Virus record (IMG/VR): IMGVR_UViG_2537561979_000004
Location: 1-10,867 of that record
DNA length: 10,867 bases
Reading direction: 5' to 3' (one strand)
Source: a virus
Lineage: Duplodnaviria; Heunggongvirae; Uroviricota; Caudoviricetes
Shown here: positions 1 to 10,867 of the stretch, piece by piece
How the letters are laid out: every line of letters begins with the position of its first letter
Numbering within the stretch: position 1 is the stretch's first letter
Position numbers and translations under genes: made by a program
The notes under the pieces: generated by a model
The model's database searches: none
The model's input: the letters and a program-made list of their open reading frames with translations, nothing else
Told to the model about the DNA's origin: nothing

Positions 1-441
1 GAAGGCTGGCTGTATCTGGCAGTGGTCATTGACCTGTGGTCACGTGCCGTTATTGGCTGGTCAATGTCGCCACGCATGACGGCGCAACTGGCCTGCGATG
101 CCCTGCAGATGGCGCTGTGGCGGCGTAAGAGGCCCCGGAACGTTATCGTTCACACGGACCGTGGAGGCCAGTACTGTTCAGCAGATTATCAGGCGCAACT
201 GAAGCGGCATAATCTGCGTGGAAGTATGAGCGCAAAAGGTTGCTGCTACGATAATGCCTGCGTGGAAAGCTTCTTTCATTCGCTGAAAGTGGAATGTATC
301 CATGGAGAACACTTTATCAGCCGGGAAATAATGCGGGCAACGGTGTTTAATTATATCGAATGTGATTACAATCGGTGGCGGCGGCACAGTTGGTGTGGCG
401 GCCTCAGTCCGGAACAATTTGAAAACCAGAACCTCGCTTAG
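1..441 (+). CDS. insF: IS3 transposase OrfB (DDE integrase domain), C-terminal part; 5' end truncated by the window edge
   Basis: Open frame from position 1 ([20 protein letters not shown]...) to TAG at 439-441. Contains the HTDRGGQY and CYDNA motifs typical of IS3-family DDE transposases. Confidence 0.85.
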
Positions 442-471
442 GCCTGTGTCCATATTACGTGGGTAGGATCA
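1..471 (+). mobile_element. IS3-family insertion sequence, 3' portion (5' part lies outside the window); right terminal inverted repeat ends ...GGCCTGTGTCCATATTACGTGGGTAGGATCA at 441-471
   Basis: The ORF translating to ...[15 protein letters not shown]...[10 protein letters not shown]...[11 protein letters not shown] matches the C-terminus of IS3 transposase OrfB as I recall it. The terminal sequence ending TGATC-complement (..GGGTAGGATCA) matches the IS3 terminal inverted repeat recalled from memory. Confidence 0.85.
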
Positions 472-472
472 G

Positions 473-585
473 TATTCGAACGAATTAAGTCAGGTGTAAG
501 TATAAGTGCCATTGCCCGGGAATTCAAAACCTCGCGGCAAACCATTTTAAGAGCCAAAGCAAAACTTCAGACACCTGACATATAA
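473..585 (+). pseudogene. Orphan C-terminal helix-turn-helix fragment (resolvase/transposase HTH_7-like), 5' end removed by the IS3 insertion
   Basis: Frame immediately after the IS3 end translates to [37 protein letters not shown]-stop, a typical recombinase-type HTH with no N-terminal domain in the window. Assignment by pattern only. Confidence 0.35.
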
Positions 586-682
586 AAAATAATCTCAGTG
601 TGAGATGCTTTACGTCTTCCAAGCCCCCTTCCTTGCCGTAAATGGAAAGATACATCTAATTATAGAATTTATATGTTTTACC

Positions 683-1000
683 CTACGGCAGTGCTGGCCA
701 TTCAATATCCTGTGCAGTTGACGTATCAACACGGTTCAGCAACACCCGATACTTCTTCCAGGCTTCCACCACCAGCACGACAAGATGCCGCATACAGTGA
801 CCCAGTCAGTCCAGTTTCCAGACAACCAGTGCGTCACCTTTTTGAAGGCGCTTTAAAGCACGTTTTAATCCAGGTCGGCCTGTCCTTATTCCGCTTAATT
901 TATCTTCAAATATTTGTTCACATCCTGCACAAACAAGAGCGTTTCGTTGCAGGTCTGTATTCTGGTCATTTGTTGATACCCTTACATAGCCAATCAGCAC
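683..1000 (-). pseudogene. pin: Pin-type serine DNA invertase N-terminal remnant (GTG start at 1000; MLIGYVRVSTNDQNTDLQRNAL...) interrupted by an in-frame TGA at 806-808, then reading into a tail-fibre-assembly C-terminal peptide ([27 protein letters not shown])
   Basis: Minus-strand translation gives about 65 residues of a Gin/Pin/Hin-type catalytic N-terminus including the Ser nucleophile motif YVRVST. After the stop the same frame shows pin-like [12 protein letters not shown], then a conserved Tfa C-terminal motif. The expected invertase C-terminal HTH is absent on this strand. Confidence 0.7.
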
Positions 1001-1054
1001 GCTGAATCTCCCGTCCAAAAGCACAAATCATGCCATGCAGGCCAGAAACCGCCA

Positions 1055-1080
1055 TTATCTAAAACCTCGGTTTACAGGAA
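1055..1080. other. gix/pix/hix-like 26-bp inversion crossover site (TTATCTAAAACCTCGGTTTACAGGAA)
   Basis: Near-identical, by memory, to the Mu gix site (TTATCCAAAACCTCGGTTTACAGGAA; one mismatch). It lies about 55 bp upstream of the pin start, and the tail-fibre variable frame opens right at its centre. Confidence 0.6.
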
Positions 1081-2026
1081 ACGATAAATCAGGCTTCTGG
1101 CGCATTACAGAAAAACCAGAACGGCGCAGATATTCCGGGAAAAGATACCTTCACCAAAAACATTGGTGCCTGCCGCGCATATAGCGCATGGCTGAATATT
1201 GGTGGCGATAGTCAGGTCTGGACAACTGCGCAATTTATTTCGTGGCTGGAGAGTCAGGGGGCATTTAACCATCCTTACTGGATGTGCAAAGGCTCATGGG
1301 CTTATGCAAATAATAAGGTTATTACAGATACAGGTTGCGGAAATATTTGTCCTTGCAGGTGCTGTGGTGGAAGTTATTGGCACTCGCGGCGCAATGACCA
1401 TACGCGTTACTACGCCGAGCACGTCCAGCGGTGGCGGAATTACTAACGCTCAATTCACTTATATTAATCATGGTGATGCTTACGCTCCTGGCTGGCGACG
1501 AGACTACAACACGAAAAACCAGCAGCCTGCATTTGCTTTAGGGCAAACAGGACGCAGGGTCGCAAATGATAAAGCTGTTGGCTGGAACTGGAATAGCGGT
1601 GTTTATGATGCAGATATCAGTGGTGCATCGACATTAATCCTCCACTTCAATATGAATGCGGGGAGTTGCCCTGCTGTACAGTTCCGCGTGAATTACAGGA
1701 ACGGCGGTATTTTTTATCGTTCAGCGCGTGATGGTTATGGCTTTGAAGCTAACTGGTCAGAGTTTTACACCACAACACGCAAACCCTCTGCGGGGGATGT
1801 TGGTGCATATACGCAGGCAGAATGTAACTCAAGGTTTATTACAGGTATTCGCCTTGGCGGTCTGTCATCTGTTCAGACATGGAAAGGCCCCGGCTGGTCT
1901 GACAGGTCAGGTTATGTCGTTACGGGTTCAGTTAACGGAAACCGTGATGAATTAATTGATACAACTCAGGCAAGGCCAATTCAGTATTGCATTAATGGGA
2001 CGTGGTATAACGCGGGGAGTATTTAA
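1069..2026 (+). pseudogene. stf: Variable C-terminal segment of a side tail fibre (Mu S / P2 H-like invertible-cassette type), apparently frameshifted near 1348-1355
   Basis: From the gix site one frame reads ALQKNQNGADIPGKDTFTKNIGACRAYSAWLNIGGDSQVWTTAQFISWLESQGAFNHPYWMCKGSWAYANNKVITDTGCGNIC. The protein then continues only in the +1 frame (LAGAVVEVIGTRGAMTIRVTTPSTS... to TAA at 2024-2026). No constant N-terminal tail-fibre region precedes it. Confidence 0.65.
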
Positions 2027-2028
2027 CG

Positions 2029-2562
2029 ATGATGCACTTAAAAAACATTACTGCTGGCAACCCTAAAACAAAAGAGCAATACCAGCTAACAAAGCAATTT
2101 AACATCAAATGGCTTTATTCAGATGATGGAAAAAACTGGTATGAGGAACAAAAGAATTTCCAGCCAGACACTTTGAAAATGGTCTATGACCATAACGGCG
2201 TTATTATTTGTATTGAAAAGGATGTTTCAGCAATTAATCCAGAGGGTGCAAGCGTCGTTGAATTACCTGATATTACAGCAAATCGCCGGGCTGATATTTC
2301 GGGGAAATGGATGTTCAAAGATGGCGTAGTGATAAAGCGAACTTATACCGAGGAAGAGCAGAGGCAACAAGCGGAAAATGAAAAGCAAAGCCTGTTGCAA
2401 CTTGTCAGGGATAAAACCCAGCTATGGGACTCACAGCTACGGCTGGGCATCATTTCCGACGAGAATAAACAAAAATTAACCGAGTGGATGCTCTATGCGC
2501 AGAAAGTCGAATCTACAGACACTTCCGGCCTGCCAGTAACGTTTCCCGAACAACCAGAATGA
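2029..2562 (+). CDS. tfa: Tail fibre assembly protein (Tfa / Mu U family)
   Basis: 177 aa beginning MMHLKNITAGNPKTKEQYQLTKQF...KNWYEEQKNFQPDT, matching the conserved Tfa N-terminus as recalled. Starts 2 nt after the stf stop. Confidence 0.85.
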   Translation: MMHLKNITAGNPKTKEQYQLTKQFNIKWLYSDDGKNWYEEQKNFQPDTLKMVYDHNGVIICIEKDVSAINPEGASVVELPDITANRRADISGKWMFKDGVVIKRTYTEEEQRQQAENEKQSLLQLVRDKTQLWDSQLRLGIISDENKQKLTEWMLYAQKVESTDTSGLPVTFPEQPE

Positions 2563-2614
2563 GAGAAGGCCCGCTAGACTATCTTTAATTTCTCGCTCAT
2601 ACAGCCTTGCTTTA

Positions 2615-2651
2615 TGAATAAAACGCACCCCAGCAGCCAGTGCTACTGGGG
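2615..2651 (-). terminator. Probable rho-independent terminator downstream of trkG
   Basis: Inverted repeat CCCCAGCAG/CTACTGGGG (2628-2651, one mismatch, 6-nt loop), followed on the minus strand by TGCGTTTTATTCAT. Confidence 0.45.
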
Positions 2652-2737
2652 ACGGAGGTGTTGCTGGTAAAGTTAGGTATTGGATCAATGAGTGAGTCAA
2701 CATAATATTAAACTCACAATTATAAATCAGCCATATA

Positions 2738-4195
2738 TTAGGAGCGCCAAAAAAAACCTGAAAACAATATAATAACAGGATAAATTTCAAGGCGACCAAG
2801 AATCATAGCTATGCACATTAAACATTTTGCAATGTCATTAAGCACTCCGAATGACGATGCAGTAGCCCCAAAACCTAATCCCATATTATTAATACATGCA
2901 GCCACTGTTGCAAATGATGTAAGAAAATCATATCCCATACCATTTAACACCAGTATAAAAAACACCGTGAAGAGAGTATAAAGAAAAAAGAAACTCCATA
3001 CAGACCTCATTACACGATCTGTAACTATCTTCCCTCCTACATTTACACTCAACAACGCTCTGGGATGAGAAAGCTGATTTATCTCGTGTTTGCTTTGTTT
3101 GAAAAGTATAAGAAATCGAAGTGACTTAATTCCACCACAAGTTGAACCTATACATCCCCCAAAGAAACTTGACAACAGCAAAAACACTATCGTGTGCGTG
3201 GGCCAACTTGCATAATCCTGCGTAGCTAAACCATTATCAGTGAGCATGGAGCTGGCAAGAAAAAACGAATGAATAAAACTTCCATGCAAGTCATACATAC
3301 CTATATGCCAGACCTGGAAAGAGGTAACAATGATCACCCCTAAGGCTATTAACAGAAAGAAACGAAGTTCAATATCTCTGATTAAAGGTTTTATCGTTTT
3401 CCTGCTAATAACAATATACCAAAGAGTGAAGTTGAAAGCCGATAGCAGGGAAAAAGAACCAGCCACCAGCTCAACCAAATAGTTATTAAAATATCCGATA
3501 CTCTCGCTATGAGTTGAGAAACCACCAAGCGAAACTGTGGAAATCCCGTGACAAATAGCATCAAACAAAGGCATTCCTGCAAGTCTATAACAGACAATAC
3601 AAGCAATACCTAATAAAGAATAAGTTATCCACAGTGTCCGTGACGTATCGGCCAGGCGGGGAGTGAGTTTGTCATCCTTAAATGGCCCCGGCATTTCTGA
3701 CTGATAAAGCTTTGCACCACCAATACCCAATAATGGCAATACTGCAACCGCCAGAACAATAACTCCTAAACCACCTATAAAATTTAACTGTGACCGATAG
3801 TACAAATATGCCCGAGGTAATGAACTAACATCATCAATTACAGTTGCTCCTGTTGTTGTTATTCCAGAAACCCCTTCAAACAGAGCATCAATGAACCTTA
3901 AATTAAGTTCTGAGTCAATCCATAAAGGGAATGCACTAATAACAGAAAACAAAATCCAAAACATTACAATTATAATAAACCCATCACGGGTACGTAATTG
4001 AATGCCAGATTTCTTAGTTGTATACCACGCTCCGCCACCAATGCAAAAAAATATAACGAAAGTTATAAAGAAAACGAACAGGATTTTTTCTTTATAAAAC
4101 AATGCTACAACCATTGGTGGCAACATTGAAAGACTATAGAGCCAAACCAAGAACCCACACATATGAGTAACAACTCTTACATGAGATGTATTCAT
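2738..4195 (-). CDS. trkG: TrkH/TrkG-family potassium uptake membrane protein (Rac-prophage TrkG type)
   Basis: Long polytopic membrane ORF that matches K-12 TrkG from MNTSHVRVVTHMCGFLVWLY... onward as I recall it. AT-rich composition typical of prophage cargo. An alternative TTG start at 4213 has a better Shine-Dalgarno (AAGGTGG, 6-nt spacing) than the ATG at 4195. Confidence 0.85.
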   Translation of the reverse strand: MNTSHVRVVTHMCGFLVWLYSLSMLPPMVVALFYKEKILFVFFITFVIFFCIGGGAWYTTKKSGIQLRTRDGFIIIVMFWILFSVISAFPLWIDSELNLRFIDALFEGVSGITTTGATVIDDVSSLPRAYLYYRSQLNFIGGLGVIVLAVAVLPLLGIGGAKLYQSEMPGPFKDDKLTPRLADTSRTLWITYSLLGIACIVCYRLAGMPLFDAICHGISTVSLGGFSTHSESIGYFNNYLVELVAGSFSLLSAFNFTLWYIVISRKTIKPLIRDIELRFFLLIALGVIIVTSFQVWHIGMYDLHGSFIHSFFLASSMLTDNGLATQDYASWPTHTIVFLLLSSFFGGCIGSTCGGIKSLRFLILFKQSKHEINQLSHPRALLSVNVGGKIVTDRVMRSVWSFFFLYTLFTVFFILVLNGMGYDFLTSFATVAACINNMGLGFGATASSFGVLNDIAKCLMCIAMILGRLEIYPVIILFSGFFWRS

Positions 4196-4332
4196 ATCTA
4201 AATATTCTTTCAATTATAACCACCTTGCTGCAATATTATGATTATACTGTATAAAATTTAACTCCTCTTAGATCTTACTTCACTGTTCCTTATGAAACAA
4301 TCATCAAAATGAATCATATTGTAGTTAAGATT

Positions 4333-4797
4333 TTACTTTAAACACTGCTCGGTTATGTATTGCTGAGCACCTTCAAGTTGGGCCTGCATCATTACCAGTC
4401 GTTCCCGGAGGGTGAAATAATCCCGTTCAGCGGTGTCTGCCAGTCGGGGGGAGGCTGCATTATCCACGCCGGAGGCGGTGGTGGCTTCACGCACTGACTG
4501 ACAGACTGCTTTGATGTGCAACCGACGACGACCAGCGGCAACATCATCACGCAGAGCATCATTTTCAGCTTTCGCATCAGCTAACTCCTTCGTGTATTTT
4601 GCATCGAGCGCAGCAACATCACGCTGACGCATCTGCATGTCAGTAATTGCCGCGTTCGCCAGCTTCAGTTCTCTGGCATTTTTGTCGCGCTGGGCTTTGT
4701 AGGTAATGGCGTTATCACGGTAATGATTAACAGCCCATGACAGGCAGACGATGATGCAGATAACCAGAGCGGAGATAATCGCGGTTACTCTGTTCAT
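4333..4797 (-). CDS. Rz: Rz i-spanin (lambda Rz-like)
   Basis: [55 protein letters not shown]... closely resembles lambda Rz. Its ATG overlaps the R stop as ATGA (4797-4794). Confidence 0.85.
4392..4577 (-). CDS. Rz1: Rz1 o-spanin lipoprotein embedded in the +1 frame of Rz
   Basis: [52 protein letters not shown]...: lipobox VVGC and a proline-rich stretch, fully nested within Rz as in lambda. Confidence 0.8.
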
Positions 4798-5291
4798 TGC
4801 TGACCCCACAAACAGATTTCACGCTCAATCTCACGACGAGTCATGAGACCTTTCCATTGCTTACCGCCAGCATATGTCCAGCGACGTAGCTGATCACATG
4901 CGCCTTTGATATCGCCCTGGTTTATTTTGCGAAGAAGCGTCGATGTTCTGAAATTGCCAGCACCCACGTTGTAAACGAATGAGTAAAGAGCGCCGCGCGT
5001 TGTTTCCGGTATATCGACTTTGATGTACGGGTTAATTTGTCTGGCGACCGTGGCAAGGTCTTTATTCAAGAGTGTTTTGCATTCTGCTTTGGTATACGTT
5101 TTACCGAGCATGATGTCTTTTCCTGTATGCCCGTGACATACAGTCCATACACCAACAATATCTTTGTATGGTATGTAGCTGACACCTTCCAGACCATCGT
5201 TACCACTTGGGCCAGTGATTAACACTGATGCTATAGCAATTGCTCCGCCACCAATAGCAGCAGCAACGACTTTTCGTAATGATGGAGGCAT
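4794..5291 (-). CDS. R: Phage-21-type SAR endolysin (lysozyme R with N-terminal signal-anchor-release domain)
   Basis: [59 protein letters not shown]...: Gly/Ala-rich N-terminal hydrophobic SAR segment followed by a lysozyme catalytic region. The start overlaps the S stop (TAATG). Confidence 0.85.
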
Positions 5292-5506
5292 TATTCACCT
5301 CTCGCAGCCTTGCGCTTATCTTCTTTAATCTTGAAATAAAGGTTTGTCAGGTACGTCAGCAGGCCAAATACCAGACTACCCAGCACACCGATTGCAGCCC
5401 ACTGTGACGGAGTTACTCTATCGAGCAACTGTAAAAACCAGTAGCCAGCACTGCCTGCGGAGGTGCCGTAGGCAATGCCTGTTGAAATTTTGTCCATGGA
5501 TTTCAT
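5291..5506 (-). CDS. S: Phage-21-type pinholin S with dual-start motif (M-K-S-M)
   Basis: From the ATG at 5506: [71 protein letters not shown] (71 aa, two TM segments, charged C-terminus), preceded by GGAGG. The longer upstream ORF start at 5563 was not used. Confidence 0.8.
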
Positions 5507-5605
5507 AGCCTCACCTCCGCACGGAACGGATGGCATAGTTATTATGTGTAGGCTTTCAGACACATCAATCAGAGCCTTAATTGATATATATGCTGGAGAC
5601 GATGC

Positions 5606-5632
5606 AATATAAAAAGCTCGCCGTAGCGAGCT
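5606..5632 (-). terminator. Rho-independent terminator between the lipoprotein cargo and the S gene
   Basis: Perfect hairpin AGCTCGC-tacg-GCGAGCT (5615-5632 on plus coordinates), followed on the minus strand by TTTTTATATT. Confidence 0.55.
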
Positions 5633-5757
5633 AATAAAATGTATTTCTCTGATATTATGTTTATTTGTATTAGCTCAGACTTGACATCACAGGTTTCGTA
5701 TATAGAACATCATCAAATCTGTCAGTTTGCTATGAATGAGATATAGTAATTGAAGAG

Positions 5758-6153
5758 CTAACCTCGCATGTCAAAGCCAGATTTCTGAAAATCTCTGTAG
5801 ACTTCCGGATTGTTGAAGGCCGGAAATTTGGCTTTATGAGCTGCGGACTTTATCGCTTCGCAATAGGCTTTATCACCGTTACTGGTAGATATTTTTAACG
5901 CCGTGCCATCCTGAGAGAATTCCATATGCAACCTGCATTTTTTCCCTTTCCAGTTATGCGGCTCATCAAGTTTGGCATTAATTGCAGCTCTGATTCCCCG
6001 CGCTTGCGCCCCCCATTCATCCTGATCATCCCAGCGTCCTGAACTGCAACTACCTGTAGCAGTAGTTTTGTGGCAATCTGAAGGGTGTAAAGGTGTGCAT
6101 CCCGCAACAAAACCGACCCAAAAAGTCAACATAACGATTTTCTTTAATCCCAC
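5758..6153 (-). CDS. Lipoprotein with divergent TolA domain-III-like C-terminal module (cargo gene 1)
   Basis: GTG start with GAGGAG upstream. Signal peptide MGLKKIVMLTFWVGFVAGC with lipobox Cys. The C-terminal ~80 aa (...GKKCRLHMEFSQDGTALKISTSNGDKAYCEAIKSAAHKAKFPAFNNPEVYRDFQ...) shares the conserved pattern of the TolA C-terminal domain at lower identity. Confidence 0.7.
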   Translation of the reverse strand: MGLKKIVMLTFWVGFVAGCTPLHPSDCHKTTATGSCSSGRWDDQDEWGAQARGIRAAINAKLDEPHNWKGKKCRLHMEFSQDGTALKISTSNGDKAYCEAIKSAAHKAKFPAFNNPEVYRDFQKSGFDMRG

Positions 6154-6303
6154 TTCTTGCTCCTCAATCCATTAAAATCTCAGCAATAGTAGTTGTTACG
6201 TCCGCCACTGGCTCAGAGCTGACTATCCGCTAAATTTAGCTCAGTGCCGTAGCTGTGTCAGAACAAACCTAAGCCGAAACCGTTTATTACAAAACAATAA
6301 ATA

Positions 6304-6732
6304 TCAGGGTTTAAAATCCAGCACCCCATTTTGAAATACTTTATATACTTCCGGCGAAGGGGGGGCAGGTATATCAGCATTCTTTATCGCATTCATCGCT
6401 TCACGACATAAATCGAGGTCTCCACTTTCTCTTTTAACCTCCAGTAGAAGGCCATTCGGGGCCATATGCATTCTCAGTGTACACTCTTTTCCTGAATACT
6501 TACTCGCATCCCCGAACTGTTTTTCGATGGCGCTCTTGATTTGATGGGCATACAGACGGATATCCTCACTAACATCAGAAGTACGTTCAGATAAACTCAC
6601 ATACTGTGTCTCTATTGCTTTATCGGAGTAATATGATGTACGGTCATGATAATTTGTCGATACAGCATCAGTGCACCCGATAATAATCCCACTAATAATC
6701 AACGTAAGAATTGATGCGCTACGAAAACCCAT
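6304..6732 (-). CDS. Lipoprotein with TolA domain-III-like C-terminal module (cargo gene 2)
   Basis: ATG with GAGG upstream. Signal peptide MGFRSASILTLIISGIIIGC (lipobox). The C-terminal ~85 aa (IRLYAHQIKSAIEKQFGDASKYSGKECTLRMHMAPNGLLLEVKRESGDLDLCREAMNAIKNADIPAPPSPEVYKVFQNGVLDFKP) aligns closely with the TolA C-terminus as I recall it (...QIKSAIESKFYDASSYAGKTCTLRIKLAPDGMLLDIKPEGGDPALCQAALAAAKLAKIPKPPSQAVYEVFKNAPLDFKP). Confidence 0.75.
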   Translation of the reverse strand: MGFRSASILTLIISGIIIGCTDAVSTNYHDRTSYYSDKAIETQYVSLSERTSDVSEDIRLYAHQIKSAIEKQFGDASKYSGKECTLRMHMAPNGLLLEVKRESGDLDLCREAMNAIKNADIPAPPSPEVYKVFQNGVLDFKP

Positions 6733-6761
6733 TTTTCCTCACATATGTCATATAGTAAAGG

Positions 6762-6791
6762 ATTATATATACCGTTGTTTTGGACGCTCAA
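6762..6791 (-). promoter_or_regulatory. Candidate sigma70 promoter for lipoprotein gene 2 (-35 TTGAGC at 6786-6791, 18-bp spacer, -10 TATAAT at 6762-6767)
   Basis: Hexamers read on the minus strand about 30 nt upstream of the ATG at 6732. Not experimentally defined. Confidence 0.4.
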
Positions 6792-6895
6792 ACAGCGAAT
6801 CAGATCAAATAAAACGCACATTTGTTAACATTTACACAAAGTCTGCGTGGGATATTCTGAAAGAATATCCATAATGTGGAGAGAATCTATTGAAG

Positions 6896-7000
6896 TGCAT
6901 GGTGCCGGGTGCCTCCCGGTGAACAAAATGTTCGTGATACCTGTCGGCGACAGAAAAGGTTAATGGTATCACCCCACCGCACAGGGGGATTCACCATGCA
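6896..7000. repeat. 105-bp nested dyad-symmetry element (outer 9-bp inverted repeat enclosing four hairpins)
   Basis: Outer TGCATGGTG (6896-6904) / CACCATGCA (6992-7000). Inner hairpins: CCGGG-tgcct-CCCGG (6905-6919), GAACA-aaa-TGTTC (6921-6933), GTGATACC...GGTATCAC (6934-6972) enclosing the palindrome CTGTCG-g-CGACAG (6941-6953), and CCCC-n8-GGGG (6972-6987). Confidence 0.5.
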
Positions 7001-7320
7001 GGAGTTTTCTTAGCAAACTCACTGCGCGCCCGGCAACTCCCAACCACATAAAATGCGGAGTTTGTGGTATTTATGCATATAACTCGCAGGAATTATCTTA
7101 AAAAACTGATGTCGATCCGGATTAAAAAGAAGCAGGTCATCATCAGATGACTGGAAAAAAGGAAAACAAAAAATACTCATCATACAGTTTTGATTGCAGG
7201 GATGAGCCTGCTATGCACAATATGCAGAATATAAGCAAGATAAAAATATGCAGGCATATTATTTCGGATTTTGTTATTAACACAACCTTTTTAATAATCA
7301 TTTGGCATACAATAAACCAG

Positions 7321-7349
7321 CCCAAAAAGAACCGCCTAAACAGGCGGTT
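7321..7349 (-). terminator. Rho-independent terminator (candidate tR'-like) in the Q-to-cargo intergenic region
   Basis: Hairpin AACCGCCT-aaac-AGGCGGTT (7330-7349), followed on the minus strand by CTTTTTGGG. Confidence 0.5.
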
Positions 7350-7594
7350 GGTCAATACAAAGGATGCTTCGTCTTTATTATAGTAATCTGAGGCGTCGGG
7401 TGTCTTGTATCAGACAACATATTGTCCCGCTAAACAGCGAATTACAAACCACCCTGCAATGATCTCTCATCTCATTTTATATGAGTTGACGACATCAGGA
7501 TAACGCATCATCAGCCCCTGCCAAGAAATATCAAAACTCCCGCCAGCAATGTGTTATCACAATATTGTAAAAAAAACACAGCACCGAAACTATA

Positions 7595-7632
7595 ACTGGT
7601 CTCTGTTATAATTTGGAGCAGAAAGACCAGTT
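7595..7632 (+). promoter_or_regulatory. Extended -10 promoter-like element (TGTTATAAT, 7604-7612) flanked by an 8-bp inverted repeat ACTGGTCT / AGACCAGT
   Basis: TGn-TATAAT on the plus strand, antisense to the late operon. Inverted repeat arms at 7595-7602 and 7625-7632. Confidence 0.3.
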
Positions 7633-7665
7633 GCCCAACTAGCAGCATTCTCCCCTGCTTTCCTG

Positions 7666-7700
7666 ACGTAAAAAAACCGCATTAAGCGGTTTTTTTACGT
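7666..7700. terminator. 35-bp perfect palindrome ACGT-A7-CCGC-ATTAA-GCGG-T7-ACGT; bidirectional intrinsic terminator about 80 bp downstream of the Q-like gene
   Basis: Perfect dyad seen directly in the sequence. The A-tract/U-tract architecture is typical of bidirectional terminators. Confidence 0.6.
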
Positions 7701-7777
7701 ATGTCCATGTCTGCAATCCGCCTCGCGATACAGCTTTGCGAAGCATAGCAAAATTGAAGCAGTTTATACGTAAGAAA

Positions 7778-8320
7778 TCAAGCCATTTTCTCAGCAAATG
7801 ATTCACGCATGGGAATATATAGGGCATACTCAGCAACAGCTAACCAATTAGCAATCCGTTTTTCGCATGTGCTAAAACACCACTCTGGGTGTGCATCATT
7901 TAGCAATTCAGCCATTTTGCGCTTAGTCATCCCCCGCCCTTCATAGCGTTGCCGGAGAATGCAAATCAATCCTGGATGCTCTGCCAGCACCTCACTTATG
8001 ACTCGATCAATACATAACGCCTCTGCATCAGTACAATGCGCCAGCCAGCTCTTTTGCTTGCCGTTGATCATCTCTCGCAAAAACGCTTCCAGCTCAGCTT
8101 TCTCTATTCCCGCTTTTTTCATTCTGCGCAGGGCTTCATTAATGGCTGTTTTCGTCAGTTTTTTGGATGCCAACAACTGATTGAACATATTCCCTGACCT
8201 GCCACCGCCAATATACGACCAGCGCCCCCACATACGTAGTTTTCCCTGAATCCAGACACTTTCCAGCGTGGTGAGGCGAAGGTGTTCTCCGCTTTTTCCT
8301 GTATTCGTTGGGTAAATCAT
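7778..8320 (-). CDS. Putative late-gene antiterminator Q-like protein (family assignment tentative)
   Basis: 180-aa ORF translationally coupled to the upstream gene (ATGA overlap at 8317-8320). It is the last gene of the nin-like block before the lysis cassette, the canonical position of Q. Sequence family not verified. Confidence 0.5.
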   Translation of the reverse strand: MIYPTNTGKSGEHLRLTTLESVWIQGKLRMWGRWSYIGGGRSGNMFNQLLASKKLTKTAINEALRRMKKAGIEKAELEAFLREMINGKQKSWLAHCTDAEALCIDRVISEVLAEHPGLICILRQRYEGRGMTKRKMAELLNDAHPEWCFSTCEKRIANWLAVAEYALYIPMRESFAEKMA

Positions 8321-8607
8321 AAATGACCTTTCTTTCTCCAGATTTCTTGTGTGCGAAAAACCCCTTCAGCATGCATCAGGCGCAATTCTTCTTTGGTGTA
8401 ATCGCTGGTTTTTACCCGCCCGTCGATTAGATCGTGGCATGAGCTACAGGCTATCGCCGCCTGCATATCGTGTGGTTTTGTCGCTGTTCCGCACGTCCCC
8501 GCCAGCCTGTAATGCGCCAGCACAGAGGTTTCGGGATTGTGATTGCAGTAGCCAGGGATTCTGATCTGGCACATCTGGCCTTTAGCCGCTTTACGTAAAT
8601 TCACCAT
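8317..8607 (-). CDS. Small Cys-rich phage nin-region protein (DUF1364 / YbcO-like, putative zinc-binding)
   Basis: 96-aa ORF MVNLRKAAKGQMCQIRIPGYCNHNPETSVLAHYR...CSSCHDLIDGR with four or more Cys in two clusters. TAATG overlap with the upstream gene. Family recalled from memory. Confidence 0.5.
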   Translation of the reverse strand: MVNLRKAAKGQMCQIRIPGYCNHNPETSVLAHYRLAGTCGTATKPHDMQAAIACSSCHDLIDGRVKTSDYTKEELRLMHAEGVFRTQEIWRKKGHL

Positions 8608-9206
8608 TACGCAAACTCCAGTAGTTGTGCGGCCACATTTTCAACTTCCTCCTGAGAGGAGAATTTACGAAACAGAATCCAGTTCCACAGCACATTCAGT
8701 ACAGATTTATAAACCTGCTGAAACTCGACTTCGTCCATATTCGCAAAAGCGATGGATTTTGCCCGACGCCCACGGCTACCGTCCGGATAAATATGCTCGG
8801 TGTAAAATCCGGCCTGAATGGTTACCCACTCGCGGAAAGCCTCAAACGACTTTAGCAACGCCGTATCCCGGGTTCTACGAGTCGCAACGGTGTTAAGGTA
8901 TTGCTCTGCGGCATCACTCAGGGCTGGCGTGTGTTCCCGACCAACTGATTCGCACAGGTAATCAACGAAACCAGACAGCAGTTCTCGTTCGCGAGGCGTG
9001 ATCGCCCCACCGACCGGAGTCCAGTAATCGAATCCCAGTTGCAGGAGTTTGAAAAAACGCTTGTGGAATGCGTAGTTACGCACACGCTTAAAGTCTGCGT
9101 GTATCCACTCACCTATTTTGATTTGATGCAGAAAATCGCAACTCTCCGGCGTCGCCGGGAGAAGTAAACCAGAAGAAGTTTGTTTGACCAGTTGTATATG
9201 CGCCAT
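8607..9206 (-). CDS. Phage nin-region protein (DUF1367-like, resembles Rac YdaW-type proteins)
   Basis: 199-aa ORF, first gene of the coupled three-gene block, with a candidate promoter upstream. Family by recollection and context only. Confidence 0.45.
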   Translation of the reverse strand: MAHIQLVKQTSSGLLLPATPESCDFLHQIKIGEWIHADFKRVRNYAFHKRFFKLLQLGFDYWTPVGGAITPRERELLSGFVDYLCESVGREHTPALSDAAEQYLNTVATRRTRDTALLKSFEAFREWVTIQAGFYTEHIYPDGSRGRRAKSIAFANMDEVEFQQVYKSVLNVLWNWILFRKFSSQEEVENVAAQLLEFA

Positions 9207-9264
9207 TTCTCAATCTCTCGATGGCGCAGCGCAGCAGATGCCAGTTGTTCAGGCTGACGAATAA

Positions 9265-9292
9265 AGTATAAATAAACTGGCTATGGTGTAAA
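9265..9292 (-). promoter_or_regulatory. Candidate sigma70 promoter for the DUF1367-DUF1364-Q block (-35 TTTACA at 9287-9292, 16-bp spacer, -10 TATACT at 9265-9270)
   Basis: Hexamers read on the minus strand about 60 nt upstream of the ATG at 9206. Confidence 0.4.
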
Positions 9293-9486
9293 GCCCCACA
9301 TAGCATGAACAAACACTACATATCAAATAGCTGGTACAAGGATAGAAATACGACATTTATTATTAAAAACGATTAGATAAATTACATTTTAATGTTATGC
9401 AAAAGTTCTTTTTTATCATAACATTTCAATAAAAGCATTACAGATGCAATCATCCCGTCATCATCAATTATTTAAGGTGGTTAAAC

Positions 9487-9573
9487 ATGGAAAATAACAA
9501 GTTCGCACATCTCGCTCCTTTTTTATCCGTAATCCTTTTCGCTTGTTGTTTTATATGGGCATTATTTTTATAA
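9487..9573 (+). CDS. Candidate 28-aa hydrophobic small protein (MENNKFAHLAPFLSVILFACCFIWALFL)
   Basis: Strong Shine-Dalgarno AAGGTGG (9474-9480) 6 nt before the ATG at 9487. Single predicted TM helix. Sits in an otherwise ORF-free AT-rich block. Below the length cut-off of the ORF track. Confidence 0.3.
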   Translation: MENNKFAHLAPFLSVILFACCFIWALFL

Positions 9574-9978
9574 AGTAGCCACATGATAAGTTGCTGGAAT
9601 CATATTTCCCACTCAAGTCATTAACATTTGATAAGATATATCTAAAAGGACGCCTTTACATTATTTATGTGTATATAATTTATTTATATACACAGTAAAG
9701 GTATCCTGGGAAAATATTTATCGTTAAAAAATACATCATAAATAATTAAGCTGAAATTTCAGAACACAACTAATACACACAATAAGGTTCAGTAACAATA
9801 ATCTATGTGGACTACATCGAGATTTTTTGATTAAACTTTAATAACTTATTCCTAACACACAGAATGCATAAACTAAAAGTAAAACAAATAGTTATACAAA
9901 AAACAACCATATTTATTATATCTTCTCCTCTAATCAACATATCAATTATGTGTTTCATAACAGCTTGACATAACCCTC

Positions 9979-10007
9979 AAAAACACGCATTTATAATGCA
10001 TGTTTTT
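9979..10007 (+). promoter_or_regulatory. Promoter -10 (TATAAT, 9992-9997) embedded in an imperfect inverted repeat AAAAACACGCAT-ttata-ATGCATGTTTTT resembling an NsrR operator
   Basis: 12-bp arms with one mismatch. The core AACACGCATTT-a-TAATGCATGTT matches the 11-1-11 NsrR consensus (AAnATGCATTT-n-AAATGCATnTT, recalled from memory) at about 20 of 22 positions. A TTGACA at 9965-9970 is 21 bp from the -10, too far for a canonical -35. Confidence 0.45.
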
Positions 10008-10019
10008 GAGGAGGTGGTT

Positions 10020-10358
10020 ATGACACACAAGAGAATTCCTAAAGATTGGGTAATCAAACGCTCAACTCCGTTCTTCACAAAAGAGAACGTACCTTCAGCG
10101 TTATTAACACATCATAATACAGCAGCAGGTGTTTTTGGGCAGTTGTGCGTAATGGAAGGCACTGTAACATATTATGGTTTTACTGATGAGAATGCTACTG
10201 AACCGGAGATAAAAGTAGTCATTAATGCTGGCGCTTTTGCAACAAGCCCACCACAATACTGGCACCGTGTTGAACTAAGCGATGATGCTCAGTTTAATAT
10301 TAACTTTTGGGTCGCTCCAGACTTCTCGGGCGAAAAAGTCTATAGCACCAAAAAATAG
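10020..10358 (+). CDS. YeaR-like DUF1971 family protein (TehB N-terminal-domain-like)
   Basis: ATG at 10020 with GAGGAGG 6 nt upstream. Protein MTHKRIPKDWVIKRSTPFFTKENVPSALLTHHNTAAGVFGQLCVMEGTVTYYGFTDENATEPEIKVVINAGAFATSPPQYWHRVELSDDAQFNINFWVAPDF... shares the RSTPF...H.T..GV...L.VM.G.V.Y.G...E..EP......AG.FA..PP..WH..E...D..FNI.F.VAP pattern of E. coli YeaR as recalled. Confidence 0.7.
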   Translation: MTHKRIPKDWVIKRSTPFFTKENVPSALLTHHNTAAGVFGQLCVMEGTVTYYGFTDENATEPEIKVVINAGAFATSPPQYWHRVELSDDAQFNINFWVAPDFSGEKVYSTKK

Positions 10359-10387
10359 ATGATCATATTAAAAATGCTTTAACAGTC

Positions 10388-10425
10388 AGACCCGGCAGGG
10401 CTATCCCCGACGGGTCTCATTTTTG
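10388..10425 (+). terminator. Probable rho-independent terminator downstream of the yeaR-like gene
   Basis: Stem AGACCCG / CGGGTCT (10388-10394 and 10411-10417) with an internal GGG-ctat-CCC mini-hairpin, followed by CATTTTTG. Confidence 0.45.
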
Positions 10426-10591
10426 TAAATATATTGGTTCTACATTGACAGGAGACTTCAACCATAAGAAGTAATCTGAATACTTGAGCAATAAATTTAC
10501 TTAAGATTAATGAGCGCACCTTGCCGGACAAAGATAAACCAAGGTAACACCTTTTTTCTAGCCAGTATGTAATCAATCAGAAAGCCGCTCC

Positions 10592-10867
10592 GGTGATGCT
10601 GCCAACTTACTGATTTAGTGTATGATGGTGTTTTTGAGGTGCTCCAGTGGCTTCTGTTTCTATCAGCTGTCCCTCCTGTTCAGCTACTGACGGGGTGGTG
10701 CGTAACGGCAAAAGCACCGCCGGACATCAGCGCTATCTCTGCTCTCACTGCCGTAAAACATGGCAACTGCAGTTCACTTACACCGCTTCTCAACCCGGTA
10801 CGCACCAGAAAATCATTGATATGGCCATGAATGGCGTTGGATGCCGGGCAACTGCCCGCATTATGGG
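10592..10867 (+). mobile_element. IS1 insertion sequence, left end (GGTGATGCTGCCAACTTACTGATTTAGTGTATGATGG...), continuing beyond the window
   Basis: The left terminal inverted repeat and the following 276 bp match IS1 as recalled, with at least one substitution (CAACTGCCC here versus CAACAGCCC as I recall it). Confidence 0.9.
10647..10867 (+). CDS. insA: IS1 InsA (5' portion; 3' end outside the window)
   Basis: GTG start at 10647 reading [74 protein letters not shown]. The 10618-10830 ORF in the track is the wrong frame of the same DNA. Confidence 0.85.

Follow-up and report, generated by a model that had tools for sequence, protein, structure and literature searches.

Phi4, a prophage of the E. 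coli ST131 strain EC958, is the described system to which the present locus is most usefully compared. The passages of Forde et al. 2014 (PMC4134206) on this prophage report that a truncated DNA invertase without the HTH domain (EC958_1582) adjoins an invertible tail-fibre segment of ~3.1 kb. They also report that both orientations of the segment were present in PacBio reads of one EC958 culture, for which another invertase was inferred to act in trans (Forde et al. 2014, PMC4134206). The window analysed here (the whole stretch of 10,867 nt, taken from an IMG/VR record of a Caudoviricetes virus) contains a comparable invertase stub on its minus strand, at 683-1000. A sequence-only reading had described this stub as a pin gene fused across a single TGA to a tail-fibre assembly (tfa) gene, leaving a frozen invertible system. 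The stub itself is an annotated scar of wide distribution and in essence already in the literature; the analysis adds to published knowledge the tfa tail as part of a joint of single origin, the gin/pin mosaic, the spread between prophages, and a correction of the view that the system is frozen.

Composition of the stub and its Rac surroundings

The features to which the analysis refers are as follows (coordinates of the window; strand in brackets where one applies).

1-471 (plus): 3' part of an IS3 (end of orfB and right end), inserted in pinR; 99.8% identical to the annotated IS3 of the near-identical L001
472-585 (plus): last 37 codons of pinR (the Rac resolvase-type recombinase), with the HTH domain; HTH_7 E=3.5e-8 and a match to the 3' end of K-12 pinR
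586-682: tfaR-pinR spacer of Rac, 97 nt; near-identical to K-12 (L005, 8988-9084)
683-768 (minus): tfa 3' fragment, made up of the last two bases of the junction codon, 27 codons and the stop TAG at 685-683; 98% identity to K-12 tfaR
769-805 (minus): pin-type patch of 12 codons (805->770); identity to pinE
808-806 (minus): in-frame TGA, at the site of the conserved Arg in the KLDRLGRS motif
809-1000 (minus): Mu-type gin, 64 codons; GTG start as in the gin genes of Mu and P88, catalytic Ser9 kept
1001-1054 (minus): gin upstream stretch, from crossover site to start codon; alignment with Mu and P88
1055-1080: gixR-type 26-bp crossover site, TTATCTAAAACCTCGGTTTACAGGAA; one mismatch from Mu gix
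1081-2026 (plus): alternative tail-fibre C-terminal segment of Mu S'v type; 94% amino acid identity to Mu S' in two frames
2029-2562 (plus): intact tail-fibre assembly gene of Mu U' type, 177 aa; Pfam Caudo_TAP E=2e-36
2572-2576: second illegitimate junction, at which similarity to Mu/P88 (up to 2576) and to K-12 Rac (from 2572 on) overlaps by 5 nt

When the minus strand is translated from 1024 to 680, invertase codons, the TGA, pin-type codons and the Tfa tail follow one another in a single frame throughout; translation and Pfam thus bear out the order that had been read from the sequence alone, namely an invertase N-terminus, a TGA, pin-like codons and a Tfa C-terminus in one minus-strand frame. 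The lengths given at that time, about 65 and then about 14 residues, are revised to 64 codons counted from the GTG (1000->809), followed after the TGA by 12 pin-type codons and one hybrid codon. With the TGA read as Arg, the product matches two Pfam profiles, Resolvase over positions 2-94 of 145 (E=2e-22) and Caudo_TAP over positions 104-130 of 131 (E=3e-11); each score lies above the gathering cut-off, and chance resemblance is ruled out for both parts.

At the DNA level gin of Mu, D108 and P88 shares 93-96% identity with the stretch 1100->810, and over the opening 101 nt of the gin part (1000->900) the match to Mu gin is complete (101/101). Further along the same strand 795->769 equals K-12 pinE at 27/27 nt, and 771->472 is 98.3% identical to K-12 Rac DNA that comprises the 3' end of tfaR, the intergenic region and the 3' end of pinR. 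Judged by these identities, the stub reads as a three-part mosaic of Mu-type gin, a pin-type patch and tfa; the earlier assignment of the invertase part to pin survives for the patch, while the bulk is Mu-type gin and the whole hence a mosaic. Around the TGA, a run of 16 nt (810->795) resembles neither Mu gin nor pinE well (8-10/16), with flanks that match at 95% and 100%; this stretch is common to all copies.

The Ser nucleophile Ser9 (YVRVSTNDQ) is kept in the stub, and the Resolvase profile is covered only over the positions given above. In the alignment with Mu, P88 and pinE all sequence past codon ~86 is missing and invertase homology stops at 769; the remainder of the catalytic domain has gone, as have the E-helix and the HTH domain, in agreement with the loss of the C-terminal DNA-binding domain that had been proposed, and the read-through product has no Pfam match to HTH_7. 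Because the fusion has lost the end of the catalytic domain together with the E-helix and the HTH domain, the stub is unable to recombine DNA. A functional invertase has an uninterrupted reading frame of about 185-195 codons, whereas here the TGA follows after 64 codons; likewise TfaR of K-12 has 191 residues, and the last 27 complete codons are what is left here, so that the Caudo_TAP protein is not full-length. Existing annotation records both remnants: the gin part is the 64-aa recombinase family protein WP_001378636.1 (in L001, L002, L003 and L009), and the tfa fragment is labelled by PGAP as an incomplete tail fiber assembly protein in L001. A protein of 84 aa from E. coli (P0060), which its source labels an EAST1-family enterotoxin, has an EAST1-like N-terminus joined to residues 8-64 of the gin stub, which suggests an astA-carrying insertion into the gin stub of another strain.

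From 2572 onward the window consists of K-12 Rac DNA, followed by trkG and the lysis cassette (as annotated in the near-identical L001). Since Rac DNA thus lies on either side of the Mu/P88-like stretch and the stub, the window is a Rac-type prophage remnant in which the interval from trkG to the 3' end of tfaR has been replaced by half a G-type segment and the invertase stub. The pinR gene is cut by IS3 in the window (an ORF at 22-441 is the C-terminus of the IS3 transposase) and intact in L001, L003 and L035. No complete E. coli genome in the collection has an IS3 at the pinR position of the window; near-identical strains have their IS3 in the lysozyme gene. In FORC_082 the full length of the window is matched, though broken into four pieces. 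Two lipoprotein-like ORFs (5758-6153 and 6304-6732, minus) are situated between the lysis cassette and a Q-like gene; their counterparts in L001 and L035 are labelled TolA C-terminal domain proteins, and the two ORFs may be cargo of the prophage. Homology to other copies of Rac ends at ~10591, and ~10591-10867 matches a stretch of L003 that includes the end of an annotated IS1.

Distribution of the junction and origin of the fusion

The junction is present in 538 of 5426 complete E. coli genomes (~10%), counted with a 141-nt probe spanning it at a coverage of at least 80%. Gin-type copies occur in Rac beside pinR (L001, L003), at bio-ybhB beside a diguanylate cyclase gene, and at trp-ompW beside a methyltransferase gene (L008, L010, L011), and a pin-type copy with the same junction adjoins potB. 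The TGA and the junction are shared by every IMG/VR contig with the patch (23/23), while the tfa 3' tails of these copies are of at least four kinds (...ALP, ...TNPVRE/TNPVME, ...TGPIIE and ...KEPDTI). Across 21 distinct copies the stretch 800-760 is invariant; past the crossover point, from 1076 outward, the copies show several alternative sequences. As to orientation, 59 genomes have window-type flanks and up to 240 have L003-type flanks, the latter count including matches that extend barely past the inverted repeat, and both counts show only that several different flanks exist.

Versions with an open frame also exist. Three products returned by the protein search (P0019, P0023 and P0024; 102-107 aa) have a pinE-like N-terminus, an intact KLDRLGRS motif and a joint at which LVVLV is followed by VEAWKKY; the gene of P0024 (L036) has a nucleotide-identical junction and is pin-type throughout, including an e14-type pix site. 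The same junction and TGA at several sites, together with this open-frame pin-type version, point to one old illegitimate fusion, distributed afterwards through homologous recombination. An intact parental invertase with the 12-residue patch was found neither with exact and degenerate DNA patterns in IMG/VR, nor by phage/plasmid BLAST, nor in the protein search; these searches returned only chimeras and one intact pin allele (L038) with a GAC-AGA-CTG-GGT stretch. No intact parent having been found, we infer the order of events (a pin-type fusion, then replacement by gin) from the shared junctions.

Spurious contigs do arise from invertible regions, and L038 resembles such an artefact: this IMG/VR contig of 4025 nt has the same intact pin at both ends, inverted, flanking an e14-type P segment, and is probably an assembly of both switch states rather than a real structure. 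For the stub, an origin of this kind (a chimeric contig or a wrong TGA) has a likelihood close to nil, as the same sequence recurs in many independent complete genomes and IMG/VR contigs, and the 64-aa product WP_001378636.1 is annotated in L001, L002, L003 and L009.

The feature is very probably a non-functional recombination scar, left where a Gin-type invertible tail-fibre cassette, grafted onto lambdoid prophages at their stf-tfa end, has its right border. The donor would have been a P2/Mu-like cassette composed of the constant part of the fibre, gixL, Sv-U, U'-S'v, gixR and an invertase gene. On the left this cassette may have entered by a homologous crossover inside stf, and on the right by an illegitimate crossover from invertase codon ~86 to a point in tfa 28 codons before the stop. 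The first fusion would have had a pin-type 5' part and an open frame; later, in the lineage seen here, the 5' ~190 nt would have been swapped for Mu-type gin through homologous recombination, and the TGA would have arisen. The conserved 3' motif of tfa could then have provided the right homology arm with which the cassette moved between prophages at several chromosomal sites. In the copy of the window a further deletion, which also took out gixL, has fused mid-segment sequence with DNA downstream of trkG. In the full copy L010 a P88-like constant part of the fibre (10440-10952, 91%) lies beside gixL and overlaps an stfR-like 5' part (10859-12354, 89%), and by this overlap the left border is a crossover in shared homology. 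The ungrafted state is found in K-12 and EC6622, which have a full tfaR beside pinR and no gin stub.

The sequence-only reading had instead favoured a deletion or recombination between pin and a neighbouring tfa. In its simplest form this would be a local deletion in one ancestral prophage of the source strain, joining an intact pin to a co-directional tfa downstream of it, and the pin and tfa parts are indeed co-linear and in frame, with a short similarity at the joint. Such a deletion is nevertheless unlikely, because Mu, P88 and e14 have no co-directional tfa-like gene past the invertase, and the left cassette border in full copies, being a homologous crossover in stf, favours a graft over a deletion. 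The identical junction in 538 genomes and several prophage contexts also means that the joint predates the source strain; a recombinational fusion was therefore rightly proposed, and a local deletion in this strain is what falls away.

Alignment to pin and tfa genes of related prophages places the breakpoint between 769 and 768 and identifies the downstream peptide as Tfa-derived. The joint reads, from the pin side, ...GTGCTGGTGG followed directly by TGGAAGCC... from tfa; the junction codon GTG is a hybrid with its first base from pin (GAG) and its second and third from tfa (CTG), and TG..GGA around the joint is common to both parents. The short similarity that had been noticed at this place is real, and the peptides involved are the pin-type VLVEE and the SLLEA of Tfa, not LVGE of Gin against LLEA. 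The pin-derived part ends exactly at a Chi octamer, GCTGGTGG (776->769, minus), which is native to pinE, and the base that follows is tfa-specific. A separate pin::tfaE fusion (P0054; L037, 1378-1686) has its break at nearly the same pin position, only a few nucleotides away, and at its joint GTGCTGG of pin matches GTGCTGGAT of tfaE.

Because the pin part ends exactly at GCTGGTGG and an independent pin::tfaE break lies nearby, the gin'::tfa' scar might be a mark of portable, invertase-less G-type cassettes that keep only gix sites and the enhancer within the stub, depend on the invertases of co-resident prophages, and are captured by lambdoid phages by a preferred route at a Chi-containing microhomology; we regard this extension as tentative and unlikely. 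The nearby break in P0054 could also speak for a joint produced by the invertase acting site-specifically on quasi-gix sites in pin and tfa, and Cin and Gin occasionally use quasi-sites. The best 26-mers that overlap the junction have, however, 14 (pinE) and 12 (tfaR) mismatches to gix/pix against a random mean of 13.0, and the AAACC..GGTTT core is absent at the joint. With a quasi-gix score equal to background, a site-specific origin is exceedingly improbable and was rejected: a joint without likeness to a crossover site was not made by the invertase.

The TGA was present in 30/30 independent copies examined; it is genuine, and the sequencing error that might have undone the earlier reading is ruled out. 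That reading had expected CGA at this position. The nearest relatives have AGG, AGA, CGG or CGC, and the closest allele found around the TGA is the intact pin of L038, which reads GAC AGA CTG GGT CGC AGT. Since the AGA of L038 is one substitution from TGA and the other relatives have AGG, CGG or CGC, nothing specific points to a change from CGA to TGA. A subset of copies (the trp-ompW lineage) has acquired extra stops, TGG->TGA and TGG->TAG, on both sides of the joint, and these also fall inside an internal ORF of 36 codons. The stub is a decaying, non-functional pseudogene.

It could still be asked whether the fusion acts as a small protein, an inversion regulator or a fibre-assembly factor, produced by read-through of the TGA or from an internal ATG (794-792; 36 residues with the Tfa C-terminal motif). 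The fusion is in frame, and open-frame versions of 102-107 aa are known (P0019, P0023, P0024) in which the catalytic Ser9 and the D-R-x-x-R motif are kept. An in-frame joint is, however, expected by chance in one case out of three; the TGA is fixed in every gin-type copy, a subset of which has further TGA or TAG stops on either side; and the stub is without E-helix and HTH domain, its Resolvase match being limited to 2-94 of 145. We consider a functional small protein very unlikely, as the fixed TGA and the additional stops make neither a conserved read-through nor a 36-codon product credible.

Crossover sites and inversion of the tail-fibre segment

The Mu- and P88-like DNA of the window (94-96% identity over 810-2576) covers the 5' part of gin, the crossover site, S'v, U' and 14 nt past the U' stop. 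At 1351 one additional C shifts the frame of S'v; neither Mu nor P88 nor the 99.96%-identical L001 has this base, which could be a private mutation or an error in the source sequence. The window has the S'v-U' half of the segment only (1081-2562), the other half having been deleted at 2572-2576, whereas full mirror pairs are present in L008, L010 and L011. At 2572-2576 the G-type segment breaks off at its centre and continues as Rac DNA from within the ynaK 5' end, at a point 166 nt downstream of trkG.

A search for a second crossover site in the window found none, the next best candidate having 7/26 mismatches; the same search on L010 finds both of its sites. The site of the window is the Phi4_3prime site of EC958 except for an exchanged half-site. 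The stretch 1055-2562, which had been taken for the invertible segment, has no second site at its far end and runs into the illegitimate Rac junction. Owing to the loss of gixL by deletion, local switching is impossible in the copy of the window, and recombination with a partner site outside the window would yield a chromosomal rearrangement, not a tail-fibre switch.

Inversion is seen in copies with both sites. Strains 463 and 446 (L010 and L011; clonal clinical isolates from Taiwanese sputum, with genomes of 5,215,401 and 5,215,457 bp) have flanks that are 100.000% identical over 7.4 kb and 3.9 kb, and between them 7348-10466 shows a clean gix-to-gix inversion of a 3,119-bp segment beside the same, multiply stopped stub. 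The distal half-sites are exchanged (ACAGGAA versus ACGAGAA), and the inversion swaps the C-terminus of the fibre, whose gene is 2826 nt in one strain and 2907 nt in the other (940-970 residues). The crossover sites of these two strains are those listed for EC958 Phi4 in the passages of Forde et al. 2014 (PMC4134206). At the Rac locus, the segment of L003 has the orientation opposite to that of the window. Copies with both crossover sites are still inverted, apparently by an invertase acting in trans. The claim of a frozen system accordingly stands for the window, mainly since the partner site and half of the segment are deleted, and fails as a deduction from the broken invertase, because the same stub flanks inverting segments in strains 463 and 446 and, according to the passages on Phi4, in EC958 (PMC4134206).

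The stub has two Fis-like motifs, with 95.5 and 144.5 bp between their centres and that of gix. The Fis-dependent enhancer of Mu is said to have been located inside gin by Kahmann and co-workers in 1985. Judged by its identity to Mu gin, the stub appears to keep, besides gixR, a gin 5' stretch with a putative Fis enhancer. In the related Hin system ~100 bp separate the enhancer from hix (PMC3798978). A test for added constraint on the putative enhancer stretch among 21 distinct copies gave no signal in either direction; variable sites are evenly scattered over the stub.

Significance and comparison with known systems

The stub accounts for two small neighbouring annotations, a 64-aa 'recombinase family protein' and an 'incomplete tail fiber assembly protein', that occur in ~10% of complete E. 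coli genomes. It also illustrates that a broken adjacent invertase is poor ground for calling a tail-fibre switch frozen, as inversion in trans is available if both crossover sites survive, and its illegitimate joint is a well-dated marker of a tail-fibre cassette moving between lambdoid prophages by homologous recombination. The stub opens no new mechanism; it is real but ordinary.

Among known systems, EC958_1582 of Phi4 in E. coli ST131 EC958 is the same element, and the junction is found in EC958 at 97% identity (H185). The 26-bp crossover sites given for Phi4 in the passages of PMC4134206 are the same as here; those passages of Forde et al. 2014 describe neither a tfa-derived tail nor a gin/pin mosaic nor spread between prophages. 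In the EC958-type copy both crossover sites are kept, whereas that of the window lies in Rac and has one site and half a segment; the copies of R4, 463 and 446, which are of the same Phi4 type as EC958, carry extra stop codons.

The likeness to the Gin G-segment of Mu, D108 and P88 extends over 810-2576 (94-96%, for Mu and P88), with the first 101 nt of gin as in Mu. Unlike Gin of Mu and P88, the invertase of the window is cut after codon ~86 and stopped at codon 65; the segment has lost gixL and the Sv-U half, and its host element is here a lambdoid prophage, in contrast to the Mu and P2-like phage hosts. Pin of e14 (K-12 pinE) is identical in the 27 nt before the junction, and the open-frame P0024 is pinE-like throughout with an e14-type pix site; the whole stub, however, is only ~74% identical to pinE, and e14 has an intact 184-aa Pin followed by mcrA. 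The right end of K-12 Rac (stfR-tfaR-pinR) is 98.3% identical at 472-771, and 2572-3977 matches trkG and its downstream region; in contrast to K-12 Rac, the window has stfR and the first 163 codons of tfaR replaced and pinR cut by IS3.

Follow-up and report, generated by a model that had tools for sequence, protein, structure and literature searches.

The locus studied here raises the question of what a variable tail-fibre segment and its assembly gene are doing beside a single gix-like crossover site in a defective prophage: do they belong to an invertible tail-fibre switch, to a part of one that can still be used, or to the remains of one? We have addressed it in a window of 10,867 nucleotides (the whole stretch of DNA that was analysed), and very probably what remains there is a Gin/Pin-type invertible tail-fibre switch that no longer functions, a relic within a defective lambdoid prophage similar to Rac.

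The window corresponds, with 100% identity, to positions 8698-19564 of its source scaffold GL872107.1 (assembly GCA_000190975.1), a draft scaffold in which it forms a whole contig; stretches of N flank it at both ends, where an IS3 and an IS1 repeat lie, and the contig starts inside the IS3 repeat. Its minus strand encodes a DUF1367 protein, YbcO, a Q-like antiterminator, two TolA-domain proteins, a holin, a lysozyme, Rz and TrkG, which is the gene content of a defective lambdoid E. coli prophage of the Rac type. Positions 2575-4300, containing trkG and the start of ynaK, share 99.65% identity with K-12 Rac 3403-1678, and positions 472-771, containing the 3' end of pinR, the spacer and the 3' end of tfaR, share 98.3% identity with K-12 Rac 11198-10899. 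The Rac order (lysis genes, trkG, ynaK ... tfaR, pinR, ynaE, then uspF and ompN) is found here too, and to the left of the window the source scaffold and its close relatives carry ydfK/ynaE, uspF, ompN and nifJ. K-12 Rac has a complete stfR-tfaR pair, whereas in the window the relic replaces stfR and most of tfaR. The features on which the argument turns are the following (window coordinates).

1-471, plus strand: 3' part of IS3, with the C-terminus of orfB (22-441) and the right inverted repeat, inserted in pinR.
472-585, plus strand: 3' end of pinR, the Rac orphan invertase gene (HTH domain and stop codon), severed from its 5' part by IS3.
683-771, minus strand: tfaR-type fragment, the last 29 codons and the stop, fused in frame to pin' at 771/772.
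1000-772, minus strand: pin'/gin', a 5' fragment of a Gin-family serine invertase gene, pseudogene (GTG start 1000-998, TGA 808-806).
1055-1080, plus strand: gix site, gixR equivalent, TTATCTAAAACCTCGGTTTACAGGAA (outer half 1055-1066, crossover dinucleotide TC 1067-1068, inner half 1069-1080).
1063-2026, plus strand: Sv'(A), variable C-terminal tail-fibre segment, homologue of Mu S' (frame 1 at 1063-1351, frame 2 at 1353-2026).
2029-2562, plus strand: U'(A), an intact tail-fibre assembly (chaperone) gene, tfa, homologue of Mu U' (177 aa; Pfam Caudo_TAP, 2e-36, full profile).
2563-2576, no strand assigned: half of the U'/U central hairpin and the deletion joint (around 2574-2576; 2-nt TA microhomology).
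2575-2600, minus strand: ynaK', the first 26 nt of Rac ynaK (which starts at 3378 in K-12 Rac).
2738-4195, minus strand: trkG, after the ynaK' remnant.

A preliminary description of this DNA, made from its letters alone, had proposed a 26-bp gix-like site with no partner, and both parts of that proposal hold. Mu gixR, read from record AF083977, is identical to the window site at 25 of 26 positions, differing in one base; when Mu gix was searched with up to three mismatches, 1055-1080 was the sole match in the window, and none of 200 shuffled sequences gave any. By its sequence the site thus belongs to the gix/cix/pix family. The annotated boundary of the Mu G segment falls at window position 1067/1068, i.e., at the centre of the site, which is present in all the relatives compared and whose inner half is identical to that of the functional relatives. 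As to the partner, neither the search with up to three mismatches nor a degenerate core pattern revealed a second site in the window, the only additional match of the pattern, at 5769, being at chance level and lacking the CC..GG core. No second gix site was found within 10 kb on either side of the cassette (20.7 kb of the source scaffold), nor in the closest closed genome, although gix-type sites may lie elsewhere in the same genome, beyond the 20.7 kb inspected (in e14 or in Mu-like prophages). The intact relatives have two inverted sites, and with one site the inversion of a segment is impossible in principle; Gin requires that a dimer occupy each of two gix sites, and it further needs activation by Fis (PMC3575834). 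We have also searched a 16-kb stretch of K-12 Rac with the aim of explaining its convergent tfaR/pinR arrangement, and it contains no gix-type site at up to three mismatches.

The site had been placed between pin and the tail-fibre cassette. Its position is right, but pin does not exist as a gene: what adjoins the site is only a truncated 5' fragment, which contains a TGA and is fused to the tail of tfaR. The fragment matches the N-terminal Resolvase domain of Pfam (2e-22) over profile positions 2-94 of 145 only, with no HTH, and the tfaR-type piece to which it is joined covers Caudo_TAP profile positions 104-130 of 131. Of the sequence homologous to gin, the 5' 190 nt have been kept (810-1000, inside the match of 94.5% identity to Mu). 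The Fis-dependent recombinational enhancer of this invertase family is normally located within the 5' portion of the invertase gene, a position that has reportedly been described for it before, and pin' probably still carries this cis element.

The other invertase gene of the region lies further left and on the other strand. This is the real pinR, split by IS3, and neither it nor the pseudogene character of the adjacent pin had been mentioned in the preliminary description. The 3' end of pinR is 100% identical to nt 478-591 of K-12 pinR and matches the Pfam HTH_7 domain of resolvases (3.5e-8); pinR is annotated in three of the related loci compared (L001, L002 and L005). The IS3 part matches the Pfam families rve and rve_2 and shares 99.8% identity with annotated IS3 copies in L001 and L003. 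In the source scaffold both ends of IS3 are visible, together with a 3-bp GTA target duplication. The IS3-pinR junction was sought among 5,426 complete E. coli genomes and was not seen among the matches listed, all of which begin at window position 472; it does occur in the draft source scaffold and in one other draft. Therefore, no complete invertase gene adjoins the site: pin' has the right position and orientation but is truncated, and pinR is interrupted.

The cassette to the right of the site is a different matter, and its description as a variable tail-fibre segment followed by tfa on the plus strand has been confirmed. The tail-fibre frame opens directly after the TAA of the outer half-site (...NLGLQETINQASGALQKNQNG...) and is read in frame 1 to about 1351 and in frame 2 onward to the stop at 2024-2026; the protein repaired by correcting the frameshift matches Pfam gp37_C, and U' matches Caudo_TAP. 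In a search of phage genomes, the Mu stretch formed by the 5' end of gin, gixR, S' and U' shared 94.5% DNA identity with window positions 810-2576, the counterparts in phages D108 and P88 shared 96%, and the Sv'-U' cassettes of P7 and P1 shared 89-96%. The cassette thus consists of homologues of S' and U', of the tail-fibre and chaperone families. It had been likened in its arrangement to the promoter-distal Sv'-U' cassette of a Mu G-type region, and since the window is directly homologous to gin'-gixR-S'-U' of Mu, with the G boundary falling at the site centre, it is the actual promoter-distal half of a G segment, beyond any likeness in arrangement.

The rest of the switch is missing, as had also been stated. 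Sv'(A) has neither a start of its own nor a constant region, no constant tail-fibre region (Sc; phage_tail_N or Stf) is present in the window, where ynaK' and trkG lie beyond U', and the window contains no Sv-U cassette other than Sv'(A)-U'(A). The B cassette that accompanies it in relatives (L006, L002) has no counterpart in the window except for a weak paralogy between the tfa genes (77%). Because two sites, a complete invertase, a constant region and two cassettes are all lacking, the locus should be considered a relic of the invertible-segment class and not a member of it.

Comparison with intact segments in related prophages, which had been proposed as a check, yielded relatives with two sites and two cassettes. 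A complete switch is present in a lambdoid prophage that E. coli MSI001 has at the bio/ybhB (att-lambda) locus. Its two inverted gix sites lie at 9364-9389 and 12417-12442 of the extracted locus (L006), the distal one reading TTATCGAATACCTCGGTTTACAGGAA, and they span 3,079 bp end to end. A 961-aa Stf (phage_tail_N) extends across the distal site (...VIEYLGLQETV...) into a variable part of B type, which is followed by a B-type tfa. There are two convergent Sv-U cassettes, the silent A-type Sv'-U' being 99.6% identical to that of the window, and the whole segment is about 94% identical to the Mu G segment. The prophage recurs at this locus in strain T28R, its flanks collinear, but there the 3.09-kb stretch between the sites is inverted (99.7% identity), fusing the A cassette to Sc as a 945-aa Stf, while the outer half-sites stay with the flanks. 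The TAA in the left half of the window site had been dismissed as uninformative, and these genomes bear this out: in intact relatives the outer half-site on the Sc side reads TTATCGAATACC and contains no stop, and the outer halves keep to their flanks on inversion. The pin'-tfa' fusion, the gix site and Sv'(A)-U'(A) are the same in MSI001, T28R and the window, with 99.6% identity over 692-2576, whereas MSI001 and T28R keep J, Lom, the 945-961-aa Stf, the distal gix site and Sv(B)-U(B), all of which are deleted in the window.

In E89 the B cassette lies next to the same pin'-gix at the Rac locus. We have built four junction queries, joining the outer flank P (pin' side) or S (Sc side) to cassette A or B, and at least 80% of the query was covered in 136 (P-A), 228 (P-B), 126 (S-A) and 359 (S-B) complete E. 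coli genomes, counts that mix the lambdoid switch with Mu-like prophages (93-95% identity) and so show the existence of the four types, not their frequencies. The S-A (Sc-A) query, an artificial construct, was matched in real genomes over its full length at 99.7%.

T28R carries the same 64-aa pin' as MSI001. Since both orientations occur beside the same truncated pin'-tfa', the inversions most probably postdate the death of the cognate invertase, and another enzyme, provided in trans, would have inverted the MSI001/T28R segment, as judged from these sequences. This agrees with the report that PinQ, PinR and PinE all invert the P segment of e14 in trans and that PinE inverts the Mu G segment (PMC12529663), and with the e14 phase variation observed in K-12 (PMC4272514).

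The same trans action could in theory extend to the window. The single gix site might still be live, with a trans-acting invertase such as PinE, PinQ or a Mu-like Gin pairing it with gix/pix sites in other prophages, and the orphan site and its enhancer-bearing fragment would then serve long-range inversion or the capture of cassettes between prophages. Its 25 matches out of 26 to Mu gixR and its inner half, shared with functional relatives, would suit this reading, as would the retention alongside of a 5' invertase fragment, which in this family bears the enhancer. Nevertheless, there is no partner within 10 kb on either side, the adjoining pinR has been destroyed by IS3, and the cassette would be frameshifted even if it were recombined. 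Moreover, both sites and the enhancer are needed on one supercoiled domain, in a defined synapse, and recombination between distant sites is rare. The trans action of Pin paralogues on the segment of another prophage has been shown experimentally (PMC12529663), and it is also implied by the comparison of MSI001 with T28R. If this reading were true, large chromosomal inversions or re-capture of the silent cassette could follow, and dead half-switches would be a reservoir for the tail-fibre or anti-phage Stf switches of other prophages, but we consider it very unlikely.

Slightly less likely still is that part of the cassette has been domesticated, so that Tfa (U') or an internally started fibre tip serves the host, for instance by blocking a phage receptor. 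The tfa gene is intact and the exact U'(A) protein was found on at least 1000 contigs, a conservation that could reflect either recent decay or retained use. However, its wide occurrence is explained by intact switches and by Mu/P1-type phages. In relatives without the frameshift, RefSeq annotates a 247-aa ORF from the ATG equivalent to 1282, but the frameshift of this lineage breaks the fibre frame 23 codons downstream of that ATG. Promoter-like sites able to drive Sv' are not above chance in number (3 found versus 4.0 expected in shuffled sequence), although read-through transcripts may exist, as may translation from an internal ATG at 1282 or 1304. Chimeric fibres of cryptic prophages, such as StfE2 of e14, have been reported to block the adsorption of T2 (PMC12529663), but the StfE2 effect needed an inversion that made a full chimeric gene, which is impossible here.

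The loss of the other half of the switch can be read at the right end of the cassette, where the joint was mapped by comparing the window with both the intact segment (L006) and K-12 Rac. The window tracks the intact segment as far as GAGAGAAGGCCCGCTA, half of the AAGGCCCGCTATCGGGCCTT hairpin that lies between U' and U, and past the joint it follows K-12 Rac from nt 26 of ynaK, only TA being shared. In phage orientation, a simple deletion starting after codon 9 of ynaK has taken away the rest of that gene together with the tail genes, Sc, the distal site, Sv and U. We have considered whether an invertase acting at a pseudo-site made this deletion and have rejected it: the joint has only the 2-nt TA microhomology and no gix-like sequence, and the event is therefore attributed to illegitimate recombination. 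The U'-ynaK' joint is reproduced in closed genomes.

The cassette itself carries a further lesion. The apparent +1 frameshift that had been pointed out near 1348-1355 is due to one extra C at 1351/1352, the window having TGTCCTTGC where three relatives (L001, L003 and L006) have TGTCTTGC. Confirmation by resequencing had been advised, and a database test has given the answer. The extra C creates a 240-aa ORF starting MQIIRLLQIQVAEIFVLAGAVVEV..., whose frame otherwise stops after 65 codons, and this exact ORF is present in no fewer than seven contigs, which belong to three NCBI assemblies and to several metagenome assemblies of ENA. These contigs represent at least two left-flank contexts: in one of the assemblies pinR is intact, and one contig differs in its left flank. 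The relic, with its U'-ynaK' joint, also occurs in seven complete genomes that do not have the extra C. As the exact ORF recurs while the seven closed genomes lack the extra base, the frameshift is a real, later mutation of a sub-lineage; it is a genuine allele, not a read error. That an error of assembly or sequencing produced the frameshift, or perhaps even the whole arrangement, is hardly credible: the window is a contig of a draft scaffold with N gaps at the IS3 and IS1 repeats, and the seven complete genomes lack the extra C, but the ORF that depends on it recurs in separate assemblies, the deletion joint exists in closed genomes, and the context is a CC and not a homopolymer run, so this explanation is largely refuted.

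We thus return to the relic, whose history can be proposed as follows. In the ancestral switch, Stf would have been read from Sc through the distal gix site into either Sv-U or Sv'-U', the two cassettes being convergent, and a serine invertase would have recombined the two inverted gix sites, exchanging the cassettes and thereby changing the receptor specificity. The decay would have begun when the invertase gene of the switch was truncated, became fused to the 3' end of tfaR and gained a stop, a state that is common to the relatives with an intact switch. An illegitimate deletion at the 2-nt microhomology, from codon 9 of ynaK through U, would then have left gin'-gixR-S'-U' abutting trkG; the extra C would have frameshifted S' later, and finally IS3 would have split the orphan invertase gene pinR. 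This order is suggested by the distribution of the lesions among a few genomes rather than by a phylogeny. A cassette whose frame is broken, and which has one site only and neither a constant region nor a promoter signal above chance, would be neither invertible nor expressible as a fibre, and the switch has presumably lost its function. The cassette is most likely wholly silent, tfa being an intact ORF that survives only because the decay is recent. Nothing in the data contradicts the reading of the locus as a relic.

The system is of a known kind in a degenerate state, ordinary prophage wreckage that does not depart from known biology: a textbook invertible tail-fibre module in advanced decay inside a cryptic prophage, which matters little in itself. 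It does hold a lesson for annotation, because a 64-aa "recombinase family protein", a "hypothetical protein" and a "tail fiber assembly protein" are pieces of one Mu-G-like switch, and such three-fragment annotations are found in many E. coli genomes. In addition, the U'-ynaK' joint and the extra C at 1351/1352 provide clean markers of an E. coli sub-clade. Of some interest is the complete switch, present in both orientations among natural isolates beside a dead invertase gene, an observation that fits the report of orphan Pin paralogues acting in trans.

Among known systems, the closest is the G segment of Mu, which has the same order and orientation of invertase, site, Sv' and U' as the window; in function, the closest are the P1 C and e14 P segments. 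Compared with it, the window retains the right half only, without gixL, Sc, S-U or a complete gin, and with S' frameshifted; the host elements differ as well, since Mu is a transposable phage and the window belongs to a lambdoid Rac-type prophage. Cassettes are said to have spread horizontally among the fibres of Mu, P1, P2 and lambdoid phages. The C segment of P1/P7 (cin) and the pinB locus of Shigella are complete, functional inversion systems, unlike the window, and the homology to P1/P7 begins inside Sv' (from query positions 326-331 onward), leaving the site and the invertase end outside. The P segment of e14 with pinE is, like the window, a tail-fibre inversion module of a cryptic prophage that belongs to the same recombinase family, but it is a complete, still-inverting segment of 1.8 kb whose reported repeats differ in sequence from the window site. 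The window lies in the equivalent of Rac, with pinR adjoining, pinR (Rac) and pinQ (Qin) being the orphan invertase genes of K-12.

A lambdoid side tail fibre carrying a complete Mu-G-like switch of 3,079 bp was found in E. coli MSI001 (locus L006, 9364-12442) and in E. coli T28R (locus L009, 6139-9217). The comparison of these two loci revealed that the switch lies in opposite orientations in the two isolates, both at the bio/ybhB locus. The invertase gene beside it is, in MSI001 and T28R alike, an identical stump of 64 codons with a tfa tail fused to it, and thus an invertase whose gene lies at another place in the genome appears to be needed for the inversion of this switch.

The same switch appears in other states of decay. 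The Rac site of E. coli E89 (L002) contains a different relic, in which the B cassette, one of the two alternative Sv-U cassettes, adjoins pin'-gix and ynaK is almost wholly kept. The gap between tfa(B) and ynaK' is 159 nt long (L002 10150-10308) and matches neither the intact switch nor the Rac prophage of K-12. This relic looks like an independent deletion that would have started from the opposite switch orientation. Further decay states were observed in E. coli LF3-1 (L003 10430-11580) and in the genome matches H9, H10 and H12; in these strains the B-type Sv is cut by IS1 or IS5 and linked straight to trkG. The switch region constitutes a hotspot for IS-mediated erosion.

The invertase stump is also present in the window, whose features are as follows:

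1-585, pinR interrupted by IS3 after nt 481 of K-12 pinR (7166-9282 in L010, the source scaffold)
683-1000, minus strand, in-frame fusion of the pin' N-terminus to the tfaR' C-terminus
5758-6153, minus strand, small gene for a lipoprotein-like protein whose C-terminal domain is of the TolA type (Pfam TolA)
6304-6732, minus strand, second small gene of the same type
9996-10358, plus strand, TehB-like/DUF1971 gene

The pin'-tfaR' junction recurs in L001, L002, L003, L006, L007, L009, L011 and L014, occupying two distinct prophage loci, i.e., the Rac site and the bio/ybhB site, and in RefSeq the fusion carries two labels, 'recombinase family protein' (64 aa) and partial tfa. This junction is fixed and widely distributed. 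The frameshifted cassette and its pin' were also found on the ENA metagenome contig ERZ23878415 k141_4615 (L014 4534-5945), where other features lie to the left, namely methyltransferase, a tfa fragment of 101 aa, abhydrolase, omptin and integrase; this change of flank suggests that the relic moved between contexts through recombination inside the short tfa' segment.

The TolA-domain gene pair sits between the Q-like antiterminator and holin genes, a typical moron position, and its products could hamper the Tol-dependent entry of colicins or phages. Immediately past the remnant of the prophage, at its early-region end, lies the TehB-like/DUF1971 gene, and an IS1 is located at the contig end on that side.

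The IS3 insertion in pinR is flanked by a 3-bp target duplication (GTA). It was not found in the best matches among 5,426 complete E. coli genomes; these matches all start just beyond the junction. PinR has been published as a trans-acting inverter of the P segment of e14 (PMC12529663); if so, this activity would be lost in the strain carrying pinR::IS3.

Follow-up and report, generated by a model that had tools for sequence, protein, structure and literature searches.

The window analysed here, a stretch of 10,867 nucleotides, belongs to a Rac-type prophage of E. coli in which two genes for small lipoproteins, gene 2 and gene 1, are flanked by a Q-like antiterminator gene and a P21-type lysis cassette (Table 1). 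The sequence-only reading had placed the pair in the cargo slot between Q and the holin gene, and Pfam analysis upheld this, with a DUF1133/Q-like gene upstream and genes for a P21-type holin, lysozyme and Rz/Rz1 downstream. The match of the candidate Q gene to Phage_antitermQ was borderline (26.1 bits against a cut-off of 26), and RefSeq annotates essD at the position matching the holin gene. Scans for tRNAs and Rfam families detected no tRNA in the window's gap between Q and the cargo, unlike in related prophages. IS insertions lie close by, and in E. coli K-12 the segment carrying gene 1 and gene 2 is deleted. The prophage is degraded and defective, and among 50,697 phage records just one contains the pair.

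Table 1. Positions of the cargo genes, their candidate signals and the flanking phage genes in the window.
Feature	Position	Strand	Basis
Q-like late antiterminator, candidate	7778..8320	-	Pfam DUF1133, 2.5e-107
Candidate late promoter (7406-7377), then terminator-like hairpin (7349-7330)	7330..7406	-	Consensus scan
STnc100-family repeat or sRNA element, upstream of gene 2	6843..7029	-	Rfam RF02076, 86.6 bits (gathering score 47)
Candidate sigma-70 promoter of gene 2, TTGAGC-18-TATAAT	6762..6791	-	Consensus scan, 10/12 matches
Shine-Dalgarno GAGGA ahead of gene 2 ATG	6736..6740	-	Direct reading; conserved among aligned upstream regions
Gene 2, lipoprotein, 142 aa, ATG start	6304..6732	-	ORF; Pfam PF06519
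Shine-Dalgarno GAGGAG, 6 nt upstream of gene 1 GTG	6160..6165	-	Direct reading
Gene 1, lipoprotein, 131 aa, GTG start 6151-6153	5758..6153	-	ORF; Pfam PF06519
Terminator-like hairpin and T-run, ~125 nt past gene 1 stop, upstream of holin	5615..5632	-	Consensus scan
P21-type holin (essD-like), first gene of the lysis cassette, downstream of cargo	5291..5506	-	Pfam Phage_holin_2_1, 4.5e-35
Lysozyme	4794-5291	-	Pfam Phage_lysozyme
Rz	4333-4809	-	Pfam Phage_lysis
Rz1, embedded	4392-4577	-	Pfam Rz1

The candidate promoter ahead of gene 2 may drive a gene 2-gene 1 bicistron, and this promoter-like region moves together with gene 2 in a 90% variant. The hairpin past gene 1 has a 7-bp stem with five G-C pairs, followed by TTTTTATATTG. 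Further upstream of the cargo, the late promoter candidate and the hairpin behind it possibly form a pR'/tR' pair. Taken as read, the order of candidate promoter, genes and terminator would be moron-like. The claim that the cargo has its own promoter and terminator nevertheless stays weakly supported: both elements were recovered, but as consensus matches in a scan that showed no overall enrichment over shuffles (11 promoter-like sites against 7.3 ± 2.5 expected, and 4 terminator-like ones against 2.3 ± 1.4).

Both proteins begin with a signal peptide that carries a lipobox and its cysteine, as had been read from the sequence, according to a lipobox rule of the PROSITE PS51257 type. In gene 2 the lipobox (...IIIGC) ends at Cys20 and is followed by a disordered linker of ~32 residues and a TolA domain III-like fold (residues 55-142). 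In gene 1 it ends at Cys19 (...FVAGC); its linker (residues 20-45) is acidic and Trp-rich with a conserved Cys-x8-Cys (Cys27 and Cys36), and precedes a more divergent TolA domain III-like fold (residues 46-131). Threonine occupies the +2 position in both proteins, and this, with no Asp there, predicts sorting to the outer membrane; we infer both lipidation and sorting from these signals. RefSeq starts gene 1 at an internal ATG (6130-6132), giving 124 residues, but we favour the longer form because plasmid homologues carry an ATG at the codon equivalent to the GTG. The gene 1 linker motif SSGRWDDQDEWG was considered as a colicin TolB box (DG[S/T]GWSSE...W; PMC2821528) and rejected as evidence, its key Asp, Trp and Glu being out of register; the resemblance stays no more than a lead.

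Pfam searches, phmmer comparison with PDB sequences and Foldseek searches with AlphaFold2 models agree that both ORFs carry a TolA domain III module, and the profile and structure matches are significant for each. Gene 2 matched PF06519 with 82.2 bits (3.3e-23) and gene 1 with 54.6 bits (1.3e-14), against a gathering cut-off of 25; the phmmer values against TolA III were 6e-28 and 5e-09, respectively. The models reached a pLDDT of ~90 over the domain in both proteins, and the best PDB entries found by Foldseek were TolA III structures: 2x9a_B and 1tol for gene 2 (E 2.5e-12, rmsd 0.7 Å) and 3qdp for gene 1 (E 5e-09, rmsd 1.1 Å), with target-normalised TM-scores of 0.93 and 0.92. Both domains thus show the TolA III arrangement of a helix, a three-stranded sheet and further helices, and the cysteines that form the TolA disulfide, C363 and C388, are aligned and kept in both.

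The proposed contrast between a close and a divergent copy was likewise borne out, gene 2 being 60.5% and gene 1 33.8% identical to E. coli TolA 334-421. The gene 2 domain appears to reproduce E. coli TolA III faithfully and has the same C-terminal end, LDFKP. Seven of the 10 residues of strand β3 are identical (FQNGVLDFKP against FKNAPLDFKP in TolA), 11 of the 16 helix residues that contact g3p are kept, and the colicin A box LLEVKR differs conservatively from the LLDIKP of TolA. In gene 1, strands β2 and β3 have diverged from TolA and β3 retains only 2 of 10 identities, so that its ligand cannot be deduced from TolA. The gene 1 family, more divergent yet conserved across genera, may be tuned to a ligand other than that of gene 2.

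Neither protein is TolA proper. Against the TolA model NF007065 gene 1 scored 53.7 and gene 2 107.5, both below the cut-off of 213, and proteins of 131 and 142 residues covered only ~270-387 of the model. Their location, flanked by the Q-like and holin genes of the prophage, is also outside the ybgC-tolQRA-tolB-pal-cpoB operon. NCBI/RefSeq names gene 2 'TolA' because it passes the laxer TIGR02794 cut-off (74.4 against 59.45). An exact-word search for the genuine TolA closest to the gene 2 domain returned family members only.

The pair is intact at ≥99% identity in 773 of 5,426 complete E. coli genomes (~14%), as well as in all IMG/VR loci with sufficient flank. Gene 1 had been read as a divergent paralogue in tandem with gene 2, but the two are not simply paralogues moving as a unit: they are independently mobile cassettes, combined only in this Rac-type prophage. 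In other lambdoid prophages, variants of gene 2 occupy the stx-type Q-to-holin slot alone; the order there is Q, tRNAs, cargo, nanS-p and holin, and STnc100 (RF02076) copies also flank these variants. The homology breakpoint lies at the gene 2 stop codon. The slot thus holds a variable insert among late-operon genes, as expected of a moron: the pair here, and gene 2 alone or tRNAs with nanS-p in other prophages.

Relatives of gene 1 directly follow the nikB relaxase gene on IncK/Z/I-gamma (I-complex) plasmids, where the gap behind nikB lacks any site resembling a promoter or terminator, and are also found on pO157 and in enterobacterial chromosomes, in part as single genes far from lysis or release functions. 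TolA III-type genes as a whole are present on ~1,300 sequenced plasmids, among them pO157 and epidemic plasmids of Klebsiella, and two unrelated types of small bacteriocin plasmid carry TolA III lipoproteins. A 6.4-kb Enterobacter plasmid combines one with a pore former that has a ColA-like TolB box. On ~379 Klebsiella klebicin plasmids (10-12 kb) the TolA III lipoprotein gene adjoins that of a secreted TonB_C protein; on the Klebsiella plasmid whose layout was read, it stands on the strand opposite the klebicin-immunity-lysis operon. Some chromosomal and plasmid copies adjoin GmrSD/HEPN genes and a gene pair resembling the Gabija defence system. Further short TolA III lipoproteins form at least 46-58 clusters at 50% identity, none with Asp at +2. 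Among variants at dS 0.2-1, dN/dS was 0.06-0.12 for gene 1, 0.09-0.37 for the gene 2 domain and 0.02-0.10 for the conserved linker of the gene 1 family, values that point to purifying selection on both families.

We propose that both proteins mimic TolA domain III from an anchor in the outer membrane and would serve as periplasmic decoys, and we give an even chance to the function this implies, namely the capture of incoming group A bacteriocins and filamentous-phage g3p. During normal import these ligands dock on host TolA III by β-strand augmentation, the g3p N1 domain and the colicin N T-domain using strand β3 and colicin A-type T-domains strand β2. A tethered decoy would be met and bound by them before host TolA III and, being uncoupled from the TolQR motor, would stall import and leave the cell tolerant. 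Ligand binding, expression in the lysogen and a protective phenotype are what we infer under this model.

Several observations favour the decoy. g3p, ColN, TolB and ColA bind the TolA III strands mainly through backbone hydrogen bonds (PMC4339652; PMC3365938), so a domain of the same fold is likely to bind them too, and the β3 strand on which g3p, colicin N and TolB dock is retained in gene 2. The affinities of TolA III favour invaders over the host partner: ~1 µM for ColN and 1.3 µM for ColA, against 40-200 µM for TolB (PMC4339652; PMC3365938; PMC7391070). There is also precedent for blocking import by sequestering one partner, since periplasmic g3p-N1 makes cells resistant to colicin A and lowers phage uptake by 4 logs (PMC10424213). 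The placement of gene 1-type genes after nikB on I-complex plasmids fits as well, because the g3p of phage IF1 binds TolA III (the complex in PDB 2x9a), and IF1 infects via the I pili that these plasmids make. Support comes equally from the TolA III identity of both domains, the purifying selection and the breadth of short TolA III lipoprotein clusters, from the recurrence on bacteriocin plasmids, one of them with a ColA-like TolB-box pore former, and from the copies beside GmrSD/HEPN and Gabija-like genes. The Klebsiella pairing of a TolA tip with a TonB tip would make obvious sense solely as a means of blocking import.

Other points weigh against the decoy. Genes downstream of Q should be expressed mainly late, in the lytic phase, and this suits protection of the lysogen less well; the prophage is defective, and the case for lysogen expression leans on a consensus promoter match. 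The N-terminus of TolB should be a further ligand of a TolA III copy, which may therefore perturb Tol-Pal rather than protect. PADLOC returned no model or defence-family match for either protein, and the match to PHROG 5772, annotated 'unknown function', places them in no described exclusion or defence family. Full-text searches of the published literature found no experiment, phenotype or function for these lipoproteins, the apparent matches being author names or chromosomal tolA, and the lack of study is probably due to the absence of the genes from E. coli K-12. A ciprofloxacin-induced 'TolA' (EDL933_2012; PMC11125564) was set aside as expression evidence because the annotated product of that locus is a tail fibre.

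The expected contact with TolB leads to a different account, which we consider rather unlikely, in which the proteins modulate Tol-Pal. At the outer membrane, a tethered TolA III would bind the N-terminus of TolB, uncoupling TolB-Pal from TolA; the outer membrane would loosen and shed more vesicles, to the benefit of phage progeny or bacteriocin release or of envelope remodelling in conjugation. The β3 strand used by TolB is kept by gene 2, and single proline changes in TolA β3 suffice for a full tol phenotype (PMC4339652); in prophages, the Q-dependent late region has these genes directly ahead of the lysis cassette, the bacteriocin-plasmid copies lie near lysis or release genes, and a review holds that modulation of the TolB interaction could regulate vesicle production (PMC7391070). 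Yet TolA III binds TolB only weakly (40-200 µM), and the prophage already has a complete set of holin, endolysin and spanin. Nor does release explain the single chromosomal gene 1-type genes, under strong purifying selection and far from lysis or release functions, and on the Klebsiella plasmid the gene stands on the strand opposite the klebicin-immunity-lysis operon, with a TonB C-terminal domain as partner that has no role in outer-membrane stability.

A function in the envelope apart from Tol-dependent import appears distinctly improbable: the TolA/TonB C-terminal fold would merely have been reused to bind another partner, in a moron for serum resistance or host interaction comparable with lambda Bor or TraT, or in an accessory to conjugation. 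Lipoprotein morons with host-directed roles, such as Bor, exist near lambdoid lysis genes and serve as precedent. The conserved extra linker of the gene 1 family, together with its diverged β2 and β3, suggests a specific ligand of its own, and the fixed position after nikB could reflect a role in transfer. Against this, a gene 2 domain 60% identical to host TolA III, with its ligand strands conserved, makes little sense unless it targets TolA ligands, and a link to the import machinery is indicated by the bacteriocin plasmids on which such genes recur and by their TonB C-terminal partner. We find it scarcely credible that the genes are decaying passengers, fragments of a captured tolA 3' end without function in this defective prophage. 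The degraded state of the element, the IS insertions nearby and the NCBI name 'TolA' for gene 2 would suit such an origin, but neither ORF is disrupted, each has a good ribosome-binding site and has newly gained a lipoprotein signal peptide, dN/dS lies well below 1 across variants, and dozens of related lipoprotein clusters exist. Decay is equally at odds with the intact pair in the 773 E. coli genomes and in every IMG/VR locus with enough flank.

Beyond this locus, the decoy proposal extends to a widespread class of mobile-element proteins for 'import immunity', consisting of lipoproteins that mimic the TolA tip and, on Klebsiella bacteriocin plasmids, a secreted mimic of the TonB tip. We put forward the existence of such a class tentatively, at somewhat less than even chances, and would say the same, a little short of an even bet, of the phenotype it would confer, a broad tolerance to Tol-dependent and also Ton-dependent bacteriocins and to pilus-specific filamentous phages. 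Were import immunity real, conjugative plasmids would compensate for the exposure to phages that their pili bring, bacteriocin plasmids would gain a second line of immunity, and prophages would carry cargo of benefit to the lysogen in the stx slot.

If the decoy is correct, it represents a new logic of defence against phages and bacteriocins, in which a periplasmic co-receptor is copied and the surface receptor is neither masked nor removed. It would make it easier to understand why conjugative plasmids can tolerate filamentous phages directed at their pili, show that bacteriocin producers resist rival toxins by means beyond specific immunity proteins, and account for a TolA-like gene in the slot that holds Shiga toxin in related phages. 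As the genes are common, they could affect colicin- and phage-based therapeutics as well as phage-display hosts. Should the proteins instead act on Tol-Pal, they would offer natural tools to probe TolA-TolB coupling and vesicle formation.

Among known systems, the nearest relative is E. coli TolA domain III (334-421; 1TOL, 3QDP/3QDR, 2X9A, 1S62), with which both proteins share the fold (predicted rmsd 0.7-1.1 Å) and the disulfide cysteines, and gene 2 also the C-terminal β3 strand (...LDFKP), together with the greater part of the first helix. Unlike TolA, both lack domain I, the membrane anchor coupled to TolQR, and the long helical domain II; in their place is a short linker behind a lipoprotein signal for the outer membrane, and the genes reside on mobile elements instead of the tol-pal operon. 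Gene 1 further differs from TolA III in its extra conserved Cys-loop linker. The slot is that of the lambdoid Q-to-S morons, stx in Stx phages, and gene 2 variants share it, yet the cargo is unrelated to toxins; it is also unrelated to the lambda Bor lipoprotein moron.

In mechanism, the comparison is with proteins that block entry. The Llp of T5 and the Cor of phi80 and N15 are small superinfection-exclusion lipoproteins, anchored in the inner leaflet of the outer membrane, that bind FhuA and are proposed to stop phage and colicin entry. For T5 Llp this is described in a recent preprint (bioRxiv 10.64898/2026.03.26.714494). Llp and Cor have no sequence relationship to the gene 1 and gene 2 proteins and plug an outer-membrane receptor, whereas the proteins described here would mimic a periplasmic co-receptor and titrate the invader. 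Exclusion by g3p (pIII), or by periplasmic g3p-N1, involves the same interface between TolA III and g3p or colicin, and blocks import by sequestration; there the invader's ligand saturates host TolA, and here the roles would be reversed, with a surplus receptor domain saturating the invader. The laboratory precedent for the proposed decoy mechanism is engineered periplasmic TolA III, which in the 1993 work of Levengood-Freyermuth, Click and Webster reportedly rendered E. coli tolerant to group A colicins, yet leaky. Those fragments were artificial, soluble and over-expressed, whereas the natural proteins are predicted to be lipid-anchored and have diverged under selection on mobile elements.

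The TolA domain III (TolA III; E. coli TolA residues 334–421) identity proposed in the sequence-only reading held for both putative lipoproteins, the 131-aa product of gene 1 and the 142-aa product of gene 2, with significant Pfam, phmmer and Foldseek matches. E-values for gene 1 and gene 2 were 1.3e-14 and 3.3e-23 against Pfam PF06519 and 5e-09 and 6e-28 in phmmer against PDB TolA III, respectively. Gene 2 is indeed close and gene 1 divergent, with 60.5% versus 33.8% identity to TolA 334–421. The AF2 models were confident (pLDDT ~90) over residues 39–131 of gene 1 and 52–142 of gene 2, with the signal peptide and linker disordered in both proteins. The best Foldseek matches were the TolA III structures 3qdp, 2x9a_B, 3qdr and 1tol (best PDB E-value 5e-09 for gene 1 and 2.5e-12 for gene 2), with rmsd values to TolA III structures of 1.1 Å and 0.7 Å, and both disulfide cysteines are kept in each protein. 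PHROGs places both in phrog_5772, listed as of unknown function.

Both ORFs were confirmed where they had been placed. Gene 2 starts with ATG, preceded by GAGGA, and gene 1 with GTG (6151–6153), preceded by a GAGGAG Shine-Dalgarno sequence at 6-nt spacing; this GTG position is ATG in the plasmid homologues, whose annotated ORF is extended too far, to 143 aa. The RefSeq/PGAP model takes an ATG inside gene 1 (6130–6132) as its start, yielding a 124-aa form without the positively charged n-region of the signal peptide, which is Lys-Lys in the longer form. The predicted lipoprotein signals were upheld, since both N-termini satisfy a lipobox rule of the PROSITE PS51257 type at Cys19 of gene 1 and Cys20 of gene 2. 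In E. coli, the +2 rule decides lipoprotein sorting, and Thr at +2 in both proteins predicts outer-membrane sorting. The claims of a gene 2 promoter and a gene 1 terminator are weaker: a 10/12 promoter-like site (6791–6762) and a hairpin with a T-run (5632–5615) exist, but scans were no richer than in shuffled sequence.

The window's minus strand carries late genes of a lambdoid prophage, with ~1 kb devoid of long ORFs between the DUF1133 protein and the two TolA-like ORFs.

Features of the window
Feature	Coordinates	Strand	Remark
IS3-family transposase, C-terminal part	22-441	+	left end of window
Rfam IS009 partial match	717-796	-	sub-threshold, 45.1 bits vs gathering score 117
DNA-invertase (Pin-like) gene fragment	806-1024	-	
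trkG	2738-4213	-	
Rz	4333-4809	-	
Rz1	4392-4577	-	
Lysozyme	4794-5291	-	
P21-type holin	5291-5506	-	
Gene 1	5758-6153	-	
Gene 2	6304-6732	-	
STnc100 (RF02076) element	6843-7029	-	upstream of gene 2; 86.6 bits vs gathering score 47
isrK-like Rfam matches (two, weak)	7615-7744	both	~20 bits vs gathering score 50
DUF1133 protein, Q-like	7778-8320	-	borderline Phage_antitermQ match
YbcO-like nuclease	8317-8607	-	
DUF1367	8607-9206	-	

Many E. coli chromosomes carry an identical segment at the Rac prophage site, with ydaV/ydaW-type genes on one side and trkG-pinR-uspF-ompN on the other. Rac of K-12 MG1655 (NC_000913.3 1422752–1425239) lacks the nin-like genes, Q, both TolA-like genes, holin and lysozyme; there, ydaW abuts the rzpR pseudogene, followed by rzoR and trkG. 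This direct junction means that everything from Q to the lysozyme, the two genes included, has been deleted from K-12, which probably explains the lack of functional data on them. Among 5,426 complete E. coli genomes, 773 had the 1.3-kb two-gene region at ≥99% identity and ≥80% coverage; of 50,697 phage records, a single one (mEp460_ev081) carries it. The lysis cassette (4794–5563) looks like the phage 21 type, with a holin of the pinholin family (Phage_holin_2_1) and a lysozyme whose hydrophobic N-terminus resembles that of signal-anchor-release endolysins; in strain SCZE5, an IS3 splits the lysozyme and the TolA-like genes are intact. The transposase, IS009 and invertase remnants indicate that the tail-fibre end of the prophage has decayed and been rearranged. 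The isrK-like matches, overlapping on opposite strands directly downstream of the Q-like gene, are probably due to chance, although in Salmonella Gifsy-1 IsrK is found close to the antiterminator region.

Judged by their homology boundaries, gene 1 and gene 2 are best read as two independent cassettes. Homology to a 90%-identical gene 2 variant in another prophage (L014) begins precisely at the stop codon of gene 2 (window 6303), extends to ~375 nt upstream and restarts in the Q region. In this prophage and for the 67% variants, gene 2 is alone between the antiterminator, of the DUF1133 or the unrelated PF03589 type, and the holin, itself accompanied by lysozyme, Rz and terminase genes. With tRNAs upstream and nanS-p-type esterase sequences downstream, the arrangement is that of the stx slot. 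In other lambdoid prophages too, several STnc100 copies border variants of gene 2 (L014 6704–6877, 7599–7803 and 7854–8061; L013 4589–4802), and these repeats might mediate the swapping of cargo between Q and holin or act as a regulatory RNA. On IMG/VR prophage contigs, 99%-type gene 2 was always followed by gene 1 where the flank was present, but the 90% and 67% variants never were. For gene 1, the stretch shared with plasmids and chromosomes is confined to window 5755–6190, the ORF plus ~35 nt. Gene 1-type genes occur on ~600 E. coli and Shigella plasmids, immediately after nikA-nikB in IncK2/Z and IncI-gamma/K1 plasmids, where nothing resembling a promoter or terminator separates nikB from the gene, and flanked by the psiAB/hok leading region and toxB in pO157-type IncF plasmids. 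Single copies are found on Enterobacter kobei chromosomes and on those of Serratia marcescens, adjoining GmrSD and HEPN genes (GmrSD_N and HEPN in L007, 8957–10736); close homologues are also named from Citrobacter, Klebsiella and Raoultella.

Substitution patterns indicate that both genes are kept as functional genes. Over the whole of gene 1, dN/dS against plasmid and chromosomal homologues was 0.06–0.12 (dS 0.5–1.1); gene 2 gave 0.09–0.37 for the domain (dS 0.2–0.5) and 0.36–0.59 for the linker (dS 0.1–0.8). The gene 1 linker (residues 20–45) gave 0.02–0.10, with dS of 0.7–2.1 or saturated and unreliable over 26 codons. This linker, C-TPLHPSD-C-HKTTATGS-C-SSGRWDDQDEWG, is more conserved in its family than the TolA III domain, and its Cys-x8-Cys pair recurs in distant cluster representatives; AlphaFold confidence is low here, and the likeness to colicin TolB boxes is only loose.

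A profile of the gene 1 and gene 2 families, run against 1.84 billion representative proteins, retrieved 592 clusters at E ≤1e-3. Among the top 150, 93 were ≤170 aa; depending on the rule used, 46–58 of these bore a lipobox, none with Asp at +2. Named family members are from Enterobacterales. Other TolA III lipoproteins occur on ~700 further plasmid records, mostly from Klebsiella, including an identical gene on ~379 klebicin plasmids (mostly 10–12-kb ColRNAI mobilisable) and a 144-aa type on ~300 larger ones. In the one klebicin plasmid examined, the gene, encoding a 123-aa protein with lipobox LTAC and C-terminus NAPLDFRP, accompanies a klebicin tRNase, immunity and lysis operon. A 6.4-kb Enterobacter hormaechei plasmid encodes a colicin-like pore former with an N-terminal ColA/28b-type TolB box (DGTNWSSERG), a lysis gene and a 140-aa TolA III lipoprotein. 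On the 10–12-kb Klebsiella klebicin plasmids (K. pneumoniae NZ_CP031718.1, 1512–2245, minus strand), the end of the TolA III gene overlaps the gene for a predicted secreted protein of 121 aa that carries TonB_C (Pfam 8.9e-11); the pair, which appears undescribed, looks like the tips of both import machines. The 144-aa type, in its one examined example, an IncFII conjugative plasmid, adjoins a thioredoxin-fold gene, with a Gabija-like pair (ATP-binding protein and UvrD-helicase; L017 684–3394) nearby. These Klebsiella IncFII and Serratia neighbours are known or likely defence genes, and the association is anecdotal.

In TolA III, g3p-N1, colicin N and the TolB N-terminus each add a strand to β3 (A415–K420), all three interactions being lost when D418 or K420 is replaced by proline, and colicin A adds a strand to β2 (375-LLDIKP-380) mostly through backbone hydrogen bonds (PMC4339652, PMC3365938, PMC7391070). 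PDB 2x9a is TolA III bound to IF1 g3p. The β3 segment (TolA 412–421) reads FKNAPLDFKP in TolA, FQNGVLDFKP in gene 2 and FQKSGFDMRG in gene 1, and the β2 box (375–380) LLDIKP, LLEVKR and ALKIST, respectively; across the g3p-contacting helix (TolA 334–349), 11/16 residues are identical in gene 2 and 3/16 in gene 1. As binding rests on the fold and exposed edge strands, gene 2 at least is predicted to bind TolA III ligands. Reported affinities, ~1 μM for invaders versus 40–200 μM for TolB, favour the invaders (PMC4339652, PMC3365938, PMC7391070), and periplasmic g3p-N1 blocks import by sequestering one side of the TolA III interface (PMC10424213). On these grounds we favour an outer-membrane-tethered TolA III decoy, which would intercept filamentous-phage g3p as well as group A bacteriocins without coupling them to the TolQR motor; we infer each functional step and give the whole about an even chance of being right.

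The plasmid and bacteriocin contexts fit the decoy: conjugative plasmids produce pili, which filamentous phages exploit, bacteriocin plasmids live amid rival producers, and a TolA plus TonB tip pair is hard to account for other than as import blocking. The tethered domain might instead uncouple TolB-Pal from TolA, loosening the outer membrane and helping phage or bacteriocin release, as TolB binding to the same β3 strand and the late-operon place beside lysis genes would fit; we consider this unlikely given the weak TolB affinity, the already complete prophage spanin set, the strong selection on stand-alone chromosomal copies and the TonB partner. Less probable still is some unrelated function in the envelope or in host interaction, for which the divergent gene 1 is the likeliest candidate, and a non-functional remnant, contradicted by the selection data, is scarcely credible.

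Full-text literature searches found no description of these TolA III lipoproteins, PADLOC holds no model for the gene 1 or gene 2 proteins, and a 2025 evolutionary survey of TolA/TonB transducers leaves plasmids and prophages unmentioned and refers to lipoproteins only in the case of other Tol-Pal components. The domain homology to TolA is already annotated in RefSeq; what is new is the reading of these proteins as a lipoprotein-tethered TolA III family that is mobile and occurs in particular contexts. If the decoy reading is true, its members would be exclusion/tolerance lipoproteins acting through co-receptor mimicry. Gene 2 owes its NCBI name 'TolA' to a TIGR02794 score above the cut-off (74.4 versus 59.45); it fails NF007065 (107.5 versus 213), and its match to the TolA model is limited to the last ~90 model positions. 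By sequence and location, neither protein is TolA: unlike TolA, both lack domains I and II, and their genes sit outside the tol-pal operon.

What the first reader, a model, noticed from the sequence alone, without database searches (positions are those of the whole stretch)
6850..7002. Exceptionally dense nested dyad symmetry (cloverleaf-like ~105-nt element) plus a 21-bp perfect palindrome upstream of the cargo genes
A perfect palindrome GGATATTCT-gaa-AGAATATCC (6850-6870) is followed by an element in which a 9-bp outer inverted repeat (6896-6904 / 6992-7000) encloses four separate hairpins, one itself nested. This is more structure than a simple terminator or operator needs. It lies on the late transcript path between the Q-like gene and the lysis genes, about 165 nt upstream of lipoprotein gene 2. 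Possible roles are a structured RNA or leader, or a protein-binding or recombination site. I could not fit it to a canonical tRNA.
Basis: seen in the sequence. Interest (0 to 1): 0.5.

Follow-up and report, generated by a model that had tools for sequence, protein, structure and literature searches.

The report
Prophage small RNA gene (STnc100 family)

Summary
It is not new. Rfam's STnc100 model (RF02076) matches window 7029..6843 on the minus strand at 86.6 bits (threshold 47, E 6e-18). This family includes the Hfq-binding RNAs EcOnc27 and sRNA103 of EHEC; PasD of EPEC is a degenerate relative. These genes sit between the Q antiterminator and the lysis genes of lambdoid prophages. The window is a Rac-type E. 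coli prophage with exactly that gene order.

In 73 diverse homologues from Escherichia to Pantoea, Erwinia and Rahnella, the outer helix and two inner helices show many compensatory changes. Conserved G.U pairs fix the RNA strand as the window's minus strand. A sigma-70-like promoter ends 5-8 nt before the outer helix. The published 5' end of PasD1 falls on the first base of that helix.

Three points go beyond the Rfam model:
- Most members carry a covarying pseudoknot that the model lacks.
- Covariation supports a different register for helix P2.
- The window copy replaces the pseudoknot with a nested helix that itself shows a compensatory change, and its 21-bp palindrome is a 3' hairpin without a U-run.

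The role of the conserved 5' domain is unknown.

The parts
6843..7029 (-). Full match to Rfam RF02076 (STnc100 sRNA), model positions 1-206
   Evidence: 86.6 bits against a gathering score of 47, E 6.3e-18, not truncated.
7007..7036 (-). Candidate sigma-70 promoter: -35 TTGCCG (7036-7031), a 17-18 nt spacer, and an extended -10 TGcTAAGAA (7015-7007). The predicted +1 is G6999.
   Evidence: Read from the sequence. Homologues in other genera have better promoters (TTGACx-17-TAnnnT) ending 5-8 nt before P1. The published PasD1 5' end is the first G of GCAUGGUG. The simple promoter scan did not call this weak site, so for this copy it is inferred.
6992..7000 (-). P1 5' strand (UGCAUGGUG), the outer closing helix
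   Evidence: I4, perfect 9 nt; 7 of 8 P1 pairs have compensatory changes in 73 homologues.
6896..6904 (-). P1 3' strand (CACCAUGCA)
6972..6989 (-). P2 hairpin: UCCCCC / GG(U)GGGG with pentaloop UGUGC and a bulged U6976. This box is nearly invariant across the family.
   Evidence: this register is 99.8% paired, with 3 compensatory pairs; the Rfam register is only 87.7% paired. The U.G pair is present in 73 of 73 sequences, which fixes the strand.
6935..6971 (-). P3: nested helix UGAUACC / GGUAUCA enclosing an inner hairpin (6942-6953). It occupies the place where most family members have a pseudoknot.
   Evidence: I7, I15; a sister copy in E. coli O22:H8 has GAUAUC / GAUAUC, which is a compensatory change. 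Searches show the pseudoknot in the other members.
6921..6933 (-). S2 hairpin GAAC(A)-UUU-(U)GUUC, abutting P4
   Evidence: the four outer S2 pairs are 99.3% paired and all are compensatory across the family; variants GGACG/UGUUC and GGAC/GUUC.
6905..6919 (-). P4 hairpin CCGGG-AGGCA-CCCGG, invariant in sequence and directly stacked on the P1 3' strand
   Evidence: 100% paired, no pair changes on both sides, and only two single G.U substitutions in 73 sequences.
6871..6895 (-). Single-stranded linker CUUCAAUAGAUUCUCUCCACAUUAU, the candidate seed region
   Evidence: unpaired in the fold. In PasD the RIL-seq-derived seed UGUGAG lies in the equivalent linker, just before the terminator. The seed role here is inferred.
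6850..6870 (-). The 21-bp perfect palindrome: an AU-rich 9-bp hairpin (-9.5 kcal/mol) aligned to the family's terminator stem but lacking a U-run
   Evidence: z -3.1; it travels with the TolA-like gene module, not with the core.
6807..6848 (-). Second, imperfect hairpin (CGCAG..CUUUG / CAAAU..UGCG) followed by UUUUAUUUG, a possible weak intrinsic terminator
   Evidence: -9.3 kcal/mol, z -0.75, so not significant on its own. The terminator scan did not call it.
6762..6791 (-). Promoter-like site TTGAGC-18-TATAAT in front of the TolA-like lipoprotein gene (context, not part of the RNA)
   Evidence: 10 of 12 matches.
6304..6732 (-). Downstream cargo gene: lipoprotein with a TolA C-terminal domain (context)
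   Evidence: PF06519, E 3e-23.
7778..8320 (-). Upstream Q-like gene (DUF1133, with a borderline Phage_antitermQ match) (context)

Best explanation
The element is a gene for an STnc100-family small RNA on the minus strand of a Rac-type lambdoid prophage of E. coli. This family includes EcOnc27/sRNA103 of EHEC. PasD of EPEC is a degenerate relative.

Shown here:
- Family membership by covariance model.
- An RNA-level fold: P1, P2, a variable domain and P4, supported by compensatory changes.
- Strand assignment from conserved G.U pairs.
- The conserved position between the Q gene and the lysis genes.

Inferred from homologues and the literature:
- The RNA is transcribed from its own sigma-70 promoter, starting at about G6999, which is the first base of the outer helix. 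It therefore exists in the lysogen independently of the late operon.
- It consists of a roughly 105-nt folded 5' domain (7000..6896), a 25-nt single-stranded linker (6895..6871) and 3' hairpin(s) (6870..~6807).
- Like EcOnc27 and PasD, it most likely acts in trans. It would bind Hfq and pair with mRNAs or other sRNAs through the variable linker.
- The invariant 5' domain would be a conserved scaffold whose own role is still unknown. It could provide stability or bind a partner.

This copy is atypical in two ways. The pseudoknot found in most members is replaced by a nested helix plus a short hairpin. The GC-rich terminator with a U-run is replaced by an AU-rich palindrome followed by a weak hairpin and UUUUAUUU. 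Some transcription may therefore read through into the TolA-like lipoprotein gene.
For: Family and fold:
- Rfam RF02076 matches at 86.6 bits against 47, E 6e-18, full length, on the minus strand.
- The fold has z -4.1.
- I collected 191 homologous elements (120 unique cores) from viral contigs and from Enterobacterales genomes.
- On 73 diverse cores, 96.4% of cells are paired, against 44-49% when partners are slid. 14 pairs have changes on both sides, and 0 of 500 shuffles reach the observed values.
- U.G at P2 occurs in 73 of 73 sequences and G.U in S2 in 39 of 73. These give the strand.

Independent transcription unit:
- A promoter sits at a fixed distance in distant genera although its sequence differs.
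- The PasD1 5' end from RNA-seq and Northern analysis equals the first base of P1.
- 87 of 131 distinct 3' tails have a strict intrinsic terminator, usually 22-30 nt after P1.
- Tandem arrays of up to four genes each have their own promoter and terminator.

Context:
- The window has Q-like gene, element, two TolA_C lipoprotein genes, P21-type holin, lysozyme and Rz.
- The same order occurs in phage mEp460, H-19B, a Qin-type prophage, EPEC PP4, Klebsiella grimontii, Superficieibacter electus and Enterobacter quasihormaechei.

Literature:
- EDL933 has 11 expressed copies, one confirmed by Northern blot (PMC5331693).
- EcOnc27/sRNA103 binds Hfq, and its overexpression raises fimZ and espA (PMC7873438, PMC12711010, PMC4104026).
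- PasD stability depends on Hfq, and its seed lies in the linker (PMC8550237 and its supplement).
- RpoD is bound at STnc100 promoters in Salmonella LT2 (PMC10794520).
Against: - There are no expression data for this Rac-type copy.
- Its promoter is a weak match: the -10 is TAAGAA with an upstream TG, and the promoter scan did not call it.
- It lacks the canonical Hfq-binding module of a GC-rich hairpin plus a U-run, so Hfq dependence and a discrete 3' end are uncertain.
- No target is known for STnc100 proper by a direct test.
- Some family members have only 3-8 nt between P1 and the terminator. That leaves no room for a linker seed and suggests the folded core itself carries a function.
- P4 and most of P2 are invariant in sequence, not merely in pairing. 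A plain scaffold role does not explain this.
Confidence: 0.8

Rival explanations
1. The element is a cis-acting leader. In this particular copy the STnc100 core is the 5' leader of the TolA-like lipoprotein mRNA, or a processing or stabilising element of the late transcript, rather than a free sRNA. Transcription starting at P1, or arriving from the Q-modified late promoter, would run through the non-terminating palindrome into the cargo gene.
For: - The window-type tail has no GC-rich hairpin plus U-run. The only candidate terminator is weak (z -0.75).
- The same tail is always joined to the TolA-like gene, including in the viable phage mEp460, where it follows a pseudoknot-type core.
- The element has the same orientation as the late genes in every context examined.
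Against: - A separate promoter-like site (TTGAGC-18-TATAAT, 6791..6762) lies between the element and the gene.
- Most family members are closed transcription units with strong terminators. They are followed by unrelated genes or directly by the holin.
- A weak hairpin followed by UUUUAUUUG does exist at 6848..6807.
Confidence: 0.15
2. The element is a DNA-level site. The invariant boxes and the palindrome would serve as recombination joints between phage modules, or as an operator for a DNA-binding protein, rather than acting through RNA.
For: - A module joint lies exactly at the P1 3' strand. mEp460 and a Qin-type prophage carry a different core joined to the identical window-type tail.
- P4 is invariant in sequence.
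- The 21-bp element is a perfect 9-3-9 AT-rich palindrome of the kind dimeric regulators bind. It belongs to the upstream region of the TolA-like gene.
Against: - Compensatory changes occur in P1, P2, S2, the pseudoknot and the window-type P3.
- G.U pairs would be A.C on the other strand or in a DNA cruciform.
- Family members are expressed and bound by Hfq (PMC5331693, PMC7873438).
- Recombination at conserved boxes can be a by-product of their conservation.
Confidence: 0.05
3. The element is a tRNA-like or other known structured RNA (tRNA, tmRNA, riboswitch or ribozyme) that was filed as an sRNA.
For: - The outline is cloverleaf-like: a closing helix, a 2-nt joint (AA), and the last hairpin stacked directly on the closing helix.
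- Loops and junctions are invariant, as in ligand- or protein-binding RNAs.
Against: - ARAGORN finds no tRNA or tmRNA in the window.
- Among 4227 Rfam families, only STnc100 matches this stretch at E up to 1.
- There is no CCA or discriminator context.
- P4 has a 5-nt loop, not a T-loop.
Confidence: 0.03

Closest known systems
STnc100 (Rfam RF02076), which covers EcOnc27 of E. coli O157 Sakai and sRNA103 of EDL933
   Same: - The covariance model matches above threshold.
- The invariant boxes are the same: GGUGAAUCCCCC..GCGG.GGGG and UCACCGGGAGGCACCCGGCACC.
- The P1, P2 and P4 helices are the same.
- The position between the Q/late promoter and the lysis genes, and the orientation, are the same.
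   Different: - The variable domain is a nested helix plus a short hairpin, not the pseudoknot seen in nearly all other members.
- The 3' hairpin is AU-rich and has no U-run.
- There is no convergent partner sRNA of the AsxR/AgvB type.
- The host element is a Rac-type prophage and the downstream cargo is TolA-like, not stx or an esterase.
PasD1/PasD2 of EPEC E2348/69 (EcOnc13 homologues)
   Same: - The promoter type is the same and the transcript starts at the first base of P1.
- P1 and the S2 hairpin are shared.
- The position after Q and before the holin is the same.
- The layout of 5' domain, linker and terminator is the same.
- The Zhu et al. 2026 preprint proposes common ancestry.
   Different: - PasD has lost the P4 hairpin and has a shortened P2 loop, and Rfam does not call it at the gathering score.
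- PasD keeps the pseudoknot (AAUGAUC/GAUCAUU), whereas the window copy does not.
- The PasD seed UGUGAG and its terminator GGCUGCGCAUGGCGCGGCC(U)8 are absent from the window.
Anti-sRNAs AsxR and AgvB (Tree et al. 2014)
   Same: They are prophage-borne, Hfq-binding RNAs encoded in the same moron insertion zone downstream of the late promoter. They often lie convergent to an STnc100-type gene (PMC4104026, PMC7873438).
   Different: They are 51-60 nt RNAs on the opposite strand with a different sequence and fold. Neither Rfam family matches the window.
IsrK, StxS and lambda 6S-type short late-promoter transcripts
   Same: They are small RNAs of the same prophage region. A sub-threshold isrK-like terminator hairpin lies right after the Q-like gene of this window, at 7744..7670.
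   Different: Those RNAs start at the Q-dependent late promoter and end at tR'. The present element lies 640 nt further downstream and has its own promoter.

Membership tests
STnc100 (Rfam RF02076) | Full-length match to the family covariance model at or above the curated gathering score | tested here: met
   86.6 bits against 47, E 6.3e-18, model positions 1-206 of 206, minus strand 7029..6843.
STnc100 (Rfam RF02076) | Conserved core: closing helix P1, hairpin P2 and hairpin P4, with the two invariant sequence boxes | tested here: met
   Both boxes are present without a mismatch. The helices are supported by covariation in 73 homologues.
STnc100 (Rfam RF02076) | Location in lambdoid prophages between the Q antiterminator/late promoter and the lysis cassette, on the same strand | tested here: met
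   for the window. for homologues.
STnc100 (Rfam RF02076) | Own sigma-70 promoter that places the transcription start at the first base of P1 | tested here: inconclusive
   The window has TTGCCG, a 17-18 nt spacer and TGcTAAGAA at the right distance, but it is a weak match and the scan did not call it. Homologues and the PasD1 5' end support the rule.
STnc100 (Rfam RF02076) | Rho-independent terminator (GC-rich hairpin plus U-run) a short linker after P1, which is the usual Hfq-binding module | tested here: inconclusive
   87 of 131 distinct tails have one. The window instead has an AU-rich 9-bp hairpin without a U-run, then a weak hairpin followed by UUUUAUUUG. The terminator scan called nothing there.
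STnc100 (Rfam RF02076) | H-type pseudoknot between the strand after P2 and the loop of hairpin S2. This is a feature I found in most members; it is not part of the Rfam definition. | tested here: not met
   Across the family, the mean helix is 6.1 bp against 4.3 +/- 0.13 in 2000 permutations of 59 helix classes, with 0 permutations as high. In the window, the S2 loop (UUU) cannot pair and the partner strand lies before S2, forming a nested helix.
STnc100 (Rfam RF02076) | Expressed as a discrete RNA of about 160-210 nt that binds Hfq | not testable with these tools
   This is known only for other copies (PMC5331693, PMC7873438, PMC8550237).
PasD (EPEC) | PasD-type tail with seed UGUGAG and terminator GGCUGCGCAUGGCGCGGCC, and a core without P4 | tested here: not met
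   The window keeps P4 and has a different tail.
tRNA / tmRNA | Cloverleaf recognised by ARAGORN or the Rfam tRNA model | tested here: not met
   One search found 0 genes. One search found no tRNA or tmRNA match in the window.
Intrinsic terminator (for the 21-bp palindrome) | GC-rich stem followed directly by a run of U | tested here: not met
   The stem has 3 G-C pairs out of 9 and its tail is CACGCAGAC.
Anti-sRNA AsxR / AgvB | Match to RF02703 or RF02702 on the strand convergent to the STnc100 gene | tested here: not met
   no match at E up to 1.

The most novel reading that the evidence does not exclude
The roughly 105-nt 5' domain of the STnc100 family may be a functional RNA module in its own right, not just the front end of a base-pairing sRNA. 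It is a four-way junction with two sequence-invariant hairpins. In most members it also has a covarying pseudoknot that the Rfam model does not encode and that the 2026 comparative study does not mention.

On this reading the domain binds a conserved host or phage factor, or acts in cis. The Rac-type copy in this window would be a selected topological re-wiring of that module, with the pseudoknot turned into a nested helix. It would be fused to a cargo gene that it may help to express.
Probability: 0.25. Interest if true: 0.6.

Novelty: already known. Interest (0 to 1): 0.22.

Why it matters
For annotation, this settles the locus as a copy of a catalogued prophage sRNA. About 540 of 5,426 complete E. 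coli genomes carry the sequence at 99% identity or more, and RefSeq annotation leaves it unnamed.

The wider interest is modest but real. These RNAs flank Shiga toxin genes and other prophage cargo, and variation in one of them has been linked to clinical outcome (PMC12711010). Reviews state that the reason for their arrangement is unclear (PMC7873438).

The comparison made here points to three things:
- The conserved part is an intricately folded 5' domain with a pseudoknot, not the seed or the terminator.
- The curated consensus structure mis-pairs one helix.
- Natural variants exist that rewire the fold (this window) or delete P4 (PasD).

These variants are ready-made material for testing what the domain does.

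Tried and rejected
- **tRNA or tmRNA.** ARAGORN found nothing.
- **Other RNA families.** A permissive Rfam scan of the whole window gave only STnc100 for this stretch. The isrK, IS009 and MIR7993 hits lie elsewhere and are below threshold.
- **RNA on the plus strand.** It folds equally well, but G.U pairs conserved across homologues exclude it.
- **The Rfam pairing register for P2.** It is 87.7% paired with many C-A cells, against 99.8% for the shifted register.
- **Counting the pseudoknot on the MAFFT alignment.** The two strands are out of register between subfamilies by 1-2 columns. I used an alignment-free test instead: the longest helix between the 12 nt after P2 and the S2 loop, compared with cross-pairing, shuffling and permutation controls.
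- **Small protein.** A 22-codon ORF starts at the AUG inside the P1 3' strand (6900..6832). That AUG is absent in most other genera, where P1 reads CACCAC or CACCGC.
- **PasD membership.** PasD1 lacks P4 and Rfam does not call it.
- **BLAST against phage records.** It mostly found only the 42-nt 5' box, for example just downstream of stx1B, which is too short for analysis. Pattern scans of contig collections were far more productive.
- **Chance hits.** Many genome-contig hits in Actinobacteria and other GC-rich phyla were chance matches of the 17-mer. I filtered them out by requiring both boxes.
- **One paper.** The 2026 preprint on an sRNA guiding CsrA, which mentions PasD2, could not be opened.

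Full report
**1. The observation**

- The perfect 9-3-9 palindrome is at 6850-6870.
- The perfect 9-nt outer repeat is at 6896-6904 / 6992-7000.
- Inside it is an 8-nt perfect repeat at 6934-6941 / 6965-6972, with a nested 6-nt repeat at 6941-6946 / 6948-6953.
- There are three further short hairpins.

The 187-nt stretch folds much better than shuffled controls on either strand, with z -4.1 on the minus strand and z -3.9 on the plus strand.

**2. What it is**

A scan of the whole window against Rfam gave one strong match. STnc100 (RF02076) matches on the minus strand at 7029..6843, full length, at 86.6 bits against a curated threshold of 47, with E 6e-18. ARAGORN found no tRNA.

The window is E. 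coli DNA, 99.9% identical to many chromosomes. It is a Rac-type lambdoid prophage with trkG and pinR nearby. All genes lie on the minus strand, in this order:
- DUF1367
- YbcO
- a Q-like protein (DUF1133, with a borderline Phage_antitermQ match)
- the element
- two TolA C-terminal-domain lipoprotein genes
- P21-type holin, lysozyme and Rz

In RNA terms the cloverleaf-like domain comes first and the 21-bp palindrome follows it.

**3. What is known about the family**

- STnc100 copies are numerous in pathogenic E. coli. EDL933 has 11, all transcribed, and one is confirmed by Northern blot (PMC5331693).
- The copy downstream of stx2B is the Hfq-crosslinked RNA EcOnc27, also called sRNA103. Its overexpression raises fimZ and espA. 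It belongs to pairs of convergent sRNA genes in the moron zone downstream of the late promoter in at least eight Sakai prophages (PMC4104026, PMC7873438, PMC12711010).
- RpoD is bound at STnc100 promoters in Salmonella LT2 (PMC10794520).
- A 2026 preprint relates STnc100 to PasD1/PasD2 of EPEC. Those are abundant, Hfq-dependent RNAs of 172-173 nt whose RIL-seq-derived seed lies just before the terminator (PMC8550237).
- No direct target or mechanism has been established for STnc100 itself.

**4. Comparative analysis**

*Collecting homologues.* Two pattern scans brought in 191 elements with 120 unique cores. One scan used the 5' box in viral contigs and the other the 3' box in one genome per species. 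The hosts range from Escherichia, Salmonella, Klebsiella and Enterobacter to Pantoea, Erwinia and Rahnella.

*Conserved and variable parts.* Two boxes are almost invariant: GGUGAAUCCCCC..GCGG.GGGG and UCACCGGGAGGCACCCGGCACC. The 45-90 nt between them vary freely.

*Helix support.* On a MAFFT alignment of 73 cores that are less than 88% identical to one another:
- P1 has compensatory changes at 7 of 8 pairs.
- The four outer pairs of hairpin S2 are all compensatory.
- P4 never changes on both sides.
- Overall, 96.4% of cells are paired, against 44-49% when partners are slid. No shuffle in 500 reaches the observed values.

*The register of P2.* P2 is supported only in a register shifted from the one in the Rfam consensus: U.G, CCC/GGG, a bulged nucleotide, then CC/GG, with a pentaloop UNNGC. 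This register is 99.8% paired. Its compensatory changes include C-G to U-A, A-U and G-C. The Rfam register is only 87.7% paired.

*Strand.* The U.G pair in P2 is present in all 73 sequences, and a G.U pair in S2 in 39 of 73. The functional strand is therefore the window's minus strand.

**5. A pseudoknot the Rfam model lacks**

In nearly all members, the 6-10 nt that follow P2 are complementary to the loop of hairpin S2. The sequences differ widely between lineages, for example AUCAGCG/UGCUGGU, AAUGAC/GUCAUU, CUGGUG/CACCGG, AGGCUAC/GUAGCCU and UUUGAUC/GAUCAAA.

| Comparison | Fraction with a helix of at least 6 bp |
|---|---|
| Matched partners | 65% |
| Cross-paired partners | 19% |
| Shuffled loops | 8% |

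With one representative of each of 59 helix classes, the mean helix is 6.1 bp, against 4.3 +/- 0.13 in 2000 permutations, none of which reaches it. The 2026 preprint used RNAalifold and does not mention a pseudoknot.

**6. How the window copy differs**

*The variable domain.* The window's domain is not pseudoknotted. The strand after P2 (UGAUACC) pairs with GGUAUCA, which lies before S2. S2 itself is a short hairpin with a UUU loop. Only two other versions of this nested type turned up:
- One in a viral contig has the same P3 and S2 GGACG/UGUUC.
- One is the fourth gene of a tandem array in E. coli O22:H8. Its P3 is GAUAUC/GAUAUC, a compensatory C-G to U-A change, and it carries a canonical terminator.

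The nested form therefore looks like a maintained variant, not decay.

*The tail.* The window tail has three parts:
- a 25-nt linker;
- the AU-rich palindrome, with no U-run;
- a weak hairpin followed by UUUUAUUUG.

This tail is not specific to the nested core. Phage mEp460 and a Qin-type prophage carry a pseudoknot-type core joined, exactly at the P1 3' strand, to the identical tail and the TolA-like gene. The palindrome therefore belongs to the cargo-gene module.

**7. Evidence for a separate transcription unit**

- In distant genera, a good sigma-70 promoter (for example TTGACG-17-TAATTT) ends 5-8 nt before P1, although the promoter sequences are unrelated.
- The published PasD1 start coordinate is the first G of GCAUGGUG, and its end lies in the U-run.
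- 87 of 131 distinct tails carry a strict terminator, mostly 22-30 nt after P1.
- Arrays of three or four genes repeat the promoter-core-terminator unit every 230-480 nt.
- In the window, the corresponding promoter (TTGCCG, 17-18 nt spacer, TGcTAAGAA) is a weaker match, and the simple scan did not call it.

**8. Mechanism**

The best-supported reading is an Hfq-type trans-acting sRNA. Its variable linker would carry the seed, as in PasD. Its conserved 5' domain has a function not yet known.

Two facts argue that the 5' domain is more than a passive scaffold:
- P4 and most of P2 are conserved in sequence, not only in pairing.
- Some members have only 3-8 nt between P1 and the terminator.

Against this, PasD works as an abundant Hfq partner without P4.

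For this copy, a cis role as leader of the TolA-like gene cannot be excluded, because a canonical terminator is missing. A purely DNA-level role is disfavoured by the covariation and the G.U pairs. The exception is the palindrome alone, where an operator role remains possible.

**9. Verdict**

The finding is real and was correctly sensed as a structured RNA. It is a member of an already catalogued family that standard Rfam-based annotation would name. The copy is an unusual variant in both fold topology and 3' end. The comparative work yields corrections to the family's consensus structure. These are useful but not surprising enough to change the low overall score.

Noticed in passing
window 7670-7744 (-): There is a sub-threshold isrK-like match (20.9 bits, E 0.55). 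It is centred on the hairpin AAAAAAACCGCUUAAUGCGGUUUUUUU, which lies immediately after the Q-like gene. It may be the tR'-type terminator of a short late-promoter transcript, comparable to IsrK, StxS or lambda 6S. The hairpin is symmetrical, so it could terminate in both directions.
   Followed up: no
window 7323-7406 (-): A promoter-like site AAGACA-18-TATAAT (7406..7377) is followed about 30 nt later by a terminator-like hairpin, AACCGCCUGUUUAGGCGGUU plus a U-run (7349..7330). This could be a second very short transcription unit between the Q-like gene and the sRNA.
   Followed up: no
window 5758-6153 and 6304-6732 (-): Two paralogous cargo genes encode proteins with a TolA C-terminal domain (PF06519). 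A promoter-like site, TTGAGC-18-TATAAT, lies at 6791..6762. RefSeq names one of them 'tolA', which is misleading for a prophage gene.
   Followed up: partly
window 717-796 (-): There is a partial match to Rfam IS009 (45 bits, gathering score 117). It covers only the 3' 80 nt of the model.
   Followed up: no
alignment A1, columns 13-31; window 6972-6989: The Rfam consensus structure of STnc100 pairs hairpin P2 in a register that covariation does not support (87.7% paired against 99.8%). The supported register has a conserved U.G pair, one bulged nucleotide and a pentaloop UNNGC.
   Followed up: yes
L245 1734-2617 (E. coli O22:H8) and L005 (viral contig): Four STnc100 genes lie in tandem, each with its own promoter-like site. 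All four have a terminator in L245, but only two of the four do in L005. They have different variable domains and linkers. In L245 the array sits just upstream of a SASA-family esterase gene. Superficieibacter electus (L208) and a Pantoea plasmid (L185, L209) have three each.
   Followed up: partly
L246 1461-1633 (EPEC E2348/69, PasD1): PasD1 starts at the first base of P1 and keeps the pseudoknot (AAUGAUC/GAUCAUU). It has lost the P4 hairpin and has a shortened P2 loop. The Rfam STnc100 model does not call it at the gathering score.
   Followed up: yes
window 6832-6900 (-): A 22-codon ORF (MHFNRFSPHYGYSFRISHADFV) starts at the AUG inside the P1 3' strand. The GGGAGG of P4 lies 11 nt upstream. 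The AUG is not conserved in other genera, so the ORF is probably fortuitous.
   Followed up: partly
L098 (viral contig), downstream of its second element: One homologue is followed directly by a sequence ending in GGUUCGACUCCCCGGUGGCGGACCA. This looks like the 3' part of a tRNA or tmRNA gene and may mark an integration-site junction.
   Followed up: no
window 9996-10358 (+): A DUF1971 gene lies on the opposite strand within the prophage. In related genomes it is flanked by IS1 copies.
   Followed up: no

Follow-up and report, generated by a model that had tools for sequence, protein, structure and literature searches.

The DNA analysed here (10,867 nucleotides in all, hereafter the window), for which Shigella flexneri is the closest match, carries an AT-rich block between a nin-like operon and a yeaR-like gene. 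The operon, to the left of the block, begins with a DUF1367 gene, 3' of which lie YbcO and then a Q-like DUF1133 gene. As the initial annotation had described, the block is AT-rich, with a GC content of 0.25-0.36 over positions 9151-10050 compared with 0.45-0.53 in the left-hand genes, and consists of horizontally acquired prophage DNA. The ORF listing also agrees that every ORF contained in 9207-9995 is shorter than 60 codons and that the minus-strand ORF at 9109-9312, at the left edge, is the only one of at least that size to overlap the block; nine other ORFs of 25-48 codons overlap it or lie inside it. The gene-free block does exist, except that its right end falls at 10019, the RefSeq start of the DUF1971 gene being ATG 10020 and not 9996. 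What does not hold is its description as a single spacer. The block is a mosaic of three separate modules (Table 1), best explained as the point at which these modules join, within the right arm of a lambdoid prophage of Rac type, and we hold this composite account, taken as a whole, with moderate confidence.

Table 1. Features of the block and its flanking genes, with positions in the window
Feature	Position	Strand	Evidence and remarks
DUF1367 gene, first of the nin/Q-type operon, Rac-type prophage	8607..9206	-	Pfam PF07105, E=6e-98; same gene in RefSeq E. coli strain 165
Hairpin GUCAG-CCUGAACAA-CUGGC	9240..9258	-	Maps to, or close to, the 5' end predicted for the nin-operon transcript; covariation
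Sigma-70-like promoter of the nin operon (predicted)	9265..9292	-	10/12 match; best conserved candidate in the PWM scan, 8.9 bits
Mobile small-ORF cassette, ~220-240 bp	9333..9574	+	Homology between diverged copies; core 9357-9574 common to all
Near-invariant A/T-rich non-coding segment	9357..9390	+	10 representatives spanning ~25% divergence
Conserved inverted repeat AATGTTATG-n17-CATAACATT	9391..9425	+	Arms invariant; 17-nt centre varies in sequence, not length
Shine-Dalgarno (SD) AAGGTGG	9474..9480	+	6 nt before ATG; AAGGTG kept in all representatives
28-codon gene encoding MENNKFAHLAPFLSVILFACCFIWALFL (very likely)	9487..9573	+	Intactness, synonymous bias, SD; stop ends at 9573
AT-rich spacer travelling with the DUF1971 cassette	9575..9964		Only in window-type and L003-type copies
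Perfect palindrome TGTGTATATAA-n5-TTATATACACA, 11+11 bp	9668..9694		Decays in sister copies
NsrR-type 11-1-11 operator candidate AACACGCATTTATAATGCATGTT	9982..10004		20.6 bits; overlaps TATAAT 9992-9997
DUF1971 gene, yeaR paralogue	10020..10358	+	Pfam PF09313, E=3e-26; RefSeq start; SD GAGGAGG 10008-10014

The central module is a cassette with a GC content of ~0.29. Homology between copies starts at ~9357, or at ~9333 in window-type and L173-type copies, and among diverged copies it ends 1-2 nt past the stop codon of a small ORF, which is oriented opposite to the nin operon. Of 5426 complete E. coli genomes, 1176 (~22%) carry the cassette, as do 38 of 74 closely related DUF1367 loci, the other 36 being without it. 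Three genomic contexts were identified: 5' of DUF1367, 5' of another nin operon beside hokD, and a prophage end. An example of the second is CFT073, where hokD and a different nin operon flank the cassette (ORF copy at 1346808-1346894 of NZ_CP051263.1, minus strand); K-12 Qin lacks exactly the cassette found in CFT073, and the ORF is absent from K-12. At the prophage end the cassette sits beside tail-fibre genes, with its ORF intact and away from any nin promoter. In 65 of 69 cassette copies the distance to the nin promoter is 65-90 nt.

The surroundings of the cassette vary. What adjoins its 3' side depends on the copy (iteS, hok, DNA from the tail-fibre side or the DUF1971 spacer) and is often convergent with the ORF. 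The terminators found there belong to adjacent cargo genes, and none was identified for the cassette itself. Neighbours across copies include IteAS, a nuclease with Dcm, Hok/Gef and KilA-N, which mark the site as a cargo hotspot. The small-ORF family does not extend beyond Escherichia and Shigella, and its clades are ~20-25% diverged; a tblastn search of phages and plasmids returned E. coli copies only, and no linkage of the cassette to DUF1367 was found outside Escherichia/Shigella in a survey of one genome per species, reached via DUF1367. Morons are extra genes that a phage may or may not carry between its modules, and the cassette has this character, as an optional insert between conserved modules that is present or absent in close relatives and deviates in composition. 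Judged from these comparisons, the cassette has been gained, lost and moved as one unit.

The ORF within the cassette starts at ATG 9487, which the initial annotation had noted to be preceded by AAGGTGG; this motif is indeed present at 9474-9480, with a 6-nt spacer, and one clade of ORF copies carries the variant AAAGTG. The ORF had been singled out as well for its length and hydrophobicity. It does stand out by its SD and by the comparative evidence below, but 28 codons and this degree of hydrophobicity are ordinary for the block, the latter because codons rich in T specify Phe, Leu and Ile. In every copy readable over enough sequence the ORF is intact and exactly 28 codons long; this includes all readable copies from clades that differ at 15-18 of 81 nt, and 38 of 38 copies beside DUF1367. 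A sample of copies collected with the back-translated peptide was biased towards synonymous change and was set aside for an ORF-unbiased sample, in which metagenome copies were picked via a non-coding 40-mer motif. In the latter, 66 of 66 ORFs are intact at 87 nt and variable sites are distributed 8/10/19 over the codon positions (p=0.002), while an earlier, smaller sample of loci found via the SD and N-terminus had given no codon-position signal (6/8/9, p=0.59). ORF variants comprise 21 synonymous and 23 non-synonymous changes, compared with an expected synonymous share of 21% (p=7e-5), and between the window and L007 there are fewer amino-acid changes than under random substitution (p=0.015), in tests that rest on few independent changes, given the narrow range and ~20-25% divergence of the family. 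There are no indels in the ORF versus four length classes in its 5' UTR. On the opposite strand a 38-codon ORF at 9468-9584 was rejected, since stops close it in other clades, and no conserved antisense ORF was found over the 28-codon gene.

The ORF, its start, SD and length are thus conserved across diverged copies together with an excess of synonymous change, and conservation in related genomes, by which the initial annotation had proposed to judge the ORF, is seen. The comparisons show that the ORF, SD and exact length are under purifying selection. We conclude that the small ORF very likely represents a genuine gene, and we consider it probable that this gene, carried on a mobile cassette, is translated into a small membrane protein. 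The suggestion that a small protein gene had been missed by annotation here was also correct, as there is no feature under the ORF among the ~125 E. coli matches listed.

The peptide is predicted to consist of an 8-residue polar N-terminal head followed by a single transmembrane helix that extends to the C-terminus (Kyte-Doolittle mean ~2.4-2.5 over residues 9-28 in all clades). It would be translated from the strong SD, and its one helix would insert into the inner membrane so that the polar MENNK head stays in the cytoplasm. Searches of Pfam, NCBIfam and PHROGs with two peptide variants and E up to 10 identified no family, giving only a chance-level 0.2; none of six peptide variants is present in a 15-billion-protein collection by exact-sequence look-up, and the peptide string does not occur in the searchable literature. 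Small inner-membrane proteins of K-12 such as YohP, YpdK, AcrZ and MgtS were found by conservation and ribosome profiling. The 28-codon ORF shares with them a length of <50 codons, omission from annotation, a good SD, a single helix and synonymous bias; they are core-genome loci, whereas the ORF lies on a mobile prophage cassette that K-12 lacks. As an element, the cassette can be compared with the lysogen-expressed phage morons bor and lom of lambda and gp15 of HK97. It resembles these as an optional insert between modules, in its deviant composition, in its orientation against lytic transcription and in being present or absent among near-identical phages, but it is much smaller (~220 bp, 28 codons) and has weak promoter candidates only.

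E. coli encodes small hydrophobic type I toxins, among them ShoB, IbsC, TisB, ZorO, DinQ and Hok/Gef, and the initial annotation had likened the peptide to toxins of this type. If it were one, the hydrophobic peptide would damage the inner membrane, and the antitoxin would be an sRNA, antisense or divergent, from the conserved upstream part of the cassette. At 28 residues, hydrophobic and with one predicted transmembrane helix, the peptide falls within the size class of these toxins (<60 residues), and its polar N-terminus and hydrophobic C-terminal end resemble ShoB and the Ibs-type toxins. Other shared properties are the narrow taxonomic distribution, a chromosomal or prophage hotspot rich in toxins (the one here also holds Hok/Gef, and K-12 Qin has hokD and relBE) and a long conserved region 5' of the ORF. 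This region spans ~130 nt, with one stretch that is invariant and an inverted repeat that is conserved, and the PWM scan found weak promoter-like sites on its minus strand. The likeness stops at resemblance, however. The peptide shows no family similarity to toxins in Pfam, NCBIfam or PHROGs, no antitoxin RNA is detectable by Rfam match, and neither the consensus nor the PWM scan found an antisense promoter conserved across cassette copies. Nor was a conserved hairpin with U-tract that could serve as a terminator, or a stable antisense hairpin, found on the minus strand of the cassette. Unlike typical type I toxin mRNAs, the ORF has a strong SD with no conserved structure sequestering it (the predicted mRNA fold is no better than shuffles, z=-0.55), and with the cassette border 1-2 nt past the stop there is no space for a 3' antisense promoter in the conserved unit. 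We regard a type I toxin as unlikely, and toxin-like, membrane-damaging action as the main alternative to the effector role considered below.

The most conserved stretch of the cassette, 9357-9425, is non-coding, and it is conceivable, at a lower probability again, that the conserved unit acts as DNA or RNA, in the form of a regulatory region or an sRNA tied to the nin-operon promoter, and that the ORF is incidental. The near-invariant segment in this stretch may be a promoter or 5' UTR. The adjoining inverted repeat, in which two arm substitutions yield G-U pairs on the plus strand, may form an RNA hairpin or represent back-to-back promoter elements. The distance of 65-90 nt between most copies and the nin promoter also fits such a function, as does the lack of an identified promoter for the ORF: a consensus scan found no convincing sigma-70 promoter on its 5' side, and the PWM scan of the plus strand gave weak candidates at TATTAT 9358-9363 and TAACAT 9419-9424 (1-6 bits). 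A function in DNA or RNA would not account for the third-position and synonymous excess in the ORF, for its exact length without indels next to a UTR that has them, for the conserved SD and ATG, or for homology that ends at the stop. The cassette with an intact ORF is also found far from any nin promoter, and there is no significant fold and nothing relevant in Rfam for the block, at the gathering threshold or with E up to 10.

That the frame is open by chance in an AT-rich, H-NS-bound spacer, without any function and kept since the copies are recent, is already disfavoured and appears very improbable. The block does hold many ORFs of similar length, T-rich DNA does give hydrophobic codons, and close relatives do make up most copies; against this, every readable copy is intact across the divergence between clades, the flanking UTR is far more variable and contains indels, the substitution pattern is non-neutral by both tests above, and the unit has moved among unrelated contexts with its borders preserved. 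A leader peptide, in which this short ORF with a strong SD, 5' of DUF1971 on the same strand in the window, would control the downstream gene by attenuation, is effectively refuted because the downstream context is variable: homology ends at the stop, the neighbour often converges, DUF1971 is 446 nt away with its own predicted operator and -10, and a terminator/antiterminator pair was not found.

For the small membrane protein gene that we favour, the most likely function would be that of a membrane effector in the service of the prophage, which might, for instance, modulate a membrane protein of the host or exclude other phages. Because the ORF opposes early-rightward (lytic) phage transcription, it may be expressed during lysogeny, with converging transcription switching it off once the prophage is induced. 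The effector or exclusion role is argued from location, as nothing points to a partner or target, and a lysogen-expressed function of this specific kind is put forward tentatively. If the peptide is made, then about one in five E. coli/Shigella genomes hold an unannotated membrane protein, a candidate exclusion factor or toxin at a hotspot whose other cargo consists of toxins and anti-phage systems. The ORF also illustrates how gene callers miss genes of <30 codons.

On the other side of the cassette from this ORF lies the first module, the 5' region of the nin operon. The predicted minus-strand promoter consists of a -35 TTTACA at 9292..9287, 16 nt, and a -10 TATACT at 9270..9265, and it would be active as the nin-operon promoter. 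A TATAAT-like -10, 4-7 nt 5' of a hairpin, is kept in Salmonella, Citrobacter, Pantoea, Serratia, and K-12 Qin and DLP12; both K-12 prophages carry the same promoter/hairpin element (9240-9292 on the minus strand in the window). Support for the hairpin is comparative, because the fold is weak in the window's own sequence. The stem occurs in at least 10 different sequences with pairing preserved, and the UGAAC core of the loop is invariant. In the hairpin alignment (A7), 80.8% of cells are paired and five of the six pairs have changes on both sides; the covariation score of 0.454 was reached by 0 of 500 shuffles, and slid controls scored at most 0.11. The G-U pairs are compatible with the nin-sense strand only. 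Rfam had no match to the hairpin.

We considered two known lambda elements as counterparts. On the map, the hairpin is located where lambda has tR2, in the interval that separates the final replication-side gene from the first gene of the nin group, but tR2 has a U-tract after its stem and no variant of the hairpin is followed by a T-run, so that an intrinsic terminator was rejected. The nut sites of lambda and P22 consist of a boxA motif and boxB, a 5-bp stem closing a GNRA-like pentaloop. Both boxB and the hairpin present a conserved purine-rich loop on a short stem; the hairpin, however, has a loop of 6-9 nt around the UGAAC core rather than a GNRA-type pentaloop closed directly by the stem, and no boxA-like CGCTCTT nearby, and a lambda-type nut site was likewise rejected. 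It further differs from tR2 and boxB in its place 4-7 nt past the conserved -10-like hexamer. The loop, YUGAAC, includes the YUNR U-turn motif, which in RNA loops speeds the pairing of antisense RNAs.

Taken together, the window may hold an undescribed pair of elements, a proposal that we offer as speculative. One would be a family of 28-residue prophage membrane peptides, present in ~22% of E. coli and expressed in the lysogen as a type I toxin, phage-exclusion or host-modulating factor. The other would be a cis-acting RNA hairpin with a YUGAAC loop at the 5' ends of nin/Q operons of Rac, Qin and DLP12 type, in the place of tR2, which would control entry into the Q-antiterminator operon via an RNA or protein partner. 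The nin/Q hairpin could be a missing control point for late-gene expression, including that of the toxin in Stx phages, and its presence in the cryptic prophages DLP12 and Qin makes it directly testable in K-12.

The third module comprises the AT-rich spacer and the DUF1971 gene. The spacer has more C than G on the plus strand and no Rfam match, and 9710-9965 is ~95% identical among the window and the sister copies L003 and L073. A perfect inverted repeat had been reported at 9668-9694 and is present there, in the form of 11+11 bp with a 5-nt spacer instead of 10 bp with 7 nt. It is marginally above chance, because 27 of 500 dinucleotide-shuffled versions of the block (5.4%) contain a perfect inverted repeat of at least 10 bp. 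Nor is it conserved, with a mismatch and wobble pairs in L003 and a largely decayed counterpart in L073, and it is probably non-functional. Its spacing is unlike the consensus sequences of LexA, CRP and Fur boxes, all three of which were rejected.

Between the spacer and the DUF1971 gene lies a candidate operator for NsrR. The matrix was built from 18 published sites (PMC5320621 Table 4; training range 13.8-31.7), a source whose NsrR sites include that of the regulated yeaR-yoaG of E. coli K-12. The candidate, an 11-1-11 repeat that fits the matrix and lies over a putative -10, is the best-scoring site of the window, and 0.1% of shuffles reach its score. Its counterpart in L003, AAGGTGCATTTATAATGCATGTT, is closer to the NsrR consensus, and the outer palindrome is broken in L003. 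A second NsrR-like site at 9368-9390 (13.7 bits), within the small-ORF cassette, was rejected, as the matching bases vary in other clades. The DUF1971 protein is 41% identical to K-12 YeaR, and K-12 yeaR carries its own NsrR box. The DUF1971 unit may thus be a nitric-oxide-inducible moron with its operator over the -10. It resembles K-12 yeaR-yoaG in the DUF1971 protein and the upstream 11-1-11 NsrR-type box, and differs from it in being a prophage paralogue without yoaG and in the position of the box, which as a candidate lies 16-38 nt from the ATG over the -10 here and 47-69 nt upstream in K-12.

The AT-rich gap between the DUF1367 gene of the nin-like operon and the yeaR-like DUF1971 gene (9207-10019, hereafter the block; RefSeq places the DUF1971 start at 10020) has a GC content of 0.25-0.36 and, according to the ORF listing, contains no ORF as long as 60 codons. 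The 28-codon hydrophobic ORF and its AAGGTGG were found where the initial annotation had placed them. That observation is confirmed, and its interpretation is supported in part. Taken alone, the small ORF is unremarkable, because nine further ORFs of 25-48 codons overlap or fall inside the block and T-rich codons specify hydrophobic amino acids. On the minus strand there is another small hydrophobic ORF, 48 codons long, in which an internal start would yield a basic-tailed peptide of 32 residues; the frame is open in the compared locus L073 as well, the available copies being only at ~95% identity. The perfect palindrome reported at 9668-9694 is correctly positioned, with its size amended to 11+11 bp and a 5-nt spacer. 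It stands out from shuffles only at about the 5% level and is degenerate in L073 and another compared locus, L003; we assign it no function, and it probably has no meaningful role.

Conservation of the small ORF indicates that it is very likely a genuine gene. Diverged copies, when aligned, all keep the SD, ATG, length and stop, and homology ends 1-2 nt past the TAA. Among 74 IMG/VR loci picked via DUF1367 alone, the unit carrying the ORF (the cassette, ~9333-9574) is present in 38, all with the 28 codons intact, and is wholly missing from 36. Because our early selection tests were weak or biased, a new sample was drawn using an invariant 40-mer from the non-coding part of the cassette. The 87-nt ORF is intact in each of the 66 usable metagenome loci of this sample (22 distinct sequences), with 8, 10 and 19 variable sites at codon positions 1, 2 and 3 (p=0.002) and with 21 synonymous and 23 non-synonymous variants, although synonymous changes make up only 21% of those possible (p=7e-5). 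Indels are absent from the ORF and give four length classes in the adjoining 5' UTR, where 68% of columns vary versus 43% in the ORF. Amino-acid changes are fewer than expected from random substitution at the observed divergence, and the antisense frames show no conservation among the copies. Every variant retains M-E/G-N-N, His8, Pro11, Ser14, Cys21, Trp24 and a predicted helix of ~20 residues reaching the C-terminus. The suggestion that the spacer hides a small-protein gene missed by annotation is supported by the intact 28 codons and the synonymous and third-position excess in related copies. As our main result, the sequence comparisons make it likely that the mobile prophage cassette carries a new gene for a small membrane protein, one that is widespread and lacks annotation.

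Sensitive blastn detected the cassette in 1176 of 5426 complete E. coli genomes (1171 copies full-length), with no annotated feature under the small ORF among the matches listed. Comparisons with other species, phages and plasmids did not find it outside Escherichia and Shigella, and the small-ORF family had no match in protein or RNA family libraries, the protein collection or the searchable literature. The core common to copies is 9357-9574, extending left to ~9333 in copies of the window's type and that of locus L173. In CFT073 the cassette is flanked by hokD and a different nin operon (92-aa ORF, DUF968, RusA, Q), and K-12 Qin, compared with CFT073, lacks exactly the cassette. A diverged lineage is located at the end of a prophage, next to tail-fibre genes and the host yebY side. 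The cassette is a common and mobile unit. K-12 Qin has an unannotated ORF between rem and ydfU, just past the nin-leader hairpin (see below) and SD; CFT073 has an annotated 92-aa hypothetical protein at the corresponding position.

The block itself is a mosaic. Megablast against the 5426 genomes gave three match classes: matches to the entire block at 99% identity or above; matches at ~94% that include an insertion; and, in 366 genomes, 76-78% over query 1-368 only, which covers exactly the DUF1367 start to the small-ORF stop codon. Past this stop the neighbours vary (IteAS; nuclease plus cytosine methyltransferase; Hok/Gef; KilA-N; the DUF1971 spacer), and therefore the site, which has the replication module (DUF977) on one side and the nin module on the other, is a cargo hotspot.

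Features of the window and of the loci compared with it
Feature	Position	Strand	Remarks
TrkG, Rz, lysozyme, holin, two TolA-C-domain genes, Q-like DUF1133, YbcO, DUF1367	window	minus	
The two TolA-C-domain genes, adjoining	5758-6153; 6304-6732	minus	between Q-like gene and holin
STnc100 sRNA match	6843-7029	minus	86.6 bits; between Q-like DUF1133 gene and lysis region
-10-like hexamer and nin-leader hairpin	9240-9292	minus	heads nin/Q operon
A/T-rich invariant stretch	9357-9390		in cassette
Inverted repeat AATGTTATG-n17-CATAACATT	9391-9425		in cassette; arms fixed, centre diverges at constant length
SD AAGGTGG	9474-9480	plus	
28-codon small ORF	9487-9573	plus	
48-codon ORF	9812-9958	minus	
Candidate NsrR-type 11-1-11 operator	9982-10004		strong, 20.6 bits; over TATAAT (-10 of prophage yeaR paralogue)
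DUF1971 gene, then IS1	right of block		
IS1 left end with insA	~10600-10867		after DUF1971
Unannotated ORF, K-12 Qin	L260 ~4306-4585	minus	
Hairpin element, K-12 Qin	L260 ~4616-4644		between rem and ydfU
Hairpin element, K-12 DLP12	L331 ~311-338		upstream of ylcH-ybcN; stem ACCGGAG/CUCCGGU
hok-family leader hairpin	L010 4761-4785; L035 9146-9170		CUGAACACA loop

The peptide had been likened to small membrane proteins or type I toxins. The first likeness probably holds; since scans of the cassette for promoters, terminators, antisense RNA signals and folds masking the SD turned up none that is convincing, the type I toxin remains a resemblance only. The cassette inverted repeat could form an RNA hairpin, as arm substitutions yield G-U pairs on the plus strand; alternatively, it could represent back-to-back promoter elements. 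We favor a small membrane effector that would be expressed in the lysogen, given the location of the gene and its orientation opposing lytic transcription.

An unexpected by-product, which may deserve its own study, is the hairpin at the left edge of the block. Conservation between genera covers the 65 nt preceding DUF1367, everything farther upstream being different. In order, this stretch has a TATAAT-like hexamer, a gap of 4-7 nt, a hairpin whose loop core is UGAAC, a conserved leader and the SD. The stems covary (GUCAG/CUGGC, GCCAG/CUGGC, CAGGU/ACCUG, AGCAGGA/UCCUGCU, GCAGGG/CCCUGC, GGG/CCC and others); in an alignment of the copies (A7), with three sequences register-shifted, five of six pairs change on both sides, and none of 500 shuffles reached the observed score. 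In several genera the element stands at the head of nin/Q operons in prophages of the Rac, Qin and DLP12 types, and no Rfam family matches it. In lambda the terminator tR2 occupies this map position, whereas the hairpin here lacks a U-tract. A loop like that of the nin leader also occurs in the leader hairpin upstream of a neighboring hok-family gene, probably the Sok-target stem-loop; by analogy, the similar CUGAAC loop hints that the nin-leader loop may be an antisense-target U-turn loop.

At the right edge, scoring with NsrR sites drawn from PMC5320621 identified the candidate operator. The L003 lineage keeps this box, nearer consensus, with the longer flanking palindrome broken. The gene behind it has 41% identity to NsrR-regulated YeaR, and the box suggests a putative nitric-oxide-responsive moron.

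The window corresponds to the right arm of a lambdoid prophage of the Rac type. Its nearest public match is Shigella flexneri (DUF1367 protein 100% identical, block 99.9%), and many E. coli also show 99.9% identity. The STnc100 match may represent the short leader RNA transcribed from the late promoter, comparable to lambda 6S RNA. The TolA-C-domain pair looks moron-like and might disturb the Tol-dependent entry of colicins or phages. In E. coli strain 165 an MFS transporter gene takes the place that IS1 has in the window; the prophage edge in the window's genome is remodelled by an IS element. In E. coli SCU-316 (L002 2562-3682), DUF1367 is split by ISSen4 and the neighboring small-ORF cassette is intact.

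Follow-up and report, generated by a model that had tools for sequence, protein, structure and literature searches.

A DUF1971 gene inside a Rac-type prophage of Escherichia coli carries, across its core promoter, a sequence resembling the operators of the host nitric oxide (NO) sensor NsrR, and we consider it likely that this gene is functional and under NsrR-dependent, NO-responsive control. The gene lies in a 10,867-nucleotide stretch of viral DNA, referred to here as the window (features in Table 1), and is best read as a self-contained accessory gene (a 'moron') tied into the host NsrR regulon. From the sequence we infer NsrR binding in vivo, induction by NO, the transcription start and the physiological role of the protein.

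Table 1. Positions of the DUF1971 gene, its predicted control elements and the neighbouring features in the window.
Feature	Position	Strand	Details
Phage genes DUF1133 (Q-like antiterminator), DUF1364 and DUF1367	7778..9206	-	ORFs; annotation of identical DNA
TTGACA, -35-type hexamer	9965..9970	+	read from sequence
Extended palindrome, 37 bp	9975..10011	.	arms 9975-9991 and 9995-10011, 17 nt each
NsrR-type 11-1-11 operator, 23 bp	9982..10004	.	AACACGCATTT-A-TAATGCATGTT; 20.7 bits
TATAAT, consensus -10 hexamer	9992..9997	+	at the palindrome centre, inside the operator; read from sequence
Shine-Dalgarno (SD) sequence GAGGAGG	10008..10014	+	5 nt ahead of the ATG; partly inside the right arm of the palindrome
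DUF1971 gene, STM1808 subfamily	10020..10358	+	ATG at 10020, TAG at 10358; 112 aa, 339 nt
Probable intrinsic terminator	10388..10424	+	7-bp GC-rich stem AGACCCG/CGGGUCU, inner 3-bp stem, then UCAUUUUUG
IS1 left end, cut by the window end	10592..10867	+	homology to IS1-free relatives ends at 10591

RefSeq calls the same 339-nt gene in identical DNA from many E. coli genomes, and its product matches the Pfam DUF1971 profile (PF09313) from end to end (residues 14-94 against profile positions 1-80 of 80; 92 bits vs. a cut-off of 23.1, E=2e-26). An in-frame ATG at 9996, which opens the mechanically listed reading frame, was rejected as the start codon: it falls inside the operator, and the orthologue alignment gives it no support. 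Three histidines, H31, H32 and H82, are invariant across species (80/80 loci); in the Salmonella homologue STM1808, H32 and H82 are reportedly necessary for zinc binding and NO resistance. The encoded protein is small, cytoplasmic and probably metal-binding. Differences between the window ORF and Rac allele L004 are mostly synonymous (7 synonymous vs. 1 non-synonymous), and against the chromosomal orthologues pN is 0.10-0.14 and pS, at 0.8-0.96, is saturated. Since pN is far below pS and the three histidines are invariant, the ORF is under purifying selection and the gene is maintained.

To score the candidate operator, a palindromic weight matrix was derived from published sites, namely the 26 different 23-mers that the CFT073 NsrR ChIP-seq paper gives in its Table 4 (PMC5320621), and an NsrR operator was defined as an 11-1-11 inverted repeat that fits AAGATGCATTT-n-AAATGCATCTT and scores within the range of bound sites. 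We found such a repeat at 9982-10004; its 20.7 bits place it about seventh to eighth among the 26 published sites, which in leave-one-out scoring span 8.7 to 30.6 bits (ygbA 20.9, yeaR 22.5, hmp 17.9), and the runner-up position in the window reaches 12.4 bits. The first-pass annotation had proposed an NsrR-type operator overlapping the -10 and had named a weight-matrix comparison as the check; the score lies within the range of genuine sites, not below it, and TATAAT sits at the centre of the palindrome, so that this proposal was borne out. From the exact score distribution, the chance probability of 20.7 bits per position is 4e-8 at E. coli composition and 2e-6 at 30% GC, the former corresponding to ~0.2 such sites expected per genome. 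An empirical control over 853,516 real genomic positions returned 106 sites scoring 17.9 bits or more. In 98 cases a DUF1971 start codon follows within 60 nt; one of the remaining eight is the K-12 yeaR operator, and the rest lie in three marine loci.

The two halves of the site are of unequal quality: the right half-site scores 12.1 bits, near the upper quartile, and the left 8.4 (known median 10.0), with a C at position 5 that occurs in 0/52 published half-sites. Apart from two loci, the window operator is also the weakest among the enterobacterial loci (20.7 vs. 26-30 bits in most), and the window allele is, as judged by its score, a good but not optimal NsrR-type site. The CFT073 NsrR ChIP-seq tables list no such target, a result that would count only if CFT073 carries the gene. 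Inspection by eye for IscR type-2, FNR and CRP sites, using consensus sequences, gave no convincing match.

The operator covers both candidate -10 hexamers (9988-9993 and 9992-9997) as well as the expected start region, and the same overlap of NsrR-type site and core promoter is seen in the orthologues. The promoter of the Rac copy has an irregular geometry, in that TTGACA and TATAAT are separated by 21 nt, not 17, and the hexamer that stands at 17 nt is CATTTA (9988-9993). A simple promoter scan missed the TTGACA/TATAAT pair because of this spacing, and it made no call on Rac allele B. In the chromosomal orthologues the -35 column reads TTTACA or TTGACG, its distance to the operator is fixed and the -10 follows at 17 nt; the scan calls TTTACA-17-TATTTT in Leclercia and TTGACG-17-CATATT in Klebsiella, in both of which the -10 corresponds to positions 7-12 of the 23-mer. 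Which -10 the Rac copy uses is ambiguous, and owing to the irregular geometry its promoter strength and start site are uncertain. Further downstream, the GGAGG of the SD sequence is conserved among orthologues, and with moderate confidence the element at 10388-10424, a hairpin followed by a U-tract (z = -1.95 for the fold), probably acts as the gene's own terminator; a simple scan missed it because its loop exceeds 8 nt.

We then scanned one genome per species, which gave 80 loci (53 from Enterobacterales and 27 from marine gammaproteobacteria). In 52/53 Enterobacterales loci the ATG is preceded by an NsrR 23-mer that scores 20.7-30.4 bits and has its centre 27-39 nt from the start codon, the sole exception being Leclercia adecarboxylata, where a 1-nt deletion falls within the site. 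Among the marine loci (Vibrio, Photobacterium, Aliivibrio and Shewanella), 20/27 have norV-norW, encoding the anaerobic NO reductase, directly upstream and no NsrR site; two marine loci without norVW carry NsrR-type sites (28.5 and 18.3 bits), and in Neptunomonas the gene adjoins an Rrf2 regulator, for which the NsrR equivalog is the top hit (171 bits vs. a cut-off of 182). NsrR sites and norVW linkage thus tie the DUF1971 family to NO by two independent routes. The idea that the prophage gene is cargo linked to NO stress, raised at first pass, is plausible.

The closest relatives of the window copy are chromosomal DUF1971 genes of Kluyvera, Leclercia, Pantoea and Buttiauxella (80-82% identity, operator spacing of 29-30 nt), in which the -35 hexamer, operator and SD sequence can all be aligned with those of the window. 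These chromosomal copies stand among housekeeping genes (e.g. murQ and a PTS gene in Kluyvera) and share a conserved Fur-box-like element ~75 nt ahead of the ATG; in the Rac copy a 7-nt deletion and substitutions have removed this element. Homology between the phage copy and these relatives begins ~90 nt upstream of the ATG, so that promoter and operator must have been captured by the phage lineage along with the gene.

Within E. coli, 13 operator alleles were distinguished, all of which (13/13) keep the 11-1-11 site in place and recognisable, with scores of 17.7-28.6 bits and most at 25-28. This spread could reflect relaxed constraint, and a first alternative is that the operator is a relic, captured with the gene and now decaying, in which case NsrR would no longer repress the window allele effectively, or the AT-rich locus would simply be silent. 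The window allele does fall 6-10 bits under most orthologues, and the C at half-site position 5 is unprecedented; Rac alleles vary at 17 of the 41 positions from 9974 to 10014 (vs. 14% of upstream positions and 6% of those in the ORF), the canonical -10 seen in orthologues has been lost, and the Fur-box-like element that the closest clade has upstream is degraded here. However, the score equals that of ygbA and exceeds that of hmp, both genuine targets, the right half-site is strong, no allele has lost its recognisable site, and the ORF is under the purifying selection described above. We therefore consider a decayed operator unlikely, and favour one that still serves NsrR.

A second alternative concerns the longer palindrome in which the operator is embedded, whose arms are complementary at 16 of 17 positions around a 3-nt centre. 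Its predicted RNA fold (9975-10011) is highly stable on either strand (+ strand, -21.9 kcal/mol with z = -5.6; - strand, -24 kcal/mol with z = -9), and the right arm runs into the SD sequence. The palindrome might thus have a second or different role, either as an RNA hairpin whose CCUC arm masks the GAGG of the SD sequence in read-through transcripts, insulating translation from upstream transcription, or, at the DNA level, as a cruciform or as the site of a phage protein. Pairing is preserved in two double changes that distinguish alleles, one at 9976/10010 (C-G to A-T; Shigella has a one-sided intermediate) and one at 9979/10007 (A-T to C-G). This covariation is not significant, however, as three pairs changed on both sides and that number was reached in 179/500 shuffles. 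Template-switch mutation in quasi-palindromes creates such paired changes without selection. The extension beyond the 23-mer is, moreover, confined to certain alleles: the outer stem is broken in alleles C and D, and the chromosomal orthologues lack any extension past the 23-mer. Transcripts from either candidate -10 would also miss the left arm. A separate function of the palindrome is, on this evidence, improbable, and NsrR control through the central 23-mer remains our preferred reading.

The first-pass description of a YeaR-family protein held as to membership of DUF1971; the protein is not the YeaR orthologue. Identity to K-12 YeaR is 44.3% over 97 residues, against 77-82% to proteins of the STM1808 type, so that STM1808, and not yeaR-yoaG, is the right comparator; by these identities the window protein is placed in the STM1808 subfamily of DUF1971. 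It is 79.5% identical to a Salmonella protein that is itself identical to LT2 Q8ZP13 ('cytoplasmic protein'), 80-82% identical to homologues from Kluyvera, Pantoea, Leclercia and Enterobacter, 76.8% to that of Klebsiella and 74.5% to that of Vibrio fluvialis. The Salmonella homologue is STM1808, because dsbB is STM1807 and the orthologue in S. arizonae and S. diarizonae comes straight after it. STM1808 is listed as 'putative cytoplasmic protein; NsrR regulon', and a role in virulence is reported for it with reference to Karlinsey et al., 2012; a 'tehB homolog' was predicted in the NsrR regulons of enterobacteria and of Photobacterium profundum (Rodionov et al., 2005).

The window copy and STM1808 of Salmonella enterica have in common, beyond sequence identity, a length of ~112 aa, the histidines H31/H32/H82 and an NsrR-type 11-1-11 site that overlaps the promoter shortly before the ATG. 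They differ in locus (nhaB-dsbB-[gene]-ycgN for STM1808 vs. the nin region of a Rac-type prophage), in operator-to-ATG spacing (27 nt in the window vs. 39 nt), in the -10 hexamer, which is shifted by 4 nt, and in the GC content of the ORF (41% vs. about 51%). The window gene is accordingly a horizontally transferred homologue (xenologue) of STM1808 and not its positional orthologue. With yeaR-yoaG of E. coli, which is repressed by NsrR and activated by NarL, it shares the DUF1971 domain and an NsrR 11-1-11 site in the promoter (that of yeaR is AAATGGTATTTAAAATGCAAATT, 22.5 bits), and it differs in identity, in locus and in having no yoaG partner: between 10358 and IS1 the + strand has no reading frame of 40 aa or longer that could represent yoaG (DUF1869). 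The NarL heptamer TACYYMT does not occur within 320 nt upstream, as searched with a regular expression that misses the known yeaR site too and so has little power. That the gene is nonetheless the ordinary chromosomal yeaR in its native context has the shared Pfam domain in its favour and is refuted by the 44% identity, by the place of yeaR between leuE and yoaG elsewhere, by the lack of yoaG after the gene and by the position inside Rac at the ttcA site; the alignment and locus check named at first pass thus argues decisively against it.

The fold of the protein is already solved through 3DL3 ('tellurite resistance protein B', 119 aa), the best PDB match and a chain of the STM1808 type (E=3.5e-59; 86/111 residues identical, 77%), the sequence of which is closest to the norVW-linked homologues of Aliivibrio; the YeaR structure 3BB6 scored much more weakly in the same search (E=1.6e-24). 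Identity as a TehB methyltransferase was rejected, with 49 bits for the NCBIfam TehB equivalog vs. a cut-off of 303 and a match to profile positions 11-106 of 289 only. Compared with Haemophilus TehB, whose N-terminal domain it resembles (3M70), the window protein is without the methyltransferase domain, and given this absence and the sub-cut-off score, the RefSeq label 'TehB family protein' is misleading.

The window is 100% identical to DNA of E. coli FORC_082, save for extra IS elements there. The gene lies in the nin/accessory region of a Rac prophage at the ttcA site. The order runs from int-xis-recET through the replication genes (ydaV, DUF1627, DUF977) and variable cargo to the DUF1971 gene on the opposite strand, and continues with DUF1367, DUF1364, DUF1133 (Q-like), the lysis genes, trkG and the tail fibres; the 543-nt gene among DUF1367, DUF1364 and DUF1133 is labelled antitermination protein Q in phage vB_EcoS-666R9. 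The DUF1971 gene is therefore not at a junction of prophage and IS1, as the first-pass annotation had it, but inside the prophage. IS1 begins 233 bp downstream of the gene, at 10592 (IS1A is annotated at the same position in SCZE5), and it is a secondary insertion and not the prophage boundary, because in IS1-free relatives phage DNA carries on past that point through the replication genes, recET and int. The same annotation was right to call the locus AT-rich and horizontally acquired: the ORF has 41% GC, vs. 47-55% in chromosomal orthologues, and the 813-nt upstream spacer has 30% GC.

The gene region was found in 464 of 5426 complete E. coli genomes (~8.5%; 287 at ≥99% identity and 171 at 95-99%), in Shigella flexneri, in three induced phages (vB_EcoS-666R9, -673R7 and -613R10) and in 36 IMG/VR viral contigs; PHROGs holds it as family 34268, listed as function unknown. 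PLSDB returned no close plasmid copies, its matches being 72-75% identical chromosomal or megaplasmid homologues. In the Rac prophage of K-12, ydaW is joined directly to rzpR and the whole segment is deleted, which is why K-12-based NsrR studies never saw the gene.

These features are those of a phage moron, as the gene has the replication module on one side and the Q module on the other, runs antisense to the phage early operon and adjoins a slot that holds variable cargo; its composition is atypical, its presence is variable, and a promoter and terminator of its own are predicted. Prophage morons under host regulators are known, such as sodCI on Gifsy-2 and the Fur-controlled stx promoter. 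The DUF1971 gene would resemble these in having an independent promoter and terminator, here predicted, and in answering to a host stress regulator, as its operator suggests; it differs in that the regulator would be NsrR and the signal NO. Literature searches (DUF1971 with NsrR; Rac prophage with NsrR; prophage with nitrosative stress) returned nothing on this gene, and no report of an NsrR-controlled prophage gene was found in the searchable literature.

We propose that, when NO is absent, holo-NsrR, the [4Fe-4S] NO sensor of the host, would bind across the -10/start region and block RNA polymerase, and that nitrosylation of its cluster by NO would release NsrR from the DNA and relieve repression. 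The transcript would have a short leader starting inside the right arm of the palindrome and would end at the gene's own terminator. A lysogen would in this way gain a second NO-inducible DUF1971 protein beside the core YeaR, and by analogy with STM1808 the protein may support growth under nitrosative stress. A broader reading, which we put forward tentatively and regard as possible but rather doubtful as a whole, is that a temperate phage captured an NsrR-regulon gene with its operator, giving ~8.5% of E. coli strains, and Shigella, an NO-inducible defence by lysogeny; that the quasi-palindromic operator evolves fast by template switching, producing the 17.7-28.6-bit alleles that would set lineage-specific repression; and that alleles A and B, by extending the palindrome into the ribosome-binding site, could block read-through translation.

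NsrR control of the DUF1971 genes yeaR and STM1808 was already known; what appears to be undescribed in the searchable literature is that a sizeable minority of E. coli and Shigella have, on a Rac-type prophage, a gene of the STM1808 type complete with its operator. The E. coli core genome has a single DUF1971 gene, yeaR, and no core counterpart of STM1808, which contributes to NO resistance and virulence in Salmonella. About 1 in 12 E. coli genomes gains an STM1808-type gene through a Rac-type prophage, with an operator of the NsrR type, that is, for the NO sensor of the host, attached. The comparative data connect a poorly understood family, DUF1971, with NO in two independent ways, and the natural operator alleles offer a ready series for probing what NsrR requires of its DNA site. 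If functional, the gene would represent lysogenic conversion for nitrosative-stress tolerance, relevant to the inflamed gut, macrophages and the urinary tract, and would widen the NsrR regulon, in a strain-specific manner, beyond what the studies of K-12 and CFT073 have described.

Comparison of the Rac-type alleles (L004, L009, L089-L093 and L094-L129) with the window revealed a polymorphism hot spot at the predicted NsrR operator and Shine-Dalgarno sequence of the DUF1971 gene; 17 of 41 positions vary at 9974-10014, vs. 36/254 upstream (Fisher p = 1e-4) and 20/336 in the ORF (p = 5e-9), and the 50 nt immediately 5' of the hot spot show nearly no variation. Across these alleles the predicted operator scores between 17.7 and 28.6 bits, and the surrounding 37-bp palindrome stays intact where both partners of a pair have changed together, which happened at 9976/10010 and at 9979/10007. 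A hot spot with such paired changes is suggestive of quasi-palindrome template switching.

Further upstream, we found a Fur-box-like element, GATAATGAGATTTATTATC, common to the Kluyvera, Leclercia, Pantoea, Buttiauxella and Silvania orthologues (L010-L031), in which 13-17 of 19 positions fit the Fur consensus (10 is typical of background windows). The orthologue alignment showed no such element in the Salmonella/Klebsiella clade, and in the Rac copy a 7-nt deletion has degraded it. The Salmonella relative STM1808 is reportedly induced by NO independently of NsrR, and the Fur-box-like element may be connected with this induction.

Coordinates of elements near DUF1971 genes
Feature	Locus	Position	Basis
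Fur-box-like element	Orthologues; window	~75 nt 5' of ATG, upstream of -35; aligns to window ~9938-9962	Orthologue alignment
NsrR-like 23-mers (Neptunomonas/Parendozoicomonas)	L073	1962-2019	
	L081	1966, 4034-4091	
	L074	2315-2361	
Two IS1 copies around DUF1971 gene	L002	12410-13107, 14144-14841	

In strains SCZE5, XH993 and ECJXMCRH7 the DUF1971 gene lies between two IS1 copies in a composite-transposon-like arrangement, in strain ET734 (match H56) it is split by IS1X2, and two of the places recorded for it in E. coli are plasmid-borne. On its far side is a slot whose cargo differs between Rac variants (L001, L089-L093), some having hypothetical proteins there, others QueH, Hok/Gef together with KilA-N, or a P-loop NTPase of the YobI type; this downstream slot is apparently a hot spot for accessory genes. 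The K-12 Rac prophage (L130 12753-13645) has ydaW joined directly to the rzpR pseudogene, through a deletion in which DUF977, the cargo slot and the DUF1971 gene were lost along with the Q-like module, holin and lysozyme, all segments that the window still has. Elsewhere in the prophage, where the tolA-like gene and the DUF1133 (Q-like) gene flank it, there is a match to the Rfam STnc100 sRNA (6843-7029, minus strand; 86.6 bits, gathering score 47).

Depending on the genome, RefSeq gives the identical protein one of two names, ‘DUF1971 domain-containing protein’ or ‘TehB family protein’. We rejected the TehB identity, as the protein is without the methyltransferase domain and scores far under the cut-off of the TehB equivalog profile.

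Outside the enterobacterial orthologues, Neptunomonas and Parendozoicomonas carry strong NsrR-like 23-mers (18-24 bits) near the DUF1971 gene, not directly upstream of it. The Neptunomonas gene adjoins the gene for an NsrR-like regulator of the Rrf2 family, which is divergent from sufB. The Parendozoicomonas gene has on its 5' side a small ORF that resembles a methyltransferase and carries two NsrR-like boxes, the pair resembling a split TehB. In 20 of the 27 marine loci (e.g. L007, L037, L042, L046 and L050) the DUF1971 gene is directly 3' of norV-norW, an arrangement found in Vibrio, Photobacterium, Aliivibrio, Shewanella and Agarivorans. This norV-norW-DUF1971 order looks like a conserved extension of the NO-reductase operon.
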